Of a stretch of 41,169 bases of DNA, positions 1 through 41,169 are shown piece after piece. Numbering within the stretch: the first letter of the stretch is position 1; every line of letters begins with the position of its first letter. The stretch is taken from IMG/VR virus record IMGVR_UViG_3300032219_002585, positions 1 through 41,169 of that record; one strand, 5' to 3'. Origin of the DNA: a virus (taxonomy: Duplodnaviria; Caudoviricetes). A program made the position numbers and the translations under genes. The notes beneath the pieces were generated by a model, which ran no database searches, was not told where the DNA came from, and saw only the letters and a list, made by a program, of their open reading frames with translations.

Positions 1-3000
1 ATAATCGCGCACATATAACTGATTCAAGGGAACCACTGTTCCATTTTTGTTAGTACCCGCAGATAAACCTGAATAGTAGTATGAAGATAGTTTTACATCA
101 TTGAGATTTACATATCCCGCATCCATGAACATACGATTCGGGGTGTTATTAGCCAATGCGGGCAATATGTTTGGAGTACTGATAGGTGACCCATAATTAA
201 ATAATGAGTATATAGGTACTTCTTGTTGGGCCCCCACCGTGGTGATTCCATTTGTCAGAGATACTATGGCTGGATTACCAGTTAATAATGACTCACTTAA
301 TTTTATTTCAATAAAATTGCTACCCAATATTCCACCAAAATCAGCGGACTTTATAGCCCAGTTTTCATATACATCATAATCGATGCTACCCTGAGGCAAA
401 GTGGCTCCCTTAAAAGCATTTATAGAATTTCTCGTGCCTTTGGTTTTTATCATGGTTTGATAAAGATTTACCTGAGTAATATCGGTTAAATCTGCCACAG
501 ACATATAATCACGTGGTCTAAATCCAATCAAAGAAAAACTTAATAGATCAGCATCATTTTCTAAATTAGCTTTGTTTACATCATAATACAATGTGCTTTC
601 GTATGACCGAGTAGAACTATTTGGTAACAGACCCTTTTGTATTTGATTATAATCTGTTTCCTTCCACTCGGTTTCTTGGAACAATTCTTTGGGCTGTACG
701 ATAGTTAATGCTATCCAATATTTGTTTTTGTACTTGACGATGGATCCAGTAGTATACTTTACTGCGGGATTCCATTCTACCACATTGTCTTGGTTTAGTA
801 TAAATCCAGCGACATCAAGTGTACCGTTCCAGTCTGCGGTTTTGCTGCCACGAACAAAGATTCGGTTTTGTTTCAATCCAGTAATCAGATTGTAAATCGT
901 GTCATTGAACAATGTAGTATTGTCAAATACTATACCATGCTCAATATTACCGATATTAAATTGACCATAACCAATGGTATCGCCCTGATTTAAGGGCTGG
1001 ATAACAAATTCAGTATCGTCACGCAATACACTCAAATCTTTACTTTGTATTGGGTATAAATTTTGATTCAGTACAAAATTTTGATTTGCTAAGGTCAATG
1101 GCTGAACTATAGAACTATCCTTATTTATGGACAACTGAGTTGCAGCGGGATTTAGCGTAGCAATACTACCCACTTCCCAGCCTAATTGAGACCAGTATAA
1201 GAATTCAGCTACCATTTGATTCCATGTTACTTCCAATCCATTTTCAACTTGGTTGAAAGTCATGCCTTGACTTTTTAAGTATGCTCCATAACTTGATAAG
1301 AATGTCGCAACTTCTTGTACAGTATAAAATACAGTGCCATAAGGTACGGCTACAGTAGTGGTAGTATAATCTACTGGTAATTTAACTGCTATACTTTCTA
1401 CTTCGATCTGACTAGTTTTACCGTTATTTTCAGGTGCTAATATAGTAAAATATGCTTTGTTTTGCGAATTACCATAAACTGCGAATCCATCAGTAGTTAA
1501 TTGTACTACCACCCCACTGTAAGTAATACGATCAAACGGTTGATTATCATAAAGTAGTACGGAAAAACTCTCATCTGGTATTAGCAACGACGCATTGCGA
1601 GAAGAAGGCACGCTTTTCTCAACAAAGAACTGAAGAATATTCTTATCACTAAACCCTGCTAGACGATATACTAATCTGACATCTAAATTAAACAGCAAAG
1701 ATTTAATAGTTGAAGTAGCATCGATTCCCAATTGTTTTTGATAATCTACGATCCAGTTTATGTAACTGGTCTTTGATGTACCTGATCCATATATATCAAT
1801 ATCGCTTATTGTTAGGTGACTACGATCATTGACCAAATATTGGTTGAATTCTTCATTGTATTTGTAATTATCTAAGTCAACGCCCAAGTTAAAGAACTCG
1901 GCGGGCTTAGCCAATGCTGTTATTTTCATTAAATCGAATGGCCAAGCTGAGCTTCGTCTATACGCTAATTCTGCGGGACCAAGGTCACCCACCTTCCAAT
2001 CTCTCTTGAATAGACGACCTGTATAGTTTCCTACAATTGCGTCGATTGGGGGTAATAAATTGCCCTGATTATCCACAGGCAATACTGACAGTAAGTCTGG
2101 TCGCTTGTATTGTTCTTTGACTATGGGATTGCCATAATTATAATCAATGCCCATGGATAAATCAGTCCACAACACCAAGTTATCACTTGTGTACGGTGCT
2201 GGGCCATATCTATTTTCCCACCAAGCAGGCTTATTAGTGTAACCTATCATTTCCCAAGGTTGGCTATTAACATTGCTAGTATCAAAATAGTATTCGTAAA
2301 TTCCTCTCCAATTACCCTGTTGAATTGGTTGCTTATTTATTTTATTACCACTTTGCCAATAGTTGTAGCTGTATGTATTATCTGTGCTATACAACTGAGA
2401 TTTATAGTCAATTCTGTTTTGACCTACCCAATTTAAAAACAATTCGCTATAAATTTGTAAAATTTCATTATTGGTATATTCAGTTTCTCTCCAGAATCCT
2501 GGCATAACAACAGTTTCTGGCACTGGCACGGCCGCACTTATTTTTAGATTATTGTAAATTCTTTTTTCAAATTCCAATAATACTTGGTCTCTAAAGTCAA
2601 CTAATCGGCCGGTGACCGGACTGTAACTACCATATAATCTGTTATATGATCCATCGTGACCCCTAATGAAATAAGTTGGGGTAGTATATTCAGTATCTAA
2701 TATAATGCCAGGAGCCGTAGCTGGGTATAAACCCAATTTAGTAGGAGTATTAGGTATATAACTACCATAAGTTTGATTGTATTCATTGACTATTATTTTA
2801 TCACCCACTTGTAAGGCAACATTGACAGTCAACGTGGGAGAGGTTTTACTTATGGTATAATCAACATTTCTGATCAATTGCGATTGTTGTAGCAACCCAT
2901 CTACTGTTCTAGTCAAATAAACTAAAATACCCTCATAGTTAGATTTAGTAAAATCATATATTTTACTTAAAGGATATACCGAGGTAGTCAGTGAATTTGT

Positions 3001-6000
3001 GTTGAACGAGTATGTTTTCGACAAATATGGAGCCTTTGAGGGCAACATATCGCTCCAAAAGAATGGCGTGTTATCTGATTTAGTAGAAGTAATCTGATCT
3101 AATGCATCGTCTAACATAGAAGCCGCTGATTGATAAACACTGTACTCGGACTTGTTTACTACATCAGTCAGTACATTTTTAAAAGTGGCGTAGCTTCGAT
3201 TGTTAAATTCTACTGAATTAAAGAAATTGTGATTTTGTTTTCTTAAAAAGACACCAGGCAACACTAATGAAGCACTATTTTGAATTATTCTATTGCCCCA
3301 GGGTACAAGATTACCTAAATCTCGATAGTTATTGGCGCCAAATAACTCACCCTTTATATTTGGGTTGTTATAGAAAATAGACTGGTATTGCCCTCTAATA
3401 TCACCCACATTTACTTGTATTGGATCTATGTTGAATGGATTATTAGTTAAATTTATCGGTACAGTATAGTGGGCGTTGCCACTGCTACTATTGCTTATTA
3501 TTAAAATCTGTACTACAGTAGACGCTGATAAACTCAACCCAGTAACCGTAACTATAGTATCAGTGAGGGTAGTAGATATACTGTATTGGTTAGCACTTAG
3601 CAAACTATTATTAGCATAAACTTGTATAATTGGCCAGTTTGTGTAATTTGAATCTACCGGTAATACATCTAAGATAAAAGATGGTGATGCCGTTGAGGGA
3701 TCAAAATTAAATTCAAATATCTGATATTGAACGGAAGGTGATATTGCGGTTTGCCAGCCAAGATGGCGAGTATAATCATCTTTGTTAGCATAATTATGCA
3801 CATACCCAGTATTTACTTTTTTAATAACAGGCTTGTTTACCTCAACATATTCAAATGTATCAGTATTAAAAGTCACATCAAAACTTATATCTCCCACATT
3901 GTCTATAGCACTATAACGCAATGGGAAATTTAAAATTGGATCGTCTTCGCCTGTACCTATACCATAAGAAAACAATTTACACCCGGTAAATGAACTACCT
4001 GAGTAATATGTTTTATTTCCTAAACTGATACCACTATTATCGAGTATATCAAACAGGGGTGGCTGATTTACACTTATTTTTGCTTGAGATTCTAACCAGT
4101 TACTGGTGTCAAAGTAAAAATCTTTACCTTGATTATAATATCCTCGATATGCAACAACTTGAGTGTTTTCTAAAATTTCACCATCGGGCGCGACTGACAA
4201 TGTTATTTTTGGTGGTGCTCCTGGCTCTATTTGCGTTAGCTGCGCTACAAAGATTTTATTCTTCTCATTTTCATCATTGGCGAAAACAATTCTAGCTCCA
4301 TCTGACAATAGGTAATTTTCTAAATTGAGTTCAGACATACTCAAAGAGGCAGAGACTGTTCCTGTAACGGCGACTGGTGAACTCCAGCCTACTAGTAAAG
4401 TAGTATTAGCAGTGTTTAGCCCACTTACTGATAATATTGTTGTATCTTGAGGTAGTTGTAAAGTATCATCTGCTATATACTGCCCTATAGCAGGGGTGTT
4501 TGTTATATCTACTGTTGGCACTGTGATTATGGTTGACAATGATGTTACCGCAATCGTCATTGATGTATTGGGGCCTGGTATAACCTCGGCTTGTTTAAAT
4601 ATTTTACCTAATCTAGATTGTGATATACTAAAGGTAGTGCTGTCAATTACTTCATTGATGTAATATGTAGTGCCACTTATTAGTGTACCAAACGTGGTTA
4701 CTGCGGCACCACTAATTACCATATTACTGAATACTACTTTATCTCCATATTTAAATCCAGCAGTGCTACTACATTTTATTCTATTAGCCACTGTAGTAGT
4801 AGACAGACCTGATGTAATTGTGTTGACTAGTGACACCGCTGAAATCGTGGCGGTACCTGGATATGAGGTCCAAGCTGTTACATCAGGATAGTATAATCTT
4901 GCACCAGCAACTTGTGCTAGCGCGTCCGTAGTTCTAAAATCTATAAAATCTACTGGGGCTTTACCCAACGTACCAGTGTTGAATAGTTTTAAATTAGGGT
5001 AAAATTCAATAATAGGTCTAACTGCTTTTGTTTGTTGGTTGGCATATAGAGTCAACAATGTTGGATTATTATTGTATTTTGCTGTGGCATTGATTACATC
5101 AATATGGAACCAACGGTTACTACGAGACCACGCATTTCTGTTAATGGCATTTCTTGCTATTGTTATATAATCCGCTGTTTTAGGAATGTACAAGTTAGCA
5201 TCATAATTGCCCAAATCATATGGTGAGATATCATACGGCAAGTATTCAGTTTGCGTAAACGATTCAATCGCTATCAAGTCGATCACTGGGATAAGTTCAA
5301 TCGCCGAACCCACCCCCTCGACATAATATTCTCCTGTTAGATAAGATTCTGGAATAACATCACCCTGAAAGGTTACCTTTAGTCCATTAGTAAATACTAC
5401 GCCGTTGGTAGACTTATAGTTCAGTTTTCCTAAAATGTCAGCATCGACATTAATATTATTGGTAGTGTTGGCATCAATCAGCCGTATTATACCTAGTTTA
5501 TTAGATGAGGTTCCATCTTGGTAATATAATACATCTAATATAGCGCTTATATAGGGAATTAATTGAATACTGCCAGTTATCGCTTTGTAGAAACTTCTAC
5601 CTACCCATTGGGTACCATATTGGGCTGTAATTTTTTCATTAACCGGAATTGAATTGCTCAACACTAACTGAATAGTGGGATCTTCTACTAACCCAACTAA
5701 ACTTATTGTATAGTAATTGTTAATGGCAACCGCATTATTGTAAATCAATAATGTCAACCCACTGAGTGATGTTATTCCATCTATACCCCCTAAAGTGGAA
5801 ACTTTTACCCCATTAATAGCACTATAGGGTAATGTGCTAACTAAATCAACAACATTGTTCCCAGGTAAATCATATTCATCTTGTGCTGATTTTACGGGTA
5901 CATTAAAAGTAATTGTTCCTTGGGTAGAACCATTATTTTGTACGCCAAATATTTCTCGGGTATTTAAGTTAGATTGTGTGGGGCTAAATCCAGTAACCCC

Positions 6001-6618
6001 AGGTTCACCTTGAATCCAAAATTGTGACGACTGATCTACCTCAAATGTATATGTACCACCCCGTAGTAGAGTTAATGTTGGGTTTAAGTTACCCTGTGAT
6101 GCGGTATCATCTTTGACTTCATATGCATTGGGCAAGCTAGTAATCGAATAAGTCTCCGTATTGAATACTACTTCTTGTGAAACCGTAACGGCTTGCGGGC
6201 CACTGGGTAACCAATAATATTGATTATAATTAATTATCTTGTCTAAATTAGTAAACGAGTCCCAAGAATAATATTGGCTGTTAAACAACCGGTTATTGTT
6301 ATTTGTTACCCCACCTTCTAATTTCAACGCATCTATTATGCCAGGATAGCTTATAAAGTCTTGTGCTACGGATTCATTGGGTTTGGTAAAAATTACACCA
6401 GGTTCTAGTTGATAATCTTTTCTAGTTTTAGTGGGTTCTGTTACATAATAATCTTTGGGGTCTATACCATAACCCAACTTACTGCCCACAAAGCCTTGTG
6501 TGAGTTTAAGATTAGGCTGATCTACTATTTGATCTAGGGTCGCCCGTAAAAACTGAGAATTAGTAGATGTTTTGAATATTTCGGGTAGAAAATTTAAACT
6601 TCGGATTCGGTTAGCCAT
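1..6618 (-). CDS. Very large virion structural protein (>2206 aa, probably baseplate/tail-associated); 3' end lies beyond the left edge
   Basis: ATG at 6618 (MANRIRSLNFLPEIFKTSTNSQFLRATLDQ...). Both ends read in the same frame (...NGTVVPLNQLYVRDY at base 1). It is absent from the ORF track, which is consistent with no stop codon inside the window. It lies 18 nt downstream of the gp6-like gene. Confidence 0.85.
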   Translation of the reverse strand, partial: MANRIRSLNFLPEIFKTSTNSQFLRATLDQIVDQPNLKLTQGFVGSKLGYGIDPKDYYVTEPTKTRKDYQLEPGVIFTKPNESVAQDFISYPGIIDALKLEGGVTNNNNRLFNSQYYSWDSFTNLDKIINYNQYYWLPSGPQAVTVSQEVVFNTETYSITSLPNAYEVKDDTASQGNLNPTLTLLRGGTYTFEVDQSSQFWIQGEPGVTGFSPTQSNLNTREIFGVQNNGSTQGTITFNVPVKSAQDEYDLPGNNVVDLVSTLPYSAINGVKVSTLGGIDGITSLSGLTLLIYNNAVAINNYYTISLVGLVEDPTIQLVLSNSIPVNEKITAQYGTQWVGRSFYKAITGSIQLIPYISAILDVLYYQDGTSSNKLGIIRLIDANTTNNINVDADILGKLNYKSTNGVVFTNGLKVTFQGDVIPESYLTGEYYVEGVGSAIELIPVIDLIAIESFTQTEYLPYDISPYDLGNYDANLYIPKTADYITIARNAINRNAWSRSNRWFHIDVINATAKYNNNPTLLTLYANQQTKAVRPIIEFYPNLKLFNTGTLGKAPVDFIDFRTTDALAQVAGARLYYPDVTAWTSYPGTATISAVSLVNTITSGLSTTTVANRIKCSSTAGFKYGDKVVFSNMVISGAAVTTFGTLISGTTYYINEVIDSTTFSISQSRLGKIFKQAEVIPGPNTSMTIAVTSLSTIITVPTVDITNTPAIGQYIADDTLQLPQDTTILSVSGLNTANTTLLVGWSSPVAVTGTVSASLSMSELNLENYLLSDGARIVFANDENEKNKIFVAQLTQIEPGAPPKITLSVAPDGEILENTQVVAYRGYYNQGKDFYFDTSNWLESQAKISVNQPPLFDILDNSGISLGNKTYYSGSSFTGCKLFSYGIGTGEDDPILNFPLRYSAIDNVGDISFDVTFNTDTFEYVEVNKPVIKKVNTGYVHNYANKDDYTRHLGWQTAISPSVQYQIFEFNFDPSTASPSFILDVLPVDSNYTNWPIIQVYANNSLLSANQYSISTTLTDTIVTVTGLSLSASTVVQILIISNSSSGNAHYTVPINLTNNPFNIDPIQVNVGDIRGQYQSIFYNNPNIKGELFGANNYRDLGNLVPWGNRIIQNSASLVLPGVFLRKQNHNFFNSVEFNNRSYATFKNVLTDVVNKSEYSVYQSAASMLDDALDQITSTKSDNTPFFWSDMLPSKAPYLSKTYSFNTNSLTTSVYPLSKIYDFTKSNYEGILVYLTRTVDGLLQQSQLIRNVDYTISKTSPTLTVNVALQVGDKIIVNEYNQTYGSYIPNTPTKLGLYPATAPGIILDTEYTTPTYFIRGHDGSYNRLYGSYSPVTGRLVDFRDQVLLEFEKRIYNNLKISAAVPVPETVVMPGFWRETEYTNNEILQIYSELFLNWVGQNRIDYKSQLYSTDNTYSYNYWQSGNKINKQPIQQGNWRGIYEYYFDTSNVNSQPWEMIGYTNKPAWWENRYGPAPYTSDNLVLWTDLSMGIDYNYGNPIVKEQYKRPDLLSVLPVDNQGNLLPPIDAIVGNYTGRLFKRDWKVGDLGPAELAYRRSSAWPFDLMKITALAKPAEFFNLGVDLDNYKYNEEFNQYLVNDRSHLTISDIDIYGSGTSKTSYINWIVDYQKQLGIDATSTIKSLLFNLDVRLVYRLAGFSDKNILQFFVEKSVPSSRNASLLIPDESFSVLLYDNQPFDRITYSGVVVQLTTDGFAVYGNSQNKAYFTILAPENNGKTSQIEVESIAVKLPVDYTTTTVAVPYGTVFYTVQEVATFLSSYGAYLKSQGMTFNQVENGLEVTWNQMVAEFLYWSQLGWEVGSIATLNPAATQLSINKDSSIVQPLTLANQNFVLNQNLYPIQSKDLSVLRDDTEFVIQPLNQGDTIGYGQFNIGNIEHGIVFDNTTLFNDTIYNLITGLKQNRIFVRGSKTADWNGTLDVAGFILNQDNVVEWNPAVKYTTGSIVKYKNKYWIALTIVQPKELFQETEWKETDYNQIQKGLLPNSSTRSYESTLYYDVNKANLENDADLLSFSLIGFRPRDYMSVADLTDITQVNLYQTMIKTKGTRNSINAFKGATLPQGSIDYDVYENWAIKSADFGGILGSNFIEIKLSESLLTGNPAIVSLTNGITTVGAQQEVPIYSLFNYGSPISTPNILPALANNTPNRMFMDAGYVNLNDVKLSSYYYSGLSAGTNKNGTVVPLNQLYVRDY

Positions 6619-6636
6619 TATTTTCTCTAAGTTGGT

Positions 6637-9600
6637 TTATTGATTTAGCTCGTTAGGTGTAAGTGCTGCTATAACTTGTATGTCATCTGCTGTTGCCGCA
6701 TTTGCGAATATCTCGTAAGGAGCGCATTTTACTTCGTATAAGTCCCCAAAGGGCTTTGTGGGATCGTTAGAAACCAATACGATAGAGCTAACTAATTCCC
6801 CTACCACTGAGTGTAGGTACGCACTTAACTCTGAAAAATAAAATGTATCACCAAAGGTCCAATTGTTAATATTGAAGTAACTATTCATTGCTGTCAATAC
6901 TGCGCTACGGATTTCACTGTTACTAGCATTAGTTTTACCTGTCTTTATTACTTTTATTGTGGCTCTTAGCGCCGGTACTGCTTTGGGTCCAAATAAGGGT
7001 TTAAATATAACACTATTTAGTATTACAGAATCCGTGAGCATTTTATAATTCTGTAACTCGCCATATGATTGACTTAGTTGGTTGATAGTGGGCTTATCAG
7101 GTTCTGGTACATTGTTAGTAGTATCTTGAATCCAATTTTGGTACGCAGTATAGTATGCTTGTGTCACTACATATAAATCTATGATATTTGTTGTGGCGGG
7201 ATCAATTCTATTAGTATTGTTACTGTTGTGCTTATATTGAAACTTAAGACCCTGTCGACCTGGCTTCATCAAGAATTGAGGTTGTACCACTAATTGATAT
7301 AGCGGGGTTATAGATTGAGGATCTTCTACTGTAGTATAGAAAATATTTTCAGAATAAGCATAAAATAGCTGTCCTATAGGATATTCATATTTTACAACTT
7401 CTATTGAGTTTTTGTTAGCATACGAATATACTACTTCACTGGTACTGATTAGCTGCTCTCTGGTCAGTGATACAGCGTCCTGAATTATTTCAAAAAATGC
7501 GTAAATTCCTATATTAGCACTGCCATATTCATACCCTGTAATTTTTTTGAAGAAATCTGGGTCGTCAATGACCGAACTATTGTTCAGATTTACGCTTGAT
7601 ACTTCTACTTCAAAACTATTTATATAGCCATCGCTTTGAACTGGTTGATCTACTATAGTTAGTTTTACTTGATTTCCCAAACAAATATTAGAATTAGGTT
7701 GTGTGTTGACTGGTAATACGGCTACATAATCTTGTAGTTGTTTTCCGGAAAAGGGATCGTACACTAGTTTATTAACATCAAACGCAAATCTATTGTCAGA
7801 TACGCTACCATAAAAATAAGCCAAAGACTTGTAGGCGATTGAATATCGATTATTACCTAAACTTAGGAATCTAACGAACCAATTTGTATTATCATACAAT
7901 TGAATACTCCATCTATCTTGATTTATAGCTAATGAATTATCAAATACTAATGAGAAATTTTGTTGTAGTTCCATTCTAATTACGCATTCATCTATAACTT
8001 GGTTAGATAAACTATTGTCAAATACTGGTATTACTGTTAGAATTTTAACTCCCTGGGGAATAAAGCCATTAAGTACGACTGGACCAGTTCCGTTAACAAA
8101 ATTGCCATCACCATAATTATATCCGTCACCCACTACATTAAGAACTGTTGTCCAAACTTGTGTAGGGTTTTCTAGAGTTGGTACTCCAGATACTAGCCTA
8201 TTATCATTATCAAAATAATAGCCTGTTGGTGCTTGTAGTAAGATCAAAGCACCCTTTGAAATATACTTTAAATTATTAGTTGAGAATGTTCCCGTAGCTA
8301 CAGCTATATTAGCGTCGTTGTAAAAATAACCAGTAATGCTATTGGCGTCCACGGTAGACAAATTCCAAAACAAATTTCCCTCGATATTATATCTGGGGTA
8401 TGTTTGTATATAATATTGATTTGCTCTAATTTTACCTAGGACCTCAGCTAAGGGACCAAACAAAAATCTCCTAATAACCGAGTCATTTATGATATTGAGA
8501 TTTAAGAACCCATCGGAATTAGTTTGATAAAGCGCACCATCATTACCAAAAGTATTAGTCGAGCTATATTTTCCTGTTGGATCCAAAAGGTCTAGATTTT
8601 TAGATACACCAATACTTGAACGATTAACCGCTTTTGATTTTATTATAGAACTGTATAGGGTATAAGGGAAATTATTATAATCTTCCCCGTTTACCATGCG
8701 GTTTTGTGTGTAATATCTTGTGGGTGCTCTTTGTTTTATTTGCGCTAACGGTTCTCTAGCTTGAGCATTAGATACGGGAACTTGTAGCTCAAGTCCTAAT
8801 GTCAATACTTCAGGTCTGCCTTGTCTATTCACATAAGTTATTGATGCGGTAATACCTTGCATCTCCGCAGGTTCTATCGTATAGGTTAGCGCATTACCAC
8901 CCCTCACATATGCTCTGAATGTGCCTACGGGGATCTCAGAAAATACTCCATCACCAAAAATATAGCTTACTTGATCGTTAAATCGTGACCCAACTGAGAA
9001 TATAGTTCTATCTTCCTTTGTGGTTTGTAAATAAGCGTCAGAGTATACATTCTCGACTTTTCTCCATAAATCAAAAGTAGAGTTGCTATCATTTACTTTA
9101 TATAACCATGTATCAGTGTTGTTTATACCCTGAATATCTATGTCTATTACTTGGTTACTAATTTGTTGCTCTATTGTAAAGTCAAAATTCTGTAATGACC
9201 CTTGCTTAAAATAAAAGAAAAATCCTGTGTCTGGGCTACCATAACCTAATTTGTCATTGCGATATAGGATATTAAACTTACCCGTGGGCTCAGGAGGCAG
9301 TTCATACACATAATCTTCATCTAAACTAGTAACACTTACTAATTCAAATCCCATTGCGATTCCATCTACAGTTGAATTAAATGGTACTATGGGCAGTGAA
9401 TCGGGAGGGATGCTCAATGAGTATTCATCTGTTTTAATAGATAAAATCTCTGCGCTGTTTCCAGGCCTACCAACTCTCTGAGAATTTATTAATGCTGCAT
9501 TAACGATGGTAGTATATTGTTCTAACCAATTTGTATTGGCGGGATCATTCCATAGTATGGGGATATTACTTAGATTCAACCCATTCAAATCAGTAATGTT

Positions 9601-9981
9601 TTGAGTGGTTTTGATGCTTACTATCTTAAGATACCCCTGACTTGCTAAGTTTCTTTTGGGAGTGTACGATACTAGATTAGCTAGTTTCACCACCGAGTCC
9701 CGTCTTTCTGCTGTATCGATGAAATTTTCTCGGGTGTTTAGATCATTACGGAACGCAAGACCTTGACCCATGAATGCTATAACATCCATCAATGCTATAA
9801 ATTCTGAGCTTTCTATATAATCTGTGAAGGTTTCAGGGTAATATAGCCGAAGATAATCTATGAAACTTTTACGCAGTGTTTCATAATCGAAGCTACGAAA
9901 ATCTGCTTCACTGAATGTTTGGTAAATGGCACGCCAGTCATTGATTCCAAAAAGCGCTTTTTGCCTAGATGATGTTGCCAT
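6637..9981 (-). CDS. gp6: Baseplate wedge protein, T4 gp6-like (1114 aa)
   Basis: N-terminal DFRSFDYETLRKSFIDYL...ENFIDTAERRDSVVKLANLVSY, internal IFGDGVFSEIP and QNRMVNGEDY motifs typical of the gp6/baseplate J family; adjacent to gp25. Confidence 0.85.
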   Translation of the reverse strand: MATSSRQKALFGINDWRAIYQTFSEADFRSFDYETLRKSFIDYLRLYYPETFTDYIESSEFIALMDVIAFMGQGLAFRNDLNTRENFIDTAERRDSVVKLANLVSYTPKRNLASQGYLKIVSIKTTQNITDLNGLNLSNIPILWNDPANTNWLEQYTTIVNAALINSQRVGRPGNSAEILSIKTDEYSLSIPPDSLPIVPFNSTVDGIAMGFELVSVTSLDEDYVYELPPEPTGKFNILYRNDKLGYGSPDTGFFFYFKQGSLQNFDFTIEQQISNQVIDIDIQGINNTDTWLYKVNDSNSTFDLWRKVENVYSDAYLQTTKEDRTIFSVGSRFNDQVSYIFGDGVFSEIPVGTFRAYVRGGNALTYTIEPAEMQGITASITYVNRQGRPEVLTLGLELQVPVSNAQAREPLAQIKQRAPTRYYTQNRMVNGEDYNNFPYTLYSSIIKSKAVNRSSIGVSKNLDLLDPTGKYSSTNTFGNDGALYQTNSDGFLNLNIINDSVIRRFLFGPLAEVLGKIRANQYYIQTYPRYNIEGNLFWNLSTVDANSITGYFYNDANIAVATGTFSTNNLKYISKGALILLQAPTGYYFDNDNRLVSGVPTLENPTQVWTTVLNVVGDGYNYGDGNFVNGTGPVVLNGFIPQGVKILTVIPVFDNSLSNQVIDECVIRMELQQNFSLVFDNSLAINQDRWSIQLYDNTNWFVRFLSLGNNRYSIAYKSLAYFYGSVSDNRFAFDVNKLVYDPFSGKQLQDYVAVLPVNTQPNSNICLGNQVKLTIVDQPVQSDGYINSFEVEVSSVNLNNSSVIDDPDFFKKITGYEYGSANIGIYAFFEIIQDAVSLTREQLISTSEVVYSYANKNSIEVVKYEYPIGQLFYAYSENIFYTTVEDPQSITPLYQLVVQPQFLMKPGRQGLKFQYKHNSNNTNRIDPATTNIIDLYVVTQAYYTAYQNWIQDTTNNVPEPDKPTINQLSQSYGELQNYKMLTDSVILNSVIFKPLFGPKAVPALRATIKVIKTGKTNASNSEIRSAVLTAMNSYFNINNWTFGDTFYFSELSAYLHSVVGELVSSIVLVSNDPTKPFGDLYEVKCAPYEIFANAATADDIQVIAALTPNELNQ

Positions 9982-10001
9982 GTTAATATTCTCTTTTTAA
10001 G

Positions 10002-10007
10002 TATTTA
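10002..10007 (-). promoter_or_regulatory. Late promoter TAAATA upstream of gp6
   Basis: CATAAATAC on the minus strand, 20 nt before the ATG; matches the core of the T4 late promoter TATAAATA. Confidence 0.65.
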
Positions 10008-10031
10008 TGCCCTCAAAAAGTACTACTATTT

Positions 10032-10481
10032 TCAGTTCATTACGGCGCTGTTGGTCGCTTGATCAAAAAATAAAGATATCTGAGTGGCTTGATTAAAGGG
10101 TGATACTGCTAATTCTACTTCAACTAGAATACCATTTTCTTGTGGGAATACAGAAATTGTATTCAATATGAGTCTAGGATCTTGATTGGCGACTCTACGG
10201 ATTTCACTTTCTAGCTGACTAGTAACATCTGATGTATTGGGTTCAAAAATGAATGACCACAGTGTGGTGCCATATTCAGGATTGCCTACCTTTTCGCCCT
10301 GTTGTATATTAAGGGCATTGACTAAATCCTGAATTACTAATGGATTGTCTACTAATCTAAATTTTTTACCAGGAGAGGTTGATATCACTGTACTGCCCAC
10401 ACCCCCATCCACCCCCGAATTTAGGTCCGTGGTGCGGGGTTTGTTTGCGTTTACTGTGCTGAATCCAATGTATGTTGGCAT
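10032..10481 (-). CDS. gp25: Baseplate wedge subunit / sheath initiator, gp25-like
   Basis: QGEKVGNPEYGTTLWSFIFEP...IRRVANQDPRL matches the GPW/gp25 pattern; lies between gp5 and gp6. Confidence 0.88.
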   Translation of the reverse strand: MPTYIGFSTVNANKPRTTDLNSGVDGGVGSTVISTSPGKKFRLVDNPLVIQDLVNALNIQQGEKVGNPEYGTTLWSFIFEPNTSDVTSQLESEIRRVANQDPRLILNTISVFPQENGILVEVELAVSPFNQATQISLFFDQATNSAVMN

Positions 10482-10487
10482 AATTAG

Positions 10488-10493
10488 TATTTA
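10488..10493 (-). promoter_or_regulatory. Late promoter TAAATA for gp25, overlapping the gp5 stop codon
   Basis: CATAAATAC, 6 nt before the ATG at 10481. Confidence 0.6.
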
Positions 10494-13400
10494 TGACAAC
10501 CTATTTTGTTGGTATTTTGCGCTTTCGGTCACTGCTTTAATTCTCAATTCTTCGATTCTGGGATCTCCTTGAGGTAAAGTATTTTTAGCCTCTATATAAG
10601 AAGCATACGCGATTTCAGATTCTTTTTTCAATGATTCAGCTTTCTCAATATTTTCTACCTGTTGCTCAGCATTTAATCTTGCTATGCTAGATTGTAATCT
10701 TGCGTTTGAGGCACTGCGGTCTTGAGAAGAAACAGAATAATTTGGTGGAGGGATACTGGGATCATTCAGTGAGCTAGCTGTTGTTGCATCCAAACTTGCT
10801 CTGTCATTGGTATTTTCTGCTACCTGTGGCATTTTTATATTTGAATTTCCACCTGATCCAATTGAGCTAATTGCGGATTGTAATTGAGCCGATGATCCTG
10901 CGGATAAACCCTGTAGTGCGGTTTGTGCTAGATTGCCCTTGTTGGGTAAGCTACCCAAAATTTGAGCAGCACTACTAAGCCCACCAATTATTAATCCCTT
11001 TATATTTTCACCATTAACGGACGGTACATTATTGGTGGTAGAAGTTGATAGGTTCTTTACTTCATTTGAGGTCCCTGCCACACTGGCTGAATTTTTTGCT
11101 ACCAAATTTCCTGAAGAATCAACCATCGCGTCAATTGCTTGCTGGCCGCCTGGTAAATTATTTACCCCACTACCATTTCTCGCACCATTACCCAGTTGAT
11201 TCAATGTTATACCAGGTACCTTAGCTGCTAAATTATTGGCAGAGGTAGAAGTTCTTTCGGTCGATGCGTTCTTTTTGACCTCGTCCAGTGTATCTACTGG
11301 AACATTGGCAGCAAACGATTTAAAAGACGCAGTAATTGCTTTAAAGGCAGACTCCGACACAGACTTTGCGCTGTCTATTATGCCCTGTAATCCAGAAGAG
11401 TTTTTAATTCCTGATAATGACGTAGATATAGAAGACAGTCCACCAGTAACTTTATCAGTCAAATTTGCTGCCATATTGCCAGCAGAAATTGAATTAGCTA
11501 AATTGCTTCCTATACCCAATACATTTTTAACAGCAGTAAATCTATTCTGAAGATCACCTACGACATTTCCTGAAATAGATTTCATAACACCCACTACTTG
11601 AGTGACACCCACCTGAACTCCTGCTAATATTGTTCCCCCTATTTGATTTGGGGATTCGTTGCCTGTCATTACTCCCGCGGCTTGTAACGAAGTCTGAGTT
11701 TTTTGTAGGGCAGTAACTTGCGCGTCAGTTTGGGCTGATGAGTTGTTAATGAATTCGGATAAGTTTGATATCCCACGCTTATTAGTAAAAAACGCTGGAT
11801 CGAATGCTTTATCCGGGGGCATTCCTGATTTTATATTAGCCATGATTTTTTCAGCAGTGCCTGGCTTCAGATATTCACCATCTTCCATTCGTTTGGGAGA
11901 CATCGCAAAATTTCCTATGTATACGATTGATGACCCAGAATCCTGAACTACGGCTGTGCCTGTGTTTACTGCCTGTGCACCTGGTCCAGTAGCAGCAATT
12001 ACAGCTTGTGCTGATAGCAATCCTGATGTAGTATTTTTATCTATACCATTACTGACCGGTATTGAGGGAGGGACAGTAGATATGGTAGTTACCGTAGGAC
12101 CAGGCGAGGTATTTGTTGCGGCGGAAGAATTTGCTACTGCTATGGCATCAGATGCGGGCTTAGGTAAATTATCTTCAGCACTAAGTGTGGTTTTTACATT
12201 AACTCCCTGTCCTGCATTAGCCCAAGGAGCATGCGCTGGGGCACGACTAACTATACTTACCAATCTGCCAGGTGCCGCGGCGAAGCCCTTAACCGAGTCA
12301 TATAATGTATCAGTATGTGTAAATGTTTTTAATGCAGCTACTACTTCTGGTACCGTAGATGCCTTTCCAGTATTTAAATTTATTTTCGTACCATTAACAA
12401 ACATGGTGCCACCCGATGAGTAAGACCCCTCGCCCTCTGAGGACATGGCCATTGGACCATCGGCCTTAAATGTGTATTTTCCCATGGCATATCCCAAGAA
12501 GTCGGCCCCAGCTTTTACTTGTATATTTTTTTCACTATTAATTTTTATTGATTCGGCTTGAATACTTAGGTCTTTTTTTGCGTGGATATTGATATTATTA
12601 TCTGCGTGGAGATTTAGATCGCCCTGAGTTCTAACATTTACCGAGTTAGTAGAATACATATCTATTGTACCCTCCTTACCCAATTCAATCCAACTTTGAC
12701 CATTCGCGTGGATTATGTGTAGGCATTGCCCGCTATCGCTTAATAATATTTGGTGACCCAATGTGGTTCTAAGTCGTATTACTTTATCATTGCCTACTAT
12801 ATCACCATCATCCATGATAAAGGTATGCCCACCTCGCCTACCTATTATCTTTAATTTTTCGGGAGATTTTAAATCTAAATTATCAATAACAGTGTCGTCA
12901 GTAAATCCGCCTTCATATATTGGTCTTCCTGGAGTGCTTACACCAAACCCAACTCGGGATGGGGTTTCCCGCTGAGCATTCGTGGTTAAGGGGCCCCGTA
13001 TAGTGTCTCTTATTAATCCTTGCTGAGCGTAAACCGCAGCGGAATAGCTGTGTATTGGCTTATTTGCGGTCAAGAATTCTGCTGTTTGCGCTATTGAATT
13101 GTCTTTGGGATTTATATTAGTAACTGGTAGCAGTAGTGCGCCCCCATAGCTTTCTGCTTCTTTAACATTGGCAATAATCTTGTTACTTGCTCCTATGGCA
13201 GGAACCATATGTAAGGCGTCTGGGTCAGGGACGCACCCAATCCAAAAGCCAAAATTAGGATCACCATTAATAAAAATACAAATTACTGTGGTTCCTATAT
13301 CGGGTGGACTTGTCCACATGCCATACGAGTGGGGGTTGTTTTTGTAGTTACCATAACCTGTATTAGGTGGATTGCCATTTGTCCTACCATAAAACGGAGT

Positions 13401-13604
13401 CATATAACTAACCGTTACCCAACTACTGGAATTATCAGGTTGGCTTCCTGAAAAGTCTGATATATACACCCGCAATCTACCTGATCTGATGGGATCTATA
13501 TTGTCCTTAACTACAGCAAACACGGGAACGGTGCGTATATTGGCATCACCAGAATCTGGTCTACTGGCCTTTGTAGAACCCCTAGGTTTAAAAAAGTCTT
13601 CCAT
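10491..13604 (-). CDS. gp5: Baseplate central spike, gp5/VgrG-like, with long C-terminal extension (1037 aa)
   Basis: OB-fold start (VVKDNIDPIRSGRLRVYI...PPDIGTTVICIFINGDPNFGFWIG), beta-helix-like region (GHTFIMDDG...GHQILLSDS...DLNLHADNNINIHA), then PAHAPW and a Ser/Ala/Gly/Asn-rich tail. Confidence 0.8.
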   Translation of the reverse strand: MEDFFKPRGSTKASRPDSGDANIRTVPVFAVVKDNIDPIRSGRLRVYISDFSGSQPDNSSSWVTVSYMTPFYGRTNGNPPNTGYGNYKNNPHSYGMWTSPPDIGTTVICIFINGDPNFGFWIGCVPDPDALHMVPAIGASNKIIANVKEAESYGGALLLPVTNINPKDNSIAQTAEFLTANKPIHSYSAAVYAQQGLIRDTIRGPLTTNAQRETPSRVGFGVSTPGRPIYEGGFTDDTVIDNLDLKSPEKLKIIGRRGGHTFIMDDGDIVGNDKVIRLRTTLGHQILLSDSGQCLHIIHANGQSWIELGKEGTIDMYSTNSVNVRTQGDLNLHADNNINIHAKKDLSIQAESIKINSEKNIQVKAGADFLGYAMGKYTFKADGPMAMSSEGEGSYSSGGTMFVNGTKINLNTGKASTVPEVVAALKTFTHTDTLYDSVKGFAAAPGRLVSIVSRAPAHAPWANAGQGVNVKTTLSAEDNLPKPASDAIAVANSSAATNTSPGPTVTTISTVPPSIPVSNGIDKNTTSGLLSAQAVIAATGPGAQAVNTGTAVVQDSGSSIVYIGNFAMSPKRMEDGEYLKPGTAEKIMANIKSGMPPDKAFDPAFFTNKRGISNLSEFINNSSAQTDAQVTALQKTQTSLQAAGVMTGNESPNQIGGTILAGVQVGVTQVVGVMKSISGNVVGDLQNRFTAVKNVLGIGSNLANSISAGNMAANLTDKVTGGLSSISTSLSGIKNSSGLQGIIDSAKSVSESAFKAITASFKSFAANVPVDTLDEVKKNASTERTSTSANNLAAKVPGITLNQLGNGARNGSGVNNLPGGQQAIDAMVDSSGNLVAKNSASVAGTSNEVKNLSTSTTNNVPSVNGENIKGLIIGGLSSAAQILGSLPNKGNLAQTALQGLSAGSSAQLQSAISSIGSGGNSNIKMPQVAENTNDRASLDATTASSLNDPSIPPPNYSVSSQDRSASNARLQSSIARLNAEQQVENIEKAESLKKESEIAYASYIEAKNTLPQGDPRIEELRIKAVTESAKYQQNRLS

Positions 13605-13606
13605 TA

Positions 13607-15919
13607 TTATGCTCCTGTCCAGTAGTTTCCAAACGGATTATTATCTGAGTCATCGTCCCTAACTGGATTGGGGTTAGTAGACGTCGTGGGTACTGGCCTT
13701 GACGCTCTGATAGCGTCGCCTGTCAATTGTGTGTTACTTTTTGCTGGAACTGTTCGTTGATTAGTACTAGCGGTAGTTGTTTGTGTAACTGCGGGTGTTG
13801 CGGGAGTAATTGGCGATACCACTACGCGCGATGAAGCTGTGGTAGAAGATCTAGACAATCGCGCAACCTCTGCTGAGTTTTGATTATCGGCTGTTTCTAA
13901 GGATTCTCTTCTCATAGGCAAGGTAGCAATATTACAATCCAAGTCTTGGGTAAACTTACCTCTAGAAAAATTACTTGTTACTTGTGTAACTAAATATACG
14001 ACACCTTTTATCTTATCCGCTACATCTTTGGGATAGTCCCATAACAATATTTTGTCATTTACCTCTAACAATCCAGTAGCATTATCATAATCCCTTGCCT
14101 CATTAAACGAGATTTCAACGAATACTTGACCACCACTGGCATTGATAGTAGATCCTGGACCATAAAATTGATTATATACTTTTGATACGCTATTTGGTGT
14201 TTCTTGTATTAAAAAATCAGGATCCCCTAGTATAGATATCTTAGCCGTTGCTATTGCCGCAGGATCATACAAAGAAGTTCTGGTTGCATTTGCGGTTTCT
14301 CTGTTAACATTAGGATCGCCAGGTCTACTTTCATTCTGCCTTTTATTGAATGCCACAGTAGATTGCCCATCTTGGGTAGCAGTATTTTGATTACTAGCTT
14401 CTGGATCCTTTTTATCTTGCACCGTAAAGTAAGTGTTATTAAAGGTTTGTTCATAATTTATTATTTCACTATTCTGCCCCGTGAAATAATAATCATACCG
14501 TTTGCGAGGTCCATAGTATTTTGTAGTCTTTGGTATAAACGCTGCTCTAATTACGGGGGTTTTATAGGGAGTTATAATATATTTTATATCATACGAATAA
14601 TCAGTCCTTGCCTCATCAAATTCTTTTACTTTTACTTCAGCACTTATATGATACCAACTTAGCTCTGTATTTTGTAATTGGGTGACTTCATTCTCGTTAC
14701 CTATATTTTGGTTTGCTTGTAAATTTGCCTTGCGAATCACACTAAGAGCATTAGTCAAATAGTTACTTTGAGAAATAATGTCTTCAATTGCCTGTAAAAT
14801 AGAAGTATCATTTTTAAGTTTGAACTGTCGGGTCACTAAGTTAGGTACGTTTGTTAATGACGTCGCTTCATTTACTTGCCCAATGTTTTCTGATATAGAC
14901 ATTGCTGATTTAATTTTACTCATATCTGCTTCGCTATAAAACTCCGCTTTTTGTAACGTTTCGATCTCATCACCATTACCTATAAATGCTACGCTGTATG
15001 TATTATCAATGTTTGCGTTTTTCGCTGTACTAGTTAAATTTTTCATCAGACTAGATAAAGCTTGATCTACGTTACTTGCGGATATTTCAACATTATTATC
15101 TATTCTACCGTGTTTAATACTAAACCCCACGTTTGAGCTAATGACATTGGCAGATATATTATATACAGTTGATCTACCATCTAACTTAAAATTCATTTTA
15201 GTAAGTTGGATATCATAAAATTGTTCATACAACTCACTTGATGGGACATCGGTGCTATTAATAGCTGATGATGGCTTAATTATATTTCCTTCAGAATCGT
15301 ATCCCATAAACCTAATGCCCAAAACAAAAAACTGTTTTATCGCATTATTAAGGCTACTGTATCCAGCAATGCCCGACTTAGTTTTTTTTATGGTGTCTGA
15401 TGCCAATTTTAATTGGGTAATCAACGAGAAACCATAAGGTTCTATTATTTTGAAATTTATTTCAGTAACTCCGGTTGCAGACTTAGTGGCGGGACCAGTC
15501 AGCATACTCCTAATCCTCAAGTCGTCTATGAAATAGTCTAAATCTAAATAAGGAGACCGATTTTCAATTTTGTTGACCCCTCCACTCTGAGCAACGATAT
15601 AAACACCATTATTCTGTTGAGTATTTCTTGAGTTCAATGTTTGAACTGGCCCTATAGCATTTATATTGGTCCTGCCTGATTCCACAAAGGCATTATAAGC
15701 ACCGGGACTTATCATATACAATGATAGTTGATATGTGTAACTTGAATATTTACCCAAGGGGTTGCGTAGTCTATCATCTATCGTAGTTGATTTATTACTA
15801 GAATTATTACCCGGGTTAGGCGGTTGAACACGGTCTTCATCTGCACCATTTAAATTAATATATTGGCGGTTTTGTTCCGAAGTAATTACACTTTCGGGTA
15901 AATTGGGTTCAGTTGCCAT
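13607..15919 (-). CDS. Putative baseplate hub protein (gp27-like position), 770 aa
   Basis: Lies between the gp53-like and gp5-like genes; INFKIIEPYG, AKISILGDP and GVVYLVTQVTSNFSRGKFTQDL resemble hub proteins of contractile tails. Confidence 0.6.
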   Translation of the reverse strand: MATEPNLPESVITSEQNRQYINLNGADEDRVQPPNPGNNSSNKSTTIDDRLRNPLGKYSSYTYQLSLYMISPGAYNAFVESGRTNINAIGPVQTLNSRNTQQNNGVYIVAQSGGVNKIENRSPYLDLDYFIDDLRIRSMLTGPATKSATGVTEINFKIIEPYGFSLITQLKLASDTIKKTKSGIAGYSSLNNAIKQFFVLGIRFMGYDSEGNIIKPSSAINSTDVPSSELYEQFYDIQLTKMNFKLDGRSTVYNISANVISSNVGFSIKHGRIDNNVEISASNVDQALSSLMKNLTSTAKNANIDNTYSVAFIGNGDEIETLQKAEFYSEADMSKIKSAMSISENIGQVNEATSLTNVPNLVTRQFKLKNDTSILQAIEDIISQSNYLTNALSVIRKANLQANQNIGNENEVTQLQNTELSWYHISAEVKVKEFDEARTDYSYDIKYIITPYKTPVIRAAFIPKTTKYYGPRKRYDYYFTGQNSEIINYEQTFNNTYFTVQDKKDPEASNQNTATQDGQSTVAFNKRQNESRPGDPNVNRETANATRTSLYDPAAIATAKISILGDPDFLIQETPNSVSKVYNQFYGPGSTINASGGQVFVEISFNEARDYDNATGLLEVNDKILLWDYPKDVADKIKGVVYLVTQVTSNFSRGKFTQDLDCNIATLPMRRESLETADNQNSAEVARLSRSSTTASSRVVVSPITPATPAVTQTTTASTNQRTVPAKSNTQLTGDAIRASRPVPTTSTNPNPVRDDDSDNNPFGNYWTGA

Positions 15920-15920
15920 A

Positions 15921-16232
15921 TTATAGTCCTAATGCTCTAACTAATGTATCTTGTTTTGGTATGTATATTCCCAGCCCCGCTACAAAATCAAAATATGGAT
16001 CCTTCAATCTATTGGGATTTCGTTGAGCAAATACCCACCATAATTTGGGGTCGCTGTATAAGTCGTATGCTAGCAAATCAGGCCGGTATTCATGGACTTT
16101 TGAAATTTCCCAATAGATATCAGAATCTAACATGGGTATTGGTCTATTTGTCATTATGTCTAAGTATTTACCGGCTGTTATCTCTGTATAAAGATAAGGA
16201 CTAGAAGATCCATAAATTTTATTTGATGTCAT
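15921..16232 (-). CDS. gp53: Baseplate wedge protein, gp53/LysM-like
   Basis: YRPDLLAYDLYSDPKLWWVFAQRN...GIYIP motif. Start placed at ATG 16232, which overlaps the upstream stop (TAATG). Confidence 0.8.
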   Translation of the reverse strand: MTSNKIYGSSSPYLYTEITAGKYLDIMTNRPIPMLDSDIYWEISKVHEYRPDLLAYDLYSDPKLWWVFAQRNPNRLKDPYFDFVAGLGIYIPKQDTLVRALGL

Positions 16233-17761
16233 TACCAAATTCCTCCATTCTTGCCATTTTTACCACGATATATTTTACCAGAGGCGTAATCTCGCACACT
16301 AAAATTCTTACTTATATCATTTCGGGTGACTATAGGTAAAGCTTGTAATTGTATCATCATTTTAGTGGGAACGTAAGTAGGTTCAATATTTGTACCCACT
16401 GCGGTTTTCCATTGAGGGGGACCTTGAATTCCACCAGCTTTTAATACATTGGGTAATCTAACACTGCTGGCCGAAGAGTTGCTATTTGCTTGGCTCCCTC
16501 CAGGTTGTGGCATCGTTTTTTCATAATTTGATGCTCTGATATAGTCTACTCCATCGGGTAGGGTAAAATTAAAATTGGTAATCACTAAGGGATGTTTATC
16601 AAATTGAAATGCTCCCATGCCAGTCAGATAACATAATGGGGGAGGAGTTCCTGGCTTGGGATTTTGATCCGCACCATAAAACATTTTAGTTACTGACCTA
16701 AAAAAGTGTATGACTGCCAATAAATAATTTGCTTCTCCAGTATCCTGTGCGGTAAAATCGCAATTTATACTTATACTATCCACTCCACTTTGTTTATAAC
16801 TGAATATTTTATAGTTACTGTGCGCCACATCAGTCGAGTCATAGCTAGCGGTATAGTTTACACTTATAGTGGGGACATAAGGGAAAATAACGCCATTGGT
16901 ATTTTTAAGCGGTGCTAGAATACCTGGTTCAGCCGAATTATATAAATATCCGCCTTTTTCCGTGGCCAGTGATAATCTAACTCTCCAATCTGACAGTGTA
17001 TTTTTATTTGCCGTGTCCTGTGCTGATTGTGCGGCCCCAGTGAGATTGCTAATTAATGATAGCCCTTGATTTGTATTTTTATTCTGAATGAATCCAGGAA
17101 TATAATCTGGACTTACATATTGGTCGCCAAGCTCGCCCGCCTCCCATCCAGGATTTAAATTATTTAATTCGTCTCTAGAAGGACCATATGGATCTGTAAA
17201 TTTAGGGGAAGGGCTGGCAATATTTTGTATTATTACAGGTGCCGCTAATTCTATATCGTCTGGTATTACAACTGTGGTGGGTTGCAGGGGACCATCAATT
17301 ACTACTTCGAAATCTGGGTTACCAATTTCAGGAGTTGCTCTTACTGAACGATCAACTGTGGTTACCGTTGCCGTTTGAACTGGTTCTGGAATGGGTGGGG
17401 TTAGCTCATTATCTAATATCGAATTTGCTTGCTGTGTTAACTCATTGGCGGCGCTTTCATAACTTACGGTTTCGGTTGCCAGTGAATTTATTTTATTATT
17501 GGTTTGACTAATAGTTTGAGTCAACACAAGTTTTCTTTTCTCTAACATTATGATAGAGTTAGCAATTGCTTGTTGTCCCAAGGGCGTGGCGCCTGGAGAA
17601 GCCTGACCCAATGATACAATATCACTTTGAATTTTTCTCAATTCACTTTGCTGCTGTTGTAAAGTGATTTTTTCTTTGTCTAATTTAGCTTTGGCTGCCG
17701 TGGCTAATCCTTGCTGATTGGCAGCTTCTTTTCTTAGTTCATCGACGCTTTGTTGGGTCAT
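16232..17761 (-). CDS. Putative tail-tube initiator / baseplate protein with N-terminal coiled coil (509 aa)
   Basis: C-terminal half GVIFPYVPTISVNY...ISINCDFTAQ...HFFRSVTKMFYG...GTPPPLCYL...PLVITNFNF resembles tube-initiator proteins; sits directly upstream of the LysM gene. Confidence 0.6.
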   Translation of the reverse strand: MTQQSVDELRKEAANQQGLATAAKAKLDKEKITLQQQQSELRKIQSDIVSLGQASPGATPLGQQAIANSIIMLEKRKLVLTQTISQTNNKINSLATETVSYESAANELTQQANSILDNELTPPIPEPVQTATVTTVDRSVRATPEIGNPDFEVVIDGPLQPTTVVIPDDIELAAPVIIQNIASPSPKFTDPYGPSRDELNNLNPGWEAGELGDQYVSPDYIPGFIQNKNTNQGLSLISNLTGAAQSAQDTANKNTLSDWRVRLSLATEKGGYLYNSAEPGILAPLKNTNGVIFPYVPTISVNYTASYDSTDVAHSNYKIFSYKQSGVDSISINCDFTAQDTGEANYLLAVIHFFRSVTKMFYGADQNPKPGTPPPLCYLTGMGAFQFDKHPLVITNFNFTLPDGVDYIRASNYEKTMPQPGGSQANSNSSASSVRLPNVLKAGGIQGPPQWKTAVGTNIEPTYVPTKMMIQLQALPIVTRNDISKNFSVRDYASGKIYRGKNGKNGGIW

Positions 17762-17772
17762 GTAGTCTTCCG

Positions 17773-17798
17773 GCTAAATAGTACTATCTGTATTTAGC
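17773..17798. promoter_or_regulatory. Inverted pair of late promoters (GCTAAATA-N10-TATTTAGC)
   Basis: TAAATA at 17775-17780 (+, toward the sigma gene) and 17791-17796 (-, toward the tail operon); 8-bp perfect inverted repeat. Confidence 0.7.
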
Positions 17799-17846
17799 TT
17801 TTAAAAAAGTACCCAAAATCATCCTTAACCGTCATTCGCCTAAGTA

Positions 17847-17875
17847 TTGACAAATGTAGTATATCATTGTATAAT
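17847..17875 (+). promoter_or_regulatory. Consensus sigma70-type promoter for the late sigma factor gene
   Basis: TTGACA (17847-52), 17 nt spacer, TATAAT (17870-75); AAGGA ribosome-binding site before ATG 17901. Confidence 0.9.
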
Positions 17876-17900
17876 ATAACCATAAAGGAAACTAAACCAC

Positions 17901-19778
17901 ATGTCATTATTAGCCCCAAGTAAACCAAAAAATTATTTGAATAACAAAGATATACTCAAAGAAATTCACGAAAGTAAAAATACTTATTGCTCATATGTGG
18001 ATTCTACCTCGCATAGGTATGACTTTATCGTGGACTTGCCCCAAGAACCAGTTGAAAAGGGGCTTCAATATGCGGGGAAATCTGAAACTTTATTAGAAGC
18101 AAGAGAAAATAGGGCCAACAGGATTAATCAAGAGACCAACCAAAAACTAACAGCAGATGATATTCCGGTCACTGATTTAGTATTCAGAATAATGACATGG
18201 GATCATATTCCCGTAGCACCCAAACAACCAAGAAAAGTTACCAAAAAGAAAACAGCGAAAGATATTTTTGAGTTTGATAATGATACTGACGAAGCCTTTT
18301 CAGATTTAGAAGATGTTTCAACTAGAGATGAAATAGACGATATGGTGCATGTCAAAGTCAACTTCCCACCATTCCAACATTTTAAAATTGATGATAATAA
18401 TACTTTCTATTGTATTGGCAAGTCACATTGGTTGGGCGATTTAGAGACGGGCGAGTTTTCAAAAGACCATGGCAATATAACTAATAAACTAGCAAAAATG
18501 TACATGATGCTATGTGAAAAATATGCCATGAAATATAATTGGCGTGGGTATTGTGTCGATGCCGAAACTCAAGCATTGACTGATACTGGCTGGGTCGATA
18601 TTAATTCTATCACCACAAATCATACTATATTAAGCTATAATGGTACTAATCTAGCCTGGAGCGCAGTTAAATCAATTTATCGAGGAGACTTTTCTGGTAA
18701 AATGTTCAAGCTGTCATCCCGTGGAATTGATTCACTGATCACCCCAGGCCACAAAATTGTAACTAAAAACGGATTAGTGCCAATTGAATTATTAAAGCAA
18801 TCAGACCAAGTTATAATCATGGCAGACTCCGTTGATGCTCCATCGCCCATCTATTCAGATAATTTAGTTGAACTGGTGGGATGGATTGTCGCTAATGGGC
18901 AATACGATCTGGATCAGTCTGGGATTAAGTCTATTACCATATACCAAAATCCTGGCGTTAAGGCTGACCGAATTAGAAATTGCCTTCAGCGGCTGGAGCT
19001 AAAATTTACTGAGGTCGCAGATAAAAACATCGCCTTCAGAATCGAGGAATCAGACAGCCAACATATTACCAAACTTATACCTAATAAAAATCTGACTATG
19101 GAATTTATTCTATCCCTGTCACAAGGGCAAAAGATTCTTCTGGTAGAAAATATGATAGATGGTGCCGGATGGCGACGTTGCGGGCGCCGCGGTTATACCG
19201 AGAAATCTCTATCTGGAATAGAAATGTTTCAGGCTCTATGTACTTTGTCTGGCATTAGGACTAGCACAGAGCCTGTAACAAATAGTATAAATTATGGAAA
19301 GTCAGTCGAATATTATAACGTGAATTTATATCATGATCGAGGGAATACCGCGCGCGGAGAATACATTGACCTTCACGGCGGTAAAAATTCTGGAAAATCC
19401 CATCCAGGCTTGGGTAAAATTACTCACCCCAACATACCAACTGAGCCATATGTTGGAAAAGTTTGGTGCCCAGAAACTGAATTTGGTTGTTTTATGGCGA
19501 AACGAAATGGTAAAATTTACCTTACAGGAAATACCTACAATGACGAAATGAAGGCTAGCGCTATTCTTCAACTTACATATGTAGGGTTACGCTTTAACGA
19601 GGCAAAGAGCGCTAATCCATTCGCCTACTACACTGCGGCGATTACTAATTCTTTTTGTCGAGTGCTAAATACTGAAAAGAAAAATCAAAACATTCGTGAC
19701 GATATATTAGAAATGAACAACCTAGCTCCCTCGTGGTCTAGACAAGGTACTGGGGGTTCAGGTACATATGATGAGTGA
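17901..19778 (+). CDS. gp55: Late-transcription sigma factor, T4 gp55-like, intein-containing (625 aa precursor, about 298 aa mature)
   Basis: NYLNNKDILKEI at the N-terminus. After removing the intein: KYNWRGY|TYNDEM...RFNEAKSANPFAYYTAAITNSFCRVLNTEKK, the gp55 signature. Confidence 0.88.
   Translation: MSLLAPSKPKNYLNNKDILKEIHESKNTYCSYVDSTSHRYDFIVDLPQEPVEKGLQYAGKSETLLEARENRANRINQETNQKLTADDIPVTDLVFRIMTWDHIPVAPKQPRKVTKKKTAKDIFEFDNDTDEAFSDLEDVSTRDEIDDMVHVKVNFPPFQHFKIDDNNTFYCIGKSHWLGDLETGEFSKDHGNITNKLAKMYMMLCEKYAMKYNWRGYCVDAETQALTDTGWVDINSITTNHTILSYNGTNLAWSAVKSIYRGDFSGKMFKLSSRGIDSLITPGHKIVTKNGLVPIELLKQSDQVIIMADSVDAPSPIYSDNLVELVGWIVANGQYDLDQSGIKSITIYQNPGVKADRIRNCLQRLELKFTEVADKNIAFRIEESDSQHITKLIPNKNLTMEFILSLSQGQKILLVENMIDGAGWRRCGRRGYTEKSLSGIEMFQALCTLSGIRTSTEPVTNSINYGKSVEYYNVNLYHDRGNTARGEYIDLHGGKNSGKSHPGLGKITHPNIPTEPYVGKVWCPETEFGCFMAKRNGKIYLTGNTYNDEMKASAILQLTYVGLRFNEAKSANPFAYYTAAITNSFCRVLNTEKKNQNIRDDILEMNNLAPSWSRQGTGGSGTYDE
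18552..19532 (+). mobile_element. Intein (327 aa, Cys218-Asn544) with degenerate LAGLIDADG domain
   Basis: Block A CVDAETQALTDTGW, block B LITPGHKIV (TxxH), block F KVWCPETEFGCF, terminal TGN followed by +1 Thr; LAGLIDADG-like blocks LVGWIVANG and VENMIDGAG. Confidence 0.92.
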
Positions 19779-19781
19779 TTA

Positions 19782-21416
19782 ATGAGTGAACTATTAAGAT
19801 TAGCTAACCTAAAACGACTTACTCCCAAAGACTTAGAATCTTCGGTGTTGGCTGATGTTTTTCAACAAATTAAATTATCACTGGGAATATCAAAACCAAG
19901 ACAAATATTGAGTCATGCTATTAGTGGGTTGGGTTCTATTCCAAAATGTCCATGTGGCTCTACTTTATCTTGGTCTGATGATCATAGAAGATATCGAGTA
20001 TATTGTAGCAATGCCTGTACCGCAACCTATTCAGTTGCTGCCAAAAAAGAAAAAAATAAAGAGTTATATGGCGTAGAATGGCATAGCCAACGTGCTGATT
20101 GGCTATCCAAAATGCGATCTACCAGTTTAAAGAAATACGGCACTGAGCATTATAGCAAAACACCTGAGCACAAGGAACGGACAAAAAAGAGTAATCAACG
20201 AAAATTTAATGTTGATTATCCCGCACAATCACCGCAAATACAAGTTAAAATGAAGAATACTTGTACTGAACGATATGGTGTAGATAACCCCGCCAAGGTA
20301 CAAGAAATCGCAGATCGGATTAAAGGTACATGCTTAGAAAAATATGGTGTGAGCAATCCAGCGCAAAAAAATTATTCACCGGAGGCAATCCATTTCTTAG
20401 AGGACGATGAGTTTTTTAAAACAGAATTAGATAGTTTTTCAGTGATTGACCTTTCTAAAAAATATGATATCTCAGTTAAACCTATATACGACAAAGTAAA
20501 CTTTCTTGGTATCAAACTAACGCATAGGGTCTCTAGTTCATTTGAGGTAGAAGTCACTGCCTTCATTTCATCTTTGTACCCGGATGAGGTTTTGACGAAT
20601 GATTGGACTATATTGAAAGACAAACAATTAGACATTTTGTTACCCAAATTGAGTCTAGCATTCGAGTGTAATGGTACATACTGGCACACTGAATTGTTGG
20701 GTAGAGGCAACAAATATCACTTATCCAAAACAGCTAGGTGTAGGGAAAACAACATTACTCTCGTCCATATCTGGGAGCATGATTGGTATCAAAAAAATGA
20801 CATTATGAAGTCTATGATTGCCAGTCGAGTGAACCATGTCTCGGTGAAGATACCAGCTAGAAAAACCCAAATCAAAGAGATCAGTCAACCAGATGCTGCC
20901 GTATTTTTTAAAAATAACCATTTACAAGGTAGAACATACCAAGCAGCAGTGAACCTGGGGTTATATTTTGCTGGGGAACTAGTTTCTGTCATGTCTTTTG
21001 GCTCTAATCGCTTCACTTCAAAGTATCAATGGGAATTGTTGCGGTTCGCAAATAAAATAAATACTACTGTAGTAGGAGGAGCTAGTAAATTATTCAAAAA
21101 TTTCTTGGAGCATCACAGTCCCGAATCAATAGTATCCTTTTCTGACAAAATGCATTCAACTGGGAAAATGTATGCCATCTTGGGATTTACTCATATGGGT
21201 ACTAGTAAACCTGGCTACAAATATACAAAAAACTATACCGATGTGTTCAACCGGCAGAAATTTCAGAAACACAAATTAAAAAAATCACTGCCCATTTTTG
21301 ATAGTTCTCTATCCGAAGCAGCCAATATGTTAAACAATGGATACACCCGTTTGTGGGATTGTGGACATGATGTATTTGTTTGGAGCAAAGTACCCAACAT
21401 CACTCAGGGCAAATAA
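19782..21416 (+). CDS. Free-standing putative homing endonuclease (Hef-like: Cys-rich N-terminus, KYG repeats, PD-(D/E)xK/Vsr-like nuclease, GNAT-like C-terminal domain), copy 1
   Basis: CPCG...YCSNAC, repeated KKYG/ERYG/EKYG units, SSFEVEV...LDILLP...AFECNGTYWH, WELLRF...GGASKLF...VSFSD...YAILGF, GYTRLWDCG. Confidence 0.75.
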   Translation: MSELLRLANLKRLTPKDLESSVLADVFQQIKLSLGISKPRQILSHAISGLGSIPKCPCGSTLSWSDDHRRYRVYCSNACTATYSVAAKKEKNKELYGVEWHSQRADWLSKMRSTSLKKYGTEHYSKTPEHKERTKKSNQRKFNVDYPAQSPQIQVKMKNTCTERYGVDNPAKVQEIADRIKGTCLEKYGVSNPAQKNYSPEAIHFLEDDEFFKTELDSFSVIDLSKKYDISVKPIYDKVNFLGIKLTHRVSSSFEVEVTAFISSLYPDEVLTNDWTILKDKQLDILLPKLSLAFECNGTYWHTELLGRGNKYHLSKTARCRENNITLVHIWEHDWYQKNDIMKSMIASRVNHVSVKIPARKTQIKEISQPDAAVFFKNNHLQGRTYQAAVNLGLYFAGELVSVMSFGSNRFTSKYQWELLRFANKINTTVVGGASKLFKNFLEHHSPESIVSFSDKMHSTGKMYAILGFTHMGTSKPGYKYTKNYTDVFNRQKFQKHKLKKSLPIFDSSLSEAANMLNNGYTRLWDCGHDVFVWSKVPNITQGK

Positions 21417-21420
21417 CTTC

Positions 21421-21449
21421 TTTACTTTCACCTACTAATAATATAAAAT
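21421..21449 (+). promoter_or_regulatory. Possible sigma70-type promoter for gp47/gp46
   Basis: TTTACT, 17 nt, TAAAAT, ending 7 nt before ATG 21457; no Shine-Dalgarno visible. Confidence 0.45.
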
Positions 21450-21456
21450 AGAATCT

Positions 21457-22473
21457 ATGGCAAATTTATTCAAAAAAGCAGCGGTTATGACTGACCTCCA
21501 CATAGGACTCAAGTCAAATAGTGTAGTCCATAACGAAGACTGTTTAAACTTCGTGACTTGGTTTGTTGATAAGGCAAAGAAAGAACAGTGCGAAATAGCC
21601 ATAATATGTGGTGATTGGCACAATCATAGAGCCAATATCAATATACATAGCTTACATTATTCAATGCGTTGTTTGGAATTGTTAAACAACAACTTTTCAC
21701 AAGTATTTTTTATAACAGGTAACCATGATTTATATTACCGAGAAAATAGGAATATACACAGTGTTGGATGGGCAGATTATTTACCCAATGTAACGGTGAT
21801 TAATGATATTCTCTCGGTCGGTGATGTTACCTTTTGTCCATGGCTAGTGGGCGATGAGGCAAACAGAGTTAAAAAAATAAAATCTACTTATATATTTGGG
21901 CATTTTGAATTGGGCAATTTTTATATGAATGCTCAGGTTCTAATGCCAGAACATGATGGGTTGTTAAAAATTGATGATTTTGGTAATACAGGTACAGTGT
22001 TTTCTGGTCACTTCCACAAGAGACAATCTATAAAAAATATTTGGTATATTGGGAATGCTTTCCCACATAATTATTCCGATGCTGGTGATGACGCCAGAGG
22101 AATGATGATATTGGAATGGGGGCAAAATCCCGAATTTCATTCTTGGCCCAATCAACCTAAATTTAGAGTACACAAACTAAGCTCCGTATTAGAAAATCCC
22201 AAAGGCTTGCTGCTACCTGATAGCCACGTAAGGGTACACTTAGATATTGATGTAAGTTATGAAGAAGCCAATTTCTTACGTGAAACTTTTATACCCGAAT
22301 ACAACCTCAGAGAAATGACATTGTTACCTATTAAAATTGATCAAGCTGGGCAAGATCCAGTAACTGGACTTAAGTTTGAAAGTGTAGATCAGATGGTAAT
22401 AGAAAGCATTAACGCTATTGAGAGCGAGGGGTTCGACAAACAGTATCTCTTATCTATCTATAATAACTTGTGA
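21457..22473 (+). CDS. gp47: Recombination nuclease subunit, gp47/Mre11/SbcD-like
   Basis: Metallophosphoesterase motifs DLHIG, GDWHN, GNHD, GHFE, GHFH; directly upstream of gp46. Confidence 0.93.
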   Translation: MANLFKKAAVMTDLHIGLKSNSVVHNEDCLNFVTWFVDKAKKEQCEIAIICGDWHNHRANINIHSLHYSMRCLELLNNNFSQVFFITGNHDLYYRENRNIHSVGWADYLPNVTVINDILSVGDVTFCPWLVGDEANRVKKIKSTYIFGHFELGNFYMNAQVLMPEHDGLLKIDDFGNTGTVFSGHFHKRQSIKNIWYIGNAFPHNYSDAGDDARGMMILEWGQNPEFHSWPNQPKFRVHKLSSVLENPKGLLLPDSHVRVHLDIDVSYEEANFLRETFIPEYNLREMTLLPIKIDQAGQDPVTGLKFESVDQMVIESINAIESEGFDKQYLLSIYNNL

Positions 22474-22498
22474 TTTTAATTCCCAACCAACAATATAC

Positions 22499-24562
22499 AT
22501 GCTAATACTCAAAAATATAACTCTTAAAAATTTCCTTTCCATAGGTGCAGTTTGTCAAGAAGTAAATTTTGACAGGCACGATCTCACGCTTATTTTGGGT
22601 GATAACCAAGACTTAGGTGGCGGCGCCTCAAAAAATGGTGTAGGGAAAACTGCGTTGGTACAGGCCCTTAGTTATGCTTTGTTTGGTGTTCCAATCAACA
22701 ATATTCGCAAAGACAATTTAGTAAATAGAACCAACGGCAAGAACATGGTGGTTACATTAGAATTTTCAGTCAGTGGGGTTGAATACAAAATTGAACGGGG
22801 TCGAAAACCCAATATTCTAAAATTTTATGTTAACGATGTTCAGCAGAAAATTCAGGATGACGCTCAGGGAGAAAACAAGGAAACTCAGGCTGCGATTGAA
22901 AAAATCATAAACATGTCTATCGATATGTTCAAGCAAATTGTAGCATTAAATACATATTCGGAACCCTTTTTAGCTTTACGAAACAATGAACAGCGAATAA
23001 TCATAGAACAGCTATTGGGTATAACATTACTTACTGAAAAGGCAGAAGTTGTCAAAAATTTGATCCGTGAGTCCAAGGATAGCCTTCAGCAAGAAGAATT
23101 CAATATAAGAGCAATCGAAGAAGCCAATAAGCGTGTAAAAGAACAAATCGACAGTTTTAAGCGTCGGCAAAAGCTTTGGCTAGCAAAGCACGACGAAGAT
23201 TTACTAAAACTAGTTACAGAATATGATGGCTTAAGTAAAATTAATATCAATCTTGAATTATTGGCGCACAAAGAATTAACTATTTGGAGCCAGAATAAAG
23301 AAAAATTGGACCGGTATAATTCATTGTTGGGAAGGCAAGCTGCTTGGAAACAAAAACAAGATACAGAATTGCGCGAACTAAACACACAATTGCTTAAACT
23401 AAACTTCTATAACATAGAAGATGAGATATTAGCACATAAGAATTTAGTCGTGTATAATGAAAAAGTCAAAGAAAGTGAGGAACTAAAGTCCAATATAGCA
23501 CAACTTAGAAAAGAACTAGCTAAAGAAAACACCAACTGGACTAAATTAGATACTGAGGTTAAAACTTTAAAAGACCATAAATGTTACGCTTGTAACCAAG
23601 AGTTACATGACGAGGAACATGCTATGGTATTGAATAAAAAATTAAAAGACTTAGAAGAAAGCAAAAAGGCAAAAGATAAGTTATATTCCGATCTAGCGTT
23701 ATTAGAATCTACTACTATATTTGTACCCACTAAGCCCAACACCTTATATAAAACTGAGGCCGAAGCCATTCGTCATAGCAGTGAAATAGATAACATAAAG
23801 CAACAAATATCAGCTAACGAATTGGAAGTTGATCCATACGCTGAGCAATTAGTTGAAAATAATGTAGAATTGGGCGTTCAACCCAAAACACATTATGATA
23901 CTGAGCAAGAGGCAGTTAAGCATAGCAGTAGAATAGAATCATTATTGGGTCAGATTACCAATAAAAATGACGAATCAGACCCTTATGCTGAGCAAATTTT
24001 GGAAATGGAGGCTAGGGCGCTACAAGAAATAAGCTTTGATAAAATCAATGCCCTTACTAAAAAAATGGAACACCTAAAGTTTCTATTTGAAATGCTAACA
24101 AGTAAAGATAGCTTTCTCCGTAAAAAAATTATTGATCAAAATCTTAGTTACCTAAACATTAGACTAACTCATTATCTAGATAAGATTGGATTACCCCATC
24201 AAGTAATTTTTAAAAATGACTTACAAGTTGAAATTACTGAATTGGGTAGAGAAATGGACTTTCATAATTTGTCCAGAGGGGAAATGAACCGGCTTATCCT
24301 AGCCCTAAGTTTTGCTTTCCGTGATGTATGGGAGAATTTATACATGCCCATAAATACTCTATTCGTAGATGAATTAATCGATTCTGGATTGGATACTCTA
24401 GGTGTAGAAAATGCCATCGCTATTTTGAAAGATATGTATCGTGTGAGACAAAAATCAATTTGGTTGATCAGCCATCGTGAAGAACTTTCAGGCAGAGTAC
24501 CCAGTATTCTTAAGGTTGTGAAAGTGGGCGGATTCACTAGTTTTAATCACTCGGAAATCTAA
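22499..24562 (+). CDS. gp46: Recombination ATPase subunit, gp46/Rad50/SbcC-like (687 aa)
   Basis: LKNFLSIG, Walker A NGVGKT, zinc hook CYAC, signature LSRGE, Walker B LFVDE, ISH. Start moved from 22418 to ATG 22499 to avoid overlap with gp47. Confidence 0.93.
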   Translation: MLILKNITLKNFLSIGAVCQEVNFDRHDLTLILGDNQDLGGGASKNGVGKTALVQALSYALFGVPINNIRKDNLVNRTNGKNMVVTLEFSVSGVEYKIERGRKPNILKFYVNDVQQKIQDDAQGENKETQAAIEKIINMSIDMFKQIVALNTYSEPFLALRNNEQRIIIEQLLGITLLTEKAEVVKNLIRESKDSLQQEEFNIRAIEEANKRVKEQIDSFKRRQKLWLAKHDEDLLKLVTEYDGLSKININLELLAHKELTIWSQNKEKLDRYNSLLGRQAAWKQKQDTELRELNTQLLKLNFYNIEDEILAHKNLVVYNEKVKESEELKSNIAQLRKELAKENTNWTKLDTEVKTLKDHKCYACNQELHDEEHAMVLNKKLKDLEESKKAKDKLYSDLALLESTTIFVPTKPNTLYKTEAEAIRHSSEIDNIKQQISANELEVDPYAEQLVENNVELGVQPKTHYDTEQEAVKHSSRIESLLGQITNKNDESDPYAEQILEMEARALQEISFDKINALTKKMEHLKFLFEMLTSKDSFLRKKIIDQNLSYLNIRLTHYLDKIGLPHQVIFKNDLQVEITELGREMDFHNLSRGEMNRLILALSFAFRDVWENLYMPINTLFVDELIDSGLDTLGVENAIAILKDMYRVRQKSIWLISHREELSGRVPSILKVVKVGGFTSFNHSEI

Positions 24563-24590
24563 ATTAAATTTTTTGTGCTATTCTAAGGTA

Positions 24591-24598
24591 TATAAATA
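24591..24598 (+). promoter_or_regulatory. T4-type late promoter TATAAATA
   Basis: Exact T4 late consensus, 5 nt before ATG 24604. Confidence 0.7.
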
Positions 24599-24603
24599 TG
24601 ATC

Positions 24604-25152
24604 ATGCCATCTAAATCTAAAAATAAAGGAAGCTCATTTGAAAGGGAAGTCGCTACTTTTCTCTCAAAGCTATATAACGACAGTTTCGTCCGCGCACCAG
24701 GTTCTGGAGCATATGTGGGCGGATCTAATTCACGAAGAAAAGATTTTCTAAGTGAGGCGCAAATTAAATCCTTTAAGGGGGATATTGTCCCACCTGATTC
24801 TTGGATTAAATTCAATGCTGAGGCCAAAAGTTATGCCAATTTTCCTTTCCATCTACTGTACACAGGAGATTGTAAGGTATTAGATAATTGGTTAGGTCAA
24901 ATGATGGAAGTCGCTGAATCAAGTGACGTAAATATTCTAGTCATGAAGTTTAACAGGAAAGGTAAGTTTGTAGCAGTACAAAGCAGTTTGACGTGGATCA
25001 CTGATAATTTCACTTATTATTCATCTAAATCATATGGTGATTGGGTTATTATTGAATTTGAACAATTTTTTAAATTGAACAAAGACTTACTAAAAACTTA
25101 TTCTTCCGTTGCAACAATCGATATCACTGAGGAAGAATCAACAGATCAGTGA
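24604..25152 (+). CDS. Holliday junction resolvase (Hjc-like PD-(D/E)xK nuclease)
   Basis: SKNKGSSFEREVA...GDIV...AEAKSY pattern; follows gp47/gp46. Confidence 0.75.
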   Translation: MPSKSKNKGSSFEREVATFLSKLYNDSFVRAPGSGAYVGGSNSRRKDFLSEAQIKSFKGDIVPPDSWIKFNAEAKSYANFPFHLLYTGDCKVLDNWLGQMMEVAESSDVNILVMKFNRKGKFVAVQSSLTWITDNFTYYSSKSYGDWVIIEFEQFFKLNKDLLKTYSSVATIDITEEESTDQ

Positions 25153-25155
25153 GTA

Positions 25156-25218
25156 TCAAAGATCAATATGATTAATCATCCTGGGCATACCCAAGAGTTG
25201 ATAGTATATTGGTTTTGA
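25156..25218 (+). other. Long imperfect stem-loop just after the resolvase stop
   Basis: TCAAAGATCAATAT pairs with ATATTGGTTTTGA (one bulge, G-U pairs); apical TGGG-CATA-CCCA. Confidence 0.55.
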
Positions 25219-25243
25219 CATAAGCAAAGGGTTGCGTTAGATT
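25215..25243 (+). promoter_or_regulatory. Sigma70-type promoter pointing into the non-coding region
   Basis: TTGACA (25215-20), 17 nt, TAGATT (25238-43); no credible plus-strand gene follows for about 2 kb. Confidence 0.65.
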
Positions 25244-25249
25244 TAACAA

Positions 25250-25910
25250 GCCTATGAATTGCCTAGCGGTCCAATGAGTTTATGCAAATAGACATTCATG
25301 GACACGGTAGTCTGAATTTGTTTATGGGACGCGGGGTTAACGCCCTCGTGAGTGCTGTTTGGTCGGGGATCCTCGACTCTCCTTGAGCCAGCCGAGGTAA
25401 GGCTCGTCGCCGGCGGATCTGGAGTTAGGATGATTGAATACAATCATCGAATACCGACAGGGCACTCGACATAGATTGCGAACCCTGAACAAGCCTATAA
25501 CTATCCTGTCTTGATGTTATAGGATGTGCGTTGCGGATGTGGACGGGAGTCCGCTATATAGAAGAACCCGATACTATATAGCACCTATTGATTTAATAGG
25601 GATGAACCTGTCCTTTCATGGATTGTTATATAAGTAGTGACCAAGTTGAACTTGGTCGGCCAAGTTGAACTTGGTTTTGGTCAAGGTGACTTGGCTTCTC
25701 AATCTGCATCAACTACGGCCCAGTAATACCTTACCGAGCAACCGGTGGCGGTCGATGGCGAAAAAATGGCTAATCACTGTGGGAAAGACAGCAGAAGGAT
25801 GACGGTCCCGGATAACCCGGAAGTAAATCCCTGGTAGTGCTTTCCGGCACTACCATGGACTCTAATCTGGATGATGATTACGCCCCTGAGGCGTGCAGCA
25901 CAGGAGTGCT
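25250..25910 (+). ncRNA. Candidate large structured non-coding RNA (about 660 nt), family not recognised
   Basis: Visibly GC-richer than the flanks, more than a dozen stems, GNRA tetraloops (GCAA, GGGA, GTGA), G-U wobbles that work only on the plus strand, nested and long-range pairings, upstream promoter. Confidence 0.65.
25639..25695. repeat. Tandem palindromic repeats CCAAGTTGAACTTGGT x2 plus a degenerate third copy
   Basis: Exact 16-mers at 25641-25656 and 25660-25675; GTCAAG-GTGA-CTTGGC at 25680-25695. Confidence 0.85.
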
Positions 25911-25958
25911 AGGTTTAGTGTTAAAGACAATTGGATTAGCTCTTTATAGTTAAAAAGA

Positions 25959-26055
25959 ATACCAAATTTGCTATAAGAGCGCAAGCGCAGTGAAGCGCTC
26001 TGGTGCGCGAAAGCGCAATAGCAAATTTAAGGTATAGATGATCGGTAGATCATCT
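25959..26055. other. Three-way-junction inverted-repeat element plus adjacent hairpin
   Basis: AAATTTGCTAT (25964-74) / ATAGCAAATTT (26018-28) encloses AGAGCGC/GCGCTCT and TGCGC-GAAA-GCGCA; then AGATGATC-GGTA-GATCATCT (26036-55). Confidence 0.75.
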
Positions 26056-26174
26056 TGATATCACAGTAATCTTTAGAATAAGTAAGATAGATAGGATATA
26101 CAAATTTGTTGGTTTAATGAATATCCATGGCCATTGTAAACAAAACTCTAATATTACCAGCCCATAAATAACTC

Positions 26175-26218
26175 CATGGCTTAATAGCCATGAATATGGG
26201 GAGCACTCTCCCCATATT
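26175..26218. terminator. Two abutting perfect hairpins between convergent units (terminator or small RNA)
   Basis: CATGGCT-TAAT-AGCCATG and AATATGGGGAG-CACT-CTCCCCATATT; no clear U-tract. Confidence 0.45.
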
Positions 26219-26249
26219 AGTTACATCTGATTTTTAGACTAATGTGTGA

Positions 26250-26426
26250 TTAGAAAAATGGCATCTTAGTAGCTTTTGCCGTTTCCAAATTCGATTCAAT
26301 CAGTTCTTTAATGTGCTGCCTTTCCTGCCAGGACATGTTTAGGATGTCATTATAAGAAGCTCCGCCTCTCATATACCATGAAAAACTGAATGCTTGTTTT
26401 TTGATCTCCACGCATTCTGTTTCCAT
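26250..26426 (-). CDS. Small baseplate hub/tail assembly protein, gp51-like (58 aa); probably also expressed as the -1 frameshift extension of the upstream gene
   Basis: Not in the ORF track. METECVEIKKQAFSFSWYMRGGASYNDILNMSWQERQHIKELIESNLETAKATKMPFF; ILNMSxxER motif; frame open back to the slippery site at 26486. Confidence 0.75.
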   Translation of the reverse strand: METECVEIKKQAFSFSWYMRGGASYNDILNMSWQERQHIKELIESNLETAKATKMPFF

Positions 26427-26473
26427 ATCTTTTATAAGCTTTGCTACTCCCTCATGGTCGAGATGTAGAAGCC

Positions 26474-27304
26474 TTAACCGAAAAAATCGGTTGCGTTTAT
26501 CACCACCTCTTGGTCATACTTATTACTACATCCTGGGCAAACAACCTTTAAGGGTTTTATCGTGGTGGAATTTTTTAGCTCTGCGTTATAATCTCTTATG
26601 GATGTAAAAGTCTTTTTGTCACAATTTCTTAAGTATTCTAATATGTAATTCGAATCTGTTACGGATTCACTCTCAGTTTCAATGTACTCAATAGTTGTAC
26701 TTAATATTTTCATTGTAAGCTCAGTGATCATTTTCAATGCTTCTTGACTTTTTTCAATTTTGATCTTATCATTTGTTTCGTTTTCAATTTGACTAAAGAT
26801 TTTTTGAACTTCAAATTGGTTAAGATTTACCGCATTCATTTCTTTGTACTTAAGTGGTCTAAATTTTATCTTTAGTCCATTTATCTCTAATAGAACACTA
26901 TAATCAGCAGCATTCATACCAGACAATAACGAAATTAAATTCACATTGTATGTTGCGATTTCCTCACATTTAGTACATTTCGATTGGATCTCATAGTCGT
27001 TGCCTTGAGTCGCTGTTTTAATACCTACTAATATGGTATCAAAGTCTACACTAGTTATTTCATACGGATTTTTAATATTAGGTACGCAACTCTTAATTAG
27101 CTCTGATATAGCATCTCCGTTGAATAATGCATCAGGTGTTTTCGTAGTGATTTCATCAATGGCAGTCATGGGATATATAGGCAATTCACCATTTTTTGGT
27201 AAGTCTAATACATCGGGTCCATAGCCAGTGCCACCGCTGGGTAATTTTAGATAAATCGATGGTCTTCTAAAATATTGTCGTAGTGGGTTATTTGGATCTG
27301 ACAT
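26474..27304 (-). CDS. gp26: Baseplate hub assembly protein / tail chaperone, gp26-like (276 aa)
   Basis: YLKLPSGG, IYPMTAIDEI, two CxxC motifs (CTKC, CPGC), IKFRPLKY, terminal DFFG; divergent from the tape-measure gene. Confidence 0.72.
   Translation of the reverse strand: MSDPNNPLRQYFRRPSIYLKLPSGGTGYGPDVLDLPKNGELPIYPMTAIDEITTKTPDALFNGDAISELIKSCVPNIKNPYEITSVDFDTILVGIKTATQGNDYEIQSKCTKCEEIATYNVNLISLLSGMNAADYSVLLEINGLKIKFRPLKYKEMNAVNLNQFEVQKIFSQIENETNDKIKIEKSQEALKMITELTMKILSTTIEYIETESESVTDSNYILEYLRNCDKKTFTSIRDYNAELKNSTTIKPLKVVCPGCSNKYDQEVVINATDFFG
26480..26486 (-). other. Candidate -1 ribosomal frameshift site T TTT TTC
   Basis: GAT TTT TTC GGT TAA at the gene end is an in-frame X XXY YYZ heptamer; the -1 frame is open for 76 more sense codons. 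Confidence 0.65.
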
Positions 27305-27341
27305 AAAAATTCCTTAAAGTGAAATATGTGGTAAAATTATA

Positions 27342-27364
27342 ACTAAATACATTATGTATTTAGT
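27342..27364. promoter_or_regulatory. Palindromic double late promoter ACTAAATACAT-T-ATGTATTTAGT
   Basis: 11-bp perfect arms around 1 nt; TAAATA at 27344-49 (+) and 27357-62 (-), between the divergent gp26-like and tape-measure genes. Confidence 0.8.
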
Positions 27365-27375
27365 GGACAAATCCC

Positions 27376-29940
27376 ATGGCTGAATTTAATGAAGAAACGG
27401 TTAGAGAATTAGATGCTAGCATCCGTGAACTAACGGGAGTTATGCAATCCTCTATGGGTATCACTGGATCTTCGATGAGCAATCAAAAAGATTTCAGTAA
27501 AGCATTAGGTAATGCTTCATCATCGGCGTCAGTATTAAGTACCCGCAATAAAGAAGTTGCAACTTCTGCAACCAATGTCAGCACAGCAAACAAGATGGCA
27601 GCAGAGGCTGCGTACACAGTAGGCAAATCATTATCAATACTGGGTACAGCTACTAAAGAAAGTAAAGATGCTTTAGCTACATTGGGTAAAACTATGTTGG
27701 ATACCCGTGAGGGTATGTCCAAATATAATGCTGCATTAAATCAAGCAGCAAGTGCAGCAGCGACTGGGTTGTCAGCTTTTGGACCTTTGGGTAAAGTTGT
27801 AGGATTATTATTAAAACCATTGACGATGTTAGTGGAACAAGCATTTGCATTTCAAGATAATTTGTTTATCGCTAAAGACGAATTAGCTAAATTTGGTGCT
27901 GTGGGACAACTTACTACTCTTGAAATTCAAAAAATGGGAGAAGCCTCAGGCTTTTCTACATTTGAAATAGAAAAGTATACTAAGATGGTTACCAAAGCTG
28001 GCGTAGGCCTAGCGGGATTGGGAGGTTCAGTAAGTCAAGGTGTAGTAGAGTTTACAAAATTAACTAAGATCACTGACGAAGAACAACGCAGATTGTTATC
28101 GTTGGGCGTTACAATCGATGATTTCGTTGAAAACACTGCTGATTTTGTTAGATTACAAACAATGTCAGGTAGAATGATTACTGAAGAAATGAAAACTAGC
28201 GGGTATCTACAACGATCAGCAAAAGAATATACTGAAAATTTATTAGTACTGAGTGCATTATCGGGTGAGAGTGTACAAGAACAAAAACAAAAACAATTGC
28301 AATTGGCGCAAGAAAGAGAATCACAAATAGCTGATTTGGCGACCACTAATAAAATTAGAGAGTTAGAAAAGGGCAATGCTGCTGATCGGCAAGAAGCAGC
28401 TAGATTACAAAAGAAATTGGATTTAGAAAGATCGGTCATCCAATTCACTTCAGCCACACTGGGTATGGATGCTGCCAAATCATTACAGCATTTTTTGAAA
28501 ACCGGCGTGTATACCCCAGAAACAATGAAAATCATGCGTAATACGGGTATGACATTAGAAGAATTGCGATCTGCATTCGAAAGAGGTGAAGATGTTGGTG
28601 TAAAATTCGTAGAGGGCTTGGCTAAAGCGGACCTGCAACTGATAGAAAGTCAGGGCCTTGCATTGCAGCTTAGCAAAGAATATAGTGAGGGTATGGGACT
28701 TAACAGCGAACGATTGGCTAAATTAGCTGTATTAAACGATAAGTCAATTGAAGAAACTAAAAAGGAAATTGAAGCAAAGGTAAAAGCAGGATTAGGGAAT
28801 GACGAAGCGGAACAGAATAGAAAAAAGGCCCTAGAAAATGAGAAAAAATTTAGGGAAAGTATAGATGGATTTTCAAAATCACTGCAGTCATTTATACCTA
28901 CATTTAACCAATTTACAACAATAATGACGGGTTTTGTAGAAAAATTAAGTAAAGTGGACTGGAAGAAAACAATTGATGATATGATTAACGGTTTTAAAAC
29001 CCTGGTAGGGTATTTTAATAATATAAAAGATGTGATGACTGCGCCCGGCCGCGCCGGCGAGTTTTTAGGAGGCAAAGCAGCCGATATAAAAGATTATATT
29101 ACTGGTGCGCCACACAGTGGCGGCTTGGGTAACATATTGGGATTTGGTAGCAATTCACAAGGATCACAGGCACCAGGACAACGTATGGCATCTAACGGTT
29201 CGGAGTCAGCATTATTAAATCTAATTGCTAGTAAAGAAAGTGGGGGAGATTATAATGTTCTTGTGGGTGGGAAAAAGGAAAATCTAACAGGAATGACGGT
29301 TAAAGATGTACTTGCCTTCCAAGAAAAAATGCCTGGAATGGGGTTTGAATCTACTGCTGTAGGTAAATATCAAATAATAAAAAAAACTCTAGAGGCAACA
29401 ATGAAACGCGCAGGAGTGGGACCTGATGATTTATTCAACGAATCTACCCAAGAAAAATTAGGTCGCGCCCTATTAGAGAAAAGAGGGTACTCAGCTTACA
29501 TGAGTAAAAAAATAACTCCAGACCAGTTTGCGGATAATCTTGCACAGGAGTGGGCAGCATTGCCCACTAGCACAGGTAAGAGCCATTATGATAAAGTAGG
29601 ATCGAACAAATCTCTAATTAGCCGGCAACAGTTAATGGAAGCATTGCCTAGGGCTAGTCTGGGGGGTTCTTTTTCAGGGCCAAACTCAGGATACCCAGTA
29701 ATGCTTCATGGAGCAGAAACAGTTGTACCAACACCTAACCCAAGTACTAGCTTAATTAAAATAGAGGGCGATGCCGCCGCCAATAAAATAACTTCAGCTA
29801 TGACAGGAATGAATGGCGATGCTCTTAGAAGTATTATGGAAGAATTATACTCAATGATGGAATATAAGTTAACAGAAATGGTAGATAAACTGTCAACCAG
29901 CAATGATCTTCAAGATAAATTATTAAGAGTCCAAAGTTAA
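27376..29940 (+). CDS. Tape-measure-like tail protein with C-terminal lysozyme-like domain (854 aa)
   Basis: Long Ala/Leu/Lys/Glu-rich helical region, then LIASKESGGDYN...AVGKYQII...LAQEWAALP (lambda-lysozyme-like), then GYPVMLHGAETVVP. Confidence 0.75.
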   Translation: MAEFNEETVRELDASIRELTGVMQSSMGITGSSMSNQKDFSKALGNASSSASVLSTRNKEVATSATNVSTANKMAAEAAYTVGKSLSILGTATKESKDALATLGKTMLDTREGMSKYNAALNQAASAAATGLSAFGPLGKVVGLLLKPLTMLVEQAFAFQDNLFIAKDELAKFGAVGQLTTLEIQKMGEASGFSTFEIEKYTKMVTKAGVGLAGLGGSVSQGVVEFTKLTKITDEEQRRLLSLGVTIDDFVENTADFVRLQTMSGRMITEEMKTSGYLQRSAKEYTENLLVLSALSGESVQEQKQKQLQLAQERESQIADLATTNKIRELEKGNAADRQEAARLQKKLDLERSVIQFTSATLGMDAAKSLQHFLKTGVYTPETMKIMRNTGMTLEELRSAFERGEDVGVKFVEGLAKADLQLIESQGLALQLSKEYSEGMGLNSERLAKLAVLNDKSIEETKKEIEAKVKAGLGNDEAEQNRKKALENEKKFRESIDGFSKSLQSFIPTFNQFTTIMTGFVEKLSKVDWKKTIDDMINGFKTLVGYFNNIKDVMTAPGRAGEFLGGKAADIKDYITGAPHSGGLGNILGFGSNSQGSQAPGQRMASNGSESALLNLIASKESGGDYNVLVGGKKENLTGMTVKDVLAFQEKMPGMGFESTAVGKYQIIKKTLEATMKRAGVGPDDLFNESTQEKLGRALLEKRGYSAYMSKKITPDQFADNLAQEWAALPTSTGKSHYDKVGSNKSLISRQQLMEALPRASLGGSFSGPNSGYPVMLHGAETVVPTPNPSTSLIKIEGDAAANKITSAMTGMNGDALRSIMEELYSMMEYKLTEMVDKLSTSNDLQDKLLRVQS

Positions 29941-29974
29941 AATATTGATGCCAAGGTGAAAGCATAAATAGTTG

Positions 29975-31702
29975 ATGAGGGAAGAGCTATTAAAAATTTG
30001 TGGATCGCGCCCAATAGTGGGTATACCCAGGTGGATTAAAGCTGCCCGACCACAGCTTTTTGAAAAAATTCAAGAAGAAACACGAGATTACCCCACAAAA
30101 AATTTCATGGAGCAAGTATACATTATCATTAATGGAGCACCACCCAAATGTAAATGTGGTAACTATCGGGTATTCAATACCTTTATATTGGGATATCGAA
30201 TTGGGTGTGTATTAGGCAATGCCTGTTTAGATGTAAGTGAAAATCGGACGGAAAAGCAAAAAATAACTCTACTTAGAAAATTTGGTGTATCAAACGCAGC
30301 AAAATTAGAAATAGTCCAACAAAAAATAAAAGAAACCAATTTACAAAAATATGGCACAGCACACCATAGTCAAAATGCTCTAGTGAAGGAAAAATCCAGA
30401 CTCACTCGAAATTCAAGAACACCTGAACAAAAAGAAAAAACAAAAGAAAGGGCAAGAAATACAAATTTGAAGAAATATGATGTCCCACATCACATGAACA
30501 TGAAAGCTCAGCAGCAAAAATTAATAAACACCAATCTATTAAAGTATGGCGTTGAATTTCCACTTCAAAACCCCGTGTCATTAGCCAAGATGAAAACTTC
30601 TTGGGAAAAAAATGATATAGCTCAAGTTAACTCTAACAGAAAACAAACCTTAATAGAAAAATATGGGGTAGATGCTGCCAGTAAAATTTCCTTACCAGAA
30701 TCCACTATTAAAATTTTGGCATCAGCCCATGATTTTCGAGCATTCGTCGAGGGCAAAGAACGTAAACAGGTAATGGACACATTAAAAATTCACGAACATA
30801 CTCTGTACCTCTATGCTAAAAAGTACGATGCTAGACATTTATTCAAGCGCCCGCTTACCAGTCAATTTGAAATTGAAGTAGCCAACTTTTTAACTACACT
30901 AGAAGTCGATTTTATTCAAAATAATAGGGCTGTCATAGCACCTTTGGAACTTGATTTTTACATTCCCATGTCTAACTTAGCAATAGAATGTTGTGGGCTA
31001 TATTGGCACAGTGAAAATTCGTCAGGTCGAAACAGAAACTATCATCATACTAAGTATAAAAAGTGTGCTGATTTAGGGATAAATCTGCTAACTATCTTTG
31101 AAGACGACTGGCAAAATAAAAAAGAAAAGATTCAAAATAGAATTAAACTGAGTGTAGAAAAGTCTAAAACTTACGTGTACGCTAGAAAAACAATAGTGAA
31201 AGAAATTGATTCCCCTACTGCTAAATACTTCACTGATGAGTATCATATCCAATCTAGTTCGCCAGCTAAAATTTCATTAGGTCTTTATCACGAGGACCAA
31301 TTGATTTCAGTAATGACTTTCAACAAAGCTAGGTACAATAAGAAGTATGACTATGAAATTGTTAGGTATTGCTCCAACAAAAACATTGTGGGTGGGTCCA
31401 GTAAATTACTGAAATTTTTTGTAGACAAATACTCTCCAAAAAATATCATTTCGTACAACGACAATAGGTATTTCACTGGTAAGGTGTATGAAACATTAGG
31501 TTTCACTCAGCAAAAGACTAACGTGGGTTATTGCTACACTGACTATAAAAAACGATTTGATCGATTAAATTTTCAAAAACACAAATTAGTAGAACAAGGA
31601 CACGACAACAGTAAATCAGAGTGGAATATCATGCAGGAATTAGGCTTTGACCGTATATGGGACTGTGGACAAACTACTTGGGCATTGCATCTTCGAGACT
31701 AA
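29975..31702 (+). CDS. Free-standing putative homing endonuclease (Hef-like), copy 2
   Basis: CKCG, KFG/KYG repeats, SQFEIEV...ELDFYIP...AIECCGLYWHSE, YEIVRYC...GGSSKLL...ISYND...YETLGF, GFDRIWDCG; own TAAATA at 29965-70. Confidence 0.75.
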   Translation: MREELLKICGSRPIVGIPRWIKAARPQLFEKIQEETRDYPTKNFMEQVYIIINGAPPKCKCGNYRVFNTFILGYRIGCVLGNACLDVSENRTEKQKITLLRKFGVSNAAKLEIVQQKIKETNLQKYGTAHHSQNALVKEKSRLTRNSRTPEQKEKTKERARNTNLKKYDVPHHMNMKAQQQKLINTNLLKYGVEFPLQNPVSLAKMKTSWEKNDIAQVNSNRKQTLIEKYGVDAASKISLPESTIKILASAHDFRAFVEGKERKQVMDTLKIHEHTLYLYAKKYDARHLFKRPLTSQFEIEVANFLTTLEVDFIQNNRAVIAPLELDFYIPMSNLAIECCGLYWHSENSSGRNRNYHHTKYKKCADLGINLLTIFEDDWQNKKEKIQNRIKLSVEKSKTYVYARKTIVKEIDSPTAKYFTDEYHIQSSSPAKISLGLYHEDQLISVMTFNKARYNKKYDYEIVRYCSNKNIVGGSSKLLKFFVDKYSPKNIISYNDNRYFTGKVYETLGFTQQKTNVGYCYTDYKKRFDRLNFQKHKLVEQGHDNSKSEWNIMQELGFDRIWDCGQTTWALHLRD

Positions 31703-31710
31703 ATAACATC

Positions 31711-33492
31711 ATGACATATAAAAAGCGTTTTCTAAATAAAAGTGGTATTTCTAGCCCTATTTCTGGCGTCAATAGTAATACTGGCGCTTGGAATGGGTCA
31801 CCTGGCCAAAATGGGTCATCTACCGGTGGTTGGAATAATCAAGAGTTTGGTTATAAAAATTACATGAGTAATTTACCTGAAGTATACACTGGGCATCCTA
31901 ATCGAATTGAGCGCTATAATCAATATGAAATGATGGATGTTGACGCTGAGATTAATGCTTGTTTAGATATTATTGCTGAATTTAGCACCCAAGAGAATGA
32001 ACATAATAACACTCCATTTGATTTATCGTACAAAGAAGATCCTACTCCACACGAAGTAGAAATACTAAAGCAACAAATACAGCAATGGTGTAAATTAAAT
32101 GAATTCGACCAGCGCATATTCAAAATATTCAGAAATACACTAAAGTATGGCGATCAAGTATTTGTTAGAGACCCAGAAAATTTTAAGCTTTATTGGATAG
32201 ACATGACTAAGGTCATTAAAGTCATAGTTAATGAAAGTGAGGGTAAAAAGCCAGAACAGTATGTAATTAAAGACATCAATATTAATTTACAAAATTTGTC
32301 AGCAGCCCAGAAGACTAATACCGACTTTGCCTCGAATCCAGCTACAGGATCGGGCGGGACAGGAGGGGGTTCACCATCTTCAGGCTATACTGTACCCGCT
32401 ATGCCGTATAATACAACAGGTAGTAGATTTACTTTAGGTCAAACTGAAAGTGCGATTGATGCCAAACATGTGGTCCACATGAGCTTGACTGAAGGATTGG
32501 ATAGATTTTGGCCTTTTGGACAATCTATATTAGAAAATGTCTTTAAGGTATACAAACAAAAAGAACTTCTTGAAGATGCTGTGTTAATTTATCGTGTTCA
32601 ACGTGCCCCAGAACGAAGAATGTTCAAGATTGATGTGGGTAATATGCCCTCTCATATGGCTATGGCATTCGTGGAACGGATTAAAAATGAAATCCATCAG
32701 CGTAGAATACCATCATCACAGGGTGGACAAAGTATGTTAGATGCCACATACTCGCCTCTTGGAATGAATGAAGATTACTTCTTTCCCGTGACCGCTGATG
32801 GTCGAGGAAGTAGCGTAGAAGTTTTACCGGGTGGGCAAAATTTGGGGGAAATTGATGACCTCCGCTACTTCAATAACAGATTGGCGAGGGGTCTTCGCGT
32901 ACCTAGCTCTTATTTACCCACGGGCCCAGATGATAATAATACACCCCTTAGCGACGGTCGTGTAGGTACAGCCATGATTCAGGAATTTAGATTTAACAAA
33001 TACTGTGAAAGATTACAAGCATATATTAGTCACAAATTAGACGAAGAATTTAAATTATTTTTGCGATGGAGGGGGTTCAATATTGATAGTGGATTGTTTA
33101 CATTAAAATTTAATCCACCTCAAAATTTTGCTGCTTACCGCCAAAGTGAATTGGATACCGCTAGGGTCAACACATTCAGTTCGATGGAAGCATATCCTTA
33201 TATTTCGAAACGTTTTGCGCTAGAACGATTTTTAGGATTGACTGAGGATGATATAAAAAAGAATGAAAAGCTTTGGCGTGAAGAACAAAACAAAGATAAA
33301 ATTAATGAACCCAAGGGTTCTGATATCCGTAATATTGGAGTAAGTGTGGGGGACATACAAACTGATCAAGACTTGGCGTCAGAATTGGAATCTCCTGAGG
33401 GTGAAGCCTCTGATATGGAAGTAGCACCTCCTGTAGCGGGAGGCGCACCCGGAACAGAACCAGCGCCACAAGCTGCGCCCGGCCAAATTTAA
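31711..33492 (+). CDS. gp20: Portal protein, T4 gp20-like (593 aa)
   Basis: LLEDAVLIYRVQRAPERRMFKIDVGNMP, EDYFFP, VLPGGQNLGEIDDLRYF, LRVPSSYL. Start placed at ATG 31711, after TAAATA at 31700-05. Confidence 0.95.
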   Translation: MTYKKRFLNKSGISSPISGVNSNTGAWNGSPGQNGSSTGGWNNQEFGYKNYMSNLPEVYTGHPNRIERYNQYEMMDVDAEINACLDIIAEFSTQENEHNNTPFDLSYKEDPTPHEVEILKQQIQQWCKLNEFDQRIFKIFRNTLKYGDQVFVRDPENFKLYWIDMTKVIKVIVNESEGKKPEQYVIKDININLQNLSAAQKTNTDFASNPATGSGGTGGGSPSSGYTVPAMPYNTTGSRFTLGQTESAIDAKHVVHMSLTEGLDRFWPFGQSILENVFKVYKQKELLEDAVLIYRVQRAPERRMFKIDVGNMPSHMAMAFVERIKNEIHQRRIPSSQGGQSMLDATYSPLGMNEDYFFPVTADGRGSSVEVLPGGQNLGEIDDLRYFNNRLARGLRVPSSYLPTGPDDNNTPLSDGRVGTAMIQEFRFNKYCERLQAYISHKLDEEFKLFLRWRGFNIDSGLFTLKFNPPQNFAAYRQSELDTARVNTFSSMEAYPYISKRFALERFLGLTEDDIKKNEKLWREEQNKDKINEPKGSDIRNIGVSVGDIQTDQDLASELESPEGEASDMEVAPPVAGGAPGTEPAPQAAPGQI

Positions 33493-33529
33493 TTGAGGTT
33501 GGATTTTGACATGGACGATAAATAAAGTA

Positions 33530-33763
33530 ATGCGCCTATTTGAAATGTTTTCCCCTCCAATTTCAGGTTACCAAGATGTCGATTCCGACAACTCCGTCCC
33601 ACGCTGGAAAGAAAATCGCAAAACTAAACTAACATTAAAGCAAATTAGAAAATTGCGAAAAATGTTAGATGTTAGATCATATGAAAGGCAACAACACCTC
33701 AATAAAGTCCATGAACAATATGGCGCGGCATCTGCTGAGCAAGCAGCAATGCCTACTATGTGA
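33530..33763 (+). CDS. Small basic hypothetical protein of the head cluster (77 aa)
   Basis: MRLFEMF...RKTKLTLKQIRKLRKM; preceded by TAAATA at 33519-24. Confidence 0.7.
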   Translation: MRLFEMFSPPISGYQDVDSDNSVPRWKENRKTKLTLKQIRKLRKMLDVRSYERQQHLNKVHEQYGAASAEQAAMPTM

Positions 33764-33790
33764 TCTTCGCAAAGAAGATCGTTACTTTTG
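33762..33790 (+). terminator. Possible hairpin terminator
   Basis: GATCTTC-GCAAA-GAAGATC followed by GTTACTTTT. Confidence 0.4.
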
Positions 33791-33883
33791 CCTAAAAGCG
33801 TAAAAAACTACGCTTATATAGCACTTTTACCTCGTATAGTCTAAATAACTATTAAGAAGCCATTTAATTCAGGAGAAATGTAC

Positions 33884-34690
33884 ATGGACAATAAAAAATT
33901 CGAACAACTTATTGAATTAATTATCAATGAGGATGAAGATCAAGCCCGCTCACTATTTCATGATATCGTGGTTGAAAAATCGCGTGAGATTTACGAATCA
34001 ATGATGGATGATGAAATGGAAGAAGGTATGGGTGGTCAAGTGGGCGATCTACTTGATGACATTACCGCAGAGGAACAGGGCATGACCGAAGATGATGAAT
34101 CTGAAGACGACTTAGACATTGAGATGGATGACGAAGTTGAAATGAGTCCTGAAGATGAACCTGAAGAAATGGGCGGTGAAGAAGAATTGGAAGATCGAGT
34201 AGTAGACCTAGAAGATAAATTAGATCAGCTAATGGCTGAATTTGAAGATATCATGGGTGGTGAAGATGAAGAAGGCGAAGACATGGACATGGATATGGAC
34301 GCCGACGAAGAAGGCGATATGGATATGGATTCAATGAGCGACGAAGAAGTTATGGAAGCTGTACAGCTACAAAAAGTTTCGTTGACTTCGGGTGACAATG
34401 GTAATCAAACAAAAAGTTCTGCCCCACAAAACAGTGGACAGGCAGGTATGGATAGTAGACCAGTGAAGTTTTCAGGTTTCGCTGAAACTGACCCAAAAGG
34501 ACCAAAAGGTGCAACAAATGCATATGCTAAGGGTGAAACACAGGTCAAGGGTGCAGGGCAATTCAAAAATGCTCCTGGACATAAATCACAAGATTTAGCG
34601 TCAGCACCAAAGCCAAAGTTGGATGATGATGGTGCTAATACCAAGAGCCCCGTAGCTGAGTCACGCAGAATTACTAAGAAGCGTATCTAA
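33884..34690 (+). CDS. Highly acidic putative prohead core / internal head protein
   Basis: Asp/Glu/Met-rich N-terminal two thirds, Gly/Lys/Pro-rich tail; between portal and protease; AGGAGA 7 nt before ATG 33884; TAAATA at 33842-47. Confidence 0.6.
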   Translation: MDNKKFEQLIELIINEDEDQARSLFHDIVVEKSREIYESMMDDEMEEGMGGQVGDLLDDITAEEQGMTEDDESEDDLDIEMDDEVEMSPEDEPEEMGGEEELEDRVVDLEDKLDQLMAEFEDIMGGEDEEGEDMDMDMDADEEGDMDMDSMSDEEVMEAVQLQKVSLTSGDNGNQTKSSAPQNSGQAGMDSRPVKFSGFAETDPKGPKGATNAYAKGETQVKGAGQFKNAPGHKSQDLASAPKPKLDDDGANTKSPVAESRRITKKRI

Positions 34691-34705
34691 GGGAACCTGA
34701 GAACA

Positions 34706-35341
34706 ATGGCTTTGTATCTTCGGGAAAATCTAACATTCGACCGCGCGAATATGGTGGTCGAATCGTTAGATGACGGTGATGGAAAATCTCTTTATATGAA
34801 AGGGATTTTTATCCAAGGCGCGGTAAAAAACGCCAATGATCGAATTTACCCAGTTAACGAAATAAATATGGCTGTAGAGTCCCTCAATAAACAAATATCT
34901 GAGGGGTTTTCAGTAATGGGCGAAGTAGATCATCCGGATGATTTGAAGATTAATTTAGAGCGTGTATCACATATCATAACATCAATGTGGATGGATGGCC
35001 AAAATGGTTTTGGAAAATTAAAACTGTTGCCAACTCCCATGGGATTGTTAGTCAAAACAATGTTAGAGAGTGGCGTGAAGCTAGGAGTATCTAGCCGAGG
35101 CAGCGGCAATGTTAACGATATGGACGGCCGTGTTAGCGACTTTGAAATAGTTACTGTGGATATTGTTGCTCAACCCTCAGCACCTCAGGCTTACCCTAAG
35201 GCTATTTATGAAGGTATGATGGCTATGAAATATGGACACAAAACTTTACAGATAGCAAAAGAAGCTCAAGGTAATAAAAAAGTAGAAAAATTCTTTAAAG
35301 AGGAAGTAACGCGCCTTATTAAGGATCTCAAAATAAAATGA
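34706..35341 (+). CDS. gp21: Prohead protease, T4 gp21-like
   Basis: GIFIQGAVKNANDRIYP, GEVDHP, LGVSSRGSG, DIVAQPSAPQAY. Confidence 0.95.
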   Translation: MALYLRENLTFDRANMVVESLDDGDGKSLYMKGIFIQGAVKNANDRIYPVNEINMAVESLNKQISEGFSVMGEVDHPDDLKINLERVSHIITSMWMDGQNGFGKLKLLPTPMGLLVKTMLESGVKLGVSSRGSGNVNDMDGRVSDFEIVTVDIVAQPSAPQAYPKAIYEGMMAMKYGHKTLQIAKEAQGNKKVEKFFKEEVTRLIKDLKIK

Positions 35342-35631
35342 CTGTATCATATAATAAGTTAAGAATATATTTGGGCAAACATAGTGTTTGCCAAATAGTA
35401 AAACCAAGGGTCTTTTTAGGAAAATACCACATCCGTAGTTTAATATCAAAAAGGTCTTTAGTTAAGTCAGGTGAAACGGGTATCATATCACCTAAGGGAA
35501 ATCAGTGTCACGCCTCGTTTGATAAAGTCATTAACAATTGTGCTGATACAACAACAAATTGTTGGTGCAAGAATCAAACAACTGGTTGGATGATACAAAA
35601 GAAAAAAATAACAGGAGTAAATAATGTTTGA
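35338..35631 (+). pseudogene. Insert between protease and scaffold genes; possible remnant of a homing-endonuclease gene (97-aa ORF)
   Basis: The ORF overlaps both neighbours. IISPKGN...GWMIQK loosely resembles C-terminal DNA-binding modules of phage endonucleases. No catalytic motif is visible. Confidence 0.3.
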
Positions 35632-36724
35632 TACATTAAAACCGTTACTTGAAAACGGACTCATCAACGAAGAAATCAGTACACAGTTAAATGAAGTCTG
35701 GGAACAAAAGTTGACTGAAGCCCGCGAACAAGTCCGTGCGGAACTAAGAGAAGAGTTTGCTCAAAAATATGAGCATGATCGTACAATAATGGTTGAAGCT
35801 CTAGATAAGATGGTAACACAAACTTTACAGACTGAAATTGAAGAATTTCATGCTGAAAAACAAGCAATAAGTGAAGACCGCGTCCAATCTAAAATAAAAT
35901 TGCGAGAGAGTGCAACAAAATTTAACGAATTCATGGTTACAAAATTAGCCGAAGAAATCAAAGAATTGCGCTCAGACCGTAAAATTCAAAAAGAAAGTCA
36001 ACAAAAACTAGAACAATTTATTGTTCACGCATTAGCTCGTGAAATCAAAGAATTTTCACAAGATAAAAGAGCAGTTGTTGAGGCAAAAGTCAAATTGGTT
36101 GCTGAAGGTCGTAAACAACTTGAAACGCTTAAAGCAAAATTTGTTGCTGAAAGTGCCAAAAGAATGAATAGCGTAGTTACCACTCATCTAAAGGGCGAGT
36201 TAAACCAATTGAAAGAAGATATCAAAGTTGCTCGTGAGAACAATTTTGGTCGTAGACTATTTGAAGCATTTGCTGGTGAATTTTCATCTACTCATCTTAA
36301 CGAGAAGGCTGAAACTCGTAATTTATTACAAGTATTGGCAAGCAAAGACCAACAATTAGTCGAAGCTAAACAAATGATCGATCAAACAAGAAAATTGGTC
36401 GAAACAAAGGACCGTGAAGTTCGGATTATCAAAGAGTCTACTCAACGTGAAAGGGTAATGGGGGAACTATTATCTACGTTGAACGTGGAAAAGGCCGGTG
36501 TTATGAAGAATTTATTAGAAAGCGTGCAAACACCTAGATTGCAAGCCGCTTTTGAAAAGTATTTGCCAGCAGTTTTGAATACCGGCAGAGAGAGAAAAGT
36601 TGAAAAAACTATGATCGCTGAACGTGTTACAGAATTTACTGGTAATAAATCTGCCAAAAAAGTCGAAGTTGAAGTTGAAGATCGTGATAACGTGATCGAC
36701 ATCAAGCGTCTGGCAGGGCTTTGA
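35624..36724 (+). CDS. gp22: Prohead core scaffold protein, T4 gp22-like
   Basis: Glu/Lys-rich coiled coil of 366 aa between protease and major capsid; AGGAG ribosome-binding site. Confidence 0.8.
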   Translation: MFDTLKPLLENGLINEEISTQLNEVWEQKLTEAREQVRAELREEFAQKYEHDRTIMVEALDKMVTQTLQTEIEEFHAEKQAISEDRVQSKIKLRESATKFNEFMVTKLAEEIKELRSDRKIQKESQQKLEQFIVHALAREIKEFSQDKRAVVEAKVKLVAEGRKQLETLKAKFVAESAKRMNSVVTTHLKGELNQLKEDIKVARENNFGRRLFEAFAGEFSSTHLNEKAETRNLLQVLASKDQQLVEAKQMIDQTRKLVETKDREVRIIKESTQRERVMGELLSTLNVEKAGVMKNLLESVQTPRLQAAFEKYLPAVLNTGRERKVEKTMIAERVTEFTGNKSAKKVEVEVEDRDNVIDIKRLAGL

Positions 36725-36753
36725 TTTAAAGACAGAAAAAGGAGATAATTATA

Positions 36754-37950
36754 ATGTCTAAAGTTTTATTAGAAAGCCGTTGGGGCGAGACCAAAGAAGC
36801 TCTGTTAGAAGGCTTAAAAGGAACTCGTCGTTCAACAATGGGTGTTATCTTAGAAAACACCAAAAAACAGCTATTAGCTGAAAGTACCGCCGGTACAACA
36901 ACTGCTGGCAATATCGCAACACTAAACCGTGTTATTCTTCCAGTTATTCGTCGTGTCATGCCAACCGTTATTGCTAACGAGTTGGTAGGTGTTCAGCCAA
37001 TGACCGGTCCAGTTGGTCAGATTCACACATTGCGTGTTCGTTATGCCCAGTCATTAGCAGACACTTCAGCAGCACAAACTGGTGTTGTCGCAGGTGAAGA
37101 AGCACTAAGCCCATTCAAAATTGCTCAGGCATATTCACGAACAACATTGGGTGCTACAACAACTGATGGTTATACTGCTGCCTCAACAGCTTCACTCGAG
37201 GGTAACGGTGGTAAACAGATTAGCGTTCAGATTCTACGTCAAGCGGTCGAGGCTAAGTCACGCAAGCTACAAGCTCGTTGGACTTTCGAAGCCGCACAAG
37301 ATGCTCAGTCACAACATGGTATCGACGTTGAAGCAGAAATTATGGCTGCCTTGGCACAAGAAATTACTGCTGAGATCGACCAAGAGATTCTCTTATCATT
37401 GCGTACTCTAGCAACAACTGAGTTTACATATAACCAAGCTACCGTTTCAGGTACAGCTACATATGTTGGTGACGAACATGCTGCTTTGGCTGTTCTAATC
37501 AATCGTGTTGCTAACTTGATAGCACAGCGTACACGCCGTGGAGCCGGTAACTGGGCAGTTGTATCAAGTGCTGCATTGACTGTTCTACAGTCAGCAACAA
37601 CTTCAGCATTTGCTCGTACAACTGAAGGTACATTTGAGGCACCAACAAATACAAAATTCGTCGGTACATTAAACGGCGCAATGCGTGTTTTCGTTGACTC
37701 ATACGCACCTGATACAACTCCAGTACTAGTAGGGTACAAAGGTTCGTCAGAGACTGATGCAGCAGCATTCTACTGCCCATACATTCCTCTAATGAGCAGT
37801 GGTGTTGTTCTAGACCCAGCAACATTTGAACCAGTGGTTAGCTTTATGACTCGTTACGGATACATTGAATTAACTAATACTTCTTCAAGTTTTGGCAACG
37901 CTGCTGATTATGTTGGTGAAATTAACGTGAGTAACCTTACTTTCCAATAA
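36754..37950 (+). CDS. gp23: Major capsid protein, T4 gp23-like
   Basis: RRVMPTVIANELVGVQPMTGPVGQI, AKSRKLQARWTFEAAQD, AFYCPYIPL, FMTRYG; AGGAG ribosome-binding site. Confidence 0.97.
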   Translation: MSKVLLESRWGETKEALLEGLKGTRRSTMGVILENTKKQLLAESTAGTTTAGNIATLNRVILPVIRRVMPTVIANELVGVQPMTGPVGQIHTLRVRYAQSLADTSAAQTGVVAGEEALSPFKIAQAYSRTTLGATTTDGYTAASTASLEGNGGKQISVQILRQAVEAKSRKLQARWTFEAAQDAQSQHGIDVEAEIMAALAQEITAEIDQEILLSLRTLATTEFTYNQATVSGTATYVGDEHAALAVLINRVANLIAQRTRRGAGNWAVVSSAALTVLQSATTSAFARTTEGTFEAPTNTKFVGTLNGAMRVFVDSYAPDTTPVLVGYKGSSETDAAAFYCPYIPLMSSGVVLDPATFEPVVSFMTRYGYIELTNTSSSFGNAADYVGEINVSNLTFQ

Positions 37951-37973
37951 GTTTAGGATTGCTTTACTAAGTA

Positions 37974-38005
37974 AAACAAAAAGGGCATTAATGCCCTTTT
38001 TGTTT
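37974..38005. terminator. Bidirectional intrinsic terminator
   Basis: 32-bp perfect palindrome AAACAAAAAGGGCATTAATGCCCTTTTTGTTT between the convergent capsid and endonuclease genes. Confidence 0.88.
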
Positions 38006-38072
38006 ACAAACCCACTTAAAAATGATATCATGTGACTTAGGATCCGAACTTGTGTTCTAATATTGACCTAGC

Positions 38073-39884
38073 TTATACTATTTTAACAAACTTGATCTTA
38101 CCACAATCCCAAATACGATCAAACTTTAATTCAAACATCAATTGTTTTTCTGTTTTGCCAGTAATATCCACATTGTACTTTTTCTTAATGATTTCTTTTC
38201 GATAATTGAATTTGTGCTCTCGTGTTATATAATCAGTGTATTGGTAATCAGGTAGCAGATTTTTTTCAACAGTAAATCCGGTCTTCAAGTACACATCTCC
38301 TTTACTCCACCTCAAGTCTGCTATCGTGGTGAACTTAGTGATTTCAAGAGTAGTAGTGATGTACTTCAAAAATTTCGAAAATAATCCAGGATAAGAATTT
38401 GCCATGTCAGTACAAAATCTGGCGATATCACATGTTGTTCCTGATACTTTTTTAAGTAGCAAAACTGCCACAATCTTGCCATCATGTCGGCCAACATAAG
38501 ATTGACTGACGGCATCTAATTTGCCTTGAATATGATATTGGTCTACAAATTCTTTTAATTCTGTAGTATATTTTTCATTAGTAATTGAGATTTTTCTAGC
38601 TCCCACAACGCTATTGGTTTTGCCGCACAAGTGCTTAATGTGATTGACGATGATTTGATGTTTAGATACCCACTCGTCTTCAAAAATAGTCAACAATTGG
38701 ACACCCCTATCCATACATTGTTTGGTTTTGGTGGCATGATAATCTGGCATTTTGCTACCCGATTTCTCGCTATGCCAGTACAATCCATTGAATTCGATTG
38801 CAATATCATGACTTGGAATGAAAAAATCAACTTGCCGAGGATAGCACAACTGCGTGTAATTCCTTTTGTACTGAATTTGAAGATTATCTAGTATGCTAGA
38901 GATTTCTTCCTCATACCTTGATTTTGTCTCCCTCTTCAAAATAGTAAACCCATACCTGTCATGGTATGAATACAGCACTTCTTTATTGATTTTATATTTT
39001 TCGCTAATGCTTGTTAGAGAGTTAGTTTCTAACTCTTTTTTCAAGCTCTCCATGTCCATTAGCAAAGCGTATGCCTGATCATTGTGATTGATATGGGCTG
39101 GGTTATTCCTACCATGATTCTTGAACAAAGTGTTTTGACTTTTTGTCAAAAATACTAAACTTTTCATAGGATGATCCACGCCATACTTGTCAATGAGTGT
39201 AGATTTAATTTTGCTCTGGATGACATTGACTTGGAATGGATTTAAATCATTGTTTTGGTCGCTAAAGGCTTTTCTAGCAATTGCCATGTCATTGGTATAA
39301 CCATGATTTTCGACAAAAGACTCTTTTGCACGCTGGCGTATAGCCTCTGATTGAAAGGGATATTCCACCCCATGGTTTTTTAATGTGGTTTGTTTGATTT
39401 GTTGTTTAATGGTTTCATCAAACATAGGGTAATCAACCCCGTATTTTTGTTGATTGCTTTGCTTGACCCGATTTTTCACTGAATCTGCTTTGGATGACCA
39501 GTCAACCCCATACTTTTTTAAGCAGGTATTTCTCACATTACTAATCATGTTAGAATATGAATTGGTTGTTTCCCAAACACCTTTTAAAGTTTGGCTATGA
39601 TCTTTTCCTTTGGATGGGCAGGTTAACGAGCAATATTTTCTGTACCCTTTGACAAATGTGTTGAAAACTGCATCATCCCCACATGGGCATTTGGCGGGTA
39701 ATACGGCGTGGTAAATGCAATACAATGTTTCTGCTATAGTCTTAGCACCAATTGTTTGCTGGTGTGAAACTACCGCCTTAAACATTTCTGGCTTGGCCTT
39801 TATTGCGCGGCCGTATCCCTTTGAATTTGGAATAGAAGCGAGCAATTTGGTAATATCGTTCAACATTTTGGTATATTCAGTCAT
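38073..39884 (-). CDS. Free-standing putative homing endonuclease (Hef-like), copy 3
   Basis: CPCG...YCSLTC, KYG/NHG repeats, SRYEEEI...VDFFIP...AIEFNGLYWHSE, DIARFC...TTIAD...YLKTGF, KFDRIWDCG. Confidence 0.75.
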   Translation of the reverse strand: MTEYTKMLNDITKLLASIPNSKGYGRAIKAKPEMFKAVVSHQQTIGAKTIAETLYCIYHAVLPAKCPCGDDAVFNTFVKGYRKYCSLTCPSKGKDHSQTLKGVWETTNSYSNMISNVRNTCLKKYGVDWSSKADSVKNRVKQSNQQKYGVDYPMFDETIKQQIKQTTLKNHGVEYPFQSEAIRQRAKESFVENHGYTNDMAIARKAFSDQNNDLNPFQVNVIQSKIKSTLIDKYGVDHPMKSLVFLTKSQNTLFKNHGRNNPAHINHNDQAYALLMDMESLKKELETNSLTSISEKYKINKEVLYSYHDRYGFTILKRETKSRYEEEISSILDNLQIQYKRNYTQLCYPRQVDFFIPSHDIAIEFNGLYWHSEKSGSKMPDYHATKTKQCMDRGVQLLTIFEDEWVSKHQIIVNHIKHLCGKTNSVVGARKISITNEKYTTELKEFVDQYHIQGKLDAVSQSYVGRHDGKIVAVLLLKKVSGTTCDIARFCTDMANSYPGLFSKFLKYITTTLEITKFTTIADLRWSKGDVYLKTGFTVEKNLLPDYQYTDYITREHKFNYRKEIIKKKYNVDITGKTEKQLMFELKFDRIWDCGKIKFVKIV

Positions 39885-39888
39885 ATGG

Positions 39889-41169
39889 CTAGGTCAATGT
39901 TAGAACCCAAGTTCGGGTCCCACAGTCCCAAATTCGTAGATATCCTAATTCGTCCATTAAAGTTTTTTCAGTCTTGGTATTATCAAACCCTGCCTTCACC
40001 AAATTATGTTTTGCGAATTTGTACCGGTGGAACGCTAATTTTTTAACGGGATCGTAGTACCAATAGCCTACTTTATTGTCCTTTTCCAAGGTGAATCCTA
40101 ACTTTTGGTACATTTCTCCATGAGAATATTGGTTGTCTGAGTAGCTTATTATTTGGTTAGGGCCATGAGTATCGATGAAATGTTTCAGCAGTTTGCTGGC
40201 TCCCCCAATCACTAGCCTATCAGTCGCATATCTTACTAATTCGAATGTGCCAGGTCCTCGGTCTTTTCCAATACCAGAACGGTTTTTTGAAAAGGTCATT
40301 ACGGCGACTAATGTAGAGCCATTGAAAAGCCCATGACATATTTGAGAAACACAATATCCCTGAATGTGGTTTGAATTTAAGAACGACTTTGTTTCTGCTG
40401 GGGCTAATTCAGTGATTATGGTTTGTCGGGCTCCAATTTTAGCTTTATCCCCCCTATGAACCTTATTTTTAATTTTTTCCTTCCAGATGGCTTTTTTGTT
40501 GTCCCATGAATTTCCAAAAATAGTGAATAGGGTGATACCATTATCTTCGCATTTTTTGAACTTGTCGTAATGGTACGTTTTACTGATGTGAGGAATCTTG
40601 TCATGGTGCCAGTATATACCGTTATACTCAATAGCCAAATTGTATTCAGGTATGAATATGTCTAGTTCTTTCCCAATTAATTTACGGTTGTTCGTGATTA
40701 TATTAGTGATACCCAAAGTATTCAAAAAGCACACGATTTCTTGTTCAAATGTGGATTTGTATGGTTCCCTAAACCCATGCAAATTGAGGTAATGGTACAC
40801 AGTTTGGGGATGAAGTTTTAATTTCTCGGCGATCTCTTCAACTGAGAATTTAGGAAATAGGGTCCCTAGTATTTCCTCACTCCTTAGGAAGTCTAAATTA
40901 GGATTTTGTTTTTCCTCAGTTAAGGACCAAGTATTTTTAACCCCGTACTTTGTCAGGCAAGTGGCTTCGGCCTTCTTTCTATTGTTGAATGTGGGAGTGC
41001 CGTGATTAGTTAATTTAGTCTGTTTGATTTGGGCAGAAACTGCCATTACTTTGTTCATATCCTCGTAGAACATTTTATGAGCAGTAGTTGCATTTAATGT
41101 CTGCCCGTTATTAATGACCCCATATTTTTTCAACGTAGTCTGTTTTCTTTTTTGGTTCTCGGCCTCAAT
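39889..41169 (-). CDS. Free-standing putative homing endonuclease (Hef-like), copy 4; 5' end beyond the right edge
   Basis: Frame open to the edge (IEAENQKRKQTTLKKYG...); STFEQEI...ELDIFIP...AIEYNGIYWH, FELVRYA...GGASKLL...ISYSD...YQKLGF, GYLRIWDCG. Confidence 0.75.
   Translation of the reverse strand: MEAENQKRKQTTLKKYGVINNGQTLNATTAHKMFYEDMNKVMAVSAQIKQTKLTNHGTPTFNNRKKAEATCLTKYGVKNTWSLTEEKQNPNLDFLRSEEILGTLFPKFSVEEIAEKLKLHPQTVYHYLNLHGFREPYKSTFEQEIVCFLNTLGITNIITNNRKLIGKELDIFIPEYNLAIEYNGIYWHHDKIPHISKTYHYDKFKKCEDNGITLFTIFGNSWDNKKAIWKEKIKNKVHRGDKAKIGARQTIITELAPAETKSFLNSNHIQGYCVSQICHGLFNGSTLVAVMTFSKNRSGIGKDRGPGTFELVRYATDRLVIGGASKLLKHFIDTHGPNQIISYSDNQYSHGEMYQKLGFTLEKDNKVGYWYYDPVKKLAFHRYKFAKHNLVKAGFDNTKTEKTLMDELGYLRIWDCGTRTWVLTLT

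Follow-up and report, generated by a model that had tools for sequence, protein, structure and literature searches.

What occupies the roughly 1.1 kb without a credible gene in an otherwise tightly packed stretch of phage DNA? The window (the whole stretch of 41,169 nucleotides analysed here) is a fragment of a T4-like phage. Among the genes on its plus strand are those for a late sigma factor, for SbcD- and SbcC-like nucleases and for a RusA-like resolvase, and beyond the slot lie a convergent 58-aa ORF and baseplate hub, then the portal. The resolvase is the last gene of the late-sigma/gp47/gp46 run, and the slot that follows directly is bounded as follows:

24598..25152, plus strand: RusA-like Holliday junction resolvase gene (PHROG 244)
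26250-26426, minus strand: convergent 58-aa ORF, bounding the slot
26474-27304, minus strand: convergent baseplate-hub gene (PHROG 150), bounding the slot

A first-pass annotation, made from the letters alone, had read this gap as a large, ornate non-coding RNA with its own promoter, and had suggested an Rfam scan and a covariation test on aligned homologs as checks. It was right that no credible gene is present: the only ORFs in the gap (25153-26249) are two short ones on the minus strand, 63 and 51 aa long. The region is also GC-richer than its surroundings, as had been claimed (49% over 25250-25910 against 37.7% for the window), and 25250-25910 folds better than shuffled controls (z -6.4 on the plus strand, -5.2 on the minus). 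The Rfam scan of the window gave no match at the gathering threshold and chance matches only at E <= 10, with the GOLLD, ROOL and OLE models all unmatched. ARAGORN found no tRNA or tmRNA in the window, the RNase P models had no match there, and neither did the models of group I or II introns or of small ribozymes at E <= 10, in agreement with the statement that this is no tRNA, tmRNA, RNase P or self-splicing intron. Short motifs that by eye recall RNase P, 16S rRNA or group I cores were set aside, as the covarying pairings differ and Rfam finds none of these RNAs. An assembly artefact is ruled out by an IMG/VR contig 99.9% identical to the window over 1,100 nt.

Relatives of the RNA, here called type I, were gathered by several routes. 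The first came from two contigs fetched via the resolvase, both with shorter RNA copies. A 16-base pattern then returned 119 loci (111 homologous by nhmmer), a looser pattern yielded 79 homologs in 120 loci out of an estimated 660 matching stretches, and among 80 loci fetched via the 58-aa ORF the RNA was present in 64, the other 16 being truncated or from another lineage. From 95 distinct full-length copies, 74 remained at <92% identity; these non-redundant homologs of the core (25362-25874, plus strand) come from contigs of large T4-like phages, up to 525 kb, and have a mean identity of 62%. I estimate that IMG/VR contains several hundred type I stretches. Each of five large contigs carries a single copy. 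A pattern scan of GTDB gave four matches, none homologous, and BLASTN of the window and of the type I, IIa and IIb RNAs (the type II subtypes are described below) against cultured phages gave no real match and thus no cultured carrier, nor did IIb match plasmids (the best chance match in these searches was one of 28 nt, E 0.1). The nearest cultured relatives of the window's hub protein, at about 30% identity, are jumbo myophages such as Phosso, Atu_ph07, PA5oct and PBECO4. Two of the RNA-bearing genomes, G002 and G003, each encode a permuted tmRNA followed by a tRNA with a CUA anticodon (L225 1980-3482; L230 3288-3786), as well as arrays with 45 and 34 tRNA calls, respectively (L218-L219; L241).

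The slot is strongly kept. The resolvase lies directly upstream of the RNA in 62 of the 63 type I loci with enough flank, with the RNA usually starting no more than about 100 nt from the resolvase match, and the 58-aa ORF lies downstream in 64 of 64 with flank, although about a third of these were fetched by that very ORF. The RNA sits between intact genes and interrupts none. Several other features of this neighbourhood deserve mention. A TTTTTTC run near 26486 on the minus strand lies just before the stop of the hub ORF (26474-27304), and since a shift at this point leaves an open frame that runs on into the 58-aa ORF, the two are likely joined by a -1 frameshift. The late sigma factor ORF (17901-19778) is split by about 325 aa without a match to sigma profiles, probably an intein, and two related homing-endonuclease genes (PHROG 3339/559; 19782-21416 and 29972-31702) are inserted in core operons. 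The remaining part of the gap, 26040-26250, folds better than its shuffles (z -2.7 on the plus strand, -3.4 on the minus) and includes a perfect hairpin of 11 bp (26193-26218) that may terminate the convergent operon. At the 3' end of the resolvase gene, a motif GACACCA[A/C]GTC is conserved at the nucleotide level in 59 of 64 type I loci, 50-105 nt before helix H2 (for example L002 3513-3523); it is single-copy in G002 and G003 and absent from the window, where a sigma-70-like site is found instead.

Does the RNA have a conserved fold? Covariation was scored with a G-test and average-product correction against a tree-based null of 20 replicates. In the 74-sequence type I alignment, 18 column pairs exceeded all 20 replicates: fifteen are 90-100% canonical, two are cross-terms between neighbours and one is an identity pair, to which I return below. 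RNAalifold predicts 58 pairs, 43 with two-sided change. In a 76-pair model, whose totals are lowered by four mis-registered pairs (columns 488, 541-543), 92.4% of cells pair compared with 79.8% in shuffled and 36-42% in slid alignments, and 53 of the 76 pairs show two-sided change against 35.8 when shuffled. The aligned homologs thus display compensatory covariation beyond the phylogenetic background. The following elements make up the fold up to the 3' repeats:

25362..25448, plus strand: conserved 5' domain, identified by covariation and by cross-subtype HMM matches down to E 1e-6
25362-25377, plus strand: hairpin H1, common to subtype IIa
25379-25424, plus strand: hairpin H2, common to subtype IIa
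25429-25448, plus strand: hairpin H3, identified by covariation
25452..25795, plus strand: conserved core with a four-way junction (H4-H7) and pseudoknots
25452-56/25743-47, plus strand: H4, four-way junction
25458-87, plus strand: H5, four-way junction
25489-25527, plus strand: H6, four-way junction
25530-34/25738-42, plus strand: H7, four-way junction
25506-11/25786-91, plus strand: pseudoknot PK1, 6 bp, 97.7% paired, 5 compensated
25712-16, plus strand: invariant ACTAC
25719-21/25781-83, plus strand: pseudoknot PK2, 3 bp, one pair at E 0
25750-78, plus strand: H10

Three stems that had been read by eye are backed by this covariation: GATGATTG/CAATCATC is H3, CCTATAAC/GTTATAGG is H6, and TGGTAGTGC/GCACTACCA is H13, a hairpin further downstream. 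By contrast, GAGTGCT/GGCACTC and GTCGG/CCGAC, proposed as closing stems, are not supported, as the homologs place those bases in the covarying H1, H4 and H5. Both pseudoknots had been missed, as had the repeats and the downstream hairpins described below. A base triple of 25452, 25747 and 25730 is no more than suggestive: in 60 of 74 sequences the third base is the same as the 5' partner, at E 2.5-3.6 against the null.

The alignment also shows which strand is functional. Leaving out the four mis-registered pairs and two H8 pairs, G-U combinations fill 346 cells and A-C combinations 34, and the H3 loops are GNRA in 40 sequences and GNYA in one. These asymmetries indicate that the functional strand is the plus strand and that it behaves as RNA, as the first-pass annotation had supposed. 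Judged from this comparative evidence, the core is a conserved, structured, plus-strand non-coding RNA element, and the description of it as large, ornate and structured, without an Rfam match, is upheld by homologs and Rfam scans alike.

The copy in the window is nevertheless a peculiar one. Judging by the alignment, it is an expanded variant, and the most expanded of the 74. The following are not in the conserved core:

25215..25243, plus strand: sigma-70-like promoter pattern TTGACA-17-TAGATT, not a feature of the family
25250..25350, plus strand: 5' extension, a long GCAA-capped hairpin and a short hairpin
25538..25710, plus strand: multi-hairpin expansion of H8, about 170 nt, with three hairpins (z -4.2)

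The GCAA-capped hairpin folds well on the plus strand (z -4.0) and not on the minus (z -0.3), and the homologs have A/T-rich sequence where the window has this extension. The H8 expansion occurs in the window alone among the 74 aligned sequences and includes a 19-nt tandem duplication that a close relative's contig lacks. Two small 3' hairpins of the window copy, ACGCC/GGCGT and AGCAC/GTGCT, had been noted at first pass and are indeed there, also outside the core. Because all these hairpins lie outside it, they are beyond the reach of covariation. The length of about 660 nt given in the first-pass annotation therefore suits the window's expanded copy only, whereas the conserved RNA is about 370 nt. 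The promoter fared similarly: TTGACA-17-TAGATT is present at the place named, but the pattern is not enriched (10 found against 12.1 in shuffles), and a sigma-70 pattern within 150 nt upstream of H2 occurs in only one of 64 loci. The window's own site, 164 nt upstream of H2 and so just beyond that scan range, is a possible private promoter of this copy.

Some loci at first seemed to lack the RNA. In these, extra genes have been inserted, and then the same tail follows behind a different non-coding stretch of about 450 nt. A pattern made from that stretch returned 120 loci out of an estimated 1,000, which suggests about 1,000 such type II stretches in IMG/VR. From 105 full-length copies, 94 remained at <92% identity and 88 were kept, six having been dropped with no neighbour above 55%. 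They divide into subtypes IIa (47) and IIb (41), both with covarying, interleaved helices like PK1 and PK2. Types I and IIa share H1-H2, with six of 75 and four of 47 sequences, respectively, matching at E < 0.01 (best 1e-6) and no match among reversed decoys, and IIa and IIb share their 3' half (41 of 41 at E < 0.01). Profiles of type I and IIb do not match each other directly, a search with the type I core model did not recover type II, and the window itself scores only weakly against the IIa profile (best E 0.24).

The IIb end of this chain leads to a known motif. The Rfam model RF01718, Polynucleobacter-1, matches the 5' ~135 nt of IIb at 119-120 bits (in two of the nine loci scanned) and has no match in the window or in type I or IIa loci. 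On the strength of that match, Polynucleobacter-1 is the 5' domain of subtype IIb, and the window RNA would be linked to it indirectly, through type I, IIa and IIb. This motif was described in 2010 from freshwater, with 16 members, and was listed as probably cis-regulatory in the available portion of Weinberg et al. (2010, PMC2864571). Its Rfam model, of 141 positions, excludes the pseudoknot core, the repeats and the tail. Subtype IIb, which carries the motif, has the same slot and tail as the rest of the superfamily of types I and II. The proposal of a new class therefore has to be qualified: Rfam has no match, but an indirect chain of homology would tie the RNA to a listed motif. What the analysis of the window would add is this chain joining the subtypes.

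Around type II RNAs the upstream gene differs: a different small ORF, putatively GIY-YIG, is found in 42 of 47 loci and the resolvase in three of 47. Slot and tail are therefore kept while the RNA domains and upstream gene are swapped. In the type II lineage (L139, L140, L142, L161 and L175, from 3177 onward) the 58-aa ORF is followed by an insertion of three or four small genes. On L161 (4975-5460, minus strand; the same contig as L376) the slot holds yet another variant, with its own repeated word flanking a hairpin, the same tail and no Rfam match. The corresponding slot in Phosso (L203 10233-11246) is a long ORF-poor gap beside an RNase HI gene, with a GAA-loop hairpin, and that in Paride (L205 7525-9039) is also a long ORF-poor gap, with a perfect TTGACA-17-TATAAT at its start. 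Neither the profile nor the covariance model of type I matches the syntenic gaps of Phosso, Atu_ph07 and Paride.

A fixed place between two convergent operons, with no family-wide promoter, is what one would expect of a cis-acting 3' UTR, terminator or stability element. However, the RNA is far more elaborate than such elements, it stays while the flanking genes change, and the repeats described next would be left unexplained, so that I consider this the least probable of the readings discussed here.

All subtypes end alike, with direct repeats flanking a hairpin, then an A/T-rich tract, then GNA-loop hairpins of DNA type on the non-template strand. In the window these are:

25797-25802, plus strand: additional GGATGA near repeat 1
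25810..25815, plus strand: repeat 1, GGATAA, the structurally aligned copy
25832..25855, plus strand: hairpin H13 between the repeats, 98.9% of cells paired, 3 pairs with compensatory change
25869..25874, plus strand: repeat 2, GGATGA, 59 nt after repeat 1, where the conserved RNA ends
25915..25962, plus strand: A/T-rich tract, a candidate unwinding element from its sequence
25963..26028, plus strand: branched hairpin module, its loop C-GAAA-G, the counterpart of the homologs' twin GNA-loop hairpins

The repeats are the most unusual feature of the RNA. In type II, a 7-mer is identical in both places in 86 of 86 loci (two of the 88, without an anchor, were left out), in 10 sequence variants and at a spacing of 47-61 nt; in 2000 shuffles the mean number identical was 12.9 and the maximum 24. 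Each variable position changed 4-8 times on the trees, equally in both copies, compared with 5-16 changes for ordinary base pairs. No complementary third column appeared among the top 48 covarying pairs of type II, and no reverse-complement copy occurs at a shared position in type II flanks of up to 1.5 kb, the 13 matches being scattered. In type I, the repeat amounts to 4-6 nt plus one upstream base. Here the identity pair (columns 674/747) stands at E 0 and the repeats co-deviate, with 15 of 18 non-consensus loci sharing at least 5 nt between them against a background of 44%. The window's aligned copies differ in one base, and in the window and L184 the longest repeat match differs from the aligned copy. 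The window pair, GGATAA/GGATGA, is the type II word with one mismatch. DNA contigs over this region, with next to no independent coverage, show no joint between the repeats. From its sequence, then, the window appears to contribute the most expanded aligned copy, a possible private promoter and a type II-like repeat on a type I core.

Two sequences held identical with no complementary partner in the RNA are what would result if the RNA of one copy paired with the DNA complement of the other. The same pattern is also expected of a template RNA that is copied with a jump between the repeats, in the manner of telomerase or DRT2, or of a core for realignment or recombination at the DNA level that works only if the repeats are identical, and in type I the resolvase gene adjoins the RNA. 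I regard both as very improbable. RVT_1 is absent from five of five genomes, although a very divergent enzyme could be missed, and no reverse transcriptase was found among the 113 of 139 G002 ORFs of 230-900 aa that were scanned; furthermore, five contigs hold no tandem H13 arrays, and the resolvase is upstream in just those three type II loci.

The repeats might instead be the reaction sites of a ribozyme, whether self-processing, circularising or RNase-P-like. Its compact conserved core, possible base triple, duplicated CTAC and a length similar to RNase P RNA, in genomes without recognisable RNase P RNA (RF00010 is absent from five of five), all suit this idea. However, the Rfam scans described above found no group I or II intron, RNase P or small ribozyme at E <= 10, no guide complementary to the repeats is present and no gene is interrupted, and I find a ribozyme improbable.

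A C-GNA-G or C-GNNA-G hairpin is found on the RNA strand in 63 of 74 type I loci, but never on the opposite strand or in the 65 control stretches; it lies about 80-140 nt past H13, after 40 nt that average 76% A+T in genomes of 59-63% (a difference of composition only), and most of its loops are GNA triloops (53 counted). In type II the hairpin is on the RNA strand in 71 of 88 loci and on the other in 12. Such GNA/GNNA hairpins are not unique to the slot, with nine each in G002 and G003. C-GNA-G and C-GNNA-G loops are unusually stable as DNA and occur at the priming sites of phage G4 and ssiA, according to the available text of PMC13037366. Loops inside the RNA follow RNA rules and the tail hairpins follow these DNA rules, so the window's module at 25963..26028 would be a DNA mini-hairpin on the non-template strand.

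This tail also weighs on the most serious competitor, a trans-acting structural RNA of the GOLLD, ROOL or OLE kind that forms an oligomer, a cage or a protein scaffold. Symmetric homo-base pairs, or a pair of identical protein sites, would then keep the repeats identical, and the RNA would have the hairpins as its 3' tail or terminator. In favour are its size, its pseudoknots and its invariant unpaired bases, OLE offers a symmetric helix of A-A pairs between chains (in the available part of PMC12286853), and the 34-45 tRNAs plus tmRNA of these phages indicate that they invest in RNA. Yet a symmetric helix between the repeats had to be rejected as a full explanation, since it accounts for one identical position and not three, and protein sites would need frequent three-way co-change. 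The tRNA array is about 50 kb from the RNA in G002, and tail loops that are mostly GNA triloops are a DNA-type motif. I therefore think a scaffold unlikely, while taking it more seriously than the readings above.

The reading that I favour, tentatively and by analogy, is that the RNA is a putative R-loop primer at a replication origin, as in ColE1 and T4, for which such origins are precedents (PMC4412123; PMC3016281, each as far as its available text goes). It falls a little short of probable. What it builds on is established here: how the RNA folds and from which strand, its slot and copy number, the identity of its repeats and the polarity of its tail. RNA polymerase would read through from the resolvase run or, in the window phage, might start at the sigma-70-like site, so that transcription is itself a supposition. 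The RNA would then fold into its junction-and-pseudoknot core, a step whose fold is backed by covariation, with H13 setting repeat 1 beside repeat 2. Since both repeats have the same sequence, repeat 1 of the RNA could base-pair with the template DNA that underlies repeat 2. This would nucleate a persistent RNA-DNA hybrid, in much the way that ColE1 RNA II uses an rG stretch to pair with a dC stretch in its template. The hybrid would grow into the A/T-rich tract and displace the plus DNA strand, on which the GNA-loop mini-hairpins would fold and may mark the loading site of helicase or primase. Finally, the RNA 3' end, as made or trimmed, would prime the phage family-B DNA polymerase. The role of the invariant core is likely either to bind a replication protein or to process that end. 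In this scheme I infer from sequence that the RNA is transcribed, forms the hybrid, primes synthesis and leads to protein loading.

Several observations fit an R-loop primer. The tail hairpins lie only on the strand that an R-loop would displace, the repeats are identical, each of the five large contigs has a single copy, and neither slot nor tail is lost when RNA domains and upstream gene are exchanged. Among the proteins encoded by G002 are a family-B polymerase, a DnaB-like helicase, a Toprim protein and a 5'-3' exonuclease. The main switch of gene direction is about 5.5 kb from the RNA in two complete genomes, which count as one observation because they are syntenic. Against an origin, GC skew tracks gene direction, and its detrended minimum lies 39 kb from the RNA in G002 and 7 kb in G003. 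Against a primer, the type I repeat is short and weaker than that of type II, and the invariant core is more elaborate than a T4 origin requires; according to the part of PMC3016281 available, R-loops at T4 origins form without dependence on sequence. RNase H (PF00075) is absent from five of five genomes, so that any trimming would fall to an enzyme of the host or to the 5'-3' exonuclease. TROVE domains are likewise absent from all five.

A wider claim, which I hold still more tentatively, is that a T4-like jumbo-phage clade may start replication with a dedicated, ribozyme-sized RNA whose core loads or processes for the replisome and whose twin repeats anchor the RNA to its own gene. There would then be a superfamily of origin RNAs with exchangeable domains, in which Polynucleobacter-1 is a 5' fragment and the window has the most expanded copy of those compared here. 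Little is known of how jumbo phages begin replication, and few large ornate RNAs have been assigned a function. A primer role, if true, would give one to an orphan motif of 2010. Should the primer idea prove wrong, the identity covariation of two repeats that lack a complement would still be an uncommon kind of constraint for an RNA, and its fold is well suited to cryo-EM. A literature search that covered few subscription papers found no description of the RNA and no function for Polynucleobacter-1. The RNA is undescribed in the available text and supplements of Fremin et al. (2023, PMC10690425), supplementary files 1, 2 and 4 aside, which may hold fragments, and none of the four ncRNAs and 31 promoter rows of table S3 in the accessible material on PA5oct (PMC7318152) falls in the RNA slot.

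How does this RNA compare with known systems? Like GOLLD, ROOL and OLE, of which the first two are phage-borne (PMC12286853, in its available part), it is large, pseudoknotted and of unknown function, but it differs in having no Rfam match, a smaller core, a place away from the tRNA island and a DNA-type hairpin tail. The tail resembles the DNA mini-hairpins GCGNAGC/GCGNNAGC of phage G4 and RSF1010 ssiA, which are described, in the text available from PMC13037366, with C-GNA-G and C-GNNA-G loops and the same strand specificity. Here the stems are longer, the hairpins follow an RNA gene in a double-stranded jumbo-phage genome, and recognition by primase is putative. With ColE1 and T4 origins no sequence relation was found (IIb against plasmids, Rfam). 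The anchor here would be a mixed 5-7-nt repeat as opposed to the G run of ColE1, no phage RNase HI was found, and a conserved folded RNA does not feature at T4 origins in the accounts consulted (PMC4412123, PMC3016281, both in part). The order of events would nonetheless be alike: at ColE1 RNA II and at T4 oriF and oriG, those accounts describe a transcript that pairs with the template, an A/T-rich stretch that unwinds and a displaced strand that loads helicase and primase, and it is this course that I propose for the RNA described here.
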